Part shown: one piece after another, positions 1 to 64,000 of the stretch
Layout of the letters: each line of letters opens with the position of its first letter
How positions within the stretch are numbered: position 1 is the stretch's first letter
Assembly (NCBI GenBank): GCA_022763365.1
Contig: JALEGN010000016.1
Span: forward strand, 5,556 to 69,555
Reading direction: 5' to 3'
Length of the DNA: 64,000 nucleotides
From: Minisyncoccota bacterium
GTDB lineage: Bacteria; Patescibacteriota; Minisyncoccia; Phycocordibacterales; UBA1006
The notes under the pieces: model-generated
The model's database searches: none
Told to the model about the DNA's origin: nothing
The model's input: the letters and a program-made list of their open reading frames with translations, nothing else
Translations under genes and position numbers: made by a program

Positions 1-413
1 CTTTAGTTTTCCCTGAAACGTTTTCAAAGGTATCAACAAATAATACTTTTCCGTCGCGAACTTTTTGTGATAGTGCCACCAAAAGAGCTTTTTGACGCAT
101 TTTTTTGTTGATTTTTTGTGAGTAGTCTTTTTCAGACCGTGGTCCAAAGGTTACTCCTCCACCAACCCAAATTGGTGAACGTCGTGAACCGTGACGAGCT
201 TGTCCGGTTCCTTTTTGTCGCCAAGGTTTTCTACCTCCTCCGCGAACTTCTGATCGGTCTTTAGTGTGAGCATTTCCTTGCCGTGCATTGGCTTGCATTG
301 CAACAACAACTTGGTGAACTAAATCACCATTCCATTCAAGCCCGAAAATATTATCTGGAAGATCAACGGTTCGTGATTCTTTTCCTTTGTGATCGTATAC
401 TGATGTTTTCATA
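1..413 (-). CDS. rplD: 50S ribosomal protein L4 (N-terminal part; C-terminus lies beyond the window edge)
   Basis: Reverse-complement translation from the ATG at 413 gives MKTSVYDHKGKESRTVDLPDNIFGLEWNGDLVHQVVVAMQANARQGNAHTKDRSEVRGGGRKPWRQKGTGQARHGSRRSPIWVGGGVTFGPR..., a typical L4. It lies immediately downstream of rplC on the same strand. Confidence 0.85.
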
Positions 414-429
414 GTATCTCTTTTCAAGC

Positions 430-1047
430 TTATTTGGCCACGACTTCAAGAAGTGTTCCTCGTCGTCCTGGTAGCGCTCCTTTAACCAATAATTGTCCAG
501 ATGCTGCATCAACCGCTACAACCTCAAGGTTTTTTACGGTGATTCTATCTGACCCTGTTCGACCGGCCATTCGAGTCCCTTTGAATACTCGAGCTGGACC
601 TGTTGCCCCAATAGACCCTGGACGACGTGTGTCGTGCCGGTGCCCATGTGACGTTGGTGCTCCTGAGAAGTTGTGACGTTTTACAACTCCTTGGAACCCT
701 TTACCTTTTGAAACCCCTGAAACAGCTACGATATCCCCTGCTTCAAATATTGAAGCATCAAGTGTATCACCAATTTGTAATTCTGAAGTTTCTCCGTCTT
801 GCAGACGGAATTCTTTAACAAAACGGAAATTTCCTTTCCCTGCAAAGTGACCTTGCTGTGCCTTGTTAATGTTTTTTTCTTTTCGTTCCCCTGAAGCGAT
901 TTGTAGTGCATTGTAACCATCAGTATCAACTGATTTAACTTGCGTTACGGTTGCTTGTGGAACTGAAATAATTGTCGCCGGAACAACAACTCCATCCTCA
1001 TTGAAGAATTGAGTCATTTGCTCCTTTGTTCCTAAAATAAATTTCAT
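430..1047 (-). CDS. rplC: 50S ribosomal protein L3
   Basis: 205-aa ORF with L3 hallmarks (…GVSKGKGFQGVVKRHNFSGAPTSHGHRHDTRRPGSIGATGPARVFKGTRMAGRTG…). Sits in rpsJ-rplC-rplD order. Confidence 0.92.
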   Translation of the reverse strand: MKFILGTKEQMTQFFNEDGVVVPATIISVPQATVTQVKSVDTDGYNALQIASGERKEKNINKAQQGHFAGKGNFRFVKEFRLQDGETSELQIGDTLDASIFEAGDIVAVSGVSKGKGFQGVVKRHNFSGAPTSHGHRHDTRRPGSIGATGPARVFKGTRMAGRTGSDRITVKNLEVVAVDAASGQLLVKGALPGRRGTLLEVVAK

Positions 1048-1112
1048 ATTTGTTCTCTGTTCGTGCCTAGATGTGACGTAGGTATTGGAACATCTTAATC
1101 ATTGACGCAAGA

Positions 1113-1160
1113 AACGCCCAACGCAAAGAGAAGAATAATATCTTTTCTTTGCGTTGGGCA
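1113..1160 (-). promoter_or_regulatory. Stable hairpin in an unusually long (240 bp) rpsJ-rplC intergenic spacer
   Basis: Inverted repeat cgcccaacgcaaag (1114-1127) / ctttgcgttgggc (1147-1159). Neither strand has a convincing T-run after it, so it looks more like a regulatory or processing structure than a terminator. Confidence 0.3.
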
Positions 1161-1289
1161 TTTACATGCTCCAACGTTCATTGATAAACCTAATTTGTTA
1201 CCACGGCACTCGGAAAATATACAAAAACTTCATTAACATGTTGTTTTAGTATATTTCTCCTCGTTGGTGGTAATAAGTGTGTTGTTGTC

Positions 1290-1628
1290 TTACATCATCT
1301 TTACGTCGATATCGACTCCAGATGGTAAGTTCATATTAGTGAGCGCTTCCACAACCTTAGGAGTTGGATTGAGAATATCAATCAATCGTTTGTGAACGCG
1401 TGTCTCAAACTGTTCACGTGCATCTTTATAAACAAATGATGCTCGGTTTACAGTATATTTTTTAATTTCAGTCGGAAGAGGAATTGGTCCTCGTGTTTCT
1501 GATTCGTAGGTAGCAGCAGTATCCATAATCTGTTTAACAGATTGATCTAAGATTTTGCTTTCATACGCTCGAACGCGAATACGAAGAGTACTTCCTTCCT
1601 TTTTCTGAGCTGCCATAGTGGCATTCAT
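1290..1628 (-). CDS. rpsJ: 30S ribosomal protein S10
   Basis: Translation …RIRVRAYESKILDQSVKQIMDTAATYESETRGPIPLPTEIKKYTVNRASFVYKDAREQFETRVHKRLIDILNPT…VDIDVKMM matches S10. Lies directly downstream of tuf. Confidence 0.9.
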   Translation of the reverse strand: MNATMAAQKKEGSTLRIRVRAYESKILDQSVKQIMDTAATYESETRGPIPLPTEIKKYTVNRASFVYKDAREQFETRVHKRLIDILNPTPKVVEALTNMNLPSGVDIDVKMM

Positions 1629-1649
1629 TATTACTTAGACCCAGCGGGC

Positions 1650-2843
1650 TTAAGCAACAATGCTTGTAACAACTCCAGCACCAACGGTTCGACCTCCTTC
1701 TCGAACAGCGAATCGCATGTTGTCGTTAATCGCAACAGGTACTTGTAGTTTTACTTTAAGAGTAATGGTATCTCCTGGCATTACCATTTCAGTTCCTTCT
1801 GGAAGTTCAATTTCTCCAGTTACGTCAGTTGTACGGATGTAGAACTGTGGTTTGTAACCTTTAAAGAATGGCGTGTGTCGTCCACCTTCTTCTTTCTTAA
1901 GAATGTAGATTTCAGCTTCAAATTCTGTATGTGGAGTAATTGTTCCTTTTGCAGCAAGAACTTGTCCTCGAGTAATATCTTCTTTCTTCAATCCTCGAAG
2001 AAGGATTCCTGCGTTATCTCCAGCAAGACCTTCTTGAAGTTGTTTGTTGAACATTTCAACTCCAGTAACTGTTGAAGTTGTTGTATCTTTGATACCAACG
2101 ATTTCGATTTCTTCTCCAACTTTTACCTTACCTTGTTCAATTTTACCGGTAACAACAGTTCCTCGTCCTTCAATTGAGAAGATGTCTTCTACCGGCATAA
2201 GGAATGGTTTATCAAGTTCTCGAACTGGGTCTGGGAAGTATGTATCCATTGCGTCAACAAGTTCAAGTACTTTTTTCACCCATTCGTCATCAGCTGAATC
2301 TGCTTCAAGAGCTTTTAGAGCTGATCCCATAATAACTGGAGCGTTATCTCCATCAAATTCGTATTTTGTAAGAAGATCTCGTAGTTCCATTTCTACTAGT
2401 TCTACCATTTCTTCTTCACCTGCCATCATGTCCATTTTGTTAATGAATACAATTAGGTTTGGAACACCAACTTGTTTTGCAAGAAGGATGTGTTCTCGAG
2501 TTTGTGGCATTGGACCATCAGTCGCAGCACACACGATAATAGCACCGTCCATTTGAGCAGCACCAGTAATCATGTTTTTGATGTAATCAGCGTGACCTGG
2601 CGCATCGATGTGAGCGTAGTGTCGTGTATCTGATTCGTACTCGTTGTGTGAGATAGAGATAGTAATTCCTCGTTCTCGTTCTTCTGGAGCGTTATCAATT
2701 CCTGAAACGTCTCGCATTTTTACTGTTTTACCAGCAAGGTTTAATGAGTGCAGAATAGCTGCAGTCAATGTAGTTTTACCGTGGTCAACGTGACCAATAG
2801 TTCCCACGTTTACGTGAGTTTTATCTCGGTTGAATTCTGACAT
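1650..2843 (-). CDS. tuf: Elongation factor Tu
   Basis: 397-aa ORF with [22 protein letters not shown] and SALKAL motifs. EF-Tu is unmistakable. Confidence 0.98.
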
Positions 2844-3104
2844 GTTTAATGTTTTGAATTAAAGCGTACATTACGCGACGTCTAATCATCTTGCTGCAGT
2901 AATAGTGATATAAGGCTAAATGCGCGTGCCCAATATCAATACTCTGCGATGACTATGTGTTGCATCTCGTAAGTGGTACTGAATAAATAAATTTAATGTT
3001 TTTACTACCCGATATTGAGGTAAATAAAAACCACAACAACACAAGCTGTGATACCAAATATATTAGTTTTATAGGCCTTTGTGTCAAATATTTCCTGTCA
3101 CTTT

Positions 3105-3137
3105 TCCACAAAAAAACCCTTATTTTATAAGGGTTTT
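3105..3137 (-). terminator. Rho-independent terminator downstream of map
   Basis: Hairpin aaccctta/taagggtt (3115-3135). On the minus strand it is followed by a T6 run. Confidence 0.5.
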
Positions 3138-3194
3138 AAGGACATTTGTCTTTTATAAAGGACATTAAATTTTGTCTTTAAGGAGAGCCTTATT

Positions 3195-3962
3195 TTATAG
3201 GCTTGTCAGTATCTCTGGACCATTTTCTGTGATTAATACTGTATGCTCAACATGTGCACTCGCCTTTCCATCAGCAGTTGTTACGGTGTATCCATCATCC
3301 CAAAAATGAACATCTGCTGTACCTAAATTAAACATTGGCTCAATCGCAATCACCATGCCGGGTTTTAGTTTTGCACCACGACCTGGTTTCCCATAGTTTG
3401 GAACATAGGGATCTTCATGAATAGCAACACCTACCCCATGACCTGAGAGTTCACGAACATTACCATATTTTTTATTATTAAATGATTCGATAGCGTAACC
3501 AATGTCACCTACCGTGTTTCCTGGTTTCGCAGCTGCAATACCAATTTCAAGTGCTTTATAGGCATCAGCAACAAGCTGACGTTTTTCATCCGATACCTCG
3601 CCTACTATAACTGTTCGTGCTGAGTCAGTAAACATATTTTTATATTTCAGACCTAAATCAATTGAAACTAAATCACGGTCTTGAATGATTATTTCATCAG
3701 TTGGAATACCGTGGACAATTACGTCATTAATTGAGACACACAAACTTGCTGGGTAGAGCGGATAGGTATGATCCGGCTGATAGTTTAAAAAAGCTGGAAT
3801 AGCCCCTGCCGCACGCACTAATTCATCTGCCTTGTTATTCAATTCCATCGCGCTTAGGCCTGGTCGAATATATTCTTCAAGTTGGTTCAGAATTTTGGCG
3901 TGAATTTTTCCGGCTTCACGCAATATTTCAATCTGCTGTGGAGTTTTAATAATGATTGCCAT
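3195..3962 (-). CDS. map: Methionine aminopeptidase type I
   Basis: 255-aa ORF with a MetAP-I fold signature (…DLVSIDLGL…FTDSARTV…HGVGVAIHEDP…IEPMF…) and metal-ligand positions D/D/H/E/E. Confidence 0.9.
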   Translation of the reverse strand: MAIIIKTPQQIEILREAGKIHAKILNQLEEYIRPGLSAMELNNKADELVRAAGAIPAFLNYQPDHTYPLYPASLCVSINDVIVHGIPTDEIIIQDRDLVSIDLGLKYKNMFTDSARTVIVGEVSDEKRQLVADAYKALEIGIAAAKPGNTVGDIGYAIESFNNKKYGNVRELSGHGVGVAIHEDPYVPNYGKPGRGAKLKPGMVIAIEPMFNLGTADVHFWDDGYTVTTADGKASAHVEHTVLITENGPEILTSL

Positions 3963-4020
3963 AGCCGTATCCTATCAAATTAAACAAAATAAAAAAGAAG
4001 TTAAAACCTCTTTTTTATAA

Positions 4021-4581
4021 TTAAAACTGATCAAGCGAAACAACATACGTTAACTCAGCAGTATTATTTGGTTTATTAGTATAGCGAATCTTTCCACAAT
4101 CTTGGTCACTTTGCCCATCAATTAATAAATCAACAGCTTCTACGTCATCTCGAGGTACTGACTGCAGGAAAAGATTAACTCCACGATAGACTGGTCCTGA
4201 ACCGCCACAACTCGTACTCGTATCACCATCATTATCAAATTGATATTGACCTTGAGTAAAATAATTATCTGGAGATGTTTTAAACCAGTTAGAAAAACTT
4301 CCCATTGGCTGTCCTTCTGGAATTGAAATAATATATTCAATCGTAGGATTATTTCCAGGAGCATTAATTTCTGCTTCAGTCCACCATTCACTTCGATTTT
4401 CATCAAAATAAGTATAGGCAAGTGCTTTTTCTACCTGTTGCAATTGAGCAGCTAGGTTGGCTGCTTTTGCTTTTTGCCTAGCAGAACCTACTGCTACCAA
4501 AATAATGGTGGCTAAAACTCCAATGATTGCAATAACAACAAGGAGTTCTATTAAGGTAAAACCTTTTTTAGTCTGATTCAT
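4021..4581 (-). CDS. Type IV pilin / pseudopilin (prepilin-type N-terminal cleavage/methylation domain)
   Basis: N-terminus MNQTKKGFTLIELLVVIAIIGVLATIIL is the classic class III signal: G-F-T-L-I-E followed by a hydrophobic helix. Confidence 0.7.
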   Translation of the reverse strand: MNQTKKGFTLIELLVVIAIIGVLATIILVAVGSARQKAKAANLAAQLQQVEKALAYTYFDENRSEWWTEAEINAPGNNPTIEYIISIPEGQPMGSFSNWFKTSPDNYFTQGQYQFDNDGDTSTSCGGSGPVYRGVNLFLQSVPRDDVEAVDLLIDGQSDQDCGKIRYTNKPNNTAELTYVVSLDQF

Positions 4582-4590
4582 AAAAATAGT

Positions 4591-4620
4591 ATAGCAAAAA
4601 AGACCATTATGGTCTTTTTA
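4591..4620 (-). terminator. Terminator after the pyrH-like gene
   Basis: Hairpin agacc-attat-ggtct flanked by an A5 run and a T4 run. Confidence 0.45.
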
Positions 4621-5304
4621 AGAAATAATAGTACCTTCAAAATCTTTATTCAAAAGGTAATTTTCAAGGTTTTCAATTGAGGCTCCCAAAATAGCAACTG
4701 TAATACCAGCGCGTTGTGCTTTTTCTGAAGCCACTGGATCAAAAGGTGCTGACATTCCAGGAGTCCATTCTTTAGGTATAAGATTTCGATATTCATCCCA
4801 TGAAAGTTTGTCATAGCGGATGGCATTTGGATTAATACGTGGATCTTCGCTGTAGACATGTGTTGTATTTGAAAAGTTAATAATCCTTGTAGCACCTGAA
4901 ATTTCAGCCATTTCAACAGCATCAGTATCTGATGAGCAACCAGGTTGCCAGGCTCCTACAATAACTAACTCTTCATTAATACCCTTAATGTCTTCAGGTT
5001 TAAGGATAATATTTTTGTGAATATCAAGATCAGAAAATGCCTGATACATCAATTCACAGTTTAAATGAATCGATTTAATACCCACCCAATCAAGTGATTC
5101 AGGCTCAGTAACACCTAAATCTCTTAAGGCTGATTGATAATTCCGAGCTGTTTTTCCTCCACCAACAACCAATGTTATTTGATATCCTTCCTTATTAAAG
5201 TGCTGAATCATTTGCTTTAATGATTTGATGAATGAAATATCAATAGATTCTGGAATAAGGAGTGAGCCACCCATAGCTATTACAATTGTTTCCTTGAATT
5301 TCAT
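4618..5304 (-). CDS. pyrH: Amino-acid-kinase family protein, probable UMP kinase (archaeal-type)
   Basis: …IAMGGSLL…LVVGGGKTARNY…PGCSSDTDAVEMAEISGATRIINFSNTTHVYSEDPRINPNAIRYDKLSWDE fits the UMPK pattern (GGG loop; DTD…A; V.GVY..DP). It is adjacent to adk. Confidence 0.55.
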   Translation of the reverse strand: MKFKETIVIAMGGSLLIPESIDISFIKSLKQMIQHFNKEGYQITLVVGGGKTARNYQSALRDLGVTEPESLDWVGIKSIHLNCELMYQAFSDLDIHKNIILKPEDIKGINEELVIVGAWQPGCSSDTDAVEMAEISGATRIINFSNTTHVYSEDPRINPNAIRYDKLSWDEYRNLIPKEWTPGMSAPFDPVASEKAQRAGITVAILGASIENLENYLLNKDFEGTIIS

Positions 5305-5308
5305 ATAT

Positions 5309-5905
5309 CTAACGTTCTAGTATTTCCTTAATTGACTCATGAATAGATTCAACCGCTCCTTCTCCATCAATATCGTACACCTTGTATTGTTCTTTCTCTC
5401 TTAGGAGTTCAAGTGATGGGAGAACTTTTTCATTGTAAAAAGTAATTCTATTTTCAACAGCCTCCATATCAATATCATCCGTTCGGCCACGTTCTGCCAT
5501 ACGTCTCCTGACCTCAGCTTCTGAAACTTCAATATGTAGAACCACGACATCGTGTGCTCGATTATAATAATCTAAGGCTCGATCAAGGGTGTCTACTTGA
5601 TGTAGGGTTCGCGGGTAACCATCGAGAATAAGAACCTGTTCTGGATCATCAAGATTTTGAACCAAATCACCAACCAATAACCAATCAGTTAGAAAATCTG
5701 GTACCAATTGACCTTTTTTTAAAATTTCGCGCAAGCGATCTGAAGTATAACCATCACCTTTGACCATTTGCCTGAAGAGATGTCCTGATTCAAAATGATA
5801 GACTTCTTTATCTACTGAAATAAGTTGTTTTTTAAGTAATTCAATCTGGGTTCCTTTACCAGATCCTGATCGTCCCATGACGATAATCGTTTTTGGTGCG
5901 TTCAT
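5309..5905 (-). CDS. adk: Adenylate kinase (short, LID-less form)
   Basis: P-loop GRSGSGKGTQ and the ILDGYPRTLHQ motif. 198 aa. Confidence 0.8.
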   Translation of the reverse strand: MNAPKTIIVMGRSGSGKGTQIELLKKQLISVDKEVYHFESGHLFRQMVKGDGYTSDRLREILKKGQLVPDFLTDWLLVGDLVQNLDDPEQVLILDGYPRTLHQVDTLDRALDYYNRAHDVVVLHIEVSEAEVRRRMAERGRTDDIDMEAVENRITFYNEKVLPSLELLREKEQYKVYDIDGEGAVESIHESIKEILER

Positions 5906-5939
5906 GCCAAAGGCAGTATAACAAAGTTAAAACCAAATA

Positions 5940-5971
5940 CAAAAAAAGAGCATCATGATGCTCTTTTTTTG
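5940..5971 (-). terminator. Terminator between the KH-domain gene and adk
   Basis: Palindrome agagcatca/tgatgctct flanked by an A7 run and a T7 run. Confidence 0.5.
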
Positions 5972-5985
5972 TGGATAGTCTGTGA

Positions 5986-6252
5986 CTATTCAGCTGATTC
6001 CCCTTCTTTGTTTGGCTCGTTAATGCGAACATTAACGCGAGCTTGGGTTTTCATTCCAGCAACACGAACGAGTGTTCGGATAGCTTTTGCGGTTGCACCT
6101 TGTCGCCCAATTACTTGCCCCATGTCATCTGGGTTTACATCAAGGGTCAATAATACTCCCATGTCATCTACCGTTTTTGTTACGGCGACGTCATCAGGAT
6201 TTTCTACAATTCCTTTTACAATATATTCAAGGAAATCTTGTGGTTCTGTCAT
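5986..6252 (-). CDS. khpA: KH-domain RNA-binding protein (KhpA/YlqC-like, UPF0109)
   Basis: 88-aa ORF with a GxxG KH motif in …DMGQVIGRQGATAKAIRTLV…. Confidence 0.65.
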   Translation of the reverse strand: MTEPQDFLEYIVKGIVENPDDVAVTKTVDDMGVLLTLDVNPDDMGQVIGRQGATAKAIRTLVRVAGMKTQARVNVRINEPNKEGESAE

Positions 6253-6351
6253 AATTTCAATCTGTGTTTAATTAATTAAATAGTGTTACGTAACAACAAT
6301 ACAAAATGTAATGTGTTACAAATATTATAACTTTTTGTAACTCTTTTTTGC

Positions 6352-6378
6352 AAATAAAAAACCCTTTCGGGTTTTTTA
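6352..6378 (-). terminator. Terminator after rpsG
   Basis: Hairpin aaaccc-tttc-gggttt. On the minus strand it is followed by a T-run. Confidence 0.5.
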
Positions 6379-6387
6379 TCAAAAGAA

Positions 6388-6858
6388 TTACCACGCAAAG
6401 TGTGCAAATGCCTTGTTGGCTTCTGCCATTTTGTGTACGTTTTCTTTTTTCTTTACTGCTTCACCTTCTCCGGCTGCAGCTAACAGGAGTTCATCTGCAA
6501 GAAATACTTTCATTTCTTTACCTTTTTTAGAACGAGCCCCGTTAATGATCCATCGCATAGCAAGTGCTAGTTGACGTTCTGGACGAACGGGTACTGGAAC
6601 TTGGTAATTTGCACCTCCGACTCGACGTGATCGAACTTCGGTAGATGGACCTGCATTTTTCAATGCGGCTTCAAAAACTTCTAATGGTTCTTTGTCAGTT
6701 TCTTTTTCCTTAATAATATCAAATGCTCCATACACGATTTTTCGTGCGGTTTCTTTTTTACCGTCTAACATAATGTTATTGATAAATTTTGATACTGTAA
6801 ATGAATTATATACTGAATCCGGCTGTGGTTGCCGTCTGTTTTTTACTGGTCTTCGCAT
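6388..6858 (-). CDS. rpsG: 30S ribosomal protein S7
   Basis: 156-aa ORF with typical S7 sequence (…KFINNIMLDGKKETARKIVYGAF…RRVGGANYQVPVPVRPERQLALAMRWI…). Confidence 0.95.
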   Translation of the reverse strand: MRRPVKNRRQPQPDSVYNSFTVSKFINNIMLDGKKETARKIVYGAFDIIKEKETDKEPLEVFEAALKNAGPSTEVRSRRVGGANYQVPVPVRPERQLALAMRWIINGARSKKGKEMKVFLADELLLAAAGEGEAVKKKENVHKMAEANKAFAHFAW

Positions 6859-6868
6859 AATACTTTAA

Positions 6869-7285
6869 TTATTCACCCTTAGGCTTCTTAACTCCGTATC
6901 GTGAACGTGATTTCTTTCGCCCATCTACACCAGTTGCATCGAGAACTCCTCGTACAACCGTATATCGAACTCCAATCAAGTCCTTAACACGCCCTCCTCG
7001 TAGTAATACTACTGAGTGCTCTTGTAGTGAGTGTCCCATTCCTGGAATATAGGCAGTAACCTCCATTCCGTTCGTTAGACGCACACGAGCAATCTTTCGG
7101 AGCGCTGAGTTTGGCTTTTTAGGTGTCATTGTTGTTACCTTAGTACACACTCCACGTTTAAATGGTGATGGGTATTTTGTCGGTCGGTTTTGTAGTGAGT
7201 TGAACCCACGACGTAGTGCAACCGCTTTTGGTTTTGAGGTAACCTTTTTGCGACCCTTTTTAATAAGTTGATTAATTCTTGCCAT
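6869..7285 (-). CDS. rpsL: 30S ribosomal protein S12
   Basis: Start placed at the internal Met, 7285, giving [14 protein letters not shown]…. S12 hallmarks include the [10 protein letters not shown] loop. Confidence 0.93.
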
Positions 7286-7367
7286 AAATAAAATGTATAA
7301 AAACAGCTCTGATACAGAGCCATTCATATGCTTAGGACATTACTATAAAATCTATAATTTGCAACAC

Positions 7368-7964
7368 CTAAACTAATATATTATAAAGCCCAAGAATAAT
7401 TGGTGAAATAAACTGCCAACCATACACCACAAAGATAATTAATATAATAAATGAATACCTTCTTAAGAAATCTTTAATGTGATTAAATCTGCTTGGTAAC
7501 AGCGCATAAAGTATGTGATGTCCATCAAGAGGCGGAATAGGTACCAAATTAAAGACCGCAAGAGCAATATTCGTAATAATAACGCTGGTAATGAAAAATA
7601 AAGCACCTGCTGAAAAACTAAATAATTGTAAGGTAATCGCTCCAACTATTGCAATAGCAATATTAGTCAGAGGTCCTGCAATAGCGACTATAGCACCTCC
7701 CCATTTAGGGTTTTTCATATTATAAGGATTAAAGGGTACAGGTTTTGCCCATCCTAAAACAAATGGTGCGCCTGAAACAATCAAAAGAAAAGGTAAAATA
7801 ACTGAACCTAGCCAGTCTAAATGAACAAGCGGATTTAATGATAATCGGCCCTGTAATCTGGCCGTTGGGTCGCCTAACTTATCAGCGGCATAACCATGAG
7901 CAATCTCATGTAAGACGACCGATATAATCAGTACAACTACGAAAATAATGTTTTGAATATTCAT
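7368..7964 (-). CDS. Site-2 protease family (peptidase M50) integral membrane metalloprotease
   Basis: HEIAH zinc motif in TM1, the NLVPIPPLDG motif, and a multi-TM profile. Confidence 0.65.
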   Translation of the reverse strand: MNIQNIIFVVVLIISVVLHEIAHGYAADKLGDPTARLQGRLSLNPLVHLDWLGSVILPFLLIVSGAPFVLGWAKPVPFNPYNMKNPKWGGAIVAIAGPLTNIAIAIVGAITLQLFSFSAGALFFITSVIITNIALAVFNLVPIPPLDGHHILYALLPSRFNHIKDFLRRYSFIILIIFVVYGWQFISPIILGLYNILV

Positions 7965-8099
7965 GTTTCAAGTATAGTAACCCTTCGGCTCTTCGCAAGT
8001 CAGAAATCACTTGCATTGGAAAAAAGTTCTGTTAATATCAAGAACGTTATAAGCGGGTCACCTATTATATGTAAGAGGCCTGTAATCAATAAAAGTATT

Positions 8100-8345
8100 A
8101 TGTCACGAACATGTCCAATAACAGGAAAAGGATCACAAGTTGGTGGAGGTTACAGTAACCGAACCCGTGCGACCGAGTTTAACCCAACAGGTAAACGCAG
8201 ACGTTTTCCTAACCTACAGAAAAAACGAATTTACGTTCCAGAACTTGATCAAACCTTCGTAATGAAAATCTCAACCGAAGCAATCAAGAATATCAAAAAG
8301 AACGGAGCATACAAAACCTTGAAAAAAGCAGGGATTGTAAAATAG
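8100..8345 (+). CDS. rpmB: 50S ribosomal protein L28
   Basis: Internal start at 8100 gives MSRTCPITGKGSQVGGGYSNRTRATEFNPTGKRRRFPNLQKKRIYVPELDQ…, the L28 pattern. The 5' part of the longer listed ORF is probably not translated. Confidence 0.75.
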   Translation: MSRTCPITGKGSQVGGGYSNRTRATEFNPTGKRRRFPNLQKKRIYVPELDQTFVMKISTEAIKNIKKNGAYKTLKKAGIVK

Positions 8346-8360
8346 AACACTTTTGGTGTT

Positions 8361-9221
8361 CTATTTTACATTAAAGATAATTTCCTCACCATTGCTTTCA
8401 AAAATTATATCTCCCTCATTACAAGTTTCTAAAATTTCTACCTTGTTTTGAAGTAAAGTGGTTAAGACACCAATGTGCGGATGACCAAAACGATTATTAC
8501 AGCTGGCTGAAATAGTAGCATATTGTGGTTCTACCACTTCAACAAATGAATTCAAAGTTGAGGTCTGTGAACCATGATGTCCTACTTTTAAAATATCTGA
8601 CTTTAACTGATCACTATAGACCTCAACTAAATCTGATTCGTTTAATTTTGTCGCATCGCCCATTAATAATATAGAAGTATCATAATAATGAAGATGTGCC
8701 ACGATAGAATATTCATTGGCATCAAATGACTCAATATTATCGTGAGGACTATAGATGTCTATATACACACCTGGTTCTATATGAACACGTTGTCCTGCTG
8801 CCCCTTCATAGACCATAACCTCTTGGTCAGAAATTTCCTCGGCTATCGCAGCATACAGAGGAATGCCTGCCAATAATCCAGAATGCATAAATTCTTGTAC
8901 CTCGAATTCTTTTAAGACTGATAATGTACCGCCAATATGATCAAAATCAGGATGCGTCAGAATAAGAAAATCAATTACCTTTCGTGAATCTGAGACATAT
9001 TCTGAAAGATGGGTTCCAATGTTATTTTTAGGTCCTGTATCAATAAGGATATTTTTACCGAGCGGTGTTTGGATCAGGGTTGCATCACCCTGCCCAACAT
9101 CAAGAAAAATTATTTTGAGCTTATCATTTCGAAAATGAACACTAAGAAATAACGAAATCGAAATGATTCCTAAAATAAGAACAATATAAAGTGTATATTT
9201 TTTAGGACTCATGATTTCCAC
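8361..9221 (-). CDS. ComEC/Rec2-type metallo-beta-lactamase domain protein (stand-alone)
   Basis: N-terminal TM, then MBL motifs LTHPDFDHIGG, …GDA… and KVGHHGS. Confidence 0.7.
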   Translation of the reverse strand: MEIMSPKKYTLYIVLILGIISISLFLSVHFRNDKLKIIFLDVGQGDATLIQTPLGKNILIDTGPKNNIGTHLSEYVSDSRKVIDFLILTHPDFDHIGGTLSVLKEFEVQEFMHSGLLAGIPLYAAIAEEISDQEVMVYEGAAGQRVHIEPGVYIDIYSPHDNIESFDANEYSIVAHLHYYDTSILLMGDATKLNESDLVEVYSDQLKSDILKVGHHGSQTSTLNSFVEVVEPQYATISASCNNRFGHPHIGVLTTLLQNKVEILETCNEGDIIFESNGEEIIFNVK

Positions 9222-9248
9222 ACTATTAGTATGACATAGAAAAAAGCA

Positions 9249-9827
9249 TTATTTAAAATGCTTTTCTATTATTGCTCTGATTTGTTCTTGAGCCGCTTCA
9301 ATCTCTCCTGTTTTATTGGTAAGAATATAGTCAAATTTATTTTCGTATGAGAGTTCTTTGACAAAACGATCTTTGCGCATTTGTATTTGCTCTTCAGTTT
9401 CGGTACCTCGATTTCTTAAGCGTGTTAATAGTGCCTCAACAGACTCTGGTTTGATAAAAACAACGTAGGCTTCATCTCCATATTGCTTTTTAATATTCAG
9501 GGCCCCAACGACATCAATATCAAAGATTGCAATGTTATTTTTATCAGTAATTTTTTCTACCTCATTTCTCAAGGTTCCATAGAATCTTCCTTCATAGACC
9601 TCTTCCCATTCAATAAATTCATCATTAGAAATTTTTTGATGAAAATCTTCTTTGCTTAAAAAATGATAATCAACCTCATCTGTTTCTCCCACACGTGGTT
9701 CACGTGTTGTAGCTGAGATTGAAAAATTGAAAAAATCATACTCTTCAAGAAGCATATGCGCCAAGGTTGATTTTCCAACACCAGACGGTCCCGCAAAAAC
9801 AATTATTTTTTTATTTTGGCTGTTCAT
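9249..9827 (-). CDS. gmk: Guanylate kinase
   Basis: P-loop GPSGVGKST, SATTREPR, and the GRFYGT motif. Confidence 0.85.
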   Translation of the reverse strand: MNSQNKKIIVFAGPSGVGKSTLAHMLLEEYDFFNFSISATTREPRVGETDEVDYHFLSKEDFHQKISNDEFIEWEEVYEGRFYGTLRNEVEKITDKNNIAIFDIDVVGALNIKKQYGDEAYVVFIKPESVEALLTRLRNRGTETEEQIQMRKDRFVKELSYENKFDYILTNKTGEIEAAQEQIRAIIEKHFK

Positions 9828-9867
9828 GAAAATATCCTAACACAAAGAACTCGACAACTCTAGAATA

Positions 9868-9895
9868 TTGACAAAATATATTTATATGATATATT
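9868..9895 (+). promoter_or_regulatory. Candidate sigma70-type promoter (TTGACA-16-TATATT) driving a small plus-strand transcript
   Basis: ttgaca at 9868-9873, a 16-nt spacer, and tatatt at 9890-9895. Confidence 0.35.
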
Positions 9896-9902
9896 AGTAT
9901 TA

Positions 9903-18617: not shown

Positions 18618-19460
18618 CTATACCAACTGGTATAGTTTTTTTGCATTTGCTATGATTTGCCCTGCCATTTCATCTTCGGGAACTTTTTTAATTTTAGCTA
18701 TCTTACGGAGGACATACCTTACATGCGATGGTTCATTTCGTTCACCACGGTATGGATGTGGAGTAACATAAGGCGCATCAGTTTCAGAAAGAATTTTAGT
18801 CATAGGAACATGTTTTACTAATTTTTCATATACGCCAGCAAAAGTTACAACACCAGTGAAGGAAATATAAAAACCTAATTCAATAAATTCATCAATAATC
18901 TCTTTAGTTCCAGCAAAAAAATGTGCCTGACCACGTAAATTCCCTTTCTCACAGTATTCTCTCAAAATTACTAAGACATCTTCGTAGGCATCCATAGAAC
19001 CTTCTGACGGACGCACATGCAGCATTAACGGAAGATCCAGCTCAAGCGCTAACTCAATTTGCTGCCTAAAGGCTTTTTCTTGGGCTTCTTTGGTATCTTT
19101 GTCATTTCGATAATAATCAAGTCCACATTCACCAATTCCGACAACCTTTTTTGAAGAAAGTGCGAGTTCTTTATAATAATCATAATTAAAGACTTCTCCT
19201 CGAGAAGTAAATTCATCACCTTCATCACCAACCTCGTCATGATTATGAAAATGTTTACTGGTATGGATAGGATGGAGGCCTACCATTGCATACAAATGAT
19301 CATGATTATTTGCCAACTGTACTCCTAAAGCTGAGGTATCTTTTTGGGTACCAATATTAATAACCATAACATCATCATTTTTTGTACGCTCAATTACCTG
19401 ATTTCTGTCTTCGTCATAAATAACAAAATTCATGTGAGCATGCGTATCAATATATTTCAT
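18618..19460 (-). CDS. tatD: TatD-family metal-dependent DNase/hydrolase
   Basis: IDTHAHM, GECGLDYY, HVR… and SETDAPY motifs. Confidence 0.85.
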   Translation of the reverse strand: MKYIDTHAHMNFVIYDEDRNQVIERTKNDDVMVINIGTQKDTSALGVQLANNHDHLYAMVGLHPIHTSKHFHNHDEVGDEGDEFTSRGEVFNYDYYKELALSSKKVVGIGECGLDYYRNDKDTKEAQEKAFRQQIELALELDLPLMLHVRPSEGSMDAYEDVLVILREYCEKGNLRGQAHFFAGTKEIIDEFIELGFYISFTGVVTFAGVYEKLVKHVPMTKILSETDAPYVTPHPYRGERNEPSHVRYVLRKIAKIKKVPEDEMAGQIIANAKKLYQLV

Positions 19461-19482
19461 ATCACTAGTCTACATAGACACA

Positions 19483-19512
19483 TAAAAAAAGCGACTTAGG
19501 AGTCGCTTTTTA
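19483..19512 (-). terminator. Terminator
   Basis: gcgact-tagg-agtcgc flanked by an A7 run and a T5 run. Confidence 0.45.
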
Positions 19513-19732
19513 ATTGCTTTGTAAGATATCGTGCCCTATCTTGGGCTTCTTGTAGGGTAATTTTCTGCTTAAATCTCTTAATGGATATTGAAATTTTATT
19601 TACAAATGTTCCCTGTACCGTTATTTGGTTAATAATCCATTCTTGTACTTTTTGGGAATTTTTCTCAAGCGTACGTGCAAGAGATCCATCATCAAGAAGC
19701 CAATGCTCTGATTTTTTAATCTCTTTTTTCAT
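19496..19732 (-). CDS. Small hypothetical protein
   Basis: 78-aa ORF, co-oriented with and immediately downstream of the ATP-grasp gene. Confidence 0.3.
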   Translation of the reverse strand: MKKEIKKSEHWLLDDGSLARTLEKNSQKVQEWIINQITVQGTFVNKISISIKRFKQKITLQEAQDRARYLTKQLKSDS

Positions 19733-19761
19733 AACAAATAAGCTTTGTAACCATTATATCA

Positions 19762-20775
19762 TTAAAAACCTAGTTTTTTTGATTTAATATCTTTCAAGAT
19801 TTGTTTATATAATTTTTCGATTCTCGTATAGGCTTTTATATTAAGCTCTGAAAAATTATGAAATCCAGGTGAGGCATTTAATTCTAGGAAATACCACATA
19901 TTCTTCTTTGGTTTTTTGGTAATATCTCCTTTCACCATAAGATCAACACCACAAAGGCGAAGACCTAAATCAGCTGCCGCTTTAATAGCTGCTGTTTTAT
20001 AATCATCATGAATAATGTCGCTGACATCTTCTGCATAACCACCAGCTGAGAGATTAGCATTGTCGAGCAGGCAGACTCTCTCACCTCGCTCTGGAATAGT
20101 TTTCAATGATTTTTTTTGTCGCTTAAGAACTGATTTTATTTTTTGGATATCAAGGGCGAATTTTCTACTTGAGTCTTGGTATTCTACAATTCTCTCATCT
20201 AAGAGTTCTTGAATATTTGAACCTCCATCACCTGTTACGGTTAATGGCATTCTCCTGTAGGCCGAAATAAATTTGTTGTTATAGACCAAGATACGGTAAT
20301 CATCTCCTGTGAAGAATTTTTGAACAAGAACCTTGTCATAATTTTTAAAGAGTTTAAAAAGTGCTTTCTTCAAAGATTTTTCATCATCGACACGTTCTAC
20401 ACCATTTCCCTGTAATCCTTCATTTGGTTTAACAATCAGTGGATATGAGAGTTTATTTCCAAATTGAATTGCCTCGACAATACCCTTATCAATACCATTA
20501 TCCGCACAGTAATCTTCAGAATAAAAAACATCACTTTTGATAATTGGGTATTTATTCTTTTTAAGAAAGGCATCAGTATAATGTTTATTCCCCGCAAGCA
20601 TATACGGACCTATTCGATTCACACGAATATCACCTCGCGTAATATAATGTTTGACTCCATTATCAAACTCAATACAACCAAAATCACCTTTTTTCCAATC
20701 AAGATGAAGTCGGTAATTAAACTCTGTTTTGAGTTTTTTTAAGATTTGCATATTAAAAGTAATGCGTTTTTTCAT
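19762..20775 (-). CDS. ATP-grasp ligase, cyanophycin-synthetase (CphA) N-terminal/ATP-grasp-domain-like, lacking a Mur-ligase domain
   Basis: …YPLIVKPNEGLQGNGV…KVLVQKFFTGDDYRILVYNNKFISAYRRMPLTVTGDGGSNIQELLDE… closely parallels the CphA G-domain (…VVIKP.DGNHGRG…GDDYRVLV.NGK..A.A.R.PA.V.GDG.ST…). Confidence 0.6.
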   Translation of the reverse strand: MKKRITFNMQILKKLKTEFNYRLHLDWKKGDFGCIEFDNGVKHYITRGDIRVNRIGPYMLAGNKHYTDAFLKKNKYPIIKSDVFYSEDYCADNGIDKGIVEAIQFGNKLSYPLIVKPNEGLQGNGVERVDDEKSLKKALFKLFKNYDKVLVQKFFTGDDYRILVYNNKFISAYRRMPLTVTGDGGSNIQELLDERIVEYQDSSRKFALDIQKIKSVLKRQKKSLKTIPERGERVCLLDNANLSAGGYAEDVSDIIHDDYKTAAIKAAADLGLRLCGVDLMVKGDITKKPKKNMWYFLELNASPGFHNFSELNIKAYTRIEKLYKQILKDIKSKKLGF

Positions 20776-20791
20776 ACCGCGAAATCATAAC

Positions 20792-20822
20792 AAAAAAAGC
20801 ACCTATTTACTAGTGCTTATGA
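20792..20822 (-). terminator. Terminator after metG
   Basis: agcac…gtgct hairpin flanked by an A7 run. Confidence 0.4.
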
Positions 20823-22292
20823 ATCCATGCGTACGAACAAAGGTTGTTCTGGGATTTTTACCTCTGTTAAACAATTTTGAATTGTTGCAGCGGTTTCTGG
20901 CATCACTGGATAGAGGCTGATTGCCAGACGAGATAATTCAGTTGCGAGGTGTTTTAAATCTCGGTGTGCTGTTTCAGGATCTTCTTTAATTTTTTTAAAG
21001 GGTTTATGTTCAGCAATAAATTGATCCATATCTCCAATCAATCGCCAAATTTCATCCATCATTTTATTAAAATCTCGTTCTTTTTCGATAGTCGATGAGT
21101 GAAAAGATAATACTGGTTCATGGTCAAAATTAATATCAGAAATATCTACTTCATAACTGGTAATCATTTTCATAAGACGTTGAACAAGATTCCCTAAACC
21201 ATTAGCCAAGTTTGCATTGTAGGCTTCGTGGAATTTTTCCATCGTCATATCTGAATCCTCAAAGGAGTTCATATGCCTGAGTAAATAATACCGCAAGGCC
21301 TCAGCTCCATATTTTTCAACAATGTCATATGGATCAATAACATTCCCTAACGATTTAGACATTTTCTGTCCTCCTGAATTAATAAACCCATTAATGATAA
21401 TTTGATGGCTGTTAGGCAATCCAGCTGCATGGAGCATGGATTGCCACATGGCTGATTGCTGGCGCAGATTATCTTTCCCGGCATATTGAATAGGTTTCCC
21501 TTCTATCCAGAATTTCTCAAAGGTATCAAGGTCGCCATCCCATCCTAAGGTTGAAATGTAATTCACTAAGGCATCAAACCATACGTACATAACATGCTCA
21601 TCATCTCCTGGCACCGGGATACCCCATGGCATTTTTGTTTTTAATCGTGAGATAGAAAAATCTTGTAATCCACCATCAACGAATGATTTTATTTCGTTAA
21701 ATCTAAAATCAGGTACCACAAAATCAGGACGTTCTTTATATAATTCTTTGAGGAAATTTTCACACTTAGAGAATTTAAAGAAGTAGTTTTCTTCATCAAT
21801 TATTTCAATTTCTCGATTTGGATGAATAGGACATTTTCCATCAACTAATTCTGAATCTGTTTTATACAGTTCACAACCTACACAATATTTTGCTTGGTAC
21901 GATTTTTTGTAAATATAACCGTTATCATTACATCGCTGCCAAAATGATTGAGCTGCCTTGATATGATGTTCATCGGTTGTCCGAATAAAATGAATATCTT
22001 CTTTGAGATGAAGTAATTCAATAAGACCCTTAAAGTCTTCAGCGTAAGGATCAACGTATGATTGTGGGTCAAGATTTGCTGCTTGAGCGTTTTCATAAAT
22101 TTTTACCCCGTGTTCATCAGTTCCTGTATTAAAAAACACCTCATGTCCTGACAGAGTGTAGTAACGAGCCAAAGCATCAGCTCGAATAATTTCCATAGCA
22201 AAACCAACATGTGGTTTTGAATTTACATACGGTAGCGTTGTTGTTATATATTGTGGTGTTTTCATACTATTTTTCTCTTGGTTTTGGAACAA
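20817..22292 (-). CDS. metG: Methionyl-tRNA synthetase
   Basis: Class I motifs PYVNSKPHVGF (HIGH-type) and KMSKSLGN, plus CxxC knuckles. Confidence 0.92.
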   Translation of the reverse strand: MFQNQEKNSMKTPQYITTTLPYVNSKPHVGFAMEIIRADALARYYTLSGHEVFFNTGTDEHGVKIYENAQAANLDPQSYVDPYAEDFKGLIELLHLKEDIHFIRTTDEHHIKAAQSFWQRCNDNGYIYKKSYQAKYCVGCELYKTDSELVDGKCPIHPNREIEIIDEENYFFKFSKCENFLKELYKERPDFVVPDFRFNEIKSFVDGGLQDFSISRLKTKMPWGIPVPGDDEHVMYVWFDALVNYISTLGWDGDLDTFEKFWIEGKPIQYAGKDNLRQQSAMWQSMLHAAGLPNSHQIIINGFINSGGQKMSKSLGNVIDPYDIVEKYGAEALRYYLLRHMNSFEDSDMTMEKFHEAYNANLANGLGNLVQRLMKMITSYEVDISDINFDHEPVLSFHSSTIEKERDFNKMMDEIWRLIGDMDQFIAEHKPFKKIKEDPETAHRDLKHLATELSRLAISLYPVMPETAATIQNCLTEVKIPEQPLFVRMDS

Positions 22293-23340
22293 TAACGGTT
22301 ACTTCTTCATGCTCAATAAGTGGTTCTCGTTGTTTTGATTTCACTTTTTCTGATTCTGCAATAATTTCCATAGCAAAGAGTGCTAGTGGTATTGCAAGTA
22401 CTAGTCCATATAATCCAAATAATTTAGTTCCAATGAATACTGAAATAATAACCAACAATGATGGAACCCCTGTTAATTTATTTACAATCAATGGAGCAAG
22501 AACAAGATCAAGAATCTGTTGCAAAATAACATAGAAAGCAATAATTCCAAGACCCATCCAAATACCACCTTGTGCTGCTCCAAGTGCTGCAGCTGGCAAG
22601 AGTGCTAAGAAAATACCATAAGGAACTAATCCAAAAACTCCCGCTAAGAGCGCTAAAATAAAGGCATAGGGTACGCCAAAGAGTGCAAGTCCTCCATAGG
22701 TAAGCACCGTAAGGATCAAAGCAATAATAAGCTGACCTCTAAACCATGAACCTACTTTACGTTGAACGCGATGCCAAAGAGAAACAACAGCTTCTTCATA
22801 CTTTAAAGGTGTGAAAATACGCAACATGGAATCAATTCCTTTTTCTTGAACACTTAGGTAAAAAGAAACCACAAAAATAATGAGTAAATTAAGAACTCCT
22901 CCGAAAAAACTAAGTGCTGATGTTTGAAATTGTTCACGAATTTCTTCGTTTTGTAATTGTTCTAATACATTACCAATACTTGCTGAATCAAGATTTGTAT
23001 TTATTTGTGAAAATAATGTATTTGATTCGATAAAGGTTTGTAATTCTGGATACACCAATGCTAAATCAGCAATTTCTCGAGCTAGTACCGGAATAACGAA
23101 AAGGAAGGTAATTCCAAATACTAATATTGCCAATACATAAAAAATAACGACAGCTGGGACCCGAGGGATTTTATATTTTTTAACGGTCTGAACAAAATCT
23201 TCAATAAAAGTTGAAAAGATTAACCCTGCCCCAAGAACAAGTAAAAAATCTCCAATCGTCCATAAGGCATAAATTAAAATACCAATAAGAGCGACTTCAA
23301 AAAGATTATGTTTATCAAAATGAATACGTACATCTTTCAT
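22267..23340 (-). CDS. AI-2E family (PerM/UPF0118) transporter-like membrane protein
   Basis: 357-aa protein with 7-8 TM helices and a typical AI-2E profile. Confidence 0.55.
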   Translation of the reverse strand: MKDVRIHFDKHNLFEVALIGILIYALWTIGDFLLVLGAGLIFSTFIEDFVQTVKKYKIPRVPAVVIFYVLAILVFGITFLFVIPVLAREIADLALVYPELQTFIESNTLFSQINTNLDSASIGNVLEQLQNEEIREQFQTSALSFFGGVLNLLIIFVVSFYLSVQEKGIDSMLRIFTPLKYEEAVVSLWHRVQRKVGSWFRGQLIIALILTVLTYGGLALFGVPYAFILALLAGVFGLVPYGIFLALLPAAALGAAQGGIWMGLGIIAFYVILQQILDLVLAPLIVNKLTGVPSLLVIISVFIGTKLFGLYGLVLAIPLALFAMEIIAESEKVKSKQREPLIEHEEVTVIVPKPREK

Positions 23341-23373
23341 ATCTTTATAGTATCACAGCGTAGATTAATAGTA

Positions 23374-23403
23374 AGAAAAAAACCATCAATAATGATGGTT
23401 ATA
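23374..23403 (-). terminator. Terminator
   Basis: aaccatca-ataa-tgatggtt flanked by an A7 run. Confidence 0.45.
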
Positions 23404-23797
23404 TATTTATACGAAGATTTGGAGGTAACACCTCAATAGAAAATGCACCGGCGCTATGATATAAACTATTTGCTAGCCAGCTTCTTCCAAGATATCGGAG
23501 TTCTTTATTATCATTTAGATAAATAACAATATCAGATTTCGAATCCTTACTAGAAGGTACTGGTAGTGCATACAAAATCTCAAAAGCTTTTGTGGCTGAT
23601 CGTACAAGATCTTTTTTCTTAAAAGGTTTTAAGAGGTTCGTTCGTGTTTCTGAGCCTGTAGTACAAATACTTTTTCTTGTACTTTTAGTAAGAATTTTGA
23701 TTTTTTTATCAGCACTATCAAGAATATTAATAAATTCTAAAGTATGATGTTGATTCTGTCTTGTATCAAAAGCTTCTTTAGTATTGATATAATTCAT
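23399..23797 (-). CDS. Hypothetical protein
   Basis: 132-aa ORF. Confidence 0.3.
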   Translation of the reverse strand: MNYINTKEAFDTRQNQHHTLEFINILDSADKKIKILTKSTRKSICTTGSETRTNLLKPFKKKDLVRSATKAFEILYALPVPSSKDSKSDIVIYLNDNKELRYLGRSWLANSLYHSAGAFSIEVLPPNLRINI

Positions 23798-23883
23798 TTG
23801 TTTTTATTTTTAATTATTTTAGGTATTTATTTAGAATAAATCAAATATTATATTTCGTATTTCAATAATGCTACAATACCAAT

Positions 23884-25263
23884 ATGGAATTTATTGAACT
23901 CTTAACAATGCTGGTTGCTATTATTTTTGCTTCAAAAGTTATTGCGAAAATTACTGGAACCGTAGACATTCTTTGGTATATTCTCCTTGGTCTGGTAGGA
24001 ACACAGTATGTGTTTCATATTGATAGTGGATTGTTGGATAATTGGGCTACCTTAGGAGTTATTTTTATTATGTTCTACGCAGGTTGGCGGGAAGATTTAC
24101 TTTCATTTATTGGCGGTATTTGGAAACATAAATGGGTTGCCTTAACTGGTGCCATTGGACCCTTCCTCGGTGGATTATTAGCCTATTACCTCTTAAATTT
24201 TTCAACTACGGAAGCCATTGTTGCTGGATTTGTGTTCACCTCAACAGCGATTCCCTATACGATTGGTGTCTTGAGGAGTTTAGGACTTGAAAAAACCAAG
24301 GCTGCCAAAGCTGCAACCTCAGCATCAGTGGCTGATAATTTTCTCTCTATTTTATTAGCCGTAGGAATTCTACCAGCCTATGCTCTTTTAATTACCTCTA
24401 AAGGTGGTGATGTATCATTTGCTGAAATTTGGATTGATTTAGCGAAACAAGTTGGGCTCATTATTGGAGCCTTTGGAATCTTTGGGCTTCTTGGACTTCT
24501 TATTCTTCCTGATGCGCGAATGCATATGCGTATGAATGTGCCGAATTTTATGCAACGTGATGGTATTTTAGCCCGCATTACCTACATGGTATATAAATTA
24601 CGTAAAGCACCAGGATTTTATGAGGTATCAAAAGCAATGGCAAACCTTCGGATTGGTATCCCCATGACTCTTTTGTTGATTTTTTCACTAGCATGGCTGG
24701 CTCATCATATGGGTCTGCACCCTGCTATTACTGCCTACCTGACCGGACTCATTCTCCACGTTGAGATGTATCATGAGACAGAAGTAAGCGATGTTACTCA
24801 TGAAGAAACACCAATTACCTATAAAAACCTTGGGGTATTCTTCTATTTTGTTCAAGAATGGATAGGTCCTATTTTCTTTATCCACCTTGGTTCACAATTA
24901 GTAGCGGATTGGTCGCAGGCTGGTCATATTATTGTCTATGGAATTATTGCAGGAGTTATGGTTGCCTTCTTCCAGTTTTGGTCTGCATATTTTGCCGGCA
25001 TTAAAACCTCCGGATTACCAGAACATGAAGCAACACTCCTTGGTCTTGGAATGCTGCCGTACGATATTGTTGCCTTTGTTGTTCTTGGGATTGCAACCGA
25101 TACCGGACTCATCAGCGCTGAAGGTAATTTTGTTATCACGGTGATTATTACTATCTTAGTGATTAATATTTTAACCTCAGTTATGATGTTCTGGTATAAA
25201 CCTCAATACCTCAGGCAACAAGCCTATCTAGAAAGTCAAAACAAAAAAACCACTACCTTATAG
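23884..25263 (+). CDS. Cation:proton antiporter family membrane protein
   Basis: 459-aa protein with ~12 TM helices and a CPA-like layout. Confidence 0.5.
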   Translation: MEFIELLTMLVAIIFASKVIAKITGTVDILWYILLGLVGTQYVFHIDSGLLDNWATLGVIFIMFYAGWREDLLSFIGGIWKHKWVALTGAIGPFLGGLLAYYLLNFSTTEAIVAGFVFTSTAIPYTIGVLRSLGLEKTKAAKAATSASVADNFLSILLAVGILPAYALLITSKGGDVSFAEIWIDLAKQVGLIIGAFGIFGLLGLLILPDARMHMRMNVPNFMQRDGILARITYMVYKLRKAPGFYEVSKAMANLRIGIPMTLLLIFSLAWLAHHMGLHPAITAYLTGLILHVEMYHETEVSDVTHEETPITYKNLGVFFYFVQEWIGPIFFIHLGSQLVADWSQAGHIIVYGIIAGVMVAFFQFWSAYFAGIKTSGLPEHEATLLGLGMLPYDIVAFVVLGIATDTGLISAEGNFVITVIITILVINILTSVMMFWYKPQYLRQQAYLESQNKKTTTL

Positions 25264-26532
25264 TGGTTTTTTTAGTGCTGTTTTAAATGATCTTATTTCT
25301 TTTTGCGCATGAGGACCAACAATGGCAAGGTGAAGTAGTTCATTTTTACAATATTTACGAGTCACACGTTTGATATCAGCAGCAGTAACAGCATTAATTT
25401 CCTTAATCAATTCTTTTAAAGATACTAGTGGCCGTTCCTGTAATAATCGATAGCCATAAAAATGAGATTGAGCACTCGTAGATTCCATACTCATAATCAA
25501 ATTACCAGTTAAATATTTCTGAGTCTTCTTAAGTTCTTTCTCTGAAATACCATTTTCTTTAATATCCACTAAAATACCCACGACATGAGAAAGTACTTCA
25601 GAGACTCTATTTGAATCAAGTCCTGAAGAAATACGTAATGAACCGCTATCAGTATGCATATAATGATAAGCAGAAATATAATACCCTGCCCCTAATTCTT
25701 CTCGGACTTTTTCAAAGAGCCTAGATGACATACCACCACCGAGTGCGACTGCCAGAAATGAAAGTGCTGGATAGTCTTTGTGGTTATTACCAACTGTTGG
25801 AAAACCAAGAACAAGGTGAGATTGTTCAGTTTTTTTAGTAATAACCTTTATCGCTGATTTTTTAGTAATTTTGGTTTTTTTCTTCTTTGTTTTTGAACTC
25901 TTTGTAGTATCTGAAAATTTTTCAGCCACTGTTTGAAAAATTTCTTTGGCTAATATATCACCAGCAACAATCACTACAGTATTTTCAGGAATGTAATATT
26001 TTTGGTGATACTGCACGAAATCCTCTTGGTTGAATTTAAGAATATTTTCCTTTGGACCTAATATCGTGCGTCCTGCCGGCTGATCACCGTAGAGTATTTC
26101 ATCAAAAGTATCAGCTGCTACTGAACTTGGATCATCATTGTACATATTTATCTCGCCAATAATGACACCTTTTTCTCGTTCAATTTCTGGTTGTGGAAAC
26201 GAAGGATTTTGGAAAATATCAAGTGCAACAGCGAGTGTTTTTTTCCAATATCGTCTTGCTGATTTAACATGATAACCCGTAATTTCATCATCAGTAAAAG
26301 CATTTGTACGACAACCTAAACCATCGAGAAAATGCATGATCTCTCGCCCTGAACGATTATCAGTTCCCTTGAAACACATATGCTCAAGAAAATGGGAAAT
26401 ACCATTCATTTCTTTCGTTTCATATTGGCTTCCTGTTTTAACTAAAACCTCTACAAGAACAGATTTCCCAGAATGAGGTAAAGCAATAATCCGGAGTCCA
26501 TTTGGAAGTGTTTTAATTTTTGGTTTTTTCAT
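25258..26532 (-). CDS. M16-family (insulinase/pitrilysin-like) zinc peptidase
   Basis: Inverted zinc motif HFLEHMCFKGT (HxxEH). Confidence 0.75.
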   Translation of the reverse strand: MKKPKIKTLPNGLRIIALPHSGKSVLVEVLVKTGSQYETKEMNGISHFLEHMCFKGTDNRSGREIMHFLDGLGCRTNAFTDDEITGYHVKSARRYWKKTLAVALDIFQNPSFPQPEIEREKGVIIGEINMYNDDPSSVAADTFDEILYGDQPAGRTILGPKENILKFNQEDFVQYHQKYYIPENTVVIVAGDILAKEIFQTVAEKFSDTTKSSKTKKKKTKITKKSAIKVITKKTEQSHLVLGFPTVGNNHKDYPALSFLAVALGGGMSSRLFEKVREELGAGYYISAYHYMHTDSGSLRISSGLDSNRVSEVLSHVVGILVDIKENGISEKELKKTQKYLTGNLIMSMESTSAQSHFYGYRLLQERPLVSLKELIKEINAVTAADIKRVTRKYCKNELLHLAIVGPHAQKEIRSFKTALKKPL

Positions 26533-27148
26533 AAATAGTTGGAATAGCCATAAAAAGTATGAATATAAAGGTAAAAGTGACAGACATTAGCACAACAGGT
26601 TTATGTAGTGCTGGTTGCAATACAGCTTCATGTACCGTCATAAAGAGATTATTTGGGTCACGTACAACATCCCAAGTATTAAAACGAATATATCTTCCTA
26701 AATAGATACCAAATCCTGAAAGAACACCAATAATACATATAAACCAATATCCCCAATTCATATGTTTTTTAATAAGGTGACTTGTTCCAATCCACGAAAC
26801 CATTCCAGCAATCGTATATAAGAAAATCATTATTCCGTCATACCAAAGAATTGATCGCGGCCCAACATCAGCCAGGTGGATAAAGTCTGTCACAATATAA
26901 GGAGAATTCGGTAAAAACCCAAGCCATAAGATAAAGGCTAAAAGTTTTACATAAACATTTTTAACGTACATAAACAACCATGCAAAAAAGATAGGCACCA
27001 ACGCCAAGAAAAGATTCCAATTCAGCCAGGCATAGGATAAATTATCCGCTAAGCCAAGGCGACCAATATTTAATACCATCGCTCCTAGAGAAAAGAGTCC
27101 GACAATATAGAGTAGACGTTTCATGGTCATGATACTTTTATTGTACAT
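26513..27148 (-). CDS. Integral membrane protein (DUF1361-like)
   Basis: 211-aa protein with multiple TM helices. Confidence 0.4.
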   Translation of the reverse strand: MYNKSIMTMKRLLYIVGLFSLGAMVLNIGRLGLADNLSYAWLNWNLFLALVPIFFAWLFMYVKNVYVKLLAFILWLGFLPNSPYIVTDFIHLADVGPRSILWYDGIMIFLYTIAGMVSWIGTSHLIKKHMNWGYWFICIIGVLSGFGIYLGRYIRFNTWDVVRDPNNLFMTVHEAVLQPALHKPVVLMSVTFTFIFILFMAIPTIYEKTKN

Positions 27149-27191
27149 AATTCATGAACTCTTCCAATAAAAAACACCGATGTGGTGTTTT

Positions 27192-28583
27192 TTATAAAGA
27201 TAATTTTTCCTTGAAGTAATTCTTTAATTCATCAATGGAAATGCGTTCTTGTTCTGCAGTGTCACGGTGACGGATTGATACGGTCGCAAAGTCCGCGTGG
27301 TCTTCATCTAAGGTATCGTAATCAACAACGACACAAAATGGTGTTCCAATTTCATCTTGTCTACGGTAACGTTTTCCGACATTTCCATTATCATCCCAAG
27401 CTACATTACCAAACTCAGCCTTAAGGATGCCAAATACCTCATTAGCCTTTTCTACAATATGCTCTTTGTTTTTTACTAAAGGTGACACGGCAATTTTATA
27501 GGGTGCCACATTTGGTTTCAAAGCAAGGTATGAACGAGTATTTCCATCAACTTCATCCTCAGTATAGGCAGAAGTTAAGATAGCTAAAATTGTTCGATCT
27601 AATCCCATTGATGGTTCAATGACATGGGGTACAAAGGTTTCACCTCTGTGTGGGTCGGTATATTGTAATTTTGCCTTGGCATATTCGGCATGCTTTTTAA
27701 GGTCATAATCACCACGATAGGCTAAACCAAAGAGTTCTTTTTGACCAAAAGAATAGTCAAACTCAAAATCAATGGTGCGTTCTGAATAATGTGCTCGGTC
27801 TTCTTCTCCAATTTCTACCTCATACAATTTATTCATATCAATACCAATCATTTCCGACCACTCGTTCATTTCTTCTCTCCAGTAATCAAATTGGTTTTTC
27901 CAATCATCTGGATGGATGAAATATTCAATTTCCATTTGCTCTAATTCACGTAGTCTGAAAATAAAGTTTCTTGGCGTAATTTCATTTCGATAGGCTTTCC
28001 CTATCTGTGCAACTCCAAAAGGAAGCTTTGGATGCATTGAATCCATAATATTTTTATAATTTACAAAAATCCCTTGAGCTGTTTCTGGACGTAAGTAGGC
28101 AGTAGATGATGAATCAGATGATGAACCTAATTGGGTTTTGAGCATAAGATTAAATTCTCGCACGTCGCCTAATTTATTCCCTTCCGGAGAGAGAATGTTA
28201 TTGTCTTTCAGAGCTTGCGACATTTCATCTATACTCATCCCTTCAGGATTAATACCAGCATCTTCCAAAAGATGATCAGCTCGATATTCTTTTTCAGTTT
28301 TAACATCATCAACCAAAGGATCAGAAAATCCACCTACATGACCTGATGCAGTGAGAGCTTTTTCACCCATAATAATTGCTGAGTCCAAGAGGTAGGTATC
28401 TCGCCTCTCTTCAACAAATTTCTTAATCCAGAGATTTTTAATATTATTCTTTAACAGTGAACCAAGCGGCCCATAATCATAGATACCTGAGAGTCCTCCA
28501 TAAAGTTCTCCAGCCTGAAAAATGAAACCTCGGTTTTTACACAGTGAGATAATTTTTTCCATCAATTGTTCATCAGTATTCAT
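27192..28583 (-). CDS. glyS: Glycyl-tRNA synthetase (alpha2 dimeric type)
   Basis: The N-terminus FIFQAGELYGGLSGIYDYGPLGSLLK and class II motifs are typical of archaeal/eukaryote-type GlyRS. Confidence 0.85.
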   Translation of the reverse strand: MNTDEQLMEKIISLCKNRGFIFQAGELYGGLSGIYDYGPLGSLLKNNIKNLWIKKFVEERRDTYLLDSAIIMGEKALTASGHVGGFSDPLVDDVKTEKEYRADHLLEDAGINPEGMSIDEMSQALKDNNILSPEGNKLGDVREFNLMLKTQLGSSSDSSSTAYLRPETAQGIFVNYKNIMDSMHPKLPFGVAQIGKAYRNEITPRNFIFRLRELEQMEIEYFIHPDDWKNQFDYWREEMNEWSEMIGIDMNKLYEVEIGEEDRAHYSERTIDFEFDYSFGQKELFGLAYRGDYDLKKHAEYAKAKLQYTDPHRGETFVPHVIEPSMGLDRTILAILTSAYTEDEVDGNTRSYLALKPNVAPYKIAVSPLVKNKEHIVEKANEVFGILKAEFGNVAWDDNGNVGKRYRRQDEIGTPFCVVVDYDTLDEDHADFATVSIRHRDTAEQERISIDELKNYFKEKLSL

Positions 28584-28635
28584 AAAAACAGTGTACCTGA
28601 AGCAATAAAATATTCAAAAATAAGTTGATACCAAA

Positions 28636-28664
28636 TAAAAAAACAGGAAGTTTCCTGTTTTTTA
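28636..28664 (-). terminator. Terminator
   Basis: aacaggaa-gt-ttcctgtt followed by a T6 run. Confidence 0.45.
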
Positions 28665-30605
28665 TTATTGGACTACCCGACCATCAGCTCCTACCGCTCG
28701 TCTATTTTCTAAGCGATTAAAGAGTGGTGTTTTTCGGAAATTTAATTCAGTTTCTGTGAAGGTATCTTCACCACTTAAAATAATATCTCCAGTCAAAGCA
28801 AAATCTTCATCAAGTTGTGTAATCGATGGGGTCACACGAATTTGGAGCGATACTTGCCTCGGTTGACTCGTTCCAACTCCTAGACCAGAACGCAGGTCAC
28901 CTAATCGCCACACCAATTCTCGTGTCGTATTATCAAATGAAACATTCGTACGCTCTACTGATGGTGCTATAACATTGAGCCATTCAACATAGGGTGGCAG
29001 GAAGGTTGAAAGTTCAGCTCCACTTACCGCATTTGAAGAATTGGTAATTTCAAAGACCATGGTATAAGTTGTCGTTTCGTTTACCTTTGGTGGCATTGGT
29101 CCTTGGTTCCTGAATGGACCTTCGTAATAAAGTGTTTTTGGAATAACTGAAATGTCAGAATTCGCAAGAACACGATGGCGTGCTACAGCAAAAGCTTCTT
29201 CTTTTTGACCATTGCTGGCAGTTCCTTCGACATCAACAGTAATTTCTGCAAAAGGGTTACTGAGGACACCACTAGCGCCAACAAGTTCTTTCCCTCCAAT
29301 CGTAAACCTGAAATCTCCTTCTTCTCCTGGTTCGAGTAATGCTAATCGTTCATTTGTTGTTTGATCAAAAACAATAGTTTGATTACTTGAATTATAGAAC
29401 CCGTTTTGTAGATTCACCTGACTTGGATCATATAAGTCACCATCAAGATTTACTGTGAGTACAACATTTCTTAAATCAGTTTCTAAGGTATTCTTGTAAT
29501 TAATTCGAATATCTAAATCATCACCTCCGCGAATACTACTTTGGTCTGAAGCATCACTATTAACCACAATCGATGATTCAATAAATGATTTTTGTACATC
29601 AATAGTATGGATAATTGAATTAAATACGGTTTCAAATTCATTTTTATTAAATTGATTTTGTTTACCATACTCAAAATTAAATGATTGACCCTGACCTTCT
29701 AAGGCTGCAAGGCGACCAATAATTTCAATACTTTGAACATCATCACCAATATTATCAAAATACCAAGTATTATTATTAAAGTTTGGTAAGAGACTTGAGC
29801 TCACATATTCAAATCCTCGTGGGTAATCAATTTTTAACAGCGTATCGTTAATCTGTTGGTTAGAGTTTGATGAAACATCTACACGTAAGGCAACATCTTG
29901 ATTACGGACAATCGTATCAGGAGCGATCACTGAAATTTGCGTTGGTGTTGATCGAATAATAACCTGATGAGTTCCTTGTTTTACGAAAATAGAACTTGAA
30001 CCTTCGATACGATACTCTAGAGTTGCTTCAATTTCCCTAATATCTCCTTCTTGACCAAAAAGTGTAGCGTCAAATTCTTCCGTCACACGTCCCTGAGGAT
30101 CAATATCCTGGAGTGACCGGCGTAAGAAAACCCTCTCTGCATCAACACCAGAATCTTTAGGATAGGAAATAACAAGGTCTGGCAATTGTAAGGCTTGTTC
30201 GTTAAAATTTTGAACACGGACTTGTAACTCGAGCTCTTCTCCACCATCAACAAATGGTTGACCTAAAATCTCAAGAGCAATTAATTCTTCTGATACGGTT
30301 GTTTGCCCTTCATATAAAGTAACTCCTGCAACCGCAAGGGTCGCAAAGAAAAAGATAAGCACCGCAAAGAATATTTTTTTAAATAGTGACGTTGGAAGAT
30401 TATATTTACTTCGCTCTTTTAAAAGACGTTCATACTCATCATCAGTAAAATCTTTTTCAAGTTCAATCTTTCGATCATGTATTTTACGTCGGTCACGTTG
30501 TCCATGATCTTTATTTGGGTCATAAAGATCACGCTCAAGTTTCTCAATACGTTCATCTGGTTTTTTAGGAGTAATATCGTCTTTCATACTTCTAGTATAA
30601 AACAA
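28665..30605 (-). CDS. Large membrane-anchored extracytoplasmic hypothetical protein
   Basis: 646-aa protein: a charged N-terminus, a single TM (FFAVLIFFFATLAVAGV), then a long beta-rich ectodomain. Confidence 0.4.
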   Translation of the reverse strand: MFYTRSMKDDITPKKPDERIEKLERDLYDPNKDHGQRDRRKIHDRKIELEKDFTDDEYERLLKERSKYNLPTSLFKKIFFAVLIFFFATLAVAGVTLYEGQTTVSEELIALEILGQPFVDGGEELELQVRVQNFNEQALQLPDLVISYPKDSGVDAERVFLRRSLQDIDPQGRVTEEFDATLFGQEGDIREIEATLEYRIEGSSSIFVKQGTHQVIIRSTPTQISVIAPDTIVRNQDVALRVDVSSNSNQQINDTLLKIDYPRGFEYVSSSLLPNFNNNTWYFDNIGDDVQSIEIIGRLAALEGQGQSFNFEYGKQNQFNKNEFETVFNSIIHTIDVQKSFIESSIVVNSDASDQSSIRGGDDLDIRINYKNTLETDLRNVVLTVNLDGDLYDPSQVNLQNGFYNSSNQTIVFDQTTNERLALLEPGEEGDFRFTIGGKELVGASGVLSNPFAEITVDVEGTASNGQKEEAFAVARHRVLANSDISVIPKTLYYEGPFRNQGPMPPKVNETTTYTMVFEITNSSNAVSGAELSTFLPPYVEWLNVIAPSVERTNVSFDNTTRELVWRLGDLRSGLGVGTSQPRQVSLQIRVTPSITQLDEDFALTGDIILSGEDTFTETELNFRKTPLFNRLENRRAVGADGRVVQ

Positions 30606-30629
30606 AGCACAAAAGGTGGCTAATGATTT

Positions 30630-31205
30630 TTAGAGTTGTGTATCGCTCAGGCGTTGGTTAATTTTTGCAATAAGCTTTTTCTTATTTTTTGTAATAAACA
30701 TAAAAAAAACATTATTAAAATATTCTATAGATTCAAGAAATGGTTCATTTCCTTCCCAATATCCTAAACTAGATAAAATACGAATCGTAAAAATAATTTC
30801 AATGAACTCAGTATTGTTTTCAGTGATTTGATCATAGTGATCAAAAAGATATTCAATATTTTGCCAAATTTCTTCATGAGGTTCTTCACCACTACAGAGG
30901 CGATTAATGAGCGAGCTAAATTTAGCGAGGATACTAAACCAATGGCTTTCAGTAAATGACAATGAGGAAGTATTTTCATGAATACCTGTAACTCGCCAAA
31001 TATCTCTACCCTGAACAAGATCAACGGTTACCAATGAATAGAGATTCGTATGAAATCTCATTTTTGATTTTAATTCACGTACTGATTGTAACGAGCAATA
31101 GATTAAACCAAATTTTTGAGTATATAGAACAATCAATTTATTTGATTCACGCATATTTTTAGTTTTTAAAATTACCGCATCAGTTTGATAAATAGCGTGT
31201 GACAT
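30630..31205 (-). CDS. recO: DNA repair protein RecO (probable)
   Basis: N-terminal OB pattern AIVLKTKNMRESNKLIVLYTQKFGLIYCSLQSVRELKSK. Confidence 0.5.
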   Translation of the reverse strand: MSHAIYQTDAVILKTKNMRESNKLIVLYTQKFGLIYCSLQSVRELKSKMRFHTNLYSLVTVDLVQGRDIWRVTGIHENTSSLSFTESHWFSILAKFSSLINRLCSGEEPHEEIWQNIEYLFDHYDQITENNTEFIEIIFTIRILSSLGYWEGNEPFLESIEYFNNVFFMFITKNKKKLIAKINQRLSDTQL

Positions 31206-31297
31206 ACATCTAGTATACGTTAGTCATTATTCAGTACAATTTGCCAAAATACACAAAAATGTTATTGTGAAAATTAAGTTTAATTTAAAATAAGAAT

Positions 31298-31630
31298 ATG
31301 AATAATTTCGAAGTAATTGTATGCCGTATGCTTAAAGGCGATGAAGAACTTAGAGCCTCGGTGGTAGAAAGAACAACTGACGGGAAGCTCGTGAATGAAT
31401 TAGGATTTGTACGCGAAGACTGTCCCGAAAAACTAGCCGATAAAGTACTTTCTCTTGGTTCTCTCGAAGGAATGAATTATAGAACCAGAAACGAGGGTGT
31501 CCGCATCAAAAAAAGCAAATCAACAGGAAATATCAGTCTTTCAAAGTCTTCATGTGGCAAAATGAGTAGATATCAATTTGATACCTTTACTCATTCACTT
31601 CGACAAAAGATGCAACTAGCATCTGTGTAA
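31298..31630 (+). CDS. Hypothetical protein
   Basis: 110-aa ORF, followed by a bidirectional terminator. Confidence 0.3.
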   Translation: MNNFEVIVCRMLKGDEELRASVVERTTDGKLVNELGFVREDCPEKLADKVLSLGSLEGMNYRTRNEGVRIKKSKSTGNISLSKSSCGKMSRYQFDTFTHSLRQKMQLASV

Positions 31631-31633
31631 TTA

Positions 31634-31664
31634 ACAAAAGCGACCTTTCGGTCGCCTTTTTTAT
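31634..31664. terminator. Bidirectional terminator
   Basis: gcgacc-tttc-ggtcgc flanked by an A4 run and a T6 run. Confidence 0.5.
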
Positions 31665-34600
31665 TTTTCTATAACTATAACAAATACTAAATCTTCAATA
31701 GTGATTTCTTCTCCTTCAATTTCTGTAAAATTAAATTCTTTAATTCCTGCGGTAGATTTAATTTCATCACTAAATGTTTTAACCAATGACTGACCTTCAG
31801 GTGAAGTTTGAACAATCAAATTAATTTCATCTTGTGGTTCAAGCCCTGATTTTTTACGTAGTGACTGAATTTGCCTGAGTAATTCACGCATATTCCCTTC
31901 AGCCTGTAATTCATCAGTAATAGTCGTATCAAGAGCAAGTTCTCCATCAATTAATTCTTTCACATTTAATTCATCGGTAATAAGTGTGTGACATGATTCA
32001 TCAATATCAGTTAGTGAAGCAGTAAATGATTGAAGTGGTTGTCGAACCTTGATTTTCGCTTCGGATCGTAATTGCAGTCCTTCAGAAATAAGATCACGTA
32101 CTAATTGCATCATCGTTATGATTTTCTCATTAACTTCTTTAGATTCAGGCCAAGCAGATAGATGAACAGATTCTTTCATATCATTAGTTCTGATGGCTTG
32201 CCAAATTTCTTCAGCGATGAATGGTGTAAATGGTGCGATAATTTTGGCTGTTTCAAGGAGCACGTATTGTGTCGTCCCCAATGCATATTTCTTATCTAGA
32301 GCATCATCACCTTTGTATCGATCTCGTGAACGACGTACATACCAAGTTGAGAAATCATCAACAAAATCAAAGATTGGACGTGCCGCTCGATCAAGTTCGT
32401 ATTTCTCAAGTCCATTGCGAACTTCATTTTCAAGTTCGGCAAGTCGTGCAACAATCCACTGATCAAGAATATTTTCTGAATCAACTTGTGGTCCGTGCTC
32501 TACTTCACCTTTATACATCTCATAAAGCGACAAGATATTTCGGAGTCGCCCCATCACCTTTGATGAAACCTCACGAACACCTTTTTCAGAGAAAGCAAAT
32601 TCCTCTGCACGTACGACCGGCGAATTAATCATATACAATCGAATTGCATCGGCTCCGACTGAGTCAAACATATCGTATGGATCAGGGTAATTCTTGAGAG
32701 ATTTTGACATCTTTTTACCATCTTCTGCCAAAATCAGACCATTCACAATGACATTTTCAAATGGTGTTTTGTCAAAAAGAGCATTTCCAATAACGGTCAT
32801 TACATAAAACCATCCACGTGTCTGATCAAGCCCTTCAGCAATAAATTGTGCCGGGAAAGCATTTTCAAATGATTCTTTGTTTTCAAATGGATAGTGTTGC
32901 TGAGCGTACGGCATTGATGCTGAATCAAACCAAACATCAAAAACATCAGGAATACGTTTAAGTTCAGATTCTCCATCCTCTGACACAATTACCACCTCAT
33001 CAATATAAGGACGGTGAATATCAATGACATAATCTGGACCATGTGGGAATGGTTTGAAATTAAATGGCAGAACTTTGGCATTTTTAGGCAGTCGATATTC
33101 ATCCCAAAAAGCATGAGCCATTTCTGGGCGTCCGTATTTATGATTTCCAAATTCCATTGCTCGAAGAATTCCACCATGAGATACAATCAAAATCTTTTTA
33201 TTGTGATACTTTTCTTCAAGTTCAAAAAGGAACTCCATTGAACGTTTATAAACATCATTAATTGACTCAGCATCATCAGAAAGTTTTAGATCAATGAAAT
33301 CTTCATTACTAGCAAAATATTCTTGATTATGAGCATCTTCCCATTTTTTTCCTTCCCACTCTGAACCAAGGTTTGTTTCGGTCAATCGCTGGTCAGTAAT
33401 ACATTGATCATCTGAAAGACCTAAGTGTTCTTTAATAATCTGTGCTGTTTCTTGGGTCCTCTGAATTGGTGATACAAAGATATAATCAAGATCTTTTGGA
33501 ATATCTTCGATAGAATCAATGACTTGTTGTCGTCCTTTTTCAGTCAATGGGTTTTCAGTACCAATATATGAATTAATAATTCCTTTAATATTTGATTCTG
33601 ACTCTCCATGACGCAATCCAAAATATTGGTTACCTGAGGTTTTAATACGAGAGAGCATTTCTTCGTATGAACCAGCAACAAAAGTTTCTTCACCGTCTTG
33701 TGACTGCCAAACCGGAAGTGGTGTTCCCCAGAATCGCGATCGAGATAATGCCCAATCACGCGCTCCTTCAAGCCATTTTCCAAATCGTCCTTCTCCAACA
33801 TGATCTGGTACCCAATGAACCTTGTTATTTGATTCAATCAGTTGATCTTTAATTTGTGGGACATCTACATACCACGAGGTCGTTGCGTAATTCAACAATG
33901 GTGTATCACAACGCCAACAATGTGGATAGCTGTGAACGAGCTTTTTCTTTGAGAAAAGTTTCCCATCGTGCGCGAGCCGTTTAATGATTTCAATATCAGT
34001 CGACATCAAATCATTTTTTTGTTTCACCAGCATTCCTGCAAAATCTCCTCCATCAATGGTTTCTGCAAAAACGTGTTTAAAAGCTCCTGATTTTGCTACA
34101 TGCTGAATGAATGGTAAGGCCTTATCTTTACCAAGTTGCATATCATCAGACCCAAAAGCTGGCGCAATATGCACAATACCTGTTCCATCTTCGGTGGTAA
34201 CAAAATCAGCAACTTGAACCTTCCATCCATTTTCTGAATTTTCTACTTCAGGATCATTTTGGTAGTAATCAAAAGGTGCGATATATGATTTCCCTTCGAG
34301 CTCTTTTCCTTTTATTTCTTCAAGGATTTCATATTCCTTTCCTTCAAATACTTTTTCAAGGAGCTCTTTTCCTACGATAAATTTCTCTCCCTCTGATGAA
34401 ACTTTTACATAATCAATATCAGCCCCTACTGCTAACGCTACGTTTCCTGGTAGTGTCCATGGCGTTGTTGTCCATGCCAACATAAAGGTTCCTGGTTCGT
34501 CAGTTAATTCAAATTTTGCCGTTACTGAAATATCAGTGACGTCTTTGTATCCTTGATTTACCTCAAAGTTTGCCAGCGTCGTTTCGCATCGTGGACACAG

Positions 34601-35140
34601 GTGCATAGCCTTAAACCCTTCTTTGGTCAGGCCTTTTTTATGCAGCTGTCCAAATACCCACCAAATTGATTCCATGTATGACGGATTCATTGCCATGTAG
34701 GCATTACCCATATCAACAAATCGTCCTGAACGTGGGACATATCGCTTCCATTCTGATTCATAGCGTAATACCGAATTACGTGCAGCATCATTAAATTTAT
34801 CAACACCGTATTCTTCGATATCTTTTTTTGTTTCTAGACCAAGTTCTTTTTCAATGAGGTTTTCAATGGGTAAACCATGACAATCCCATCCCCATTTTCG
34901 TGGAACGCGGTACCCCTGCATCGTTTTATAACGTGGAATAATATCTTTGATTGTTCCTGCAAGGAGATGCCCATAATGCGGTAATCCTGTTGCAAATGGA
35001 GGCCCATCGTAAAAGACAAAATCGCCGTTTGATGATTCTTTTTCTAAAGATTTTTCAAAGATTTTGTTTTCCTGCCAGAACGACAGAATTGATTCTTCTG
35101 ATTGAGCTGTTTTCGACTTTTTATTTTCGTTTTGATTCAT
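31661..35140 (-). CDS. ileS: Isoleucyl-tRNA synthetase (type 2, eukaryote-like) with an inserted histidine-phosphatase (PGAM-family) domain
   Basis: HYGH and KMSKS class I motifs, a CP1 editing domain, and …DVWFDSASMPYAQQHYPFEN…. Roughly 200 extra residues (~aa 505-705) carry RHGESESN and LIVSHGGILR, inserted between WGTPLPVW…SYEEMLSRIKTSG and DIHRPYIDEV. Confidence 0.9.
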   Translation of the reverse strand: MNQNENKKSKTAQSEESILSFWQENKIFEKSLEKESSNGDFVFYDGPPFATGLPHYGHLLAGTIKDIIPRYKTMQGYRVPRKWGWDCHGLPIENLIEKELGLETKKDIEEYGVDKFNDAARNSVLRYESEWKRYVPRSGRFVDMGNAYMAMNPSYMESIWWVFGQLHKKGLTKEGFKAMHLCPRCETTLANFEVNQGYKDVTDISVTAKFELTDEPGTFMLAWTTTPWTLPGNVALAVGADIDYVKVSSEGEKFIVGKELLEKVFEGKEYEILEEIKGKELEGKSYIAPFDYYQNDPEVENSENGWKVQVADFVTTEDGTGIVHIAPAFGSDDMQLGKDKALPFIQHVAKSGAFKHVFAETIDGGDFAGMLVKQKNDLMSTDIEIIKRLAHDGKLFSKKKLVHSYPHCWRCDTPLLNYATTSWYVDVPQIKDQLIESNNKVHWVPDHVGEGRFGKWLEGARDWALSRSRFWGTPLPVWQSQDGEETFVAGSYEEMLSRIKTSGNQYFGLRHGESESNIKGIINSYIGTENPLTEKGRQQVIDSIEDIPKDLDYIFVSPIQRTQETAQIIKEHLGLSDDQCITDQRLTETNLGSEWEGKKWEDAHNQEYFASNEDFIDLKLSDDAESINDVYKRSMEFLFELEEKYHNKKILIVSHGGILRAMEFGNHKYGRPEMAHAFWDEYRLPKNAKVLPFNFKPFPHGPDYVIDIHRPYIDEVVIVSEDGESELKRIPDVFDVWFDSASMPYAQQHYPFENKESFENAFPAQFIAEGLDQTRGWFYVMTVIGNALFDKTPFENVIVNGLILAEDGKKMSKSLKNYPDPYDMFDSVGADAIRLYMINSPVVRAEEFAFSEKGVREVSSKVMGRLRNILSLYEMYKGEVEHGPQVDSENILDQWIVARLAELENEVRNGLEKYELDRAARPIFDFVDDFSTWYVRRSRDRYKGDDALDKKYALGTTQYVLLETAKIIAPFTPFIAEEIWQAIRTNDMKESVHLSAWPESKEVNEKIITMMQLVRDLISEGLQLRSEAKIKVRQPLQSFTASLTDIDESCHTLITDELNVKELIDGELALDTTITDELQAEGNMRELLRQIQSLRKKSGLEPQDEINLIVQTSPEGQSLVKTFSDEIKSTAGIKEFNFTEIEGEEITIEDLVFVIVIEK

Positions 35141-35159
35141 GATGATATTTTAACATGTT

Positions 35160-35192
35160 GATTAAAAAGGAGCGCCTTTCGGGCGCTCCTGA
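35160..35192 (-). terminator. Intrinsic terminator/attenuator hairpin ~26 nt upstream of the ileS start codon
   Basis: aggagcgcc-cgaaa-ggcgctcct followed by a T5 run on the minus strand. It lies inside the argS-ileS spacer. Confidence 0.5.
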
Positions 35193-35309
35193 AACAATTA
35201 TTATTAATTATCAAAAGAAACCCGAATACTATGCGGTTGTTTCGATAATGTTAATAATGATTGCTGTTGTTTGCATATTAATATCGTACCAAGAAGAATA
35301 TTTATGTAA

Positions 35310-35336
35310 ATAAAAAACAACTTCAAAAGTTGTTTA
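35310..35336 (-). terminator. Terminator overlapping the argS stop
   Basis: aacaactt-caa-aagttgtt followed by a T-run. Confidence 0.45.
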
Positions 35337-37064
35337 CATTTCTTCTGGTGCTGAGATGCCTAAAATCCACAATCCATTTTTAATTACCTGTGCCGTTGCA
35401 TCAGTTAAGGCTAATTTATAACCACTCGCCTGATTATCAGCATCAACAATTTTAGTATTCCCATACCAAGAATTAAATAATTGTGCGAGTTCGGTAATAT
35501 ACGTAACCACGTGATGTGGTGCGAGGTCTTTAAAAGCTTGTTCAACCACAATTGGATATCGATATAAATAACGTTCAATATCAGTTGTTTCCCAATCCTC
35601 TGGACGATTAGCTGAGACCTCAATTCCCTGCTCTTGTGCCTTACGTAACATTGATTGAGAGCGCGCATAGGTATATTGCAAATACGGACCTGAATCTCCT
35701 TCAAATGATAAAGAGGTATCTGGATCAAAATTAATATTTTTCCCTGCTTGAGTTCGCAATACCGCGTATTTCACCGCAGCGATTGAGATCATATCAGCTT
35801 GGTCTTGTGATAATTCTCGATCACCTGCCCTGACATATACTTCTTCATTTACGGCATCTAAAATATCAGAAACAATTGGAGTATTTCCAAGACGTGAGGA
35901 CATTTTTTGCCCCTTGAACTGCATACGTCCGTGGGTTTTATGAATGGTTTTTTCTTGCCATTCTTTATGTACCTTACCTGCTGCTGTTTCTACAACCTCA
36001 AAATATGGACCTTGTTCGGAGTCAGTGATAAATATCGAAAGCTCTGGATTATAACGATCAAATTTTAATTTTAGTAATCCGGTATCTTTTGCCTCATAGG
36101 TTGGATTACCATCTTTATTAATGAACACACGTGTATGCAGTGATTTGTTCTTTTCTAAATCTTTTTCATTTGGTTCAAATATAATGGCTCCGTTCGATTC
36201 GGTATAAACTGACGGTGTGTGTTTGGTAATAATTTCTTTTCCTATTTTTCCTGCTTCTGATTCAAAAATAAACCCGTCAAATGCCGAACCAAGACGTGCT
36301 GTCATCTGGATAAAATATTCAAGGTTTAAATCTCGTCCTATTTTATAAGCTTGATGGGCTTCGGTATCTCGATGCTCGTAAATATCTTGAGTTATTTCTC
36401 GAACACGTGGTTCGATATTTTCATTATCTTTAAAAGCCTGGGTTCCCTCTGCGTAACATTTTCCAAGAAACGCCATTTTTTCAGATACCGTTTTAAACTC
36501 ATTAATTTTTTCGATTCCGTATTGTAGAAACTGCCAAACCGCCTTTCCAATTCCAAGGGATACATCAGAAGGATATGAAATCATGGTTACCTCAGCACTG
36601 GTTGTCCTGCACAATCGAGTCATTGCCTCACCAACCGTATTGTTCATCATGTGCCCAATATGAAATGGTTTAAACAAATTTGGAGATGAATGCTCAACAA
36701 GTATTCTTTTACCTTCCCAAGAATCATTCCATCCATAAAAATCACCTTTTTCTTGAATTACTTTCAACTCATATGAGAAAAATTCATCTATAAGTTTGAT
36801 GTTTATAAATCCTGGACCTGCGACTTCTACTGATGAAATCTCTGGCGCGGTGATTTTTTCTGATAAAGCCTCAGCAAGTTCTCGTGGATTTTTCCCTTCC
36901 TTTTTAGCCAAAACCATAGCAATATTCGTTGCAAAATCGCCATGTGACAATTCACGTGGATGTTCAATAGTAATATCTCCATCATAAGAAATATCCAATT
37001 CGACAAGAGCTGATTGAATAGATTTTTTGATTATGTCTGTAATCATCATAAACTTATTGTACAT
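35334..37064 (-). CDS. argS: Arginyl-tRNA synthetase
   Basis: HIGH-type PFHIGHMMN, a C-terminal DALR anticodon-binding domain, and QKMSSRLGN. Confidence 0.85.
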   Translation of the reverse strand: MYNKFMMITDIIKKSIQSALVELDISYDGDITIEHPRELSHGDFATNIAMVLAKKEGKNPRELAEALSEKITAPEISSVEVAGPGFINIKLIDEFFSYELKVIQEKGDFYGWNDSWEGKRILVEHSSPNLFKPFHIGHMMNNTVGEAMTRLCRTTSAEVTMISYPSDVSLGIGKAVWQFLQYGIEKINEFKTVSEKMAFLGKCYAEGTQAFKDNENIEPRVREITQDIYEHRDTEAHQAYKIGRDLNLEYFIQMTARLGSAFDGFIFESEAGKIGKEIITKHTPSVYTESNGAIIFEPNEKDLEKNKSLHTRVFINKDGNPTYEAKDTGLLKLKFDRYNPELSIFITDSEQGPYFEVVETAAGKVHKEWQEKTIHKTHGRMQFKGQKMSSRLGNTPIVSDILDAVNEEVYVRAGDRELSQDQADMISIAAVKYAVLRTQAGKNINFDPDTSLSFEGDSGPYLQYTYARSQSMLRKAQEQGIEVSANRPEDWETTDIERYLYRYPIVVEQAFKDLAPHHVVTYITELAQLFNSWYGNTKIVDADNQASGYKLALTDATAQVIKNGLWILGISAPEEM

Positions 37065-37075
37065 TTTTTATATAA

Positions 37076-37104
37076 AAGAAAAACAACGAATATTCGTTGT
37101 TAAA
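37076..37104 (-). terminator. Terminator
   Basis: aacaacgaa-tat-ttcgttgtt. Confidence 0.45.
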
Positions 37105-38893
37105 TCTTTCCTAATTTCTTTGCGAGTTTTTGAGTCTCTGTTAAAAGATCTTTAATTTCATCAATCCCGGATTGCCAGAAATGAGGATCGGTAATGTCAA
37201 TTCCAATTGAATCAAATAATTCTTGTGGTGACATACTAGTTCCAGTTGAAAAGAATTTTTTAACGGAGGCTATATATTCTGGATTCTCTTTTACCTTTGC
37301 TCGCATAGCATTAGCTAACAATAAACCGGAGGCGTATGAATAGACATAAAATGGACTTCTAAAATGACTCCAATATACCCACCAGTTTTCAGAGCCTGGA
37401 TCTTGGTTAACCCTTGATCCCATATATGATTTCATATGTTTGGTAAATAATGCTCCAATTTGTTTTTTTGAAAGATACCCTTCCTTGGCAAATTCGTCAT
37501 GAACATTTCGTTCAAAATTATAGGCAGCAATCTGCCTGAAGACACTTGAAATAAAAGCATCGATTCTTTTTATATTTAATAAGAATTGCTCCTTATCAGA
37601 AAGCGATTCACCAATTTCATCAAATACGTATTCTTCACAAAAGTTAGATGCAATTTCAGCAACAAACATTGGAGTATCGTAATTTATAGCAGATTCTTGT
37701 TTAGTTAGAGTTCCATGAATAGCATGACCAATTTCATGAGCCAATGTTGTTGTATCAAGGATTTGATTCGTATGATTCAGCATTACATAAACTGGATTGT
37801 CTTTACTCCAATATGAACAAAAGGCTCCACCACGTTTTCCCTTGCGAGGATAAACATCAATTTTTCCAGTATCAACCATATCTCGATAAATAGTTACAAA
37901 GCCTTCATCAACGTTTGATAATGCTGCATCAACAATACTAATAGATGTTTCGTAATCATGCTCTCCAGATAATGTCCCTACCTCGAGATTTCGTTCATGA
38001 TAAGCTAGTTTATCTTGCTTAAGCACCTTTGCCTTAAATGCATAAAAATTCTTTGATACATTAAAATTATCACTTACTACCTCAGCCATCGTATCAACAA
38101 TATCAAAGGTGATATCATCACTCGTGATACGTCCATGGTCAGGCCGTTCATACCCACGAAGTTCTGCATTTATTTTTGCGTTTTCCAAAATACTATTAAA
38201 TTCTTTTTCTGCGATGTCTGAATGCTCTGATAAAATACCATGCATTACCTTTGCAGCGGTATTTCTAATTTTCTTTTTTGGATGATGAATCAGTGATTGA
38301 ATTTCAGAAAAAGTTTGTTCTTTTTTAATAACTTTTTTCCCTTCTTCTACATATACTTCACGTGATTGTTTCGAAAGAAATTCTGAAAGCATTGATTGCC
38401 AATTACCATGAGCTACACCAGATTTTAATGAAAGAATATTTTCTTCTTTTTCTGAAAGATAAAATCGTGACTCATTAAAAAGCATTTCTAGATAGTGTTT
38501 ATATTTTTTCAATTCTGGTGATTGTATAAATATTTTTTGTTGTTTTTTATCAATAGCACCAAGCTCAAGGCCGAAAAATCTAATTTCTTGGATTCGTTTT
38601 CTATAGAACTCTTCTGCTTTTTTGATTGCTTTTTGAATATCAATATTTGTTGTTTCAACATTTTTTCGTAGTGACAAATAGGTCATTTCTTTCGTTCCTA
38701 ATTGTGACAATTTTTCATATTGATCAAGAGCCTTTTTAAGACTTTTTTCGTCCGTAAGAAAACTTTTATCTTTTTTCCATTTTCGCGCAAAATCAGAATA
38801 TTTTTTTGCCATTAATTCTCGCTCTTTGAGAAAGGCTGAGTCATTTATTTTTTTACCCAGTGGTGATAAATCCCATGTTGTTTGTCGTTTCAT
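37100..38893 (-). CDS. pepF: Oligoendopeptidase F (M3B family)
   Basis: HEIGHAIHG zinc motif and an M3 fold-length protein of 597 aa. Confidence 0.8.
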   Translation of the reverse strand: MKRQTTWDLSPLGKKINDSAFLKERELMAKKYSDFARKWKKDKSFLTDEKSLKKALDQYEKLSQLGTKEMTYLSLRKNVETTNIDIQKAIKKAEEFYRKRIQEIRFFGLELGAIDKKQQKIFIQSPELKKYKHYLEMLFNESRFYLSEKEENILSLKSGVAHGNWQSMLSEFLSKQSREVYVEEGKKVIKKEQTFSEIQSLIHHPKKKIRNTAAKVMHGILSEHSDIAEKEFNSILENAKINAELRGYERPDHGRITSDDITFDIVDTMAEVVSDNFNVSKNFYAFKAKVLKQDKLAYHERNLEVGTLSGEHDYETSISIVDAALSNVDEGFVTIYRDMVDTGKIDVYPRKGKRGGAFCSYWSKDNPVYVMLNHTNQILDTTTLAHEIGHAIHGTLTKQESAINYDTPMFVAEIASNFCEEYVFDEIGESLSDKEQFLLNIKRIDAFISSVFRQIAAYNFERNVHDEFAKEGYLSKKQIGALFTKHMKSYMGSRVNQDPGSENWWVYWSHFRSPFYVYSYASGLLLANAMRAKVKENPEYIASVKKFFSTGTSMSPQELFDSIGIDITDPHFWQSGIDEIKDLLTETQKLAKKLGKI

Positions 38894-38935
38894 ATCGTCA
38901 CTATACCACCGTCATTTTCAAAAACAAAAAACAGC

Positions 38936-41578
38936 CTAGGCTGTTTTTTTATTTCTATATCGTATTCGTTTTACTATTTCAAAGGTACAAATAGGAATAG
39001 CTGCAGCAATAATTACCACAATCCAATCCTCAGTATCGAGTGTTGTTGTTCCCAAAAATCGATTCATAAATGGAATATAGACAACTGCAAGAACTAATAA
39101 GAATGAACTTAAGATAGCAACACCATGGAAAGCGTTACGCGTAATATGATGCCATGATAATGGTTGCTCACTCTTTACTGAAAATGAATTAAAGAGTTGA
39201 GAAATAACTAAGGTTGCAAAGGCAAGTGTCTGTCCATGCATCAACACCTCATCGCTAAATTCAGTTCCCCAAGTCCATCCATCTCGAATCAAAGTATAAA
39301 TAAAGGCAGCAATAACGGTAATTCCAATAACCGATCCAATCATAAATAATCTGCGTACAAATGAATGATTTAATACGCGCTCTTTTGGGTCACGTGGTTT
39401 ACGCGACATGAGATCATCATCAGCAGGCTCTACCCCAAGAGCAATAGCTGGTAAAATATCTGTTCCTAAATTAATCGTCAGGATTAGAATAGCCGTTAAA
39501 ATTAATGGAATACCTGAGAGAATAGAGAGGAAAATTACCACAAGCTCACCAACATTTGATGACAAAGTATAGAGCACGAATTTTTTCAAATTGTCATAAA
39601 TACGTCGTCCTTCCCTGACTGCTCTAGCAATCGTTGAAAATGAATCATCTAACAGAATTAAGGTTGCCGCCTCTTTAGACACTTCAGTTCCGGTGATTCC
39701 CATAGCAACACCAATATCAGCTCGTTTTAAGGCTGGTGCATCATTCACACCATCACCGGTCATCGCTACTACCTCGCCATTGTTTTGTAGTGCCTCTACA
39801 ATACGCATTTTCTGTGCTGGTAGTGAACGCGCAAATAAAACTCCGGTATTTTTATCAGAGAGTATTTTCTGTAATTTGTCATCGTCAATGGTATCAAGTT
39901 CAGATCCGGTGATGATGCGTGAATTACCTAACTCAATCAAACCAAGCTCTTCTGCAATAACACCTGCAGTGGTTCCGTAGTCTCCAGTGATAACAATTGT
40001 CCTAATGCCTGCTGATTTAGTTTCCTTGATAGCGGCTTTGACATCTTCTCGCGGTGGATCAATCATTCCGATCAATCCAGTAAAAATCAGATTAGATTCA
40101 GCTTGTTCCATGTCTTCAGGATGAGTATCGGTTGGTTTGTAAGCAGTTGCCAATACCCGCAAGGCATCAGTTGCCATTTCTTCATAGTGTCCTTGTATTT
40201 TTTTTCTGGTACCTTCATTTAATACAACTGAAGACTCTCCATCCCAATAATGAGTACAGATATCTAATACATGATCAGGACTTCCTTTTACAAAGACAAA
40301 AGACTTTTCATAGGTATCAGTCGCAATAACTGACATCCGTTTTCGTTCAGAATCAAAGGGAAACACTGATTCTTGTACATAACTGGTGGTTTCATCATCG
40401 AGCGTTTTATAAATTTTCTCTGACATCGTAAGAAGTGCAGCCTCGGTAGGATCTCCTAATATTGAATATTCGCCCGTATCATTTGTCACAAGTTTTGCCT
40501 CATTACAATAATAGGCAATATCTGCAATACGAAGGAATTCACGATAGTCTTTCATTTCATCAGCAATACCTCCATCATTTGGATTATACCCAACACCGTC
40601 GAGGTCAATGATCTGACCATCAGAGCTGACCACCTTACGTACCGTCATTTCATTTTTTGTCAGGGTCCCAGTTTTATCCGAACAAATAGTTGATACCGTT
40701 CCTAAGGTTTCAGCTGAAGAGAGTTTTTTAATAATGGCATTTTTTTTAGCGAGTACTGCTGCACCTAATGCCAAAGCAACCGTAATCGTCGTTGGTAACC
40801 CTTCAGGTACCGCCGCAATAGCAACCGATACTGCAAAGAGGAATCCTTCAACAATTACTGAAAATAATGATTCTTCTCCATTCATATTCCGAAGAACGTG
40901 AACAATCAAAATTAATAAGGAGATGGCTCCAGCCATTTTTGCTACAAAAACACCAATTGAACCAAGTTCTTTTTGAATTGGTGATTTTGATTGCTGGGTC
41001 TCGGTGCTAAGCCTTGCAATTTCCCCAAACTGGGTTGATTGACCTGTTTTCGTAATTTCCATCATTCCTGAACCACGTACCACTGAGGTTCCCATAAACA
41101 CCTCGTCATCTGATGACTTTTCAACAGGTACTGATTCGCCCGTTAGTGCTGATTCTTCAATGCGAATATTATTTGCATTGACCAGTATTCCGTCAGCTGG
41201 GATTTTGTCACCTTCCCCAAGGATAACAATATCGCCAGGAACTAGATATTTCGTTTCAATCATTTGCTCCTTGCTATCGCGCAGCACACGGATACTTGGA
41301 CTGATCATGTTATTTAATGCCTCAAGGGTTTTTTCTGTTCGAAACTCTTGAAAAAAACCAACCGCTCCATTTAAGAGAATAATAATTCCAATAACAATGG
41401 CTTCGGTAGGATCATGAAAGGCTGAAATAATCGCCGCAATGATCAAAATAATAATTAAAGTATCGGTAAACTGATGAAGAAAAATACTGAGCCATGATTT
41501 CTTTTTCTTCACAACAAGTTCATTTAATCCAAATTCTTGCTGTTTTAAGAGAGCTTCTTTCTGTGTTAATCCGTTCAT
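38936..41578 (-). CDS. P-type cation-transporting ATPase (P2-type, Ca2+/Mg2+-like)
   Basis: CSDKTGTLT phosphorylation site, MTGDGVNDAPAL, and 10 TM helices. Confidence 0.9.
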   Translation of the reverse strand: MNGLTQKEALLKQQEFGLNELVVKKKKSWLSIFLHQFTDTLIIILIIAAIISAFHDPTEAIVIGIIILLNGAVGFFQEFRTEKTLEALNNMISPSIRVLRDSKEQMIETKYLVPGDIVILGEGDKIPADGILVNANNIRIEESALTGESVPVEKSSDDEVFMGTSVVRGSGMMEITKTGQSTQFGEIARLSTETQQSKSPIQKELGSIGVFVAKMAGAISLLILIVHVLRNMNGEESLFSVIVEGFLFAVSVAIAAVPEGLPTTITVALALGAAVLAKKNAIIKKLSSAETLGTVSTICSDKTGTLTKNEMTVRKVVSSDGQIIDLDGVGYNPNDGGIADEMKDYREFLRIADIAYYCNEAKLVTNDTGEYSILGDPTEAALLTMSEKIYKTLDDETTSYVQESVFPFDSERKRMSVIATDTYEKSFVFVKGSPDHVLDICTHYWDGESSVVLNEGTRKKIQGHYEEMATDALRVLATAYKPTDTHPEDMEQAESNLIFTGLIGMIDPPREDVKAAIKETKSAGIRTIVITGDYGTTAGVIAEELGLIELGNSRIITGSELDTIDDDKLQKILSDKNTGVLFARSLPAQKMRIVEALQNNGEVVAMTGDGVNDAPALKRADIGVAMGITGTEVSKEAATLILLDDSFSTIARAVREGRRIYDNLKKFVLYTLSSNVGELVVIFLSILSGIPLILTAILILTINLGTDILPAIALGVEPADDDLMSRKPRDPKERVLNHSFVRRLFMIGSVIGITVIAAFIYTLIRDGWTWGTEFSDEVLMHGQTLAFATLVISQLFNSFSVKSEQPLSWHHITRNAFHGVAILSSFLLVLAVVYIPFMNRFLGTTTLDTEDWIVVIIAAAIPICTFEIVKRIRYRNKKTA

Positions 41579-41603
41579 AACTCTATTATACCCGAGAGCA
41601 TAA

Positions 41604-41636
41604 TAAAAAAACTAAAGAACACTCTTTAGTTTTATT
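41604..41636 (-). terminator. Terminator
   Basis: aactaaaga-acact-tctttagtt flanked by an A6 run. Confidence 0.45.
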
Positions 41637-42045
41637 CCATAAAAATATTTTTCATTATTTCAGGTAACTCCTTGATATCTGTATAGTCAATGAGTTCAAA
41701 ATAATTATTTCCTCGAATCATAGCTGACAAGGAGTTATTTTCTTGAGCTTGGTAAAGGCATACAATTCGTTTACCGAGTGATTCTCCGAAACCAAGTTCA
41801 TAACCAACACCAAGGCTGACTTGCGATACATCAGCAATAATAATATCGGATTCTCGAATCCAGTCAGTATCTTGATTATATATTTTCTGTTCACTAAATT
41901 CTGTCTGACCATCACTGGTTAATGAATCTAATCCAATATGTTCAGTGAGAACTTCGCCGTATTTTTTAAGTTCATTAATTATAAATTTATATTTTTCCTT
42001 ATCAGCCCGACCTCCCCGAATAGATCCTGCAAAATAGATTTTCAT
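41632..42045 (-). CDS. Nucleoside 2-deoxyribosyltransferase superfamily, DNPH1/Rcl-like deoxynucleotide N-hydrolase
   Basis: Internal start gives MKIYFAGSIRGGR…, the DNPH1 signature. 137 aa. Confidence 0.55.
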   Translation of the reverse strand: MKIYFAGSIRGGRADKEKYKFIINELKKYGEVLTEHIGLDSLTSDGQTEFSEQKIYNQDTDWIRESDIIIADVSQVSLGVGYELGFGESLGKRIVCLYQAQENNSLSAMIRGNNYFELIDYTDIKELPEIMKNIFME

Positions 42046-42046
42046 A

Positions 42047-42565
42047 TTATTTATTAAATACCCTACTAAATTTCTCCATCTTAGGAGCAATGACTATTTG
42101 GCAATAAGCCTGTTCCGGATTCTTATTAAAATAATCCTGATGTTCTTCTTCGGCTGGATAAAAATCAGTGAAAGGTTTAATTTCTGTCACAATTAGGTTT
42201 TCATAGGCGCCTGAATTATCTAATTCTTTTATTAACTCACTGATAATTGATAACTCTTCGTCATTAGAATAAAAAACAATACTGCGGTATTGCGTTCCCT
42301 TATCAGCCCCTTGTTGATTCAGTGTTGTTGGGTCATGCATCGTAAAGAAAATTTTTAATAACTCCTTCAAACTAAGAAGTGATTCGTCATAACTAATTTC
42401 CAGCACCTCAGCATGTCCCGTTCTTCCATACGCGACCTCACGATAACTGGGATTTTTTTCTTTTCCTCCGGCATAGCCAACTCTTACCATAGTTACACCA
42501 GGGACTTTTTGAAATACAGGATCGAGACACCAAAAGCATCCTCCACCTAATACTAATGTTTTCAT
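42047..42565 (-). CDS. msrA: Peptide methionine sulfoxide reductase MsrA
   Basis: GGGCFWC active-site motif. Confidence 0.88.
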   Translation of the reverse strand: MKTLVLGGGCFWCLDPVFQKVPGVTMVRVGYAGGKEKNPSYREVAYGRTGHAEVLEISYDESLLSLKELLKIFFTMHDPTTLNQQGADKGTQYRSIVFYSNDEELSIISELIKELDNSGAYENLIVTEIKPFTDFYPAEEEHQDYFNKNPEQAYCQIVIAPKMEKFSRVFNK

Positions 42566-42581
42566 AATTCAATTATAACAA

Positions 42582-42612
42582 ATAAAAACTCTAGATAATC
42601 TAGAGTTTTTTT
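42582..42612 (-). terminator. Terminator
   Basis: aaactctag-ataat-ctagagttt followed by a T7 run. Confidence 0.45.
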
Positions 42613-43307
42613 ACGACCAATTTCATTTCATCGCCACGAATACTGAGGTATTCAATGCGATTGTACGAATTGGCTCCTTCATTGATAAATTGTTCATCAC
42701 GAAGATCCTGTGCGTAGTGACTGTGTCCACAGACTAAAATTTGATGCGGTTCAAGGTTTTCTTTGGCATATGCTTTCATGCGACGATTTTGAGGTTTTAC
42801 AAACCATCGTTGCAAATAAGCCAAGGTTTTAGGATATTTCTCAATTGAAAAACGAGTAATAAGAATAATTGGATAGATAATTTTCCAAATACCTTTAACA
42901 AACCATTTCAAAATTTTCTGAAAAATATTATTTGCTGGTGTATATAAAATAGTATCAGGACGTGGATAGATACGATGACCATGTCGAATCACGAGTTCAT
43001 GTTCCCCTACAGGTAAAAAACATTCGTCACAATATGTATCAACAAAGTCATCAGTTGCCTGACGTAACTCAACAGAATCTCGATCATGGTTTCCAAAAAC
43101 ATAAATGACTTCTTTTGATTTTAAGAACTCAAATACTGGTGACCATCCTGAATTTCGGGTTTTAAAATAATCCCAATAATCATCAAGAAAATCTCCATTT
43201 AAAATAATGCGATCATAATTACGAAACGCTTCCAAAAAAGCGCGTTTTCTTTTTTTATTAACCCGTTCACCCAAGTGCAAATCAGAGAGGATAATAGTTG
43301 ATTTCAT
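42600..43307 (-). CDS. Calcineurin-like metallophosphoesterase
   Basis: Internal start gives MKSTIILSDLHLG…. GDFLDD, GNHD and HGH motifs are present. Confidence 0.6.
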   Translation of the reverse strand: MKSTIILSDLHLGERVNKKRKRAFLEAFRNYDRIILNGDFLDDYWDYFKTRNSGWSPVFEFLKSKEVIYVFGNHDRDSVELRQATDDFVDTYCDECFLPVGEHELVIRHGHRIYPRPDTILYTPANNIFQKILKWFVKGIWKIIYPIILITRFSIEKYPKTLAYLQRWFVKPQNRRMKAYAKENLEPHQILVCGHSHYAQDLRDEQFINEGANSYNRIEYLSIRGDEMKLVVKKL

Positions 43308-43353
43308 AATGATAGTATAGCCTAAATTACAAAAGACTTTTATTGAGTCTTTA

Positions 43354-43908
43354 TTAGAGCTGTGCTGTCGCAAATTCTGTTGTAAAAGCTCGACAGTAAA
43401 TTGATACTGATTGATAGTCGTCAATATCAAAGGATGAAATATCATAGTTTTGATTTCCCATATTCCCTTTTAATGGAGCAACAATATCATGCTCTCCTTT
43501 TGGGTCATTGCCTTTATTTAGGGTAACGAATAAATCAGGTCCATTCGTTACAGAAAAATTCTCAAAACGAAGGAAGGTTTGATTACCATCTTTGATGACT
43601 TTTAATTCACCTTCACCTTGATGACGAGCATCAGCACCAACAAAACTACCTCGCGTTTCAACCGTCATTTCTAGTTGCATTTCTATCATTGGCTCTGTTA
43701 CCTCAACATCAGCCCCAACTATAATATCGTCCATCATTTCACCTTGATCATTTGTAGAGATAGGATCAATGAGCACCGTGGGATTTTCTCCTTCAGTGGT
43801 GTATGGAACATCTTCATTCACCGTTTCGTTAATAAATAATGGTGACCCTAGATGCCACAGCACACCAAGGCCAGTAATTACTAATAGTAAAATAATTATT
43901 TTTTTCAT
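43354..43908 (-). CDS. Secreted DM13-domain protein
   Basis: Signal peptide MKKIIILLLVITGLGVLW. The C-terminal …LRFENFSVTNGPDLFVTLNKG…YDISSFDIDDYQSVSIYCRAFTTEFATAQL matches the DM13 pattern. Confidence 0.5.
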   Translation of the reverse strand: MKKIIILLLVITGLGVLWHLGSPLFINETVNEDVPYTTEGENPTVLIDPISTNDQGEMMDDIIVGADVEVTEPMIEMQLEMTVETRGSFVGADARHQGEGELKVIKDGNQTFLRFENFSVTNGPDLFVTLNKGNDPKGEHDIVAPLKGNMGNQNYDISSFDIDDYQSVSIYCRAFTTEFATAQL

Positions 43909-43933
43909 ATAACCCAGTGTATCAAAAAAGACC

Positions 43934-44623
43934 TTAAAGAAGGTCTTGTAGTTGTGCATAAATATCTTCATGGATATCTTCAATTGAACGCATTGTTTCA
44001 TTTGGCGCACAGTCAATTTGTATCCAGTGATTATTTTCGGCAATCATTTTTAATCCAGACTGTTTAGCGTCCTCTAAATGCTGAGGATCATCTTCATGCT
44101 GGTCACCTTTACCGCCAAGATACTCTTTTGATTCTTTGTTTCCTTTTTGAATAAGGAGTTTCTGAGTCACAGAAATAGGTACATTAAGATAGAGGATCAG
44201 GTCAGGCCTTGGAATACCCATGATTTCATGCTCCATGGTATCGAGCCAATTCATAAACTCCTTACGCTCTTCCTGATTATGTATTTTCCCACCTTGATGG
44301 ATTTGATTTGAAGAAACATAACGATCAAGAATAACAATATTTCCTTCATCAAGCCATTGTTTGATAGTAGATGCTGATTCTTGACGATCTGCAGCATATA
44401 CAATCGAAGCGATTTTCGGGTGCGTATTTTTCCAATCACCGTATTCGCCCCGTAATGCTTCTCCTATGAATTTTCCGAAAAAATTATCATAATAACGAGG
44501 AAAATCTAATGATTCCACTTTATAATTTTCTTGTTTTAGACGCTCTTTAAGTTTTTTAACTTGTGTTGCCTTACCTGAACCATCAGTTCCGTCTATGACT
44601 ATGAGTTTTCCTTTTTTTGACAT
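43934..44623 (-). CDS. tmk: Thymidylate kinase
   Basis: IVIDGTDGSGKATQ P-loop, the DRY motif (…LDRYVSSN…), and a LID region. Confidence 0.8.
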   Translation of the reverse strand: MSKKGKLIVIDGTDGSGKATQVKKLKERLKQENYKVESLDFPRYYDNFFGKFIGEALRGEYGDWKNTHPKIASIVYAADRQESASTIKQWLDEGNIVILDRYVSSNQIHQGGKIHNQEERKEFMNWLDTMEHEIMGIPRPDLILYLNVPISVTQKLLIQKGNKESKEYLGGKGDQHEDDPQHLEDAKQSGLKMIAENNHWIQIDCAPNETMRSIEDIHEDIYAQLQDLL

Positions 44624-44689
44624 AATTTTTAACTTTAGTTTTTTTAACTATATAAGATTATAACATTTTGTACATGATATAATTAAGTC

Positions 44690-45085
44690 ATGGATATGTT
44701 TGAAAAAATTGTTGCCTGGAATCAGGAACGAGGATTAATCGAAAAAGGTTTTAACCATGAAAAAGAGGCATCATTTATTATTGAAGAATTACTAGAAAGT
44801 ACTGGTGTGATCGAAAGTGAAGAAGCTCGAGAAGAATCTGAAGAAATTTCGGAAAAAGTAATTACTCACACCCCATTAGATAAAACAATAATCGTTGATG
44901 CTTTGGCAGATATTATCGTTTACGCAACGGGTGGCATTGCAAAACTTGGCTACAATCCATCAAAGGTTATGGATGAGGTTTATAAAGAAATTAATTCGCG
45001 TACTGGAAAACTCATTGATGGAAAATTCGTTAAAGATCCTAATGTAAAAAAATATGAAGCAGATTTTACAATCTGTAAATACTAA
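44690..45085 (+). CDS. All-alpha NTP pyrophosphohydrolase (MazG-like / dimeric dUTPase-like), tentative
   Basis: 131-aa helical protein. It begins with the WNQERGL helix and has acidic EE motifs. It is divergently paired with tmk and upstream of thyA. Confidence 0.35.
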   Translation: MDMFEKIVAWNQERGLIEKGFNHEKEASFIIEELLESTGVIESEEAREESEEISEKVITHTPLDKTIIVDALADIIVYATGGIAKLGYNPSKVMDEVYKEINSRTGKLIDGKFVKDPNVKKYEADFTICKY

Positions 45086-45143
45086 ATTTATTGACTGAAC
45101 TTTTATAAATTTTATTATTAAATTAAATCAATACTTTAATATT

Positions 45144-46004
45144 ATGTTACACAACACAGATAAATTAAATCCCTTTGATCTTTCTTATCATGAGTTATTA
45201 AAGCTCATTCAGGATACAGGGACTTTTAAAGAAGACCGTACAGGAACCGGTACTCAAAGCCGTTTTGGGCATCAAATGAGATTTGATCTTTCAAAAGGCT
45301 TTCCTATTCTTACTACTAAAAAGGTCCATTTAAAGTCAATCATTTATGAGTTATTATGGCTCATTAAAGGAGATACTAATGTTAAGTATCTTCAAGAAAA
45401 CGGTGTACGCATCTGGAACGAATGGGCAGACGAAAATGGTGATCTTGGGCCAGTATATGGTGAACAGTGGAGAAACTGGAATGGAGACGGAATTGATCAA
45501 CTAAAGGGAGCAATAAATGATCTTAAAACCAATCCACATTCACGGCGTATTATGGTAAGCGCTTGGAATCCAAGTGTTATGCCAGACACCTCAGTATCAT
45601 TTTCTGAAAACGTTGCTAATGGTAAAGCGGCCTTACCGCCATGCCACGCCTTCTTTCAATTTTGGGTGGGAGATGGAAAACTATCTTGCCAACTCTATCA
45701 ACGAAGTGCAGATGTATTCTTAGGAGTACCTTTTAATATTGCATCCTATGCTTTATTAACCATGATGATGGCGCAAGTGTGTGGATACGAGTATGGTGAG
45801 TTTATTCATACTTTTGGTGATGTTCATATTTACAATAATCATCGAGATCAAATTAATGAGCAGTTATCCCGCGATTCAAAAGGGTCTATTCCACAGATGA
45901 AATTGAATCCTGAAATTAATGATATTGAAGACTTCGGTTATGACGACTTTGAGCTCGTTGGTTACGATCCACATCCCGTAATAAAAGGAGAAGTTTCAAT
46001 ATAA
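45144..46004 (+). CDS. thyA: Thymidylate synthase (ThyA)
   Basis: [18 protein letters not shown] (catalytic Cys), and [17 protein letters not shown]. Confidence 0.93.
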
Positions 46005-46015
46005 AATCAAATAAT

Positions 46016-46113
46016 TAGGTACCCCTTGGGTAAGGTTATATACCTTACCAATCAGAGAGTTTCATCTTTTCAATATTGATGAACACGGAACCACTAAAAC
46101 AAGTTGGTACCTA
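46016..46113 (+). ncRNA. Structured ~100-nt element in the thyA 3' region: three stems closed by an 8-bp outer helix
   Basis: Outer stem taggtacc (46016-23) / ggtaccta (46106-13). Inner hairpins ggtaaggt/accttacc (46029-49) and gtt(t)catc/gatgaac (46059-84). It is followed by a strong terminator. Confidence 0.25.
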
Positions 46114-46142
46114 AAAGCACTGCCCAAGGCAGTGCTTTTTCT
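46113..46142 (+). terminator. Strong intrinsic terminator
   Basis: aagcactgcc-caa-ggcagtgctt followed by a T5 run. Confidence 0.6.
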
Positions 46143-46276
46143 ATTTATATTTATTTCAAAATTCAATACTTGATTTGTGAAAATGAAATGAAATACAAGA
46201 CAATGAATTCTTTAATTTTTGAGGCACAGTTCCCTGTAGTGAAAAAATAAAGAATGAAACTAACGCAGTAGTTTAT

Positions 46277-47380
46277 CTATTTTAACGAATCAACTCCTAC
46301 CCATACATATTCCCAGGGTTCCGGATTAGGTCCCAAATTATCTACTCCATAGGGATAACTTGGAATAAAACCATATTCACGTGCATTGGCAAAATTATCT
46401 GCTGACATCCATTCGTAACACGGTGTATCTGCAAAAGCAAAAACCAAATAATCATTCCCACAACCAAAATCAACGGCATACCCTGAATGGTGTTTTGAAT
46501 ATGCTGGGATTGCTGAGCGAGATAATACATTATCTAGATGTTCGTCATGAATACCTGTAAGGACTTCTTCTGGATTGGTGAGGTTCATTTTATCAGTAAA
46601 AATATAACGCTGAGATGACGATGAACGATATCCTGAAACGAAATGTAAACGTATATTTTCATTCAACATGTCATTTCTCATTTTAACGTAAGCATCTTTG
46701 ACTTCGGGCCTCGTTCGTACGTTTTCAAAATAGATTAACTCTGATTCATCAGCAAAACCTCGCTGCCTATACCCACGTTCCTTGGCTTTTGCTTCGATAT
46801 AATCATCTACTTCATCAATATTATAAATATATTTTGTGAGAAAATTCAGATTTGAATTGTTTTCCTCAAAATTATTGTAGATATCAAGAAAATCTTGGGC
46901 AGAATAATATTTCTCTATATCATCTTCTTTATTATTTCCCTCATACGTGACAATAGGTTCAATAATAATTTCTGTTTCTGTTTCTGTTTCTGTTTCTGTT
47001 TCTGTAATTATGTTAGATTGCGTACTTATAACATTACCATAAAGAGCTAATTCACTTTGGTATGGATTATCATATGAAGTATTTGTTTCTTTCATGAACA
47101 CTTCTTCTGATTGGATTTGTTCATTAGATGTATCATCGGTAAATACAAAAAACTCTTCTGCCAATGGTTCAGAAGCTAAATTTTCTCCATTTTTTTCTTG
47201 ATGTGATAGATCTTCTAACTGATCCAAGGTATAGGCACGCGTTGAGTAATTAGCATCTGCCACTACCACAGGTGCTGACTCTGGTTGCCTATTTTCTGTA
47301 TAGGTAACATATACCAATAAACCAGTCCACGCACTGAGCAAGAAAAAAATGAGAACATATGTCCCATTGTTTTTTAACAT
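46277..47380 (-). CDS. Membrane-anchored VanY-like D-alanyl-D-alanine carboxypeptidase (peptidase M15B) with an internal (TE)n repeat
   Basis: N-terminal TM. C-terminal SGYRSSSSQ and SKHHSGYAVDF (VanY Zn-binding). A TETETETETETE tract in the linker. Confidence 0.6.
   Translation of the reverse strand: MLKNNGTYVLIFFLLSAWTGLLVYVTYTENRQPESAPVVVADANYSTRAYTLDQLEDLSHQEKNGENLASEPLAEEFFVFTDDTSNEQIQSEEVFMKETNTSYDNPYQSELALYGNVISTQSNIITETETETETETEIIIEPIVTYEGNNKEDDIEKYYSAQDFLDIYNNFEENNSNLNFLTKYIYNIDEVDDYIEAKAKERGYRQRGFADESELIYFENVRTRPEVKDAYVKMRNDMLNENIRLHFVSGYRSSSSQRYIFTDKMNLTNPEEVLTGIHDEHLDNVLSRSAIPAYSKHHSGYAVDFGCGNDYLVFAFADTPCYEWMSADNFANAREYGFIPSYPYGVDNLGPNPEPWEYVWVGVDSLK
46969..47004. repeat. Perfect hexanucleotide tandem repeat (tttctg)x6, in-frame and encoding (ET)6
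   Basis: 36 bp of exact tttctg units inside the VanY-like CDS. Confidence 0.9.
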
Positions 47381-47384
47381 ATGA

Positions 47385-48605
47385 TTATGCTCTTAGTATA
47401 TCATTTATACGATGAGCTAATGTAATCATATCCTTTTCTTTTTTACCACGTGTTGTTTCAGCAGCTGTTCCTAGGCGGAGACCTGAAGGATTAAATGGTG
47501 AGCGTGTATCAAAAGGAATCGTATTCATGTTTACAATGATTCCTTCTTTTTCTAATTTGGTTGAGGCTTCTTTACCAGTGATACCTTCTTTCCATACATC
47601 CATCAAAAATACATGATTATCAGTTCCACCAGAAGTGATTCGCCAACCAAGTTTTTTTAGTTCACCAGCGAGTGCTTTTGAATTTTTAACGACCTGCTGG
47701 GTATATTTATTAAATGATACTGAATCAGCCTCTTTTAAGGCAACAGCCAAAGCTGCAATTTGATTCATATGCGGACCACCTTGCATTCCTGGGAAGACAG
47801 ATTTTTGAATCTGCTGGAATAAGGTTGGTGCCATTTTTTGTTTAGCTCCCTTTTTCACCTTTGGTGCCTTTTTACCAATACCGTAATCATGACGTGCAAA
47901 AATCATTCCTCCACGTGGGCCTCGCAATACCTTATGAGTTGTTGTGGTGACAATATCAGCATAGTTAAATGGTGATGGGTGCTGACCACCGGCAATCAAT
48001 CCTGAAATGTGCGCCATATCAACCATTAAATATGCTCCAGCTGCATCAGCAACCGCTCGCATTTTTTTAAAGTTGATTTTTCGAGGGTAGGCAGAAAAAC
48101 CAGCAACCACAATATCTGGTTTTTCTTTTTTAGCGATTTTTATAAGTGCGTCATAATCAAGTTTTTCTGTTTTTTTATCAACACCGTAAGGAATTTGTTC
48201 CCAAAATTTTCCAGAAAACGAAACACCATGACCATGGGTTAAATGTCCACCATGATCAAGACTCATTCCCATAATTTTTCCTCCTTTGGGTACCAAGGCC
48301 GAGTAGACTGCAATATTTGCTGGTGATCCTGAATGCGGTTGAACATTCACTCCCCATTTTTTAGGATTGAGTTTAAAAAGTTTAAGTGCACGTTCACAGG
48401 CTAAATCTTCTATTTGATCGATGATTTCATTTCCTCCATAGTATCTGGCACCTGAATAACCTTCGGCGTATTTATTGGTTGTTTCAGTCCCTAATGCTTC
48501 AAGCACATCATCTGAAACATAGTTTTCTGAAGCCACCAAATTCACAACTGATTGCTGGCGTTTTTTTTCTGCTGCTAATAATTTTTTTACACGTGTATCT
48601 TTCAT
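47385..48605 (-). CDS. glyA: Serine hydroxymethyltransferase
   Basis: SLDHGGHLTHGH, a PLP-lysine region (…TTTTHKVLRGPRGG…), 406 aa. Confidence 0.92.
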   Translation of the reverse strand: MKDTRVKKLLAAEKKRQQSVVNLVASENYVSDDVLEALGTETTNKYAEGYSGARYYGGNEIIDQIEDLACERALKLFKLNPKKWGVNVQPHSGSPANIAVYSALVPKGGKIMGMSLDHGGHLTHGHGVSFSGKFWEQIPYGVDKKTEKLDYDALIKIAKKEKPDIVVAGFSAYPRKINFKKMRAVADAAGAYLMVDMAHISGLIAGGQHPSPFNYADIVTTTTHKVLRGPRGGMIFARHDYGIGKKAPKVKKGAKQKMAPTLFQQIQKSVFPGMQGGPHMNQIAALAVALKEADSVSFNKYTQQVVKNSKALAGELKKLGWRITSGGTDNHVFLMDVWKEGITGKEASTKLEKEGIIVNMNTIPFDTRSPFNPSGLRLGTAAETTRGKKEKDMITLAHRINDILRA

Positions 48606-48729
48606 AATTTTAGTATATCAAAAGACATCTAAAATAACTCTTGAAAAATTCTAAATTAATACCCAAATTATTGACTTATTTAAAAAAAAATTTATAGTTA
48701 AATTAAATAAACACTAAAAACTAAACATA

Positions 48730-49452
48730 ATGAAGCAACTCTTTTATTTTATTATTGTCTGTATTTTCTTGACTTCGTGTGAACCAATTAATAAAAATTC
48801 AGTTCATATGGGTGACGAGGATTTCATTACTGTACGAGCAATCGAAAATGTAGAGCCAATTGACACCATTGATGTTGAGGATTTACGATTCTTCGTACTC
48901 CCCATGGAGTCGAATCAAATCGTAGGTTACAAATACATTGATTCTACTGTAACAGAACGGATGGATAGAATTGAAGTCGAATATGATTCAATTCCTATTC
49001 GTAAAAAATACATACACATGACATTACAAAGTAGTACTCTGTATGATGGTGTACAATCTTCTGGTTCTTTATATGAATATGAGATTTCTCGATTATATAA
49101 AGTAAACCTTAATACGCTTGTGGATAATGACACTGGAAAGGACTTGTATACGACTGCAGAAATTGTATCAGACAGTATCAGAAATACTGATTCTTCTGAC
49201 AATACTGTATTTGGGATGATCAAAGTACTAGGAAAATTAGGAATTGAAAATGTCTTAGTACGCCGTGATTTAATAGAACAACCTATTAAAGGTCAGATTG
49301 TTCTTTATTCAAAACTTGAGCGGTCCATTTCCCCAAAATTAGATTGTAATTGCACAAGTGCTCCTAAGGTTGTACTGCCTATTGAATTAAATATTGATAA
49401 ACGCTGGTCATACAAAACAACACCTGAAGAATTTAACTATCTTTGGCAATAA
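48730..49452 (+). CDS. Putative lipoprotein
   Basis: Signal peptide with lipobox FLTSC. 240 aa. Confidence 0.4.
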   Translation: MKQLFYFIIVCIFLTSCEPINKNSVHMGDEDFITVRAIENVEPIDTIDVEDLRFFVLPMESNQIVGYKYIDSTVTERMDRIEVEYDSIPIRKKYIHMTLQSSTLYDGVQSSGSLYEYEISRLYKVNLNTLVDNDTGKDLYTTAEIVSDSIRNTDSSDNTVFGMIKVLGKLGIENVLVRRDLIEQPIKGQIVLYSKLERSISPKLDCNCTSAPKVVLPIELNIDKRWSYKTTPEEFNYLWQ

Positions 49453-49458
49453 AACAAA

Positions 49459-49494
49459 ATAAAAACCGCATCTTTTTGATGCGGTGTTTTTTTG
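49459..49494. terminator. Bidirectional terminator
   Basis: accgcatc-ttttt-gatgcggt flanked by an A4 run and a T7 run. Confidence 0.55.
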
Positions 49495-49502
49495 TAAAGA
49501 AG

Positions 49503-51011
49503 TTATATTAATTTTTCCATAACTTTTTTGAATCTTTCAATAAGTTTAGAAAACTTTTCAAATTCCTTATCGGTTATTTCGTTTTCAAATTTCTTGATAT
49601 CTGAAATGAGTTTCTGCGCCTGTTCACGGCTTTTTTCTTGAGCATCGTCTACTGGCAAATAATCAAACTTTTGCTTTAAATCTCGGAAGGTATTGATCTC
49701 AGAACGGTGTAATTCTGCGTTTTTTTCAGCAGTATCAACCAATTCTTGAATTTCTTGATCCCATTCTTGGATTTTACGATGTATCTCTTCAAAACTTCCA
49801 GGATTACTTAGACTTCCTTTTTCTTCTGAAAGAGGGGCTTTTATTTCATCTATTCGCTTGAAAAAAGCAGTTGCCCTATAAGCAGTATTATTCTCAAGAA
49901 GTCGAATCTGGTTAATGGCTTTAACAAGATAAGCATCAAGATCAAAGTATGATTTCTGGACAAGCTCGTATAGTTTTAGTTCTTTAGGAAGATTAACTAT
50001 TAGATATTGCCTTTTATTTTCAAACAATTGTCGCAATTCTTGAAAATCATAATCATATGAGGAGTAAGAATCTCTTGGATCATTATTCCTCAGTTCTAAC
50101 AAGATTTTTTCATGACTATGCAGTGAGTTTTGCAATTTTTCTAAGATATCAGTATATATTTGCTGAGCCCATAGTATATCAAATTTAAAACCACTCAGTT
50201 CATCGAAAATCTCTCGAGCCTTTGAAGTTACCAATCCATAATCTCGTAGTTTTCTATTGAATGTTAATCGTTTTTTAATAAATCTTACAAAACGAAAAAT
50301 CACGCGATAGAGAAATACAATAATAACCAAAACAACAATACCTATACCAACATACTTTAAAACTGTAAGAAATTTATCAAGTGATTCTTGACTCTCACGA
50401 TCTTCGATTTCTTGCTGCAGGCGTTCTTGTTCTAAGAGTTCTTGTTGGTAAATTTTATCTCGTTGTTCCCAAAGTTCTATTTCACGTTGATGAGCTATAG
50501 TACTATTAACCAAACTAACGATTTCATTCGTGACGGAATTGAGAAATTCTTTGTTATCCCCTTCGAGGAAATAATTTCTATTTTGCTTTTTGATATCGCT
50601 GATATCAGAAGGATCTATTAGATCGCTTCGATACTTTAAATCAAAGACTCTGTCACTCGTTGATAATATAAAAAAGATTTGATTATCTGCTTCATATAAT
50701 CCCCAAGCACCAATAAGTTTATACAAATAGCTACCGAGATTATTATGACGGGCACGACTAAGTGCGGTGCCTTTTGTATCAACACCGTACCGAGCCAACG
50801 AATCAATAACAATAACACGGAAAGAAATTTCAGAATTGTTTTTGAATCTTTGTAAATACTGTTGAGCGTCAAGAAGTTCTTGTTCCGAAAACATTGAAGC
50901 TTCATCATACAAATACGTATCATCTCCTAATTCAGGAAAAGATATTAAAGTATCTTGAGCTGATACAGAAAAAGAAATACATAACAGAATTAATTGAAAA
51001 TACATTTTCAT
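49503..51011 (-). CDS. TPM-domain (TLP18.3/Psb32-like) membrane protein with a long C-terminal coiled coil
   Basis: Signal peptide, then a TPM-like region (…SEQELLDAQQYLQRF…FRVIVIDSL…), a TM helix, and a charged helical tail. Confidence 0.4.
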   Translation of the reverse strand: MKMYFQLILLCISFSVSAQDTLISFPELGDDTYLYDEASMFSEQELLDAQQYLQRFKNNSEISFRVIVIDSLARYGVDTKGTALSRARHNNLGSYLYKLIGAWGLYEADNQIFFILSTSDRVFDLKYRSDLIDPSDISDIKKQNRNYFLEGDNKEFLNSVTNEIVSLVNSTIAHQREIELWEQRDKIYQQELLEQERLQQEIEDRESQESLDKFLTVLKYVGIGIVVLVIIVFLYRVIFRFVRFIKKRLTFNRKLRDYGLVTSKAREIFDELSGFKFDILWAQQIYTDILEKLQNSLHSHEKILLELRNNDPRDSYSSYDYDFQELRQLFENKRQYLIVNLPKELKLYELVQKSYFDLDAYLVKAINQIRLLENNTAYRATAFFKRIDEIKAPLSEEKGSLSNPGSFEEIHRKIQEWDQEIQELVDTAEKNAELHRSEINTFRDLKQKFDYLPVDDAQEKSREQAQKLISDIKKFENEITDKEFEKFSKLIERFKKVMEKLI

Positions 51012-51051
51012 TTTTTAATTTTTTAATAATTTAACTTAATTAAATCACAAA

Positions 51052-51084
51052 AAAAATAAAAAGCTAGTAATTAGCTTTTTATTT
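51052..51084 (-). terminator. Terminator
   Basis: aagcta-gtaat-tagctt followed by a T5 run. Confidence 0.45.
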
Positions 51085-51423
51085 ATCGTCATCAGTTGGA
51101 ACACGTATGAACACCTCTTTTCCTTCTTTATTAATATGAGTTTTATATTTTCGTTTTTTGTTTTTTTCAATTTTTTTAAGTATTTCTTCCTGCAGATCAA
51201 ATCCCATAATTTCAGAAATACCTAACAAGAAAATAGCAACATCGGCCAATTCTTCACCAACACCCGATTCGTCTTGATTGTATTTTTTAAATGCCTCTGA
51301 AAGTTCTTCATGAGCGCGGCAGAATTCCTGAGCGATGTCGGTGGTATTAAATCCTTTATCGATTTTATTTTGATAAACGTCTTTTTGTAGTTGTTGAAGA
51401 TTAATCATATTTTTGTTCTTCAT
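51079..51423 (-). CDS. MazG-like nucleotide pyrophosphohydrolase
   Basis: EELSEAFKK…EELADVAIFLLGI, the MazG EExx(E/D) metal-binding helix pair. 114 aa. Confidence 0.5.
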   Translation of the reverse strand: MKNKNMINLQQLQKDVYQNKIDKGFNTTDIAQEFCRAHEELSEAFKKYNQDESGVGEELADVAIFLLGISEIMGFDLQEEILKKIEKNKKRKYKTHINKEGKEVFIRVPTDDDK

Positions 51424-51886
51424 TAATTATTAAATCATACTGAATACCAGCTTCAGCAAAAATTTCTCGTGAACGCTCTCCCCTATGATAGTCTTTCCAT
51501 GCAACAACCCGAGAAATTCCAACAGCACAAATCATTTTAGCGCAAGTATAACATGGTGTCATTTTACAATACAATGTTCCACCTTCAATTGATACGCCGT
51601 GACGTGCAGCAGCAGCAATAGCATTTTGTTCAGCATGTATTGTTCGAATACAGTGATCCGAGGTTTCGCCGCTAAGATGGGTAACACTGTGCATTTCGTG
51701 TCCTAAATCATCGCAATGTGCCAACCCTGATGGTGCACCAGCATAACCAGTTGTCAGAATTCTATTTTCCTTGGTAATTACACATCCAACCTGACCACGA
51801 TCACAAGTTCCGCGTGTACCAACCGATTGCATAATATCAATAAAATATTCATCCCAATTAGGTCGCTGATTTTTTGAGTCATTCAT
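51401..51886 (-). CDS. dCMP deaminase (cytidine/deoxycytidylate deaminase zinc-binding family, ComEB-like)
   Basis: HAEQNAI and PCYTCAK zinc motifs. Confidence 0.8.
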   Translation of the reverse strand: MNDSKNQRPNWDEYFIDIMQSVGTRGTCDRGQVGCVITKENRILTTGYAGAPSGLAHCDDLGHEMHSVTHLSGETSDHCIRTIHAEQNAIAAAARHGVSIEGGTLYCKMTPCYTCAKMICAVGISRVVAWKDYHRGERSREIFAEAGIQYDLIINEEQKYD

Positions 51887-51990
51887 AGTACTATTATTAT
51901 AGTAGTGAATTTCAAAAAATAACAGTTAATAATTTTACAAAAATTAAATTAATTGTTATATTAAATATGAATTCATTAAAATTTACACGT

Positions 51991-52518
51991 ATGATCAAAG
52001 CAATTGTTGCCTTTACAAATAACCAAGGTATTGGTTTTGATAATGAAATTCTTTTCAATATCAAAGCTGACCAGCAACGGTTTAAAGACCTCACCCTAAA
52101 CCAGGTTGTTGTCATGGGTCGAAAGACTTATGAATCCCTTCCAAAAAGTGTTCGTCCACTTCCTAAGAGAATCAATAAGATTCTTTCAAGAAATTCTGTT
52201 CAAAAAGAAGTTGGACTCTTTAGCTATGACGACCCTATGAAACTCCTTGCGAAAGCTCGTGGGTATTCAGGCGATATCTGGGTCATTGGTGGTGAACAGA
52301 TTTATAGTTTGTTTATGCCAGTTATCGAAGAAATTGAAGTTACTCGTATCTTCTCAGATAAAGAGGCAAACAAATTTTTCCCTTCATTTGAAAAAGAATT
52401 TGAGCTAACTTTCCAGTCAGACATGATGTTTGATAAGAAAAATGATGTTGAGTTTCAATACCAAACATGGACCCGCAAAAAGAAAACAAAAAAGGATAAT
52501 ATCCTCGAAGAAGTTTAA
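51991..52518 (+). CDS. folA: Dihydrofolate reductase
   Basis: Internal start gives MIKAIVAFTNNQGIG…. VVMGRKTYESLP and VIGGEQIY motifs are present. Confidence 0.75.
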   Translation: MIKAIVAFTNNQGIGFDNEILFNIKADQQRFKDLTLNQVVVMGRKTYESLPKSVRPLPKRINKILSRNSVQKEVGLFSYDDPMKLLAKARGYSGDIWVIGGEQIYSLFMPVIEEIEVTRIFSDKEANKFFPSFEKEFELTFQSDMMFDKKNDVEFQYQTWTRKKKTKKDNILEEV

Positions 52519-52525
52519 AATTATA

Positions 52526-52559
52526 TAAGCGAAATCGTTATAACGATTTCGCTTTTTTA
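52526..52559 (+). terminator. Terminator after folA
   Basis: 14-bp palindrome aagcgaaatcgtta/taacgatttcgctt followed by a T6 run. Confidence 0.6.
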
Positions 52560-52597
52560 TTTTATAATGTATAATTAAAAAAAATAAAGGTTATCTT

Positions 52598-52993
52598 ATG
52601 GCTTTACTTTCAACATTATACATTCATAAATTTGAGTATGGTAATTTTCAAATTTATGAAATTTCAGAAACTGATTACGATAAAGAACCTTTTGAAGCAA
52701 CCATTGTTATGTATAAAAATACTATCAATATCACCTTTCCTGATTTTGAAATCACAAATTGTTCTTTGGTAGACACTGATGTTATAGAACTTGAGCTTAC
52801 CAGTGAAAAACATCCTTTTATCTATAAACAAATAAATATGAAAACAGGAGAAAGAAAACATATTCCAGTGAATGAATCACATATTGCAGCATCATATCAA
52901 AAAATGTTTGAAATAAGTGATGAGGAACAACTAGAAATGTGTATTCAACAATCATTTTGTTTATCAGAAGAAATTACTATCCCAAAGGCCTAA
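52598..52993 (+). CDS. Hypothetical protein
   Basis: 131-aa ORF. Confidence 0.3.
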   Translation: MALLSTLYIHKFEYGNFQIYEISETDYDKEPFEATIVMYKNTINITFPDFEITNCSLVDTDVIELELTSEKHPFIYKQINMKTGERKHIPVNESHIAASYQKMFEISDEEQLEMCIQQSFCLSEEITIPKA

Positions 52994-53011
52994 GTAAGGT
53001 CTTTTTTTATA

Positions 53012-53040
53012 GAACAAAAACACCATGATGGTGTTTTTGT
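53012..53040. terminator. Bidirectional terminator
   Basis: acacc-atgat-ggtgt flanked by an A5 run and a T5 run. Confidence 0.5.
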
Positions 53041-53041
53041 T

Positions 53042-53464
53042 TTATCCTACGATTTCAATTCCCATTGATCGACATGATCCTGCAACAATTTTCTTTGCAG
53101 CATCAATATCATGAGCATTTAAATCTGGCATTTTAATTTCTGCGATTTCAGCTAATTGAGCATCAGTAATTTTCCCTGCCTTTTTAACATTTGGTCGTCC
53201 TGATCCTGATTTAATCCCAGCAGCTTTCAGGATAAGTCCTGCAACCGGTGGTGTTTTCAATACAAAATCAAAAGTTCGATCTTCGTAAACGTTAACCACA
53301 ACTGACAGCTTGTTTCCCATTTGGTCTTGGGTTGCTGCGTTGAACTGATTAACGAATTCTCCAATGTTTACTCCGGCTTGTCCAAGCGCTGGTCCAAGTG
53401 GCGGAGCTGGATTAGCCTTACCTGCATCAATTTGCAGTTTTAATTGTTTTACTAGTTTTGCCAT
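53042..53464 (-). CDS. rplK: 50S ribosomal protein L11
   Basis: …[26 protein letters not shown]…[23 protein letters not shown]…. Confidence 0.92.
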
Positions 53465-53544
53465 AAAATATTAATTAATGATTACTAAATACAAAAATTG
53501 AGCACTCATTTTTGTGTTTGTAGAAGCATTTTCTTACCAAAACC

Positions 53545-54090
53545 TTACAGTTTCTTAATTTGTAAGAAATCAAGTTCAACCGGTGTTTCCCGACCAAACA
53601 TAGATACCAAAAGTTTAACTTTTCCTCGTTCAGTGTCAATACCATTAATTTTCCCTTCAAAATCAGAGAATGGACCATCAATAATCATAACTGTTTCATC
53701 AATTTCGTACTCAGAATCTTGTTTGATATTAGCTTTCTTCATACGATCGAAAATAGCATTGATTTCAGCTTCTTTAACGGGTACCGGATCAGTTCCTCCT
53801 GCTCCAATAAACCCTGTTACCCGCGGTGTATTTCGAACGACAAACCATGAATCTTCGGTAACGATCATATCCACGAGAATATATCCAGGATAAATTTTTT
53901 CATCTACCTCGGTACGTTTTCCGTTTTTAATTTTGATGACTTTTTCTGTTGGCACTAATACATCAAAAATTAATTCTTGCATACCAAGGGATTCAATACG
54001 TTGGCGAAGATTTCGCTCTACCGCATTTTCATATCCAGCATAGGTATGAATCGCGTACCAACCGCGTTTTCTTTTAACTTGATCTGACAT
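53545..54090 (-). CDS. nusG: Transcription termination/antitermination factor NusG
   Basis: NGN domain (WYAIHTYAGYENAV…) and KOW (…IDGPFSDFEGKINGID…). Confidence 0.92.
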   Translation of the reverse strand: MSDQVKRKRGWYAIHTYAGYENAVERNLRQRIESLGMQELIFDVLVPTEKVIKIKNGKRTEVDEKIYPGYILVDMIVTEDSWFVVRNTPRVTGFIGAGGTDPVPVKEAEINAIFDRMKKANIKQDSEYEIDETVMIIDGPFSDFEGKINGIDTERGKVKLLVSMFGRETPVELDFLQIKKL

Positions 54091-54098
54091 ATACCAAA

Positions 54099-54272
54099 CT
54101 AATTAATAAGGAAGTTAAGTCCGTAATTAGTAAAGATAAAATCAAAAAGACTGAGGTAATATGCGACAAAAAGTGAAATCACAATCACTACGAAGGTGTA
54201 GAGTGCGGTGGTATTTTTATCTGGCCAAACTACTTTTGCCATTTCTGCTTGTACTTGTTTGAGAAATTTCAT
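54099..54272 (-). CDS. secE: Preprotein translocase subunit SecE (short single-TM form)
   Basis: Not in the ORF track (57 aa). RC translation is MKFLKQVQAEMAKVVWPDKNTTALYTFVVIVISLFVAYYLSLFDFIFTNYGLNFLIN. KVxWP…TM is the SecE signature. Sits in secE-nusG-rplK order. Confidence 0.65.
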   Translation of the reverse strand: MKFLKQVQAEMAKVVWPDKNTTALYTFVVIVISLFVAYYLSLFDFIFTNYGLNFLIN

Positions 54273-54354
54273 AATACTGTTTTAACAAAACCATTAGCGA
54301 TTTTGCAATCTAAAAACCCGCTTGTTCTATTCCAAGGGGTCTTTATATAGATTA

Positions 54355-54383
54355 ACTGTATACCTGTTAAGGTTTTTAGTCAA
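54355..54383 (-). promoter_or_regulatory. Candidate promoter for secE-nusG-rplK (TTGACT-17-TACAGT on the minus strand)
   Basis: Plus-strand actgta (54355-60) and agtcaa (54378-83). Confidence 0.3.
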
Positions 54384-54389
54384 TTAAAA

Positions 54390-55241
54390 TTATTTAATAG
54401 TGTAAGTAATAGTTACATTCGAACTAATCGTATTCTCTCCTGTCGGTAATTCAGGGGCAAAGCTATCTTCCATATCAAATGATACTGCCTGAAGTTCCAT
54501 ACGAGCATATGGTTGTGGATACCAACCACCTTTATTTTCATTAAAGGAAACAACGTCACCTAATTTTACACCAAGGTCTTTAGCAAGACGTTTCGCCTTA
54601 TCTTTAGCATCATCAATGGCTTCTTCTCGAGCTTCCTCTTGCAGAGCTTCTGGATCTTCGATATCAAAATTTGGACCATTTAGGTTTTCAACACCTGTTT
54701 CAGCAAGGAGCTCAAGAACGGTTCCTACTTGGTCAAAGTCTCGTAATTTAAGGCTCACATTTTGAGATACATCAAATCCAGTCTGAACACGCTGACGATC
54801 ATTTCCTGGGAAATAGATAGTTCCATCTACCGCAACTTCTTGTTCACGCTCTACTCGTACATATTCATATTTAGGATAAATAGTATATGACTGTGTTTTA
54901 ATATCTTTTTCTTTGATACCTAATTCTTCAAGACCGTCTAAAATAGTTGATACTTTTTCTGAAATAACATCTTGAGCTTCTTTGTTTGTTTTTGAAGTTT
55001 CTTTGACGGTAAATGAGAAATTCGCAATATCTGGAGCACTGTTTACCTCGGCTGTTCCTGATACTGAGATTGTATTCTCATCGTAACGTTGACTACCTTT
55101 GGTTAAAAAAATAGTTCCAACAATAGCTAGTACCGAAAGAACAACAAGGAAAAGTGTTCCTGCATACATTAATAATTTTACGTGTGATTTTTGTTCCATA
55201 ACATATCTAGTATAACGTGACCTAAAAAATAAAGAAATCAC
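54390..55241 (-). CDS. SIMPL-domain (DUF541) protein
   Basis: N-terminal TM, then ISVSGTAEVNSAPDIANFSF… and a typical SIMPL layout. Confidence 0.5.
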   Translation of the reverse strand: MISLFFRSRYTRYVMEQKSHVKLLMYAGTLFLVVLSVLAIVGTIFLTKGSQRYDENTISVSGTAEVNSAPDIANFSFTVKETSKTNKEAQDVISEKVSTILDGLEELGIKEKDIKTQSYTIYPKYEYVRVEREQEVAVDGTIYFPGNDRQRVQTGFDVSQNVSLKLRDFDQVGTVLELLAETGVENLNGPNFDIEDPEALQEEAREEAIDDAKDKAKRLAKDLGVKLGDVVSFNENKGGWYPQPYARMELQAVSFDMEDSFAPELPTGENTISSNVTITYTIK

Positions 55242-55951
55242 TTTGGTGATTTCTTTTTAAAAACTCGTTCGATACTTTTTTGACTCAGCATATTTGCTGT
55301 TTCATTTACTATTATTTCGTTGAAATAGGCCCGCAGAGGATCAATGACGATAGGTGTTTCTCCAAATTTTCGAAAGCTTAATTGTAGATAAAGGCCTGGA
55401 TAATGATCGCGTGATAATCCTGATGTCGAAGCTGTTCCTAAAATAGCCTTGGTTTCAATTGGCAGCTCCGGATAACTTCCTAAACTGATTTCACGTAACA
55501 TTTTTTGATAAGAGTTAAATTTAACTAAAGGTTTTTTCAAATGACAGTACATACTGTGAAGAACATATCCGTCTTCGGTTTGAATTTGAGGATGTGAAAT
55601 AAGAACATAGTGACCATTGATAGCTCCAAAACCGGAATATTCTAATATTCCTGGTAAAATTGCATGAATTTTTCTCCCTGATTTTAAATCAAGAGATACA
55701 CCAGTATGAAAATAACGTGGTTCTTTGGTTACCGGATGAACACGGTATCCAAAATATCCAAATAATGGGTTGATGTAATTTTTGATATTCCTAAGGACTG
55801 GTGAATGAAATTTTAATGACGTTACATAATCATAAAATTTATTCCAAAACTCTGGATATTTTTCAGTATCAGGAACAAGATATGTTTCTTCAAAATTTGG
55901 ACGGTGAGGCCTCGGCATTGATGAATTGTAAATAGGAGGAAGGAGAATCAT
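55238..55951 (-). CDS. M23-family peptidase
   Basis: FHTGVSLD and a …HSMYCHL… HxH motif. Confidence 0.6.
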   Translation of the reverse strand: MILLPPIYNSSMPRPHRPNFEETYLVPDTEKYPEFWNKFYDYVTSLKFHSPVLRNIKNYINPLFGYFGYRVHPVTKEPRYFHTGVSLDLKSGRKIHAILPGILEYSGFGAINGHYVLISHPQIQTEDGYVLHSMYCHLKKPLVKFNSYQKMLREISLGSYPELPIETKAILGTASTSGLSRDHYPGLYLQLSFRKFGETPIVIDPLRAYFNEIIVNETANMLSQKSIERVFKKKSPK

Positions 55952-55963
55952 ATCTACAGTATA

Positions 55964-56974
55964 TTACAAAATGATAACTTCAGGTTCAAAAATAATATCA
56001 AACTGTTCTTTAACCTCTTTAATAATCTTTTGGGCAAAATCCCAAACCTCTTCACCTGTAGCATTTCCATAGTTAACTAACACTAGGGCGTGTTTATCAT
56101 AAGTTCCTACATTTCCCTCTTTAATACCTTTGTATCCCAGCGTTTCGATAATCCATCCTGCTGGGATTTTAACCTGCCCATTTTCAAGTTCATAAAATGG
56201 CATGTCTGGATATTTTTGTTGAATAGTTTGAAAATGCTCTTCTAAAATTACTGGATTTTTAAAGAAACTTCCTGCCATACCAATTTCACCAACATCAGGT
56301 AATTTACGCTGCCGGATTTCAGTAACAACAGATGCCATATCTTTTGCTGATGGGTCAGTTATGCCATGCTCTTTTAAAGTATTTACAATAGCTCCATATT
56401 CAAGATTCAAGCGAGGTATTTTTGATAAACGAAATGTTACTGATATAACAAAATAGCGATGAGGTTCTTGCTTAAAAATACTATCTCGATAGCCAAAATT
56501 ACAGTCACTATTACCTAATATAATGATTTCATTTGTTTTGAAATCGTACACCTTAACGGAAATAATGGTGTCTTTGGCTTCAACACCATAGGCGCCAATA
56601 TTCTGAACCGGTGCTGCACCGACGGTTCCTGGGATAAGGGCTAGGTTTTCTATCCCCCAATAATCCTTTTCCACCGACCACAATACTAACTCAGACCATG
56701 ATTCACCTGAAAACACTTCAACATCAGTCACTTTTTCATCTTCATAAACAATTTCTTTGCCACTGAGTTTATTAACCACAATTAGTCCATTATAATCTTT
56801 GGTAAAAAGAATATTACTGCCGCCTCCTAAAATATAAGGATTATTTACCCATACATTTGTCTTAATTAATTCATGGAAATCACCCAAGGTTTCTAGAATA
56901 GTAAAATATCGAGCTTCTGACTGTGTCATAAACGTCGTATACGGTTGTAGCGATACATGCTCTAATATCTTCAT
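55964..56974 (-). CDS. murB: UDP-N-acetylenolpyruvoylglucosamine reductase
   Basis: FAD-binding LGGGSNILF and a MurB C-terminal domain. 336 aa. Confidence 0.8.
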   Translation of the reverse strand: MKILEHVSLQPYTTFMTQSEARYFTILETLGDFHELIKTNVWVNNPYILGGGSNILFTKDYNGLIVVNKLSGKEIVYEDEKVTDVEVFSGESWSELVLWSVEKDYWGIENLALIPGTVGAAPVQNIGAYGVEAKDTIISVKVYDFKTNEIIILGNSDCNFGYRDSIFKQEPHRYFVISVTFRLSKIPRLNLEYGAIVNTLKEHGITDPSAKDMASVVTEIRQRKLPDVGEIGMAGSFFKNPVILEEHFQTIQQKYPDMPFYELENGQVKIPAGWIIETLGYKGIKEGNVGTYDKHALVLVNYGNATGEEVWDFAQKIIKEVKEQFDIIFEPEVIIL

Positions 56975-56993
56975 ATCTCTATTCTTAAGGAAA

Positions 56994-57027
56994 TAAAAAA
57001 TAACTCAATACTCTTGAGTTATTTTTT
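56994..57027 (-). terminator. Terminator
   Basis: taactcaa-tactc-ttgagtta followed by a T6 run. Confidence 0.45.
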
Positions 57028-57040
57028 ATTAAGCTTCTGT

Positions 57041-57820
57041 TTATTCTTCACCTTCGGTGACCAATTCAGCTTCTACGCCGACGCTGAGGTCAAGGTTTTC
57101 ATTCACAAAGGTATTCACATCAACGATTTCCCCGTTGAATACAAATCCTGGTGTTCCTGGAATTCCTAACTCTTGAGCTTCATCGAAGTGTGAGTTTACT
57201 AAATCTTTAACTTGATCTGATTCCATATCAAATCGGAATCGATCTTCGTTCAGTCCCAACTCAAGTGCGTAGGTTCTGAAAAATCGTTCTGGATTAAATG
57301 ATTGTGACCATTCTGACTGATTTTCAAACAAAAGATCATGCATTTCCCAAAACATTCCTTGCATCCCTGCTGCTTCAGCAGCTTGAGCTGCAAGTTGTGC
57401 ATTTGGATGAATTGAACGTAATGGATAGTGACGATATTCAAGGGCGAATTGATCACCATATTGCTCTACCAAGGCATCTACCGCTGGAGCTGCTGCCTTA
57501 CACGCTGGACATTGAAAGTCTGAGTATTCAATGAGAATATTCCCGCTTTCTGCATTTCCTTTAATACGCGGTTCAAGGGCGCTCACCTCAAGGTTAGCAA
57601 ATGCCGCTTCATCAATTGGATCACCTGATTGTGATACAAAAAATGAAATAATTAATAATGCTACGACCGCAATAATTCCTCCGGTCCAAAGGCGTCGATT
57701 TCGACGTTTTTTTGATGTATTTCCCATATGTAAAATTATAGTGGAGCTCATAATTTTTGCAAAGAAAAAGCCAGTAGAACTGACTTTTTTATTTAATCTT
57801 GAACCAGCGTTTTTTACCAA
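57041..57820 (-). CDS. DsbA-like thiol:disulfide oxidoreductase (membrane-anchored)
   Basis: TM anchor, the CPAC thioredoxin motif, and a DsbA-type helical insertion. Confidence 0.65.
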   Translation of the reverse strand: MVKNAGSRLNKKVSSTGFFFAKIMSSTIILHMGNTSKKRRNRRLWTGGIIAVVALLIISFFVSQSGDPIDEAAFANLEVSALEPRIKGNAESGNILIEYSDFQCPACKAAAPAVDALVEQYGDQFALEYRHYPLRSIHPNAQLAAQAAEAAGMQGMFWEMHDLLFENQSEWSQSFNPERFFRTYALELGLNEDRFRFDMESDQVKDLVNSHFDEAQELGIPGTPGFVFNGEIVDVNTFVNENLDLSVGVEAELVTEGEE

Positions 57821-58988
57821 TTTGAATAGTATCCCCTGATACTAATTCGTCATCTATTGATAGTTTATTACCTTCACGTTTTACAGCACCTTCACTCAAT
57901 GAACGTCTAATTTGTGATTTACTTTCCTCTGTTCCTTTTGCCAGGGTTTCGATAATATCACTCTCAAGTTCAATTTCTGGGATATCTGATGGTTTATTAT
58001 CTTTTTGAACATCATTAATCCAAGAAACCTTGGCAGTATCAGCTTCATCTTCAGAATGAAATCGACTTACAATTGCATGCGCTAAGTCAAATTTAATATC
58101 ACGAGGATTTTCATCAGAATCCAATCGCCCATCGATAGTAGATAAATCAACATCGGTTAATAACTCAAAACCATTTCGTAACATCCCGTCAGACCAGGTC
58201 ATAATTTTTTTGAACTTTTCATCTGCTGAGTCGAGGAAGGATAACATATTCCCCGTCGTCTTTCCCATTTTCTCACCATTATTATCGACAAGAAGTTTCA
58301 TCGGGATTACAAATTTTTCTTTAGCTTCTGACTGGTTCTTCAATAAATCACGTCCTACGAGCATATTAAAAGTTTGATCATTTCCACCAACTTCACCATC
58401 AACATTCATAGCAACTGAATCATATCCTTGCATCAGTGGATACATAAATTCATGAATATACACCGGTGTTCCAGATTCTACTCGGCGCCGGAACATATCA
58501 CGATCTAACATACGCTGTACGGTCATTTGTGATGCTAATTCTAAAACATCAGCAAAATTCATTTTTCCAAGCCAATCATTATTAAATTTTAATTCAGCTG
58601 GATTGTCACCGTCAAAATTAAGAACACTTGAGGCCTGATCTTTATAGAGTTTACAATTTTCCAAAATCTCTTCATGGGTTAATTGCTTGCGGGCCTCTTT
58701 TTTATCAGGATCTCCAATACGTGCCGTAAAATCACCAATCAAGAGAATAATTTTATGTCCAAGGTTTTGTAGTTGACGTAGTTTAATCAAAGGAATCATA
58801 TGTCCCATATGCAAGGTTGGACCAGTCGGATCGATACCAAGATAAATAGTTAGTTGTTTCCCTTCTGATAATCGCGCTCTTAGAAAATCTTCATTCGGGA
58901 AAATTCGTTCAACACCACGGTTTACCACCGTTTCAATCATGTTTTTGTCAGTAGAGATATTCATAGATAAAGTATAACCTTGGAGCAT
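57789..58988 (-). CDS. tyrS: Tyrosyl-tRNA synthetase
   Basis: HMGH (HIGH), KMGKT (KMSKS), and a C-terminal S4 domain. Confidence 0.9.
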   Translation of the reverse strand: MLQGYTLSMNISTDKNMIETVVNRGVERIFPNEDFLRARLSEGKQLTIYLGIDPTGPTLHMGHMIPLIKLRQLQNLGHKIILLIGDFTARIGDPDKKEARKQLTHEEILENCKLYKDQASSVLNFDGDNPAELKFNNDWLGKMNFADVLELASQMTVQRMLDRDMFRRRVESGTPVYIHEFMYPLMQGYDSVAMNVDGEVGGNDQTFNMLVGRDLLKNQSEAKEKFVIPMKLLVDNNGEKMGKTTGNMLSFLDSADEKFKKIMTWSDGMLRNGFELLTDVDLSTIDGRLDSDENPRDIKFDLAHAIVSRFHSEDEADTAKVSWINDVQKDNKPSDIPEIELESDIIETLAKGTEESKSQIRRSLSEGAVKREGNKLSIDDELVSGDTIQIGKKRWFKIK

Positions 58989-59056
58989 AATTATTCAATG
59001 GTATGTATCAAAAGCAAAATTTATGTTTAAATAAAAAGGAGTAAAAATTAAATTAT

Positions 59057-64000: not shown

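What the first reader, a model, noticed from the sequence alone, without database searches (positions are those of the whole stretch)
19496..20775. Stand-alone cyanophycin-synthetase-like ATP-grasp ligase plus a small downstream ORF, inserted between tatD and metG
The 337-aa protein matches the CphA ATP-grasp (G) domain well (VKPNEGLQGNGV…FFTGDDYRILVYNNKFISAYRRMPLTVTGDGGSNIQELL) but has no C-terminal Mur-ligase (M) domain. It could be a non-ribosomal amino-acid or peptide ligase, for example a poly-Asp/Glu or single-residue ligase. A 78-aa ORF is co-transcribed downstream and shares a terminator; it could be a substrate or partner. metG and tatD are often directly adjacent in bacteria, so this pair looks like an accessory insertion.
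Basis: partly seen in the sequence, partly recalled or inferred. Interest (0 to 1): 0.6.

Follow-up and report, generated by a model that had tools for sequence, protein, structure and literature searches.

The report
CPR-wide ATP-grasp ligase, folate-linked, not cyanophycin
This gene encodes an intact member of a large, uncharacterised family of small ATP-dependent ligases found almost only in ultra-small Patescibacteria (CPR); databases often mislabel it "cyanophycin synthetase", its relatives sit next to folate genes in many lineages, and the 78-aa gene beside it occurs in only two genomes.

Summary
Both ORFs are real and lie exactly where reported, between two terminator-like hairpins. The 337-aa protein is a complete ATP-grasp enzyme. 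Its closest relatives by sequence and fold are the G domain of cyanophycin synthetase and the ATP-grasp half of GshF.

It is not a truncated CphA. It belongs to a separate branch of ~335-aa stand-alone proteins found in at least 556 species genomes, essentially all Patescibacteria. There is no trace of a lost Mur-ligase domain.

It is not a recent accessory insertion. The order metG, ATP-grasp, tatD is kept in relatives down to 38-41% identity, and GC content matches the flanks.

The 78-aa ORF is a real gene (dN/dS about 0.12) but occurs in only 2 of 9 close genomes. It is basic, has no acidic tail, and its last codons form the terminator stem. It is not a conserved partner.

Across 80 loci, 39% have a folate-pathway gene directly adjacent and 51% have one within four genes, in 25 different arrangements. 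The commonest partner is a FolC2-type gamma-glutamate ligase, followed by DHFR and 5-formyl-THF cyclo-ligase; FolC, SHMT and FolD each occur in a few loci.

My best guess is a second ligase acting on the folate tail, analogous to CofF or MptN. The substrate is unproven. The CphA1 arginine that holds the incoming aspartate is Asp in most of the family and His here.

The parts
19762..20775 (-). 337-aa stand-alone ATP-grasp ligase, a member of a Patescibacteria-wide family related to the CphA G domain and the GshF ATP-grasp
   Evidence: ORF. Pfam RimK 4e-14 and Dala_Dala_lig_C 1.5e-10. TIGR02068 1.6e-47. AlphaFold2 pLDDT 91.5. Foldseek TMq 0.70-0.73 to the CphA1 G domain. Catalytic residues K116, R161, D278, E298, N300 and G304 are all present.
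19496..19732 (-). 78-aa basic protein of unknown function; a real gene restricted to a narrow lineage
   Evidence: Only one homologue in 5.8 billion proteins (P0122, 75% identity), in the same slot in L006. dN/dS 0.12. pI 9.9. No Pfam, NCBIfam, PADLOC or PHROG match. AlphaFold2 pLDDT 44.
19486..19511 (-). Terminator-like hairpin plus T-run that ends the two-gene unit; the stem overlaps the last codons and stop of the 78-aa ORF
   Evidence: A matching hairpin and T-run follow the homologue in L006.
19733..19761 (-). 29-nt spacer between the ATP-grasp stop and the small-ORF start, containing TGATATAAT (an extended -10-like box)
   Evidence: Sequence read directly. L006 has TATAAT at the same place. 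Whether it fires is untested.
20797..20818 (-). Terminator-like hairpin after metG that separates metG from the ATP-grasp unit
20817..22292 (-). metG (methionyl-tRNA synthetase, 491 aa), the conserved upstream neighbour
   Evidence: PF09334 4.6e-94. The synteny holds in L001-L004, L054 and L088-L090.
18618..19460 (-). tatD-family hydrolase (280 aa), the conserved downstream neighbour
   Evidence: PF01026 2.6e-69. The synteny is shown.

Best explanation
The 337-aa ORF is an intact housekeeping-type member of a large family of ~335-aa stand-alone ATP-grasp ligases specific to Patescibacteria. The family is a sister branch to the G domain of cyanophycin synthetases and the ATP-grasp module of GshF.

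Mechanism, inferred from conserved catalytic residues and fold: it binds Mg-ATP, phosphorylates a substrate carboxylate to an acyl-phosphate that is stabilised by R161, and an amine held by the conserved 'ANLSxGG' loop attacks it to form an amide bond. This probably happens in a dimer, as in CphA1. It does not make cyanophycin.

Function, inferred from family-wide gene neighbourhood: it works in folate/one-carbon cofactor metabolism. The most likely role is a second ligase acting on the gamma-glutamyl tail of salvaged folate or a related pterin. It would work beside a gamma-glutamate ligase of the FolC2/CofE or FolC type, as the ATP-grasp enzymes CofF and MptN do for F420 and tetrahydrosarcinapterin.

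In this genome the gene keeps an old metG, X, tatD position. The folate genes ThyA, SHMT and DHFR lie 25-30 kb away. The 78-aa gene downstream is a lineage-restricted addition that is probably co-transcribed but is not a conserved partner.
For: Family and fold:
- More than 950 clusters at 90% identity, almost all ~335 aa and from CPR.
- At least 556 GTDB species genomes carry a relative.
- 196 clusters at 50% identity reach E<=1e-30; this count also includes some multidomain non-family relatives.
- The profile matches CphA2 at 4.6e-42, CphA1 at about 1e-40 and GshF at 2.7e-38, against RimK at 3e-11 and Ddl at 8e-11.
- Foldseek TMq is about 0.7 to CphA1 and GshF over ~320 of 337 residues.
- It forms a separate branch.

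Catalytic residues, mapped onto TeCphA1 (PMC9427784): K261=K116, R309=R161, R323=R175, N394=N241, D431=D278, E450=E298 and G456=G304. All are invariant in 44 sequences.

Folate link:
- 31 of 80 loci have a folate gene directly adjacent, and 41 of 80 have one within +-4 genes.
- Folate genes are 15.4% of genes at distance 1-2 against 5.2% at distance 5 or more (Fisher p = 5.6e-6).
- There are 25 distinct architectures across Wolfe-, Vogel-, Lipton-, Adler-, Kaiser- and Magasanikbacteria among others.
- Partners were verified by HMM: F420_ligase/CofE-like (best NCBIfam hit TIGR04132, 'putative folate metabolism gamma-glutamate ligase', 225 bits against 139 for true CofE), DHFR, 5-FTHF cyclo-ligase, FolC (TIGR01499, above cutoff), SHMT, FolD, ThyA and RibD_C.
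- Spacing is operon-like: CofE-like to ATP-grasp gaps of -4, +2 and +24 nt, and ATP-grasp to 5-FCL gaps of +3, +3 and +12 nt.
- A CofE homologue (Chlamydia CT611) complements an E. coli folC mutant (PMC1971073).

Synteny.
Against: - No member of the family has been characterised, and the substrate is inferred only from context.
- In the window's own lineage no folate gene is adjacent, and no CofE-like, 5-FCL or FolC gene lies in the 64 kb.
- About half of the 80 loci show no folate neighbour.
- Many DHFR and PurL adjacencies are convergent or divergent rather than operonic, and the loci are phylogenetically related, so the p-values overstate independence.
- The family is much closer to CphA and GshF than to the known cofactor-tail ligases CofF (33.6 bits) and MptN (51 bits).
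- The nucleophile pocket is more acidic than in CphA1 (R458 becomes D, R390 becomes L, A391 becomes D). That argues against an acidic incoming amino acid such as Glu, unless it binds differently.
- The query, P0002 and P0003 have additionally lost three conserved acidic residues (E/D59 to M/L/F, D63 to N/S, D306 to H). This sub-clade may therefore have a different specificity from the rest of the family.
Confidence: 0.5

Rival explanations
1. It is a generic small-molecule amino-acid or dipeptide ligase unrelated to folate. Examples would be a GshB-like step in a thiol or compatible-solute pathway, an Ngg-like dipeptide synthetase, or a ligase adding a cationic amine. On this view the folate neighbourhood reflects shared regulation or chance retention in tiny genomes.
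For: The closest characterised relatives all act on small peptides: GshF at 119 bits and N-acetylglutaminylglutamine synthetase at 95 bits. Acidic substitutions in the nucleophile pocket (D306-equivalent, D238) would suit a cationic amine. Half of the loci have no folate neighbour, and the window's own locus has none.
Against: 25 different architectures keep a folate gene within two genes, including overlapping or 2-3-nt gaps with FolC2-like and 5-FCL genes. No gshA, GNAT or polyamine gene recurs among the neighbours.
Confidence: 0.25
2. In this sub-clade the ATP-grasp modifies, or works with, the 78-aa protein. That could be a RimK-like C-terminal extension, a graspetide-type RiPP maturation, or a regulatory complex.
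For: There is a 29-nt gap, the genes are on the same strand, and there is one terminator after the pair. The small gene is under purifying selection with a 100% conserved N-terminal 23 residues, a leader-like pattern. The query, P0002 and P0003 share substitutions at three otherwise conserved acidic active-site positions.
Against: P0002 shares those substitutions but its genome lacks the small ORF (36-nt gap). The ORF is absent from 7 of 9 close relatives and from all 80 distant loci. The protein is basic, has no acidic, Ser or Thr-rich tail, and its C-terminus differs between the two copies (..KSDS against ..KSD) and is encoded by the terminator stem. The small ORF has its own TATAAT box. The enzyme is of the CphA/GshF type, not the MdnC/RimK type. 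There are no PADLOC or PHROG hits for the small ORF.
Confidence: 0.08
3. It is a truncated or degenerate cyanophycin synthetase, or a one-step poly-Asp enzyme, as the database name 'cyanophycin synthetase' implies.
For: The best HMM and PDB hits are CphA1 and CphA2 G domains. The Arg309, Arg323 and Asn394 equivalents are conserved.
Against: It scores 162 bits against the TIGR02068 cutoff of 850. The N and M domains are absent in all ~335-aa members. The family branches outside CphA1, CphA2 and GshF. Arg458, which binds the alpha-carboxylate of the incoming Asp and is required for activity (PMC9427784), is Asp in 40 of 44 members and His here. Arg323 and Asn394 are also conserved in GshF, so they are not specific to aspartate. 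No cyanophycinase or arginine-related gene recurs nearby.
Confidence: 0.03
4. It is the lineage's D-Ala-D-Ala ligase or a RimK-type ribosomal protein S6 glutamate ligase, that is, a housekeeping ATP-grasp enzyme under another name.
For: JGI names the family 'Ddl-like ATP-grasp'. No other ATP-grasp gene is seen in the window or the loci. The S6 gene lies 2-3 genes downstream in the synteny group. PHROG 2599, 'S6 glutaminyl transferase', gives a weak hit at 2.7e-07.
Against: The Ddl models score 43 bits against a 245-bit cutoff and RimK scores 76 against 143. Fold TMq to Ddl and RimK is about 0.45-0.5 against 0.7 for CphA and GshF. No mur or ddl-cluster genes recur among the neighbours. S6 C-termini in the synteny group end in K, Q, K and E, so there is no conserved Glu acceptor. 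S6 proximity is confined to one lineage.
Confidence: 0.05

Closest known systems
Cyanophycin synthetase CphA1/CphA2, G (glutathione-synthetase-like ATP-grasp) domain
   Same: It is the best sequence and fold match: profile E about 1e-40 and TMq about 0.7 over nearly the whole protein. It has the same Gcore/Glid/G-omega layout, including the 'ANLSxGG' large loop. The ATP, Mg and acyl-phosphate residues are conserved (K261, R309, D431, E450, G456 equivalents).
   Different: There is no N domain and no Mur-ligase M domain. It is only about 30% identical and branches outside CphA1 plus CphA2. Arg458, the clamp for the incoming aspartate, is Asp or His. Arg390 is replaced by Leu. His267 of the P-loop is Gln in 33 of 44 members. 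The genomic context is folate genes, not nitrogen storage.
GshF (GshAB) C-terminal ATP-grasp module
   Same: It is equally close by profile (2.7e-38) and by fold (3ln6, TMq 0.69). GshF acts on a gamma-glutamyl peptide and adds an amino acid to the C-terminal alpha-carboxylate. That chemistry is a plausible model for acting on a folate gamma-glutamyl tail.
   Different: GshF is fused to a gamma-glutamylcysteine ligase and this protein is stand-alone. It scores 119 bits against a 425-bit cutoff. No gshA-like gene is found nearby.
CofF and MptN (ATP-grasp alpha-L-glutamate ligases for F420 and tetrahydrosarcinapterin; from my own knowledge of Li et al. 2003, PNAS)
   Same: This is the functional analogy. 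A small stand-alone ATP-grasp ligase partners a CofE-type gamma-glutamate ligase to finish a cofactor tail. Here the commonest neighbour is a CofE-like, FolC2-type protein.
   Different: Sequence similarity is only distant (MptN 51 bits, CofF 34 bits). They belong to the RimK branch, which lacks the G-omega module. The cofactor here would be folate or a pterin, not F420 or H4MPT. No biochemical evidence exists.
FolC2 / TIGR04132 CofE-like folate gamma-glutamate ligase (Chlamydia CT611; PMC1971073)
   Same: It is the most frequent genomic partner of the family, found in 22 of 80 loci and often at operon-like spacing. It is a precedent for non-Mur-ligase enzymes building the folate tail.
   Different: It has a different fold and belongs to a different family. 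It is a neighbour, not a homologue, of the protein in the window, and it is absent from the 64-kb window.

Membership tests
ATP-grasp superfamily (carboxylate-amine ligases) | ATP-grasp fold with the conserved Lys (ATP phosphates), the Asp/Glu/Asn Mg2+ ligands, and the Arg and Gly that stabilise the acyl-phosphate and oxyanion | tested here: met
   Pfam RimK scores 53 bits against a 21-bit cutoff and Dala_Dala_lig_C scores 41 against 24. K116, R161, D278, E298, N300 and G304 are invariant. The confident model superposes on ATP-grasp structures.
Cyanophycin synthetase CphA1 (TIGR02068) | Three-domain N-G-M architecture of about 870 aa, scoring above the curated cutoff | tested here: not met
   The protein is 337 aa and only model positions 210-448 are matched. 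It scores 162 bits against a cutoff of 850. No Mur_ligase domain was found by Pfam.
Cyanophycin synthetase CphA1 (TIGR02068) | Aspartate-recognition residue Arg458 (the alpha-carboxylate clamp, required for activity) and the primer-binding Glu215' | tested here: not met
   The Arg458 equivalent is His306 here and Asp in 40 of 44 family members. The Glu215 equivalent is Met59 here and E/D in most of the family.
Cyanophycin synthetase CphA1 (TIGR02068) | Branches within the CphA clade | tested here: not met
   It is about 30% identical to CphA1, CphA2 and GshF alike, while those share 34-42% with one another. The neighbour-joining tree puts the family outside them. The tree is small and midpoint-rooted.
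GshF / GshAB bifunctional glutathione synthetase | N-terminal gamma-glutamylcysteine ligase fused to the ATP-grasp, scoring above the cutoff | tested here: not met
   It scores 119 bits against a cutoff of 425 and only the C-terminal module is matched.
D-Ala-D-Ala ligase | Scores above the cutoff on the Ddl models, with a Ddl N-terminal domain | tested here: not met
   TIGR01205 scores 43 bits against 245.65. The profile reaches only E = 8e-11 against PDB Ddl. TMq is about 0.45.
RimK family alpha-L-glutamate ligases (including CofF and MptN) | Scores above the cutoff on TIGR00768, NF040720 or TIGR04443 | tested here: not met
   The scores are 76 against 143, 51 against 350 and 34 against 300.
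RimK family alpha-L-glutamate ligases (including CofF and MptN) | Partnered with a CofE-type gamma-glutamate ligase in a cofactor-tail pathway (for CofF) | tested here: inconclusive
   For the family this holds in 22 of 80 loci. For the window itself no CofE-like gene lies in the 64 kb.
Graspetide (RiPP) ATP-grasp plus precursor peptide | A conserved adjacent precursor with a leader and a Thr/Ser plus Asp/Glu core; an MdnB/MdnC-type ligase | tested here: not met
   The small ORF is present in 2 of 9 close genomes and in none of the 80 others. It has no such core. The enzyme is of the CphA/GshF type.
Patescibacteria ~335-aa stand-alone CphA-G/GshF-like ATP-grasp family (unnamed) | Full-length alignment of ~335 aa and the family-invariant motifs (KPN..G, DYR, SAY.R.P, LLDNANLS.GG, H256, E.N..PG) | tested here: met
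   It is 36-71% identical over 95-100% of its length to the family. 32 invariant columns are shared. However, three nearly invariant acidic positions (59, 63, 306) are changed in the query sub-clade.

The most novel reading that the evidence does not exclude
The Patescibacteria ATP-grasp family is a previously unrecognised cofactor-tail ligase. On this reading, CPR bacteria that salvage folate decorate its gamma-glutamyl tail, or a related pterin, with an extra non-canonical residue. The acidic nucleophile pocket suggests that the residue could be cationic. The enzyme would act together with a FolC2- or FolC-type gamma-glutamate ligase. This would be a new enzymatic step and a new folate form in a huge, mostly uncultured part of the bacterial tree. 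In the query's sub-clade the active site has been re-tuned (loss of three acidic residues), and two genomes have recruited a small basic protein.
Probability: 0.25. Interest if true: 0.7.

Novelty: new variant of a known kind. Interest (0 to 1): 0.45.

Why it matters
This family sits in hundreds of Patescibacteria genomes of only about 600-1000 genes, so it is likely to do something important. No member has been characterised, and NCBI often names it "cyanophycin synthetase". That label can seed false claims of nitrogen-storage polymer synthesis in CPR metabolic reconstructions.

The recurring and variably arranged linkage to FolC2-like, FolC, 5-FCL, DHFR, SHMT and FolD genes gives a concrete hypothesis that is cheap to test. 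It concerns how these auxotrophic, host-dependent bacteria handle salvaged folate.

For the specific locus in the window the result is more ordinary. It is a conserved core gene in an old syntenic position, plus one orphan small gene.

Tried and rejected
- **Lost M domain.** Only about 300 nt lie between the ATP-grasp stop and tatD. They hold the 78-aa ORF, which has no Mur-ligase similarity, and all homologues are ~335 aa.
- **Recent horizontal insertion.** GC content is 0.32-0.36 across the ORFs and their flanks, and the synteny is conserved down to 38% identity.
- **Rosetta-stone fusions.** The ~640-aa hits are tandem ATP-grasp duplications. The >1000-aa hits are multi-ATP-grasp proteins with acylphosphatase or MmgE/PrpD domains. 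Neither is informative for this family.
- **Structure of the 78-aa protein.** The AlphaFold2 model has pLDDT 44, so I did not run a fold search.
- **Remote homologues of the 78-aa protein.** The 5.8-billion-protein search, a tblastn of all 90 loci at E<=10, Pfam, NCBIfam, PADLOC and PHROGs found nothing beyond P0122.
- **RimK/S6 idea.** S6 C-termini are not conserved.
- **Second ATP-grasp or Ddl in the window or loci.** None was found, but this says nothing about the rest of the genomes.
- **Literature.** No paper in the library links this family, or 'cyanophycin synthetase', to CPR/Parcubacteria function.
- **Whole-genome co-occurrence profiling.** This could not be done because only loci, not genomes, are accessible.
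Full report
**1. Observation**

The six-frame ORF list shows a 337-aa ORF at 19762..20775 (-) and a 78-aa ORF at 19496..19732 (-). They lie between metG (20817..22292, -) and tatD (18618..19460, -).

On the minus strand, a G+C-rich hairpin followed by a T-run lies right after metG (20818..20797). Another lies right after the 78-aa ORF (19511..19486). None lies in the 29-nt spacer between the two ORFs.

**2. What the 337-aa protein is**

Pfam places it in the ATP-grasp superfamily, with RimK and Dala_Dala_lig_C above their cutoffs.

NCBIfam ranks the matches as follows. All are far below the curated full-length cutoffs.

| Model | Score (bits) |
|---|---|
| Cyanophycin synthetase, G-domain portion (model positions 210-448) | 162 (E = 1.6e-47) |
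| GshAB, C-terminal module | 119 |
| N-acetylglutaminylglutamine synthetase | 95 |
| RimK | 76 |
| MptN | 51 |
| Ddl | 43 |
| CofF | 34 |

A 44-sequence profile gives the same picture against PDB sequences: CphA2 4.6e-42, CphA1 about 1e-40, GshF 2.7e-38, RimK 3e-11 and Ddl 8e-11.

An AlphaFold2 model built with that alignment is confident (pLDDT 91.5). Foldseek aligns about 320 of its 337 residues to the G domain of CphA1 (TMq 0.70-0.73), to GshF (0.69) and to CphA2 (0.66). Ddl, RimK and LysX reach only about 0.45-0.5.

So the whole protein equals one complete G-type ATP-grasp module, including the G-omega insertion.

**3. It is a family of its own, not a truncated CphA**

- The 5.8-billion-protein search returned more than 950 clusters. 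Nearly all are 320-350 aa and come from Patescibacteria (Kaiser-, Nomura-, Taylor-, Falkow-, Paceibacteria and others). Their automatic names are 'cyanophycin synthetase' or 'Ddl-like ATP-grasp enzyme'.
- The query is identical to a hypothetical protein of a Candidatus Pacebacteria MAG.
- The exhaustive HMMER search found 196 clusters at 50% identity with E<=1e-30; some of these are multidomain non-family relatives.
- Over the common core the family is about 30% identical to CphA1, CphA2 and GshF alike. Those three share 34-42% with one another. A neighbour-joining tree puts the CPR family on a separate branch.
- There is no room for, and no trace of, a Mur-ligase domain downstream.

**4. Active site**

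I verified the numbering of Trichodesmium CphA1 from the printed alignment and took residue roles from PMC9427784.

| TeCphA1 residue and role | Query | Across 44 family sequences |
|---|---|---|
| Lys261, ATP lysine | K116 | invariant |
| Arg309, acyl-phosphate arginine | R161 | invariant |
| Asp431 / Glu450, Mg2+ ligands | D278 / E298 | invariant |
| Gly456, oxyanion glycine | G304 | invariant |
| Arg323 | R175 | invariant |
| Asn394, loop residue in a shared 'ANLSxGG' motif | N241 | invariant |
| Arg458, clamps the alpha-carboxylate of the incoming aspartate | H306 | Asp in 40 of 44; His in the query, P0002 and P0003 |
| Arg390 | L237 | Leu (invariant) |
| Ala391 | D238 | Asp in 43 of 44 |

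The enzyme therefore looks catalytically competent. Arg323 and Asn394 are also conserved in GshF, so they do not indicate aspartate specificity.

Arg458 is required for CphA1 activity. CphA2 has Tyr at that position and GshF has Met.

The nucleophile pocket is thus different from, and more acidic than, that of CphA1. The terminal sub-clade formed by the query, P0002 and P0003 has in addition replaced three otherwise conserved acidic residues: E/D59 (the counterpart of CphA1 Glu215') to M/L/F, D63 to N/S, and D306 to H. This hints at altered specificity in that sub-clade.

**5. Is it an accessory insertion?**

No. Relatives at 71% (L001), 59% (L088), 53% (L002), 52% (L089) and 41% (L003) identity have the same order, (AI-2E) metG, ATP-grasp, tatD. 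So does a Taylorbacteria genome at 38% (L054). In several of them the order continues as S6, SSB, S18. GC content is uniform across the region. This is an old, vertically inherited arrangement in part of the Paceibacteria.

**6. The 78-aa ORF**

- Its only homologue anywhere is a 76-aa protein (75% identity). That protein sits in the same slot, between the ATP-grasp gene and tatD, in L006. The ligase of L006 is 63% identical to the query.
- dN/dS is 0.12, like tatD at 0.10. The first 23 residues are identical. It is therefore a real, selected gene.
- It is missing from seven other close relatives. In six of them tatD starts 36-59 nt after the ligase stop. In L087 the next gene, 121 nt on, is not tatD. 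L001, which has the closest ligase, is among those lacking it. It is also missing from all 80 distant loci.
- The protein is basic (pI 9.9), predicted to be helical, and has no acidic, Ser or Thr-rich tail.
- Its final codons (K-S-D-S-stop) are one arm of the terminator hairpin, and the last residue differs between the two copies.
- A TGATATAAT box sits in the spacer upstream, so independent transcription is possible.
- There are no Pfam, NCBIfam, PADLOC or PHROG hits. The AlphaFold2 model is unusable at pLDDT 44.

It is best described as a lineage-restricted orphan gene that is probably co-transcribed. A substrate or partner role is not excluded but has little support.

**7. What the family does: evidence from context**

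I called ORFs in the 80 species-genome loci, the fetched relatives and the window, and clustered them by BLASTP. The recurrent neighbours were verified with HMMs:

- a CofE-like F420_ligase protein, whose best NCBIfam model is TIGR04132, 'putative folate metabolism gamma-glutamate ligase' (225 bits against 139 for true CofE)
- DHFR
- 5-formyl-THF cyclo-ligase
- FolC (above cutoff)
- SHMT, FolD and ThyA
- a RibD_C/DHFR-like reductase
- dCTP and dCMP deaminases
- PurL and PurQ
- a Vut_1 / queuosine-precursor-type transporter

After removing duplicate loci, the numbers are as follows.

| Measure | Result |
|---|---|
| Loci with a folate gene directly adjacent | 31 of 80 (39%) |
| Loci with a folate gene within +-4 genes | 41 of 80 (51%) |
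| Share of folate genes among genes at distance 1-2 | 15.4% |
| Share of folate genes among genes at distance 5 or more | 5.2% (Fisher p = 5.6e-6) |
| Distinct +-2-gene architectures containing a folate gene | 25 |

The association is spread over many candidate phyla. It includes operon-like spacing:

- Vut_1, CofE-like, ATP-grasp, with gaps of -4, +2 and +24 nt
- ATP-grasp, 5-FCL, with gaps of +3, +3 and +12 nt
- ATP-grasp, FolC
- SHMT, FolD, ATP-grasp

A CofE homologue from Chlamydia (CT611, 'FolC2') complements an E. coli folC mutant (PMC1971073). So a CofE-like protein in organisms without F420 is a credible folate gamma-glutamate ligase.

**8. Proposed mechanism**

- *Shown.* The fold is intact and the catalytic machinery is conserved. 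The protein belongs to the clade whose characterised members activate the C-terminal alpha-carboxylate of a beta- or gamma-linked peptide and add an amino acid (CphA, GshF).
- *Inferred.* The CPR enzyme performs the same acyl-phosphate chemistry on a folate-related carboxylate. The most plausible site is the gamma-glutamyl tail. It would act alongside whichever gamma-glutamate ligase the genome carries (FolC2 or FolC). This is a functional parallel to CofE plus CofF in F420 synthesis and to MptN in tetrahydrosarcinapterin synthesis. That comparison rests on my own knowledge, and sequence similarity to those enzymes is only distant.
- *Unknown.* The identity of the added residue. The acidic pocket argues against a simple copy of Asp or Glu addition.
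- *Caveats.* The window's own locus has no folate neighbour. ThyA, SHMT, dCMP deaminase and DHFR lie 25-30 kb away, and no CofE-like, 5-FCL or FolC gene is in the window. Half of the loci show no folate neighbour. Many DHFR and PurL adjacencies are convergent or divergent. The loci are not phylogenetically independent.

**9. Rivals**

- A folate-unrelated small-molecule ligase remains quite possible (about 0.25).
- Ddl or RimK roles (about 0.05) are contradicted by scores, fold, missing context and non-conserved S6 C-termini.
- A true cyanophycin-synthetase role (about 0.03) is contradicted by scores, missing domains and key residues.

**10. Novelty and verdict**

The gene is a normal, conserved member of a known-to-exist but uncharacterised and frequently misnamed family. 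The chemistry class is familiar. What is new is the recognition of the family as a separate CPR-specific branch with a robust folate-gene linkage and a distinctive nucleophile pocket.

The library search found no paper addressing it. One 2026 preprint takes 'cyanophycin synthetase' annotations in Patescibacteria at face value. I did not verify that those are this family.

I rate it a new variant of a known kind, of moderate interest (0.45). The family-level hypothesis is worth testing.

Noticed in passing
window 16862..17617 (-): The ribosomal protein S6 gene encodes 251 aa. It has an S6 core, a long acidic linker (EEYEDEEYEDDADESEEDESESSES) and a helix-hairpin-helix (HHH_5) C-terminal domain. 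The same extended architecture occurs in relatives L002, L006 and L089 (PF01250 plus PF14520). The C-terminal residues are not conserved (K, Q, K, E).
   Followed up: partly
window 17678..18610; L001 6962-7747; L006 4959-5387: The slot between tatD and S6 is a variable region holding unrelated, lineage-specific hypothetical ORFs. The window has 121 aa (-) and 158 aa (+), neither with a Pfam hit. L001 has 69, 69 and 86 aa, and L006 has 142 aa. A bidirectional terminator-like hairpin sits at 18614..18639.
   Followed up: no
window 45177..52401: There is a loose folate/dTMP gene set: ThyA 45177-46001 (+), SHMT 47394-48533 (-), dCMP deaminase 51404-51886 (-) and DHFR 51994-52401 (+). No CofE-like, 5-FCL or FolC gene was detected anywhere in the 64 kb by tblastn.
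   Followed up: partly
P0026, P0033, P0034, P0041, P0048, P0063, P0064, P0080, P0091, P0104: NCBI names many ~335-aa members of this family 'cyanophycin synthetase', although they lack the N and M domains and score 162 bits against a cutoff of 850. This is probably systematic over-annotation that can propagate into CPR metabolic reconstructions. A 2026 Saccharimonadia preprint reports 'cyanophycin synthetase' in 5 of 21 MAGs; I did not check whether those are this family.
   Followed up: partly
P0128, P0157, P0185, P0195, P0203, P0186: The nearest relatives outside the stand-alone family include giant proteins of 870-1470 aa. They have two or three ATP-grasp modules plus acylphosphatase, MmgE/PrpD, TPR or LPG_synthase_C domains. 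About 640-aa tandem ATP-grasp proteins (P0165, P0191, P0254, P0255) also occur. I know of no characterised member; origin and function were not examined.
   Followed up: no
L023, L032, L042, L050, L059: There is a recurrent run L11, Vut_1 transporter (TIGR00697 queuosine-precursor transporter family), [RibD_C], CofE-like, ATP-grasp. A 7-deazapurine-type transporter embedded in a folate-like module suggests it may import a pterin or folate compound in these CPR lineages.
   Followed up: no
L060, L070, L019, L067: Four loci come from MAGs labelled Gammaproteobacteria, Sumerlaeia or Chthoniobacterales. L070 shares its gene order with a Patescibacteria locus (L028), and L060 shares neighbour clusters with CPR loci. 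These labels therefore look like mis-binning or mis-classification rather than occurrence outside CPR.
   Followed up: partly
L087 1754-4001: The contig carrying a 65%-identical ATP-grasp homologue has about 2.2 kb upstream with no called genes. It lacks the metG and tatD neighbours. The gene caller gave only a 267-aa product, although tblastn aligns 331 residues.
   Followed up: no
window 22267..22292: The AI-2E family transporter gene and metG overlap by 26 nt on the minus strand. The same tight pairing, AI-2E then metG, is conserved in relatives L001-L003 and L089.
   Followed up: no

Follow-up and report, generated by a model that had tools for sequence, protein, structure and literature searches.

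A type-2 isoleucyl-tRNA synthetase (IleRS) encoded in a 64,000-nucleotide stretch of DNA from a Minisyncoccota bacterium (contig JALEGN010000016.1; hereafter the window) carries an inserted domain with the full set of catalytic residues of a branch-1 histidine phosphatase. The explanation that best accommodates our observations is that a catalytically competent phosphatase has been built into the CP3 region of the synthetase and works with it, a reading that we regard as on balance the likely one. Few enzymes have been studied as thoroughly as the aminoacyl-tRNA synthetases and, to our knowledge, extra catalytic domains are rare in the bacterial ones, editing domains aside. All features described below lie on the minus strand of the window.

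The synthetase and its inserted domain

The ileS gene (31661..35140) encodes a protein of 1159 amino acids that was recognised from its open reading frame, its TIGR00392 and Pfam matches and its AF2 model. An earlier first-pass annotation, made from the letters alone, had called the protein a normal type-2 IleRS apart from the insertion, and this is borne out: the match to the ileS model TIGR00392 reaches 887.6 bits where 621.4 are required, with the alignment split around the insert, and the Pfam domains found in the ORF are tRNA-synt_1, Anticodon_1, DUF5915 and His_Phos_1. The HYGH version of the HIGH signature (aa 55-58; 34967..34978) and the KMSKS signature (aa 810-814; 32699..32713) are both in place, with H55 and G57 invariant in 72 relatives and K810 and K813 likewise invariant among relatives. 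The CP1 editing domain (approximately aa 197-407; 33920..34552) is apparently intact, as the structure of an isolated IleRS editing domain (1wk8) aligns to aa 197-407 and the editing motifs WTTTPWT and GTGIVHIAPAFG are both present and conserved among relatives. The anticodon-binding domain follows at aa 893-1037 (32030..32464; PF08264, E=3.6e-34) and DUF5915, the C-terminal domain of type-2 IleRS, at aa 1065-1159 (31664..31948; PF19302, E=3e-17). With its HIGH, KMSKS and CP1 editing motifs and its anticodon-binding and C-terminal domains, the synthetase is complete.

The full-length AF2 model (pLDDT 90.6, pTM 0.81) finds its best fold matches in the type-2 IleRS structures 8c8u, 8c9d and 8wnd, and the fold also matches IleRS2 8c8v. 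The window protein has the whole synthetase in common with the solved type-2 enzymes (Priestia megaterium IleRS2, 8C8U/8C9D; Thermus thermophilus, 1ILE; yeast, 8WND), that is, the HIGH/KMSKS Rossmann fold, the CP core, CP1-CP3, the anticodon-binding domain and DUF5915, with phmmer E-values of 1e-205 to 1e-223 and target-normalised Foldseek TM scores of 0.77-0.85. The mupirocin-resistance enzymes MupA and MupB are a different matter: the window protein scores 708 and 758 bits against NF000257 and NF000258, where 1900 is required, which reflects general type-2 similarity only. In this Paceibacteria-type (Patescibacteria/CPR) bacterium the protein serves as the housekeeping IleRS and is predicted to aminoacylate tRNA(Ile), a role with which its neighbours (argS, recO and a class II aminoacyl-tRNA synthetase gene) are consistent.

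The inserted domain occupies aa 503-706 (~204 aa; 33023..33634), almost exactly where it had first been placed (33020-33640), and is supported by its PF00300 match, the AF2 model and fold matches. Its reading frame is continuous with that of the IleRS and free of stop codons. The profile search that the first-pass annotation had proposed returned a significant match to His_Phos_1 (PF00300) at aa 509-662 of the whole protein (33155..33616; E=1.1e-30, 107.2 bits against a cutoff of 21.7), and the insert searched by itself scores 111 bits (E=7.6e-32). Modelled in isolation, the insert reaches a pLDDT of 95.8 and a pTM of 0.91, and Foldseek matches the model to 4ij6, 6m1x, 1h2e and 6s2q (TM 0.72-0.76, probability 1.00).

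Both branch-1 signatures reported earlier are present: LRHGESESN at aa 509-517 (33590..33616), which by position supplies R510, the nucleophile H511, G512 and N517, and ILIVSHGGILRA at aa 650-661 (33158..33193), with the second catalytic histidine, H655. Between them, motif position and conservation identify SPIQRTQETA (33443..33472), containing the phosphate-binding R561, and TETNLGSEWEG (33350..33382), containing E588, the predicted proton donor; conservation likewise supports H655. The set of six catalytic residues (R510, H511, N517, R561, E588 and H655) is thus fully represented, and all are invariant or nearly so in relatives: R510, H511, R561, E588 and H655 are conserved in 100% of 117 full-length relatives and, when 286 inserted copies from all insertion sites are considered, the nucleophilic histidine is found in 286/286, R510, R561 and H655 in 285 each and E588 in 281. 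By analogy with characterised members of the superfamily, H511 would act as the nucleophile and form a phospho-histidine, R510, R561 and H655 would grip the phosphate with support from N517, and E588 would serve as proton donor. On the evidence of the model, the insert adopts the fold of a small phosphomonoesterase (PhoE/PSP/CobC-like) and has a full catalytic set, and it is very likely to be an active phosphatase. The domain is nevertheless the faster-evolving part of the protein, with a mean column conservation of 0.50 versus 0.70-0.82 for the IleRS core (117 relatives). The possibility that it is a non-catalytic module that merely scaffolds CP3 is an extremely unlikely one, since the six residues are essentially invariant in the 286 copies while the domain drifts to ~30% identity, and a scaffold would have no need of them; the same invariance rejects a decayed domain. 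What speaks for a scaffold is the disappearance of a metal-binding motif from CP3, described below.

Among the known systems that come closest to the insert are small branch-1 phosphatases: PhoE (1H2E/1EBB), phosphoserine phosphatases (Hydrogenobacter/Entamoeba 4IJ5/4IJ6, 6M1X), CobC (6NRU, 6E4B) and 'mycobacterial hydrolase 1' (6S2Q). These resemble the insert in fold, length (~200 aa) and catalytic residues and are 22-27% identical to it, but are free-standing, whereas the insert is tethered at both ends. None of the curated families tried accommodates it. The label 'phosphoglycerate-mutase family' in the first-pass annotation holds as a superfamily name, but not in the sense of a mutase: NF038349 gives 72-77 bits against 225 and TIGR01258 27 against 81.7, and dPGM structures rank below the small phosphatases. 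Scores also fall short for the alpha-ribazole phosphatase CobC (TIGR03162, 78.6-83.1 bits against 162.9), for the phosphohistidine phosphatase SixA (TIGR00249, 25.1 against 74.5) and for the phosphoserine phosphatases (PspA NF045917, 54-59 against 350; NF009994, 42-46 against 277), although the last are the best structural neighbours of the insert. One related fusion is named 'SixA' at JGI, an automatic name only. The neighbours of the insert in fold are small-molecule phosphatases of a generic kind, its scores stay below every curated equivalog cutoff, and specificity is not readable from sequence.

No curated NCBI family covers an IleRS with a histidine phosphatase insert, but there are partial parallels. 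An additional enzymatic domain on an IleRS has a curated precedent in NF040702 ('isoleucine--tRNA ligase, N-acetyltransferase domain-containing'), albeit in a distant IleRS lineage and with a different domain; the window protein, which lacks a GNAT domain, scores 320 bits against it and GNAT-bearing patescibacterial IleRSs 245-269, the cutoff being 1999. The bifunctional RNase H/acid phosphatase (NF005567, PRK07238) joins a nucleic-acid enzyme to a CobC-like branch-1 phosphatase and the insert matches its phosphatase half, but this is an end-to-end fusion with another partner rather than an insertion, and the insert scores 63-66 bits against a cutoff of 326. An architectural precedent for a second catalytic insert lies within IleRS itself. 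The CP1 domain of IleRS, ValRS and LeuRS is a hydrolytic domain inserted in the Rossmann fold that acts on a product of the synthetic site. CP1, however, is universal in IleRS, has an unrelated fold and hydrolyses aminoacyl esters, whereas the phosphatase insert is lineage-restricted and its chemistry is that of phosphoryl transfer.

The insertion point in CP3

With the limits of CP3 set after PMC7191050 and PMC7955072, the insertion point falls ~30 residues downstream of the linker between CP2 and CP3. This linker, ARDWALSRSRFWG (aa 460-472; 33725..33763), is the homologue of yeast 453-ARDWNVSRNRYWG-465, which lines the tRNA-CCA/reveromycin pocket of yeast IleRS (PMC7955072). The N-terminal part of CP3 (aa 473-502; 33635..33724) precedes the insert and the C-terminal part (aa 707-734, DIHRPYIDEV...; 32939..33022) follows it, both being assigned by alignment, the former to insert-free sister enzymes; D707 and H709, just after the insert, are invariant among relatives.

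The first-pass annotation had noted a surplus of some 200 residues from WGTPLPVW...KTSG to DIHRPYID and had held that they are not a normal part of a type-2 IleRS. Comparison with other type-2 enzymes confirms both points. In the alignment with yeast 8wnd, aa 495-704 of the query correspond to chain residues 488-496, so that ~200 residues replace a short loop, and in the type-2 IleRS genes of Microbacterium and other Actinomycetota a segment of 287 query residues is covered by 270-288 nt, not ~855 nt. CP3 of the solved type-2 IleRSs has no insertion of any kind, the yeast loop being ~8 residues long.

In T. thermophilus IleRS, a zinc knuckle is found at the CP3 position (PMC7191050). Alignment with three insert-free sister IleRSs shows CDKCKK where the window protein has QSQDG in place of the first zinc-knuckle cysteines, and VSEDG replaces the second pair beyond the insert; the CxxC...CxC motif that the insert-free sisters keep is missing from insert-bearing IleRSs at the same spot. 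Judged from these alignments, the histidine phosphatase has taken the place of the zinc knuckle in CP3.

Inheritance, neighbourhood and other insertion sites

The same insert was sought in relatives of the window protein. It is present, as a PF00300 match, in 120/120 of the nearest protein clusters (52-100% identity), which come from independent Paceibacteria/Parcubacteria assemblies, and more than 250 distinct proteins from four sources (NCBI, JGI, ENA and Logan) share the architecture, on contigs of up to 1.6 Mb. The identity of the insert climbs with that of the IleRS core (Spearman 0.50), and 228 of 267 proteins have the insertion architecture of the protein closest to them in core sequence. 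Such a pattern indicates that the phosphatase domain has been inherited vertically with the IleRS. It also disposes of the suspicion that the contig is chimeric or that gene calling has fused two genes: an artefact of this kind, virtually inconceivable given the number and sources of the proteins, the lengths of the contigs, the open frame and the co-divergence of insert and core, has nothing in its favour beyond a slightly lower GC content of the insert (0.343, against 0.386 for the remainder of ileS). A pattern scan of genome contigs was dominated by the generic motif DVFDVWFD and, with at least 7 insert-bearing loci, is unsuited to a taxonomic count.

Directly upstream of ileS, across a gap of 193 nt, lies argS (35334..37064; identified by Pfam), which encodes ArgRS, and a recO-like gene (30630..31205) is recognised by annotation and by synteny with sister lineages. 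The gap contains no separate phosphatase gene, and it is exactly this place that a standalone phosphatase occupies in the sister lineages. There, in 6/6 lineages sampled, the closest standalone homologue, of 188-198 aa, is encoded after argS and before an ileS that lacks the insert, in the gene order of the window, within the conserved block argS - (phosphatase) - ileS - recO - large protein - class II aaRS - M16 peptidase. The standalone gene is separated from ileS by 1-4 nt in two lineages, while in a third the two genes share 7 nt; the adjacent IleRSs are 818-982 aa long and lack the insert. Each of 16 loci scanned has exactly one member of the phosphatase family, either inside the IleRS or just upstream, and no second His_Phos gene or further copy was found within the window, where an Rfam scan likewise gave zero hits. 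In two lineages further phosphohydrolase genes (HD_3, CYTH) separate ileS from the phosphatase gene, and at locus L086 a toxin-antitoxin pair does so.

The standalone proteins score 170-188 bits against an HMM made from inserts only, and their identity to the insert of the window protein reaches 43-45%. Patescibacterial standalone proteins of this type, annotated 'histidine phosphatase family/PhoE' (P0164, P0376, P0329 and others), thus share subfamily and neighbourhood with the window; they differ in being encoded by separate genes, and the three adjacent IleRSs that were aligned keep the CP3 cysteine motifs. No published function for patescibacterial standalone phosphatases between argS and ileS was found in the literature searched. 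We infer that the inserted domain descends from this neighbouring family of standalone genes. A standalone gene beside an insert-free ileS was also looked for in a second clade, and at the two insert-free loci of Gracilibacteria type that were examined there is no phosphatase gene within 6 kb.

Insertion into IleRS has happened at more than one place. When sites (designated A, A', B and C) were assigned by excising the domain and then aligning the cores, four separate hot spots emerged, near aa 499, 715-724, 745-774 and 875-899. Gracilibacteria/Peregrinibacteria-type IleRSs have the same phosphatase domain at three sites other than that used in the window protein, with up to three copies per protein and the catalytic residues intact in all of them; two copies in a single IleRS were confirmed by Pfam and three-site architectures were mapped. 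The inserts are 36-44% identical within a site and 28-33% between sites. Among the best 150 hits for the phosphatase domain, IleRS is the only multidomain host. A further IleRS (P0457) lacks His_Phos and instead contains two phosphatase domains of the HAD type with their DxDG motifs intact. Related IleRSs also host DUF559, Y1_Tnp, GNAT, AAA_33/Zeta-like kinase and Ser_hydrolase domains, of which DUF559 and Y1_Tnp are mobile-element-like, so that insertion alone does not prove coupling. The combination of kinase and phosphatase is confined to some distant relatives, such as P0473.

Possible roles of the phosphatase

The first-pass annotation suggested a phosphatase activity coupled to the synthetase. 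Comparison supports this through the ileS-adjacent homologue, the repeated insertion at several sites and the HAD-bearing lineage, while the coupling itself is something we infer. The invariant catalytic residues, together with these three observations, point to a working phosphomonoesterase that has been selected for a joint role with IleRS, and functional coupling of the two is in our judgement more probable than not. Phosphatase and IleRS would then operate as one unit, the phosphatase stripping a terminal phosphate from a species that hampers the formation of Ile-tRNA(Ile). It speaks against this reading that a phosphatase would be needed by IleRS alone among the synthetases. Our best guess at the substrate is a phosphorylated adenosine moiety. 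At the synthetic site this might be a nucleotide that is formed there or resembles such a product, either AMP-like or with a phosphate in the 3' position, or else a phosphoanhydride (PPi, for example); on the tRNA it might be the 3'-terminal A76 in phosphorylated form. Any one named substrate is unlikely at best.

The alternative with most to be said for it is that the domain is an active but ordinary housekeeping phosphatase of these reduced genomes, carried as a passenger in a permissive surface loop of a protein whose gene is essential and highly expressed, without any mechanistic link to aminoacylation. CP3 varies in topology among the solved IleRSs and offers an exposed docking surface (PMC7191050), and a surface-exposed and structurally plastic region could explain why an insertion is tolerated. 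The same IleRS loops take up unrelated domains, including the mobile-element-like ones, the insert outpaces the core in evolution, its fold neighbours are generic metabolic phosphatases, and the two insert-free loci mentioned above have no phosphatase gene beside them. A random passenger would not, however, be expected to return repeatedly to one host protein, and this domain has IleRS as its sole multidomain host among the best 150 hits, enters it at four sites and has an ileS-adjacent counterpart in all six sister lineages sampled; one lineage carries the non-homologous HAD phosphatase and no His_Phos. Repeated association of two enzymes usually marks a real functional dependency. We therefore consider a passenger unlikely, if still worth serious attention, and prefer the reading in which the phosphatase works with the synthetase.

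Two more specific proposals have the phosphatase acting on tRNA or on inhibitors. As a built-in repair or anti-toxin step, it would free A76 of tRNA(Ile) from a phosphate in the 3' or 2' position, from a 2',3'-cyclic phosphate or from a pyrophosphate attached by a toxin, so that the tRNA can be charged. The position of the insert just past the linker that in yeast IleRS lines the CCA pocket (PMC7955072) would suit such a substrate, as would the toxin-antitoxin pair at L086 and the pairing, in some related IleRSs, of the phosphatase with a P-loop kinase of AAA_33/Zeta-like type. Pairing of a kinase with a phosphatase resembles the polynucleotide kinase-phosphatase end-healing enzymes, but the window protein itself has no kinase domain and its annotated neighbours include no ligase, so it does not constitute an end-healing system of that kind. 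Moreover, the structural neighbours of the insert act on small molecules rather than RNA ends, an RNA-binding extension is not evident and the domain is confined to one synthetase, all of which leave tRNA end-healing quite unlikely. It is less likely again that IleRS is a drug target that defends itself, in which case phosphatase, GNAT, kinase and serine esterase domains borne by IleRSs would inactivate IleRS-directed inhibitors or toxins on site. The analogy is that related IleRSs carry His_Phos, HAD, GNAT, AAA_33/Zeta kinase and Ser_hydrolase domains, which belong to superfamilies that include antibiotic-modifying enzymes. The case is one of analogy alone, however: the phosphatase is the only such domain in the window protein, no resistance context is seen among the window neighbours and we know of no well-known IleRS inhibitor that is a phosphomonoester. 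Self-defence is accordingly a very unlikely account, and a phosphatase that serves the synthetase in charging is again to be preferred.

In the full-text literature searched, including work on IleRS and other aminoacyl-tRNA synthetases of Patescibacteria, CPR, Parcubacteria and Gracilibacteria, we found no description of a pairing of IleRS with a histidine phosphatase, and we know of no functional dependency between the two. The bifunctionality of these proteins is invisible to database users because their NCBI name is simply 'class I tRNA ligase family protein'. Here an apparently active second enzyme is lodged within the catalytic body of a synthetase that the cell cannot do without, and the residues of its active site have been held essentially constant through deep divergence in a large part of the Patescibacteria. 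The pairing recurs with the phosphatase encoded next to ileS, with the domain inserted at four sites and possibly by way of an unrelated phosphatase fold. Taken further than we think probable, the pair could be an obligate two-enzyme system that exposes an unrecognised phosphorylated species in patescibacterial tRNA(Ile) charging; such a species might be a tRNA(Ile) whose end carries a 3'-phosphate or a pyrophosphate and has to be healed before charging, or a phosphorylated nucleotide or inhibitor that has to be cleared at the synthetic site. More generally, patescibacterial IleRS may be a platform for accessory enzymes (phosphatase, HAD, kinase, GNAT and esterase) that act on its substrates. 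The substrate of the phosphatase could reveal a new quality-control step for tRNA or nucleotides, a defence against toxins or inhibitors directed at IleRS, or the means by which energy-poor, PPi-rich cells drive aminoacylation.

The insert and its place in IleRS

The minus-strand ORF at 31661..35140 encodes a 1159 amino acid isoleucyl-tRNA synthetase (TIGR00392, 887.6 bits against a cutoff of 621.4, the match falling in two pieces) with tRNA-synt_1, Anticodon_1 and DUF5915 Pfam matches, HYGH and KMSKS signatures at residues 55–58 and 810–814, and the CP1 editing motifs. Pfam splits the catalytic-domain match in two and places PF00300 (His_Phos_1) between the parts, at residues 509–662 (E=1.1e-30). 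The insert itself comprises residues 503–706 (33023..33634, minus strand) and, when excised and scanned alone, matches PF00300 with E=7.6e-32. The two catalytic motifs are found where the first-pass annotation had read them, LRHGESESN at residues 509–517 and ILIVSHGGILRA at residues 650–661. That these residues are extra to a type-2 enzyme is seen from yeast IleRS (8wnd), in which chain residues 488–496 correspond to window residues 495–704, and from Actinomycetota type-2 ileS genes, in which the equivalent stretch measures 270–288 nt vs ~855 nt in the window. Taken together, the profile matches and these comparisons confirm in full the earlier proposal of a type-2 IleRS with an inserted histidine phosphatase domain. 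The GC content of the insert (0.343) is lower than that of the rest of ileS (0.386), with the window average (0.355) being near the insert's value.

In published IleRS structures CP3 spans residues 459–526 (yeast) and 473–534 (Candida), and the CP2–CP3 linker, yeast 453-ARDWNVSRNRYWG-465, lines part of the pocket for reveromycin and the tRNA CCA end (PMC7191050, PMC7955072). The window counterpart of this linker is ARDWALSRSRFWG (residues 460–472); the insert begins ~30 residues beyond it, within CP3 and between CP3 helices. CP3 is structurally plastic between IleRSs and provides an exposed docking surface in human IARS1. In insert-free sister IleRSs from related Patescibacteria (52–55% core identity), CxxC ... 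CxC cysteines flank exactly the insertion point; these are gone from insert-bearing IleRSs, where the phosphatase domain, tethered at both ends, seems to stand in for the zinc knuckle. AlphaFold models the full-length protein with pLDDT 90.6 and pTM 0.81 (90–97 for the insert blocks) and the insert by itself with pLDDT 95.8 and pTM 0.91. The full-length model resembles type-2 IleRS structures, from all of which the insert is absent.

An assembly artefact or chimera, the possibility raised in the first-pass annotation, can be excluded. The identical protein, from a Candidatus Pacebacteria MAG, is present in NCBI under the name ‘class I tRNA ligase family protein’, and PF00300 is found in each of the 120 top-ranking protein clusters (52–100% identity, 1132–1246 aa), drawn from four sources (NCBI, JGI, ENA and Logan assemblies). 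Insert identity rises with that of the IleRS core (0.36, 0.39, 0.52, 0.64 and 0.79 across core bins; Spearman 0.50), indicating that the domain has been inherited together with ileS, whilst its lower mean column conservation (0.50 vs 0.70–0.82 for the core) shows that it drifts faster. Judged by the source names of the records, the best 120 clusters belong to Paceibacteria, Parcubacteria, Nomura-, Kaiser- and Zambryskibacteria. Insert-bearing IleRSs also appear under the labels ‘Crocinitomicaceae bacterium’ (P0006/L001, encoded on a 16.7-kb contig and sharing 81% identity with the window protein) and ‘uncultured Candidatus Saccharibacteria’ (loci L003–L007), both of which are probably binning or naming artefacts.

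Multiple sites, multiple copies and standalone genes

Cutting out the phosphatase envelopes, aligning the leftover cores and expressing the cut points in window numbering revealed four hot spots: A at ~499 (163 domains, the site of the window insert), A' at 715–724 (23), B at 745–774 (~24) and C at 875–899 (67). IleRSs of 1380–1570 aa contain two or three deeply diverged, catalytically intact-looking His_Phos_1 domains at different sites (P0137, P0148, P0155, P0160, P0204, P0401 and others; locus L089, 8001–12260), in the combinations B+C, A+C, A'+B+C and tandem at A. For the first five of these proteins two domains were verified by Pfam, with the catalytic set kept in every copy, and two-domain IleRSs are supported by several independent contigs of up to 1.06 Mb. 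Among the relatives of P0148, named as Gracilibacteria, Peregrinibacteria or Peribacteria, PF00300 is carried by all but ~15 of the 120 listed. The nearest core neighbour shares the same architecture in 228/267 proteins, such that architecture follows core phylogeny, and copies are 36–44% identical within a site vs 28–33% between sites or inside one protein, indicating that the multi-site states are old and largely independent. P0124 (1161 aa, contig of ~4 kb) shows four stretches of His_Phos alongside only part of an IleRS, and could be either fragmentary or a degenerate paralogue.

When the insert was used as query in an exhaustive phmmer search, 7647 relatives were returned, 552 with E below 1e-10. 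Of the best 150 of the 7647, 85 are flanked on at least one side by IleRS sequence, 59 stand alone (<=300 aa) and six are other phosphatase-only proteins of >300 aa, mostly tandem doubles; no host protein other than IleRS was seen in this set. The closest standalone proteins, named ‘histidine phosphatase family’ or ‘PhoE’, are patescibacterial (Staskawiczbacteria included), 188–198 aa long and up to 43–45% identical to the insert. The standalone gene is flanked by argS and an insert-free ileS (818–982 aa) in 6/6 lineages examined, being either 1–4 nt (L081, L083–85) or 24 nt (L092) from ileS or overlapping it by 7 nt (L090). Phosphatase gene and ileS are separated in L086 by an RHH/ParE-type toxin-antitoxin pair together with an HD_3 phosphohydrolase gene (8652–9819), and in L091 by a CYTH gene of the triphosphatase family (5570–6160). 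Sister loci and window share the gene order argS, ileS, recO, large protein, class II aaRS, M16 peptidase; in the window, the argS–ileS gap is 193 nt and holds no separate phosphatase gene. Exactly one family member is present per locus (16 loci scanned), either inside IleRS or just upstream. Standalone proteins score 170–188 bits against an HMM built solely from inserts, and the site-A group to which the window belongs is marginally the nearest to them (32.9%). The association of this phosphatase family with ileS is both repeated and specific. No phosphatase gene was found near insert-free Gracilibacteria-type ileS at the two loci examined.

Several further features of these neighbourhoods were noted. 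The 646-aa ORF at 28665–30605 (minus strand) has no Pfam match, and its counterparts in sister loci (553–610 aa) have just faint CLIPPER/DUF7619 matches; it is a conserved protein of unassigned function in the ileS–recO–aaRS block. RVT_1 genes lie close to the argS–phosphatase–ileS block in L090 (9716–10567, together with a bAvd gene) and L091 (1890–2663); RVT_1 and bAvd are typical parts of diversity-generating retroelements. A standalone Y1_Tnp gene is found two genes upstream of argS in L083–L085, and a YbaK/ProX-type tRNA_edit deacylase gene (L094, 9109–9585) comes right after the stop of an insert-free Gracilibacteria-type ileS. Elsewhere in the window, a 902-aa sensor histidine kinase (61144–63852, minus strand; CHASE, PAS, HisKA and HATPase_c) looks an elaborate sensor for an otherwise reduced-looking genome, and no Rfam family reached its gathering score in the 64 kb, with no tRNA, rRNA or riboswitch detected.

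Other domains are hosted by related IleRSs: GNAT, DUF559, serine hydrolase or HAD domains at site B, an AAA_33/Zeta-like kinase at site C, and DUF559 or an IS200-like Y1_Tnp domain in CP1. P0457 (1504 aa) lacks His_Phos_1 and has instead two HAD_2 phosphatase domains with intact DxDG motifs (DFDGV at 570, DNDGV at 772), which looks like a non-homologous replacement of the same phosphatase activity. GNAT, serine hydrolase and AAA_33/Zeta-toxin-like kinase inserts are found in Gracilibacteria/Peregrinibacteria IleRSs (P0408, P0410, P0437, P0477, P0465, P0467, P0447, P0473), mostly alongside His_Phos_1, and in L093 a Ser_hydrolase gene adjoins an insert-free ileS, providing a second pairing of neighbour gene and inserted domain. 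In-frame mobile-element-like domains (IS200-type Y1_Tnp, DUF559/REase-like) occupy CP1 or site B in P0205, P0473, P0479, P0409, P0422 and P0423.

Catalysis and possible function

Across 117 full-length relatives R510, H511, R561, E588 and H655 are 100% conserved, G512 99% and N517 97%. No inserted copy, whatever its lineage or site, lacks the nucleophile His (286/286), whilst R510, R561 and H655 are each found in 285/286 and E588 in 281/286; all six catalytic residues are present in 119/119 standalone relatives. As the remaining domain sequence is only ~30% identical between groups, the pattern indicates that selection acts on catalysis rather than on the scaffold, which contradicts a purely structural role for the insert. 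Alongside an intact IleRS there is an intact-looking phosphatase site under strong purifying selection and vertically inherited, and the pattern of conservation makes it very probable that the inserted enzyme is active. By analogy with the established chemistry of the family, a phospho-histidine would arise when H511 attacks a terminal phosphate, E588 would protonate the leaving group, and R510, R561, H655 and N517 would hold the phosphate. Curated family cutoffs are not reached (CobC 83 bits vs 163, archaeal dPGM 77 vs 225, PspA 59 vs 350, SixA 25 vs 74.5). The nearest solved folds are small phosphomonoesterases (TM 0.72–0.76, 22–27% identity), among them the Hydrogenobacter and Entamoeba phosphoserine phosphatases, PhoE, mycobacterial hydrolases, glucosyl-3-phosphoglycerate phosphatase, CobC, TIGAR and a riboflavin-pathway phosphatase, with true mutases ranking below them. 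Within the superfamily the insert belongs with the phosphatases, and its specificity is not readable from sequence.

It is reasonably likely, from genomic context, that the phosphatase works with IleRS; its substrate would be a ligand or product of IleRS that bears a phosphomonoester or a terminal phosphoanhydride. The main rival, in which the domain is a passenger tolerated by a permissive loop, would be in keeping with the plasticity of CP3, the presence of mobile-element-like domains within the same IleRS loops and the two Gracilibacteria-type loci with neither insert nor nearby phosphatase gene, but is harder to reconcile with the exclusivity of IleRS as host among the best 150 of 7647 relatives, the multiple insertion sites, the conservation of the neighbour gene and the HAD pair of P0457. 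For a phosphatase coupled to IleRS, the small-molecule fold neighbours, the HD_3 and CYTH genes beside ileS in two lineages and the P0457 HAD domains favour a nucleotide-like small molecule as substrate; AMP-like or 3'-phosphorylated adenosine species, or PPi/PPPi, would be candidates. A phosphorylated tRNA 3' end is also in play, given that the insert lies just past the CCA-pocket linker and that some relatives combine a kinase with the phosphatase. Any single named substrate is unlikely to be the right one.

A full-text literature search found no description of the IleRS–histidine phosphatase architecture. The NCBI curated family ‘ileS_w_GNAT’ represents a different and distant lineage (245–320 bits here vs a cutoff of 1999), and JGI has automatically named one relative ‘isoleucyl-tRNA synthetase/phosphohistidine phosphatase SixA/...GNAT’; as far as can be told, the architecture has been visible in databases and not analysed. 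In-frame insertion may be especially frequent in the IleRS of this radiation. The two component families are each well known; their combination, spread and repeated invention are not.
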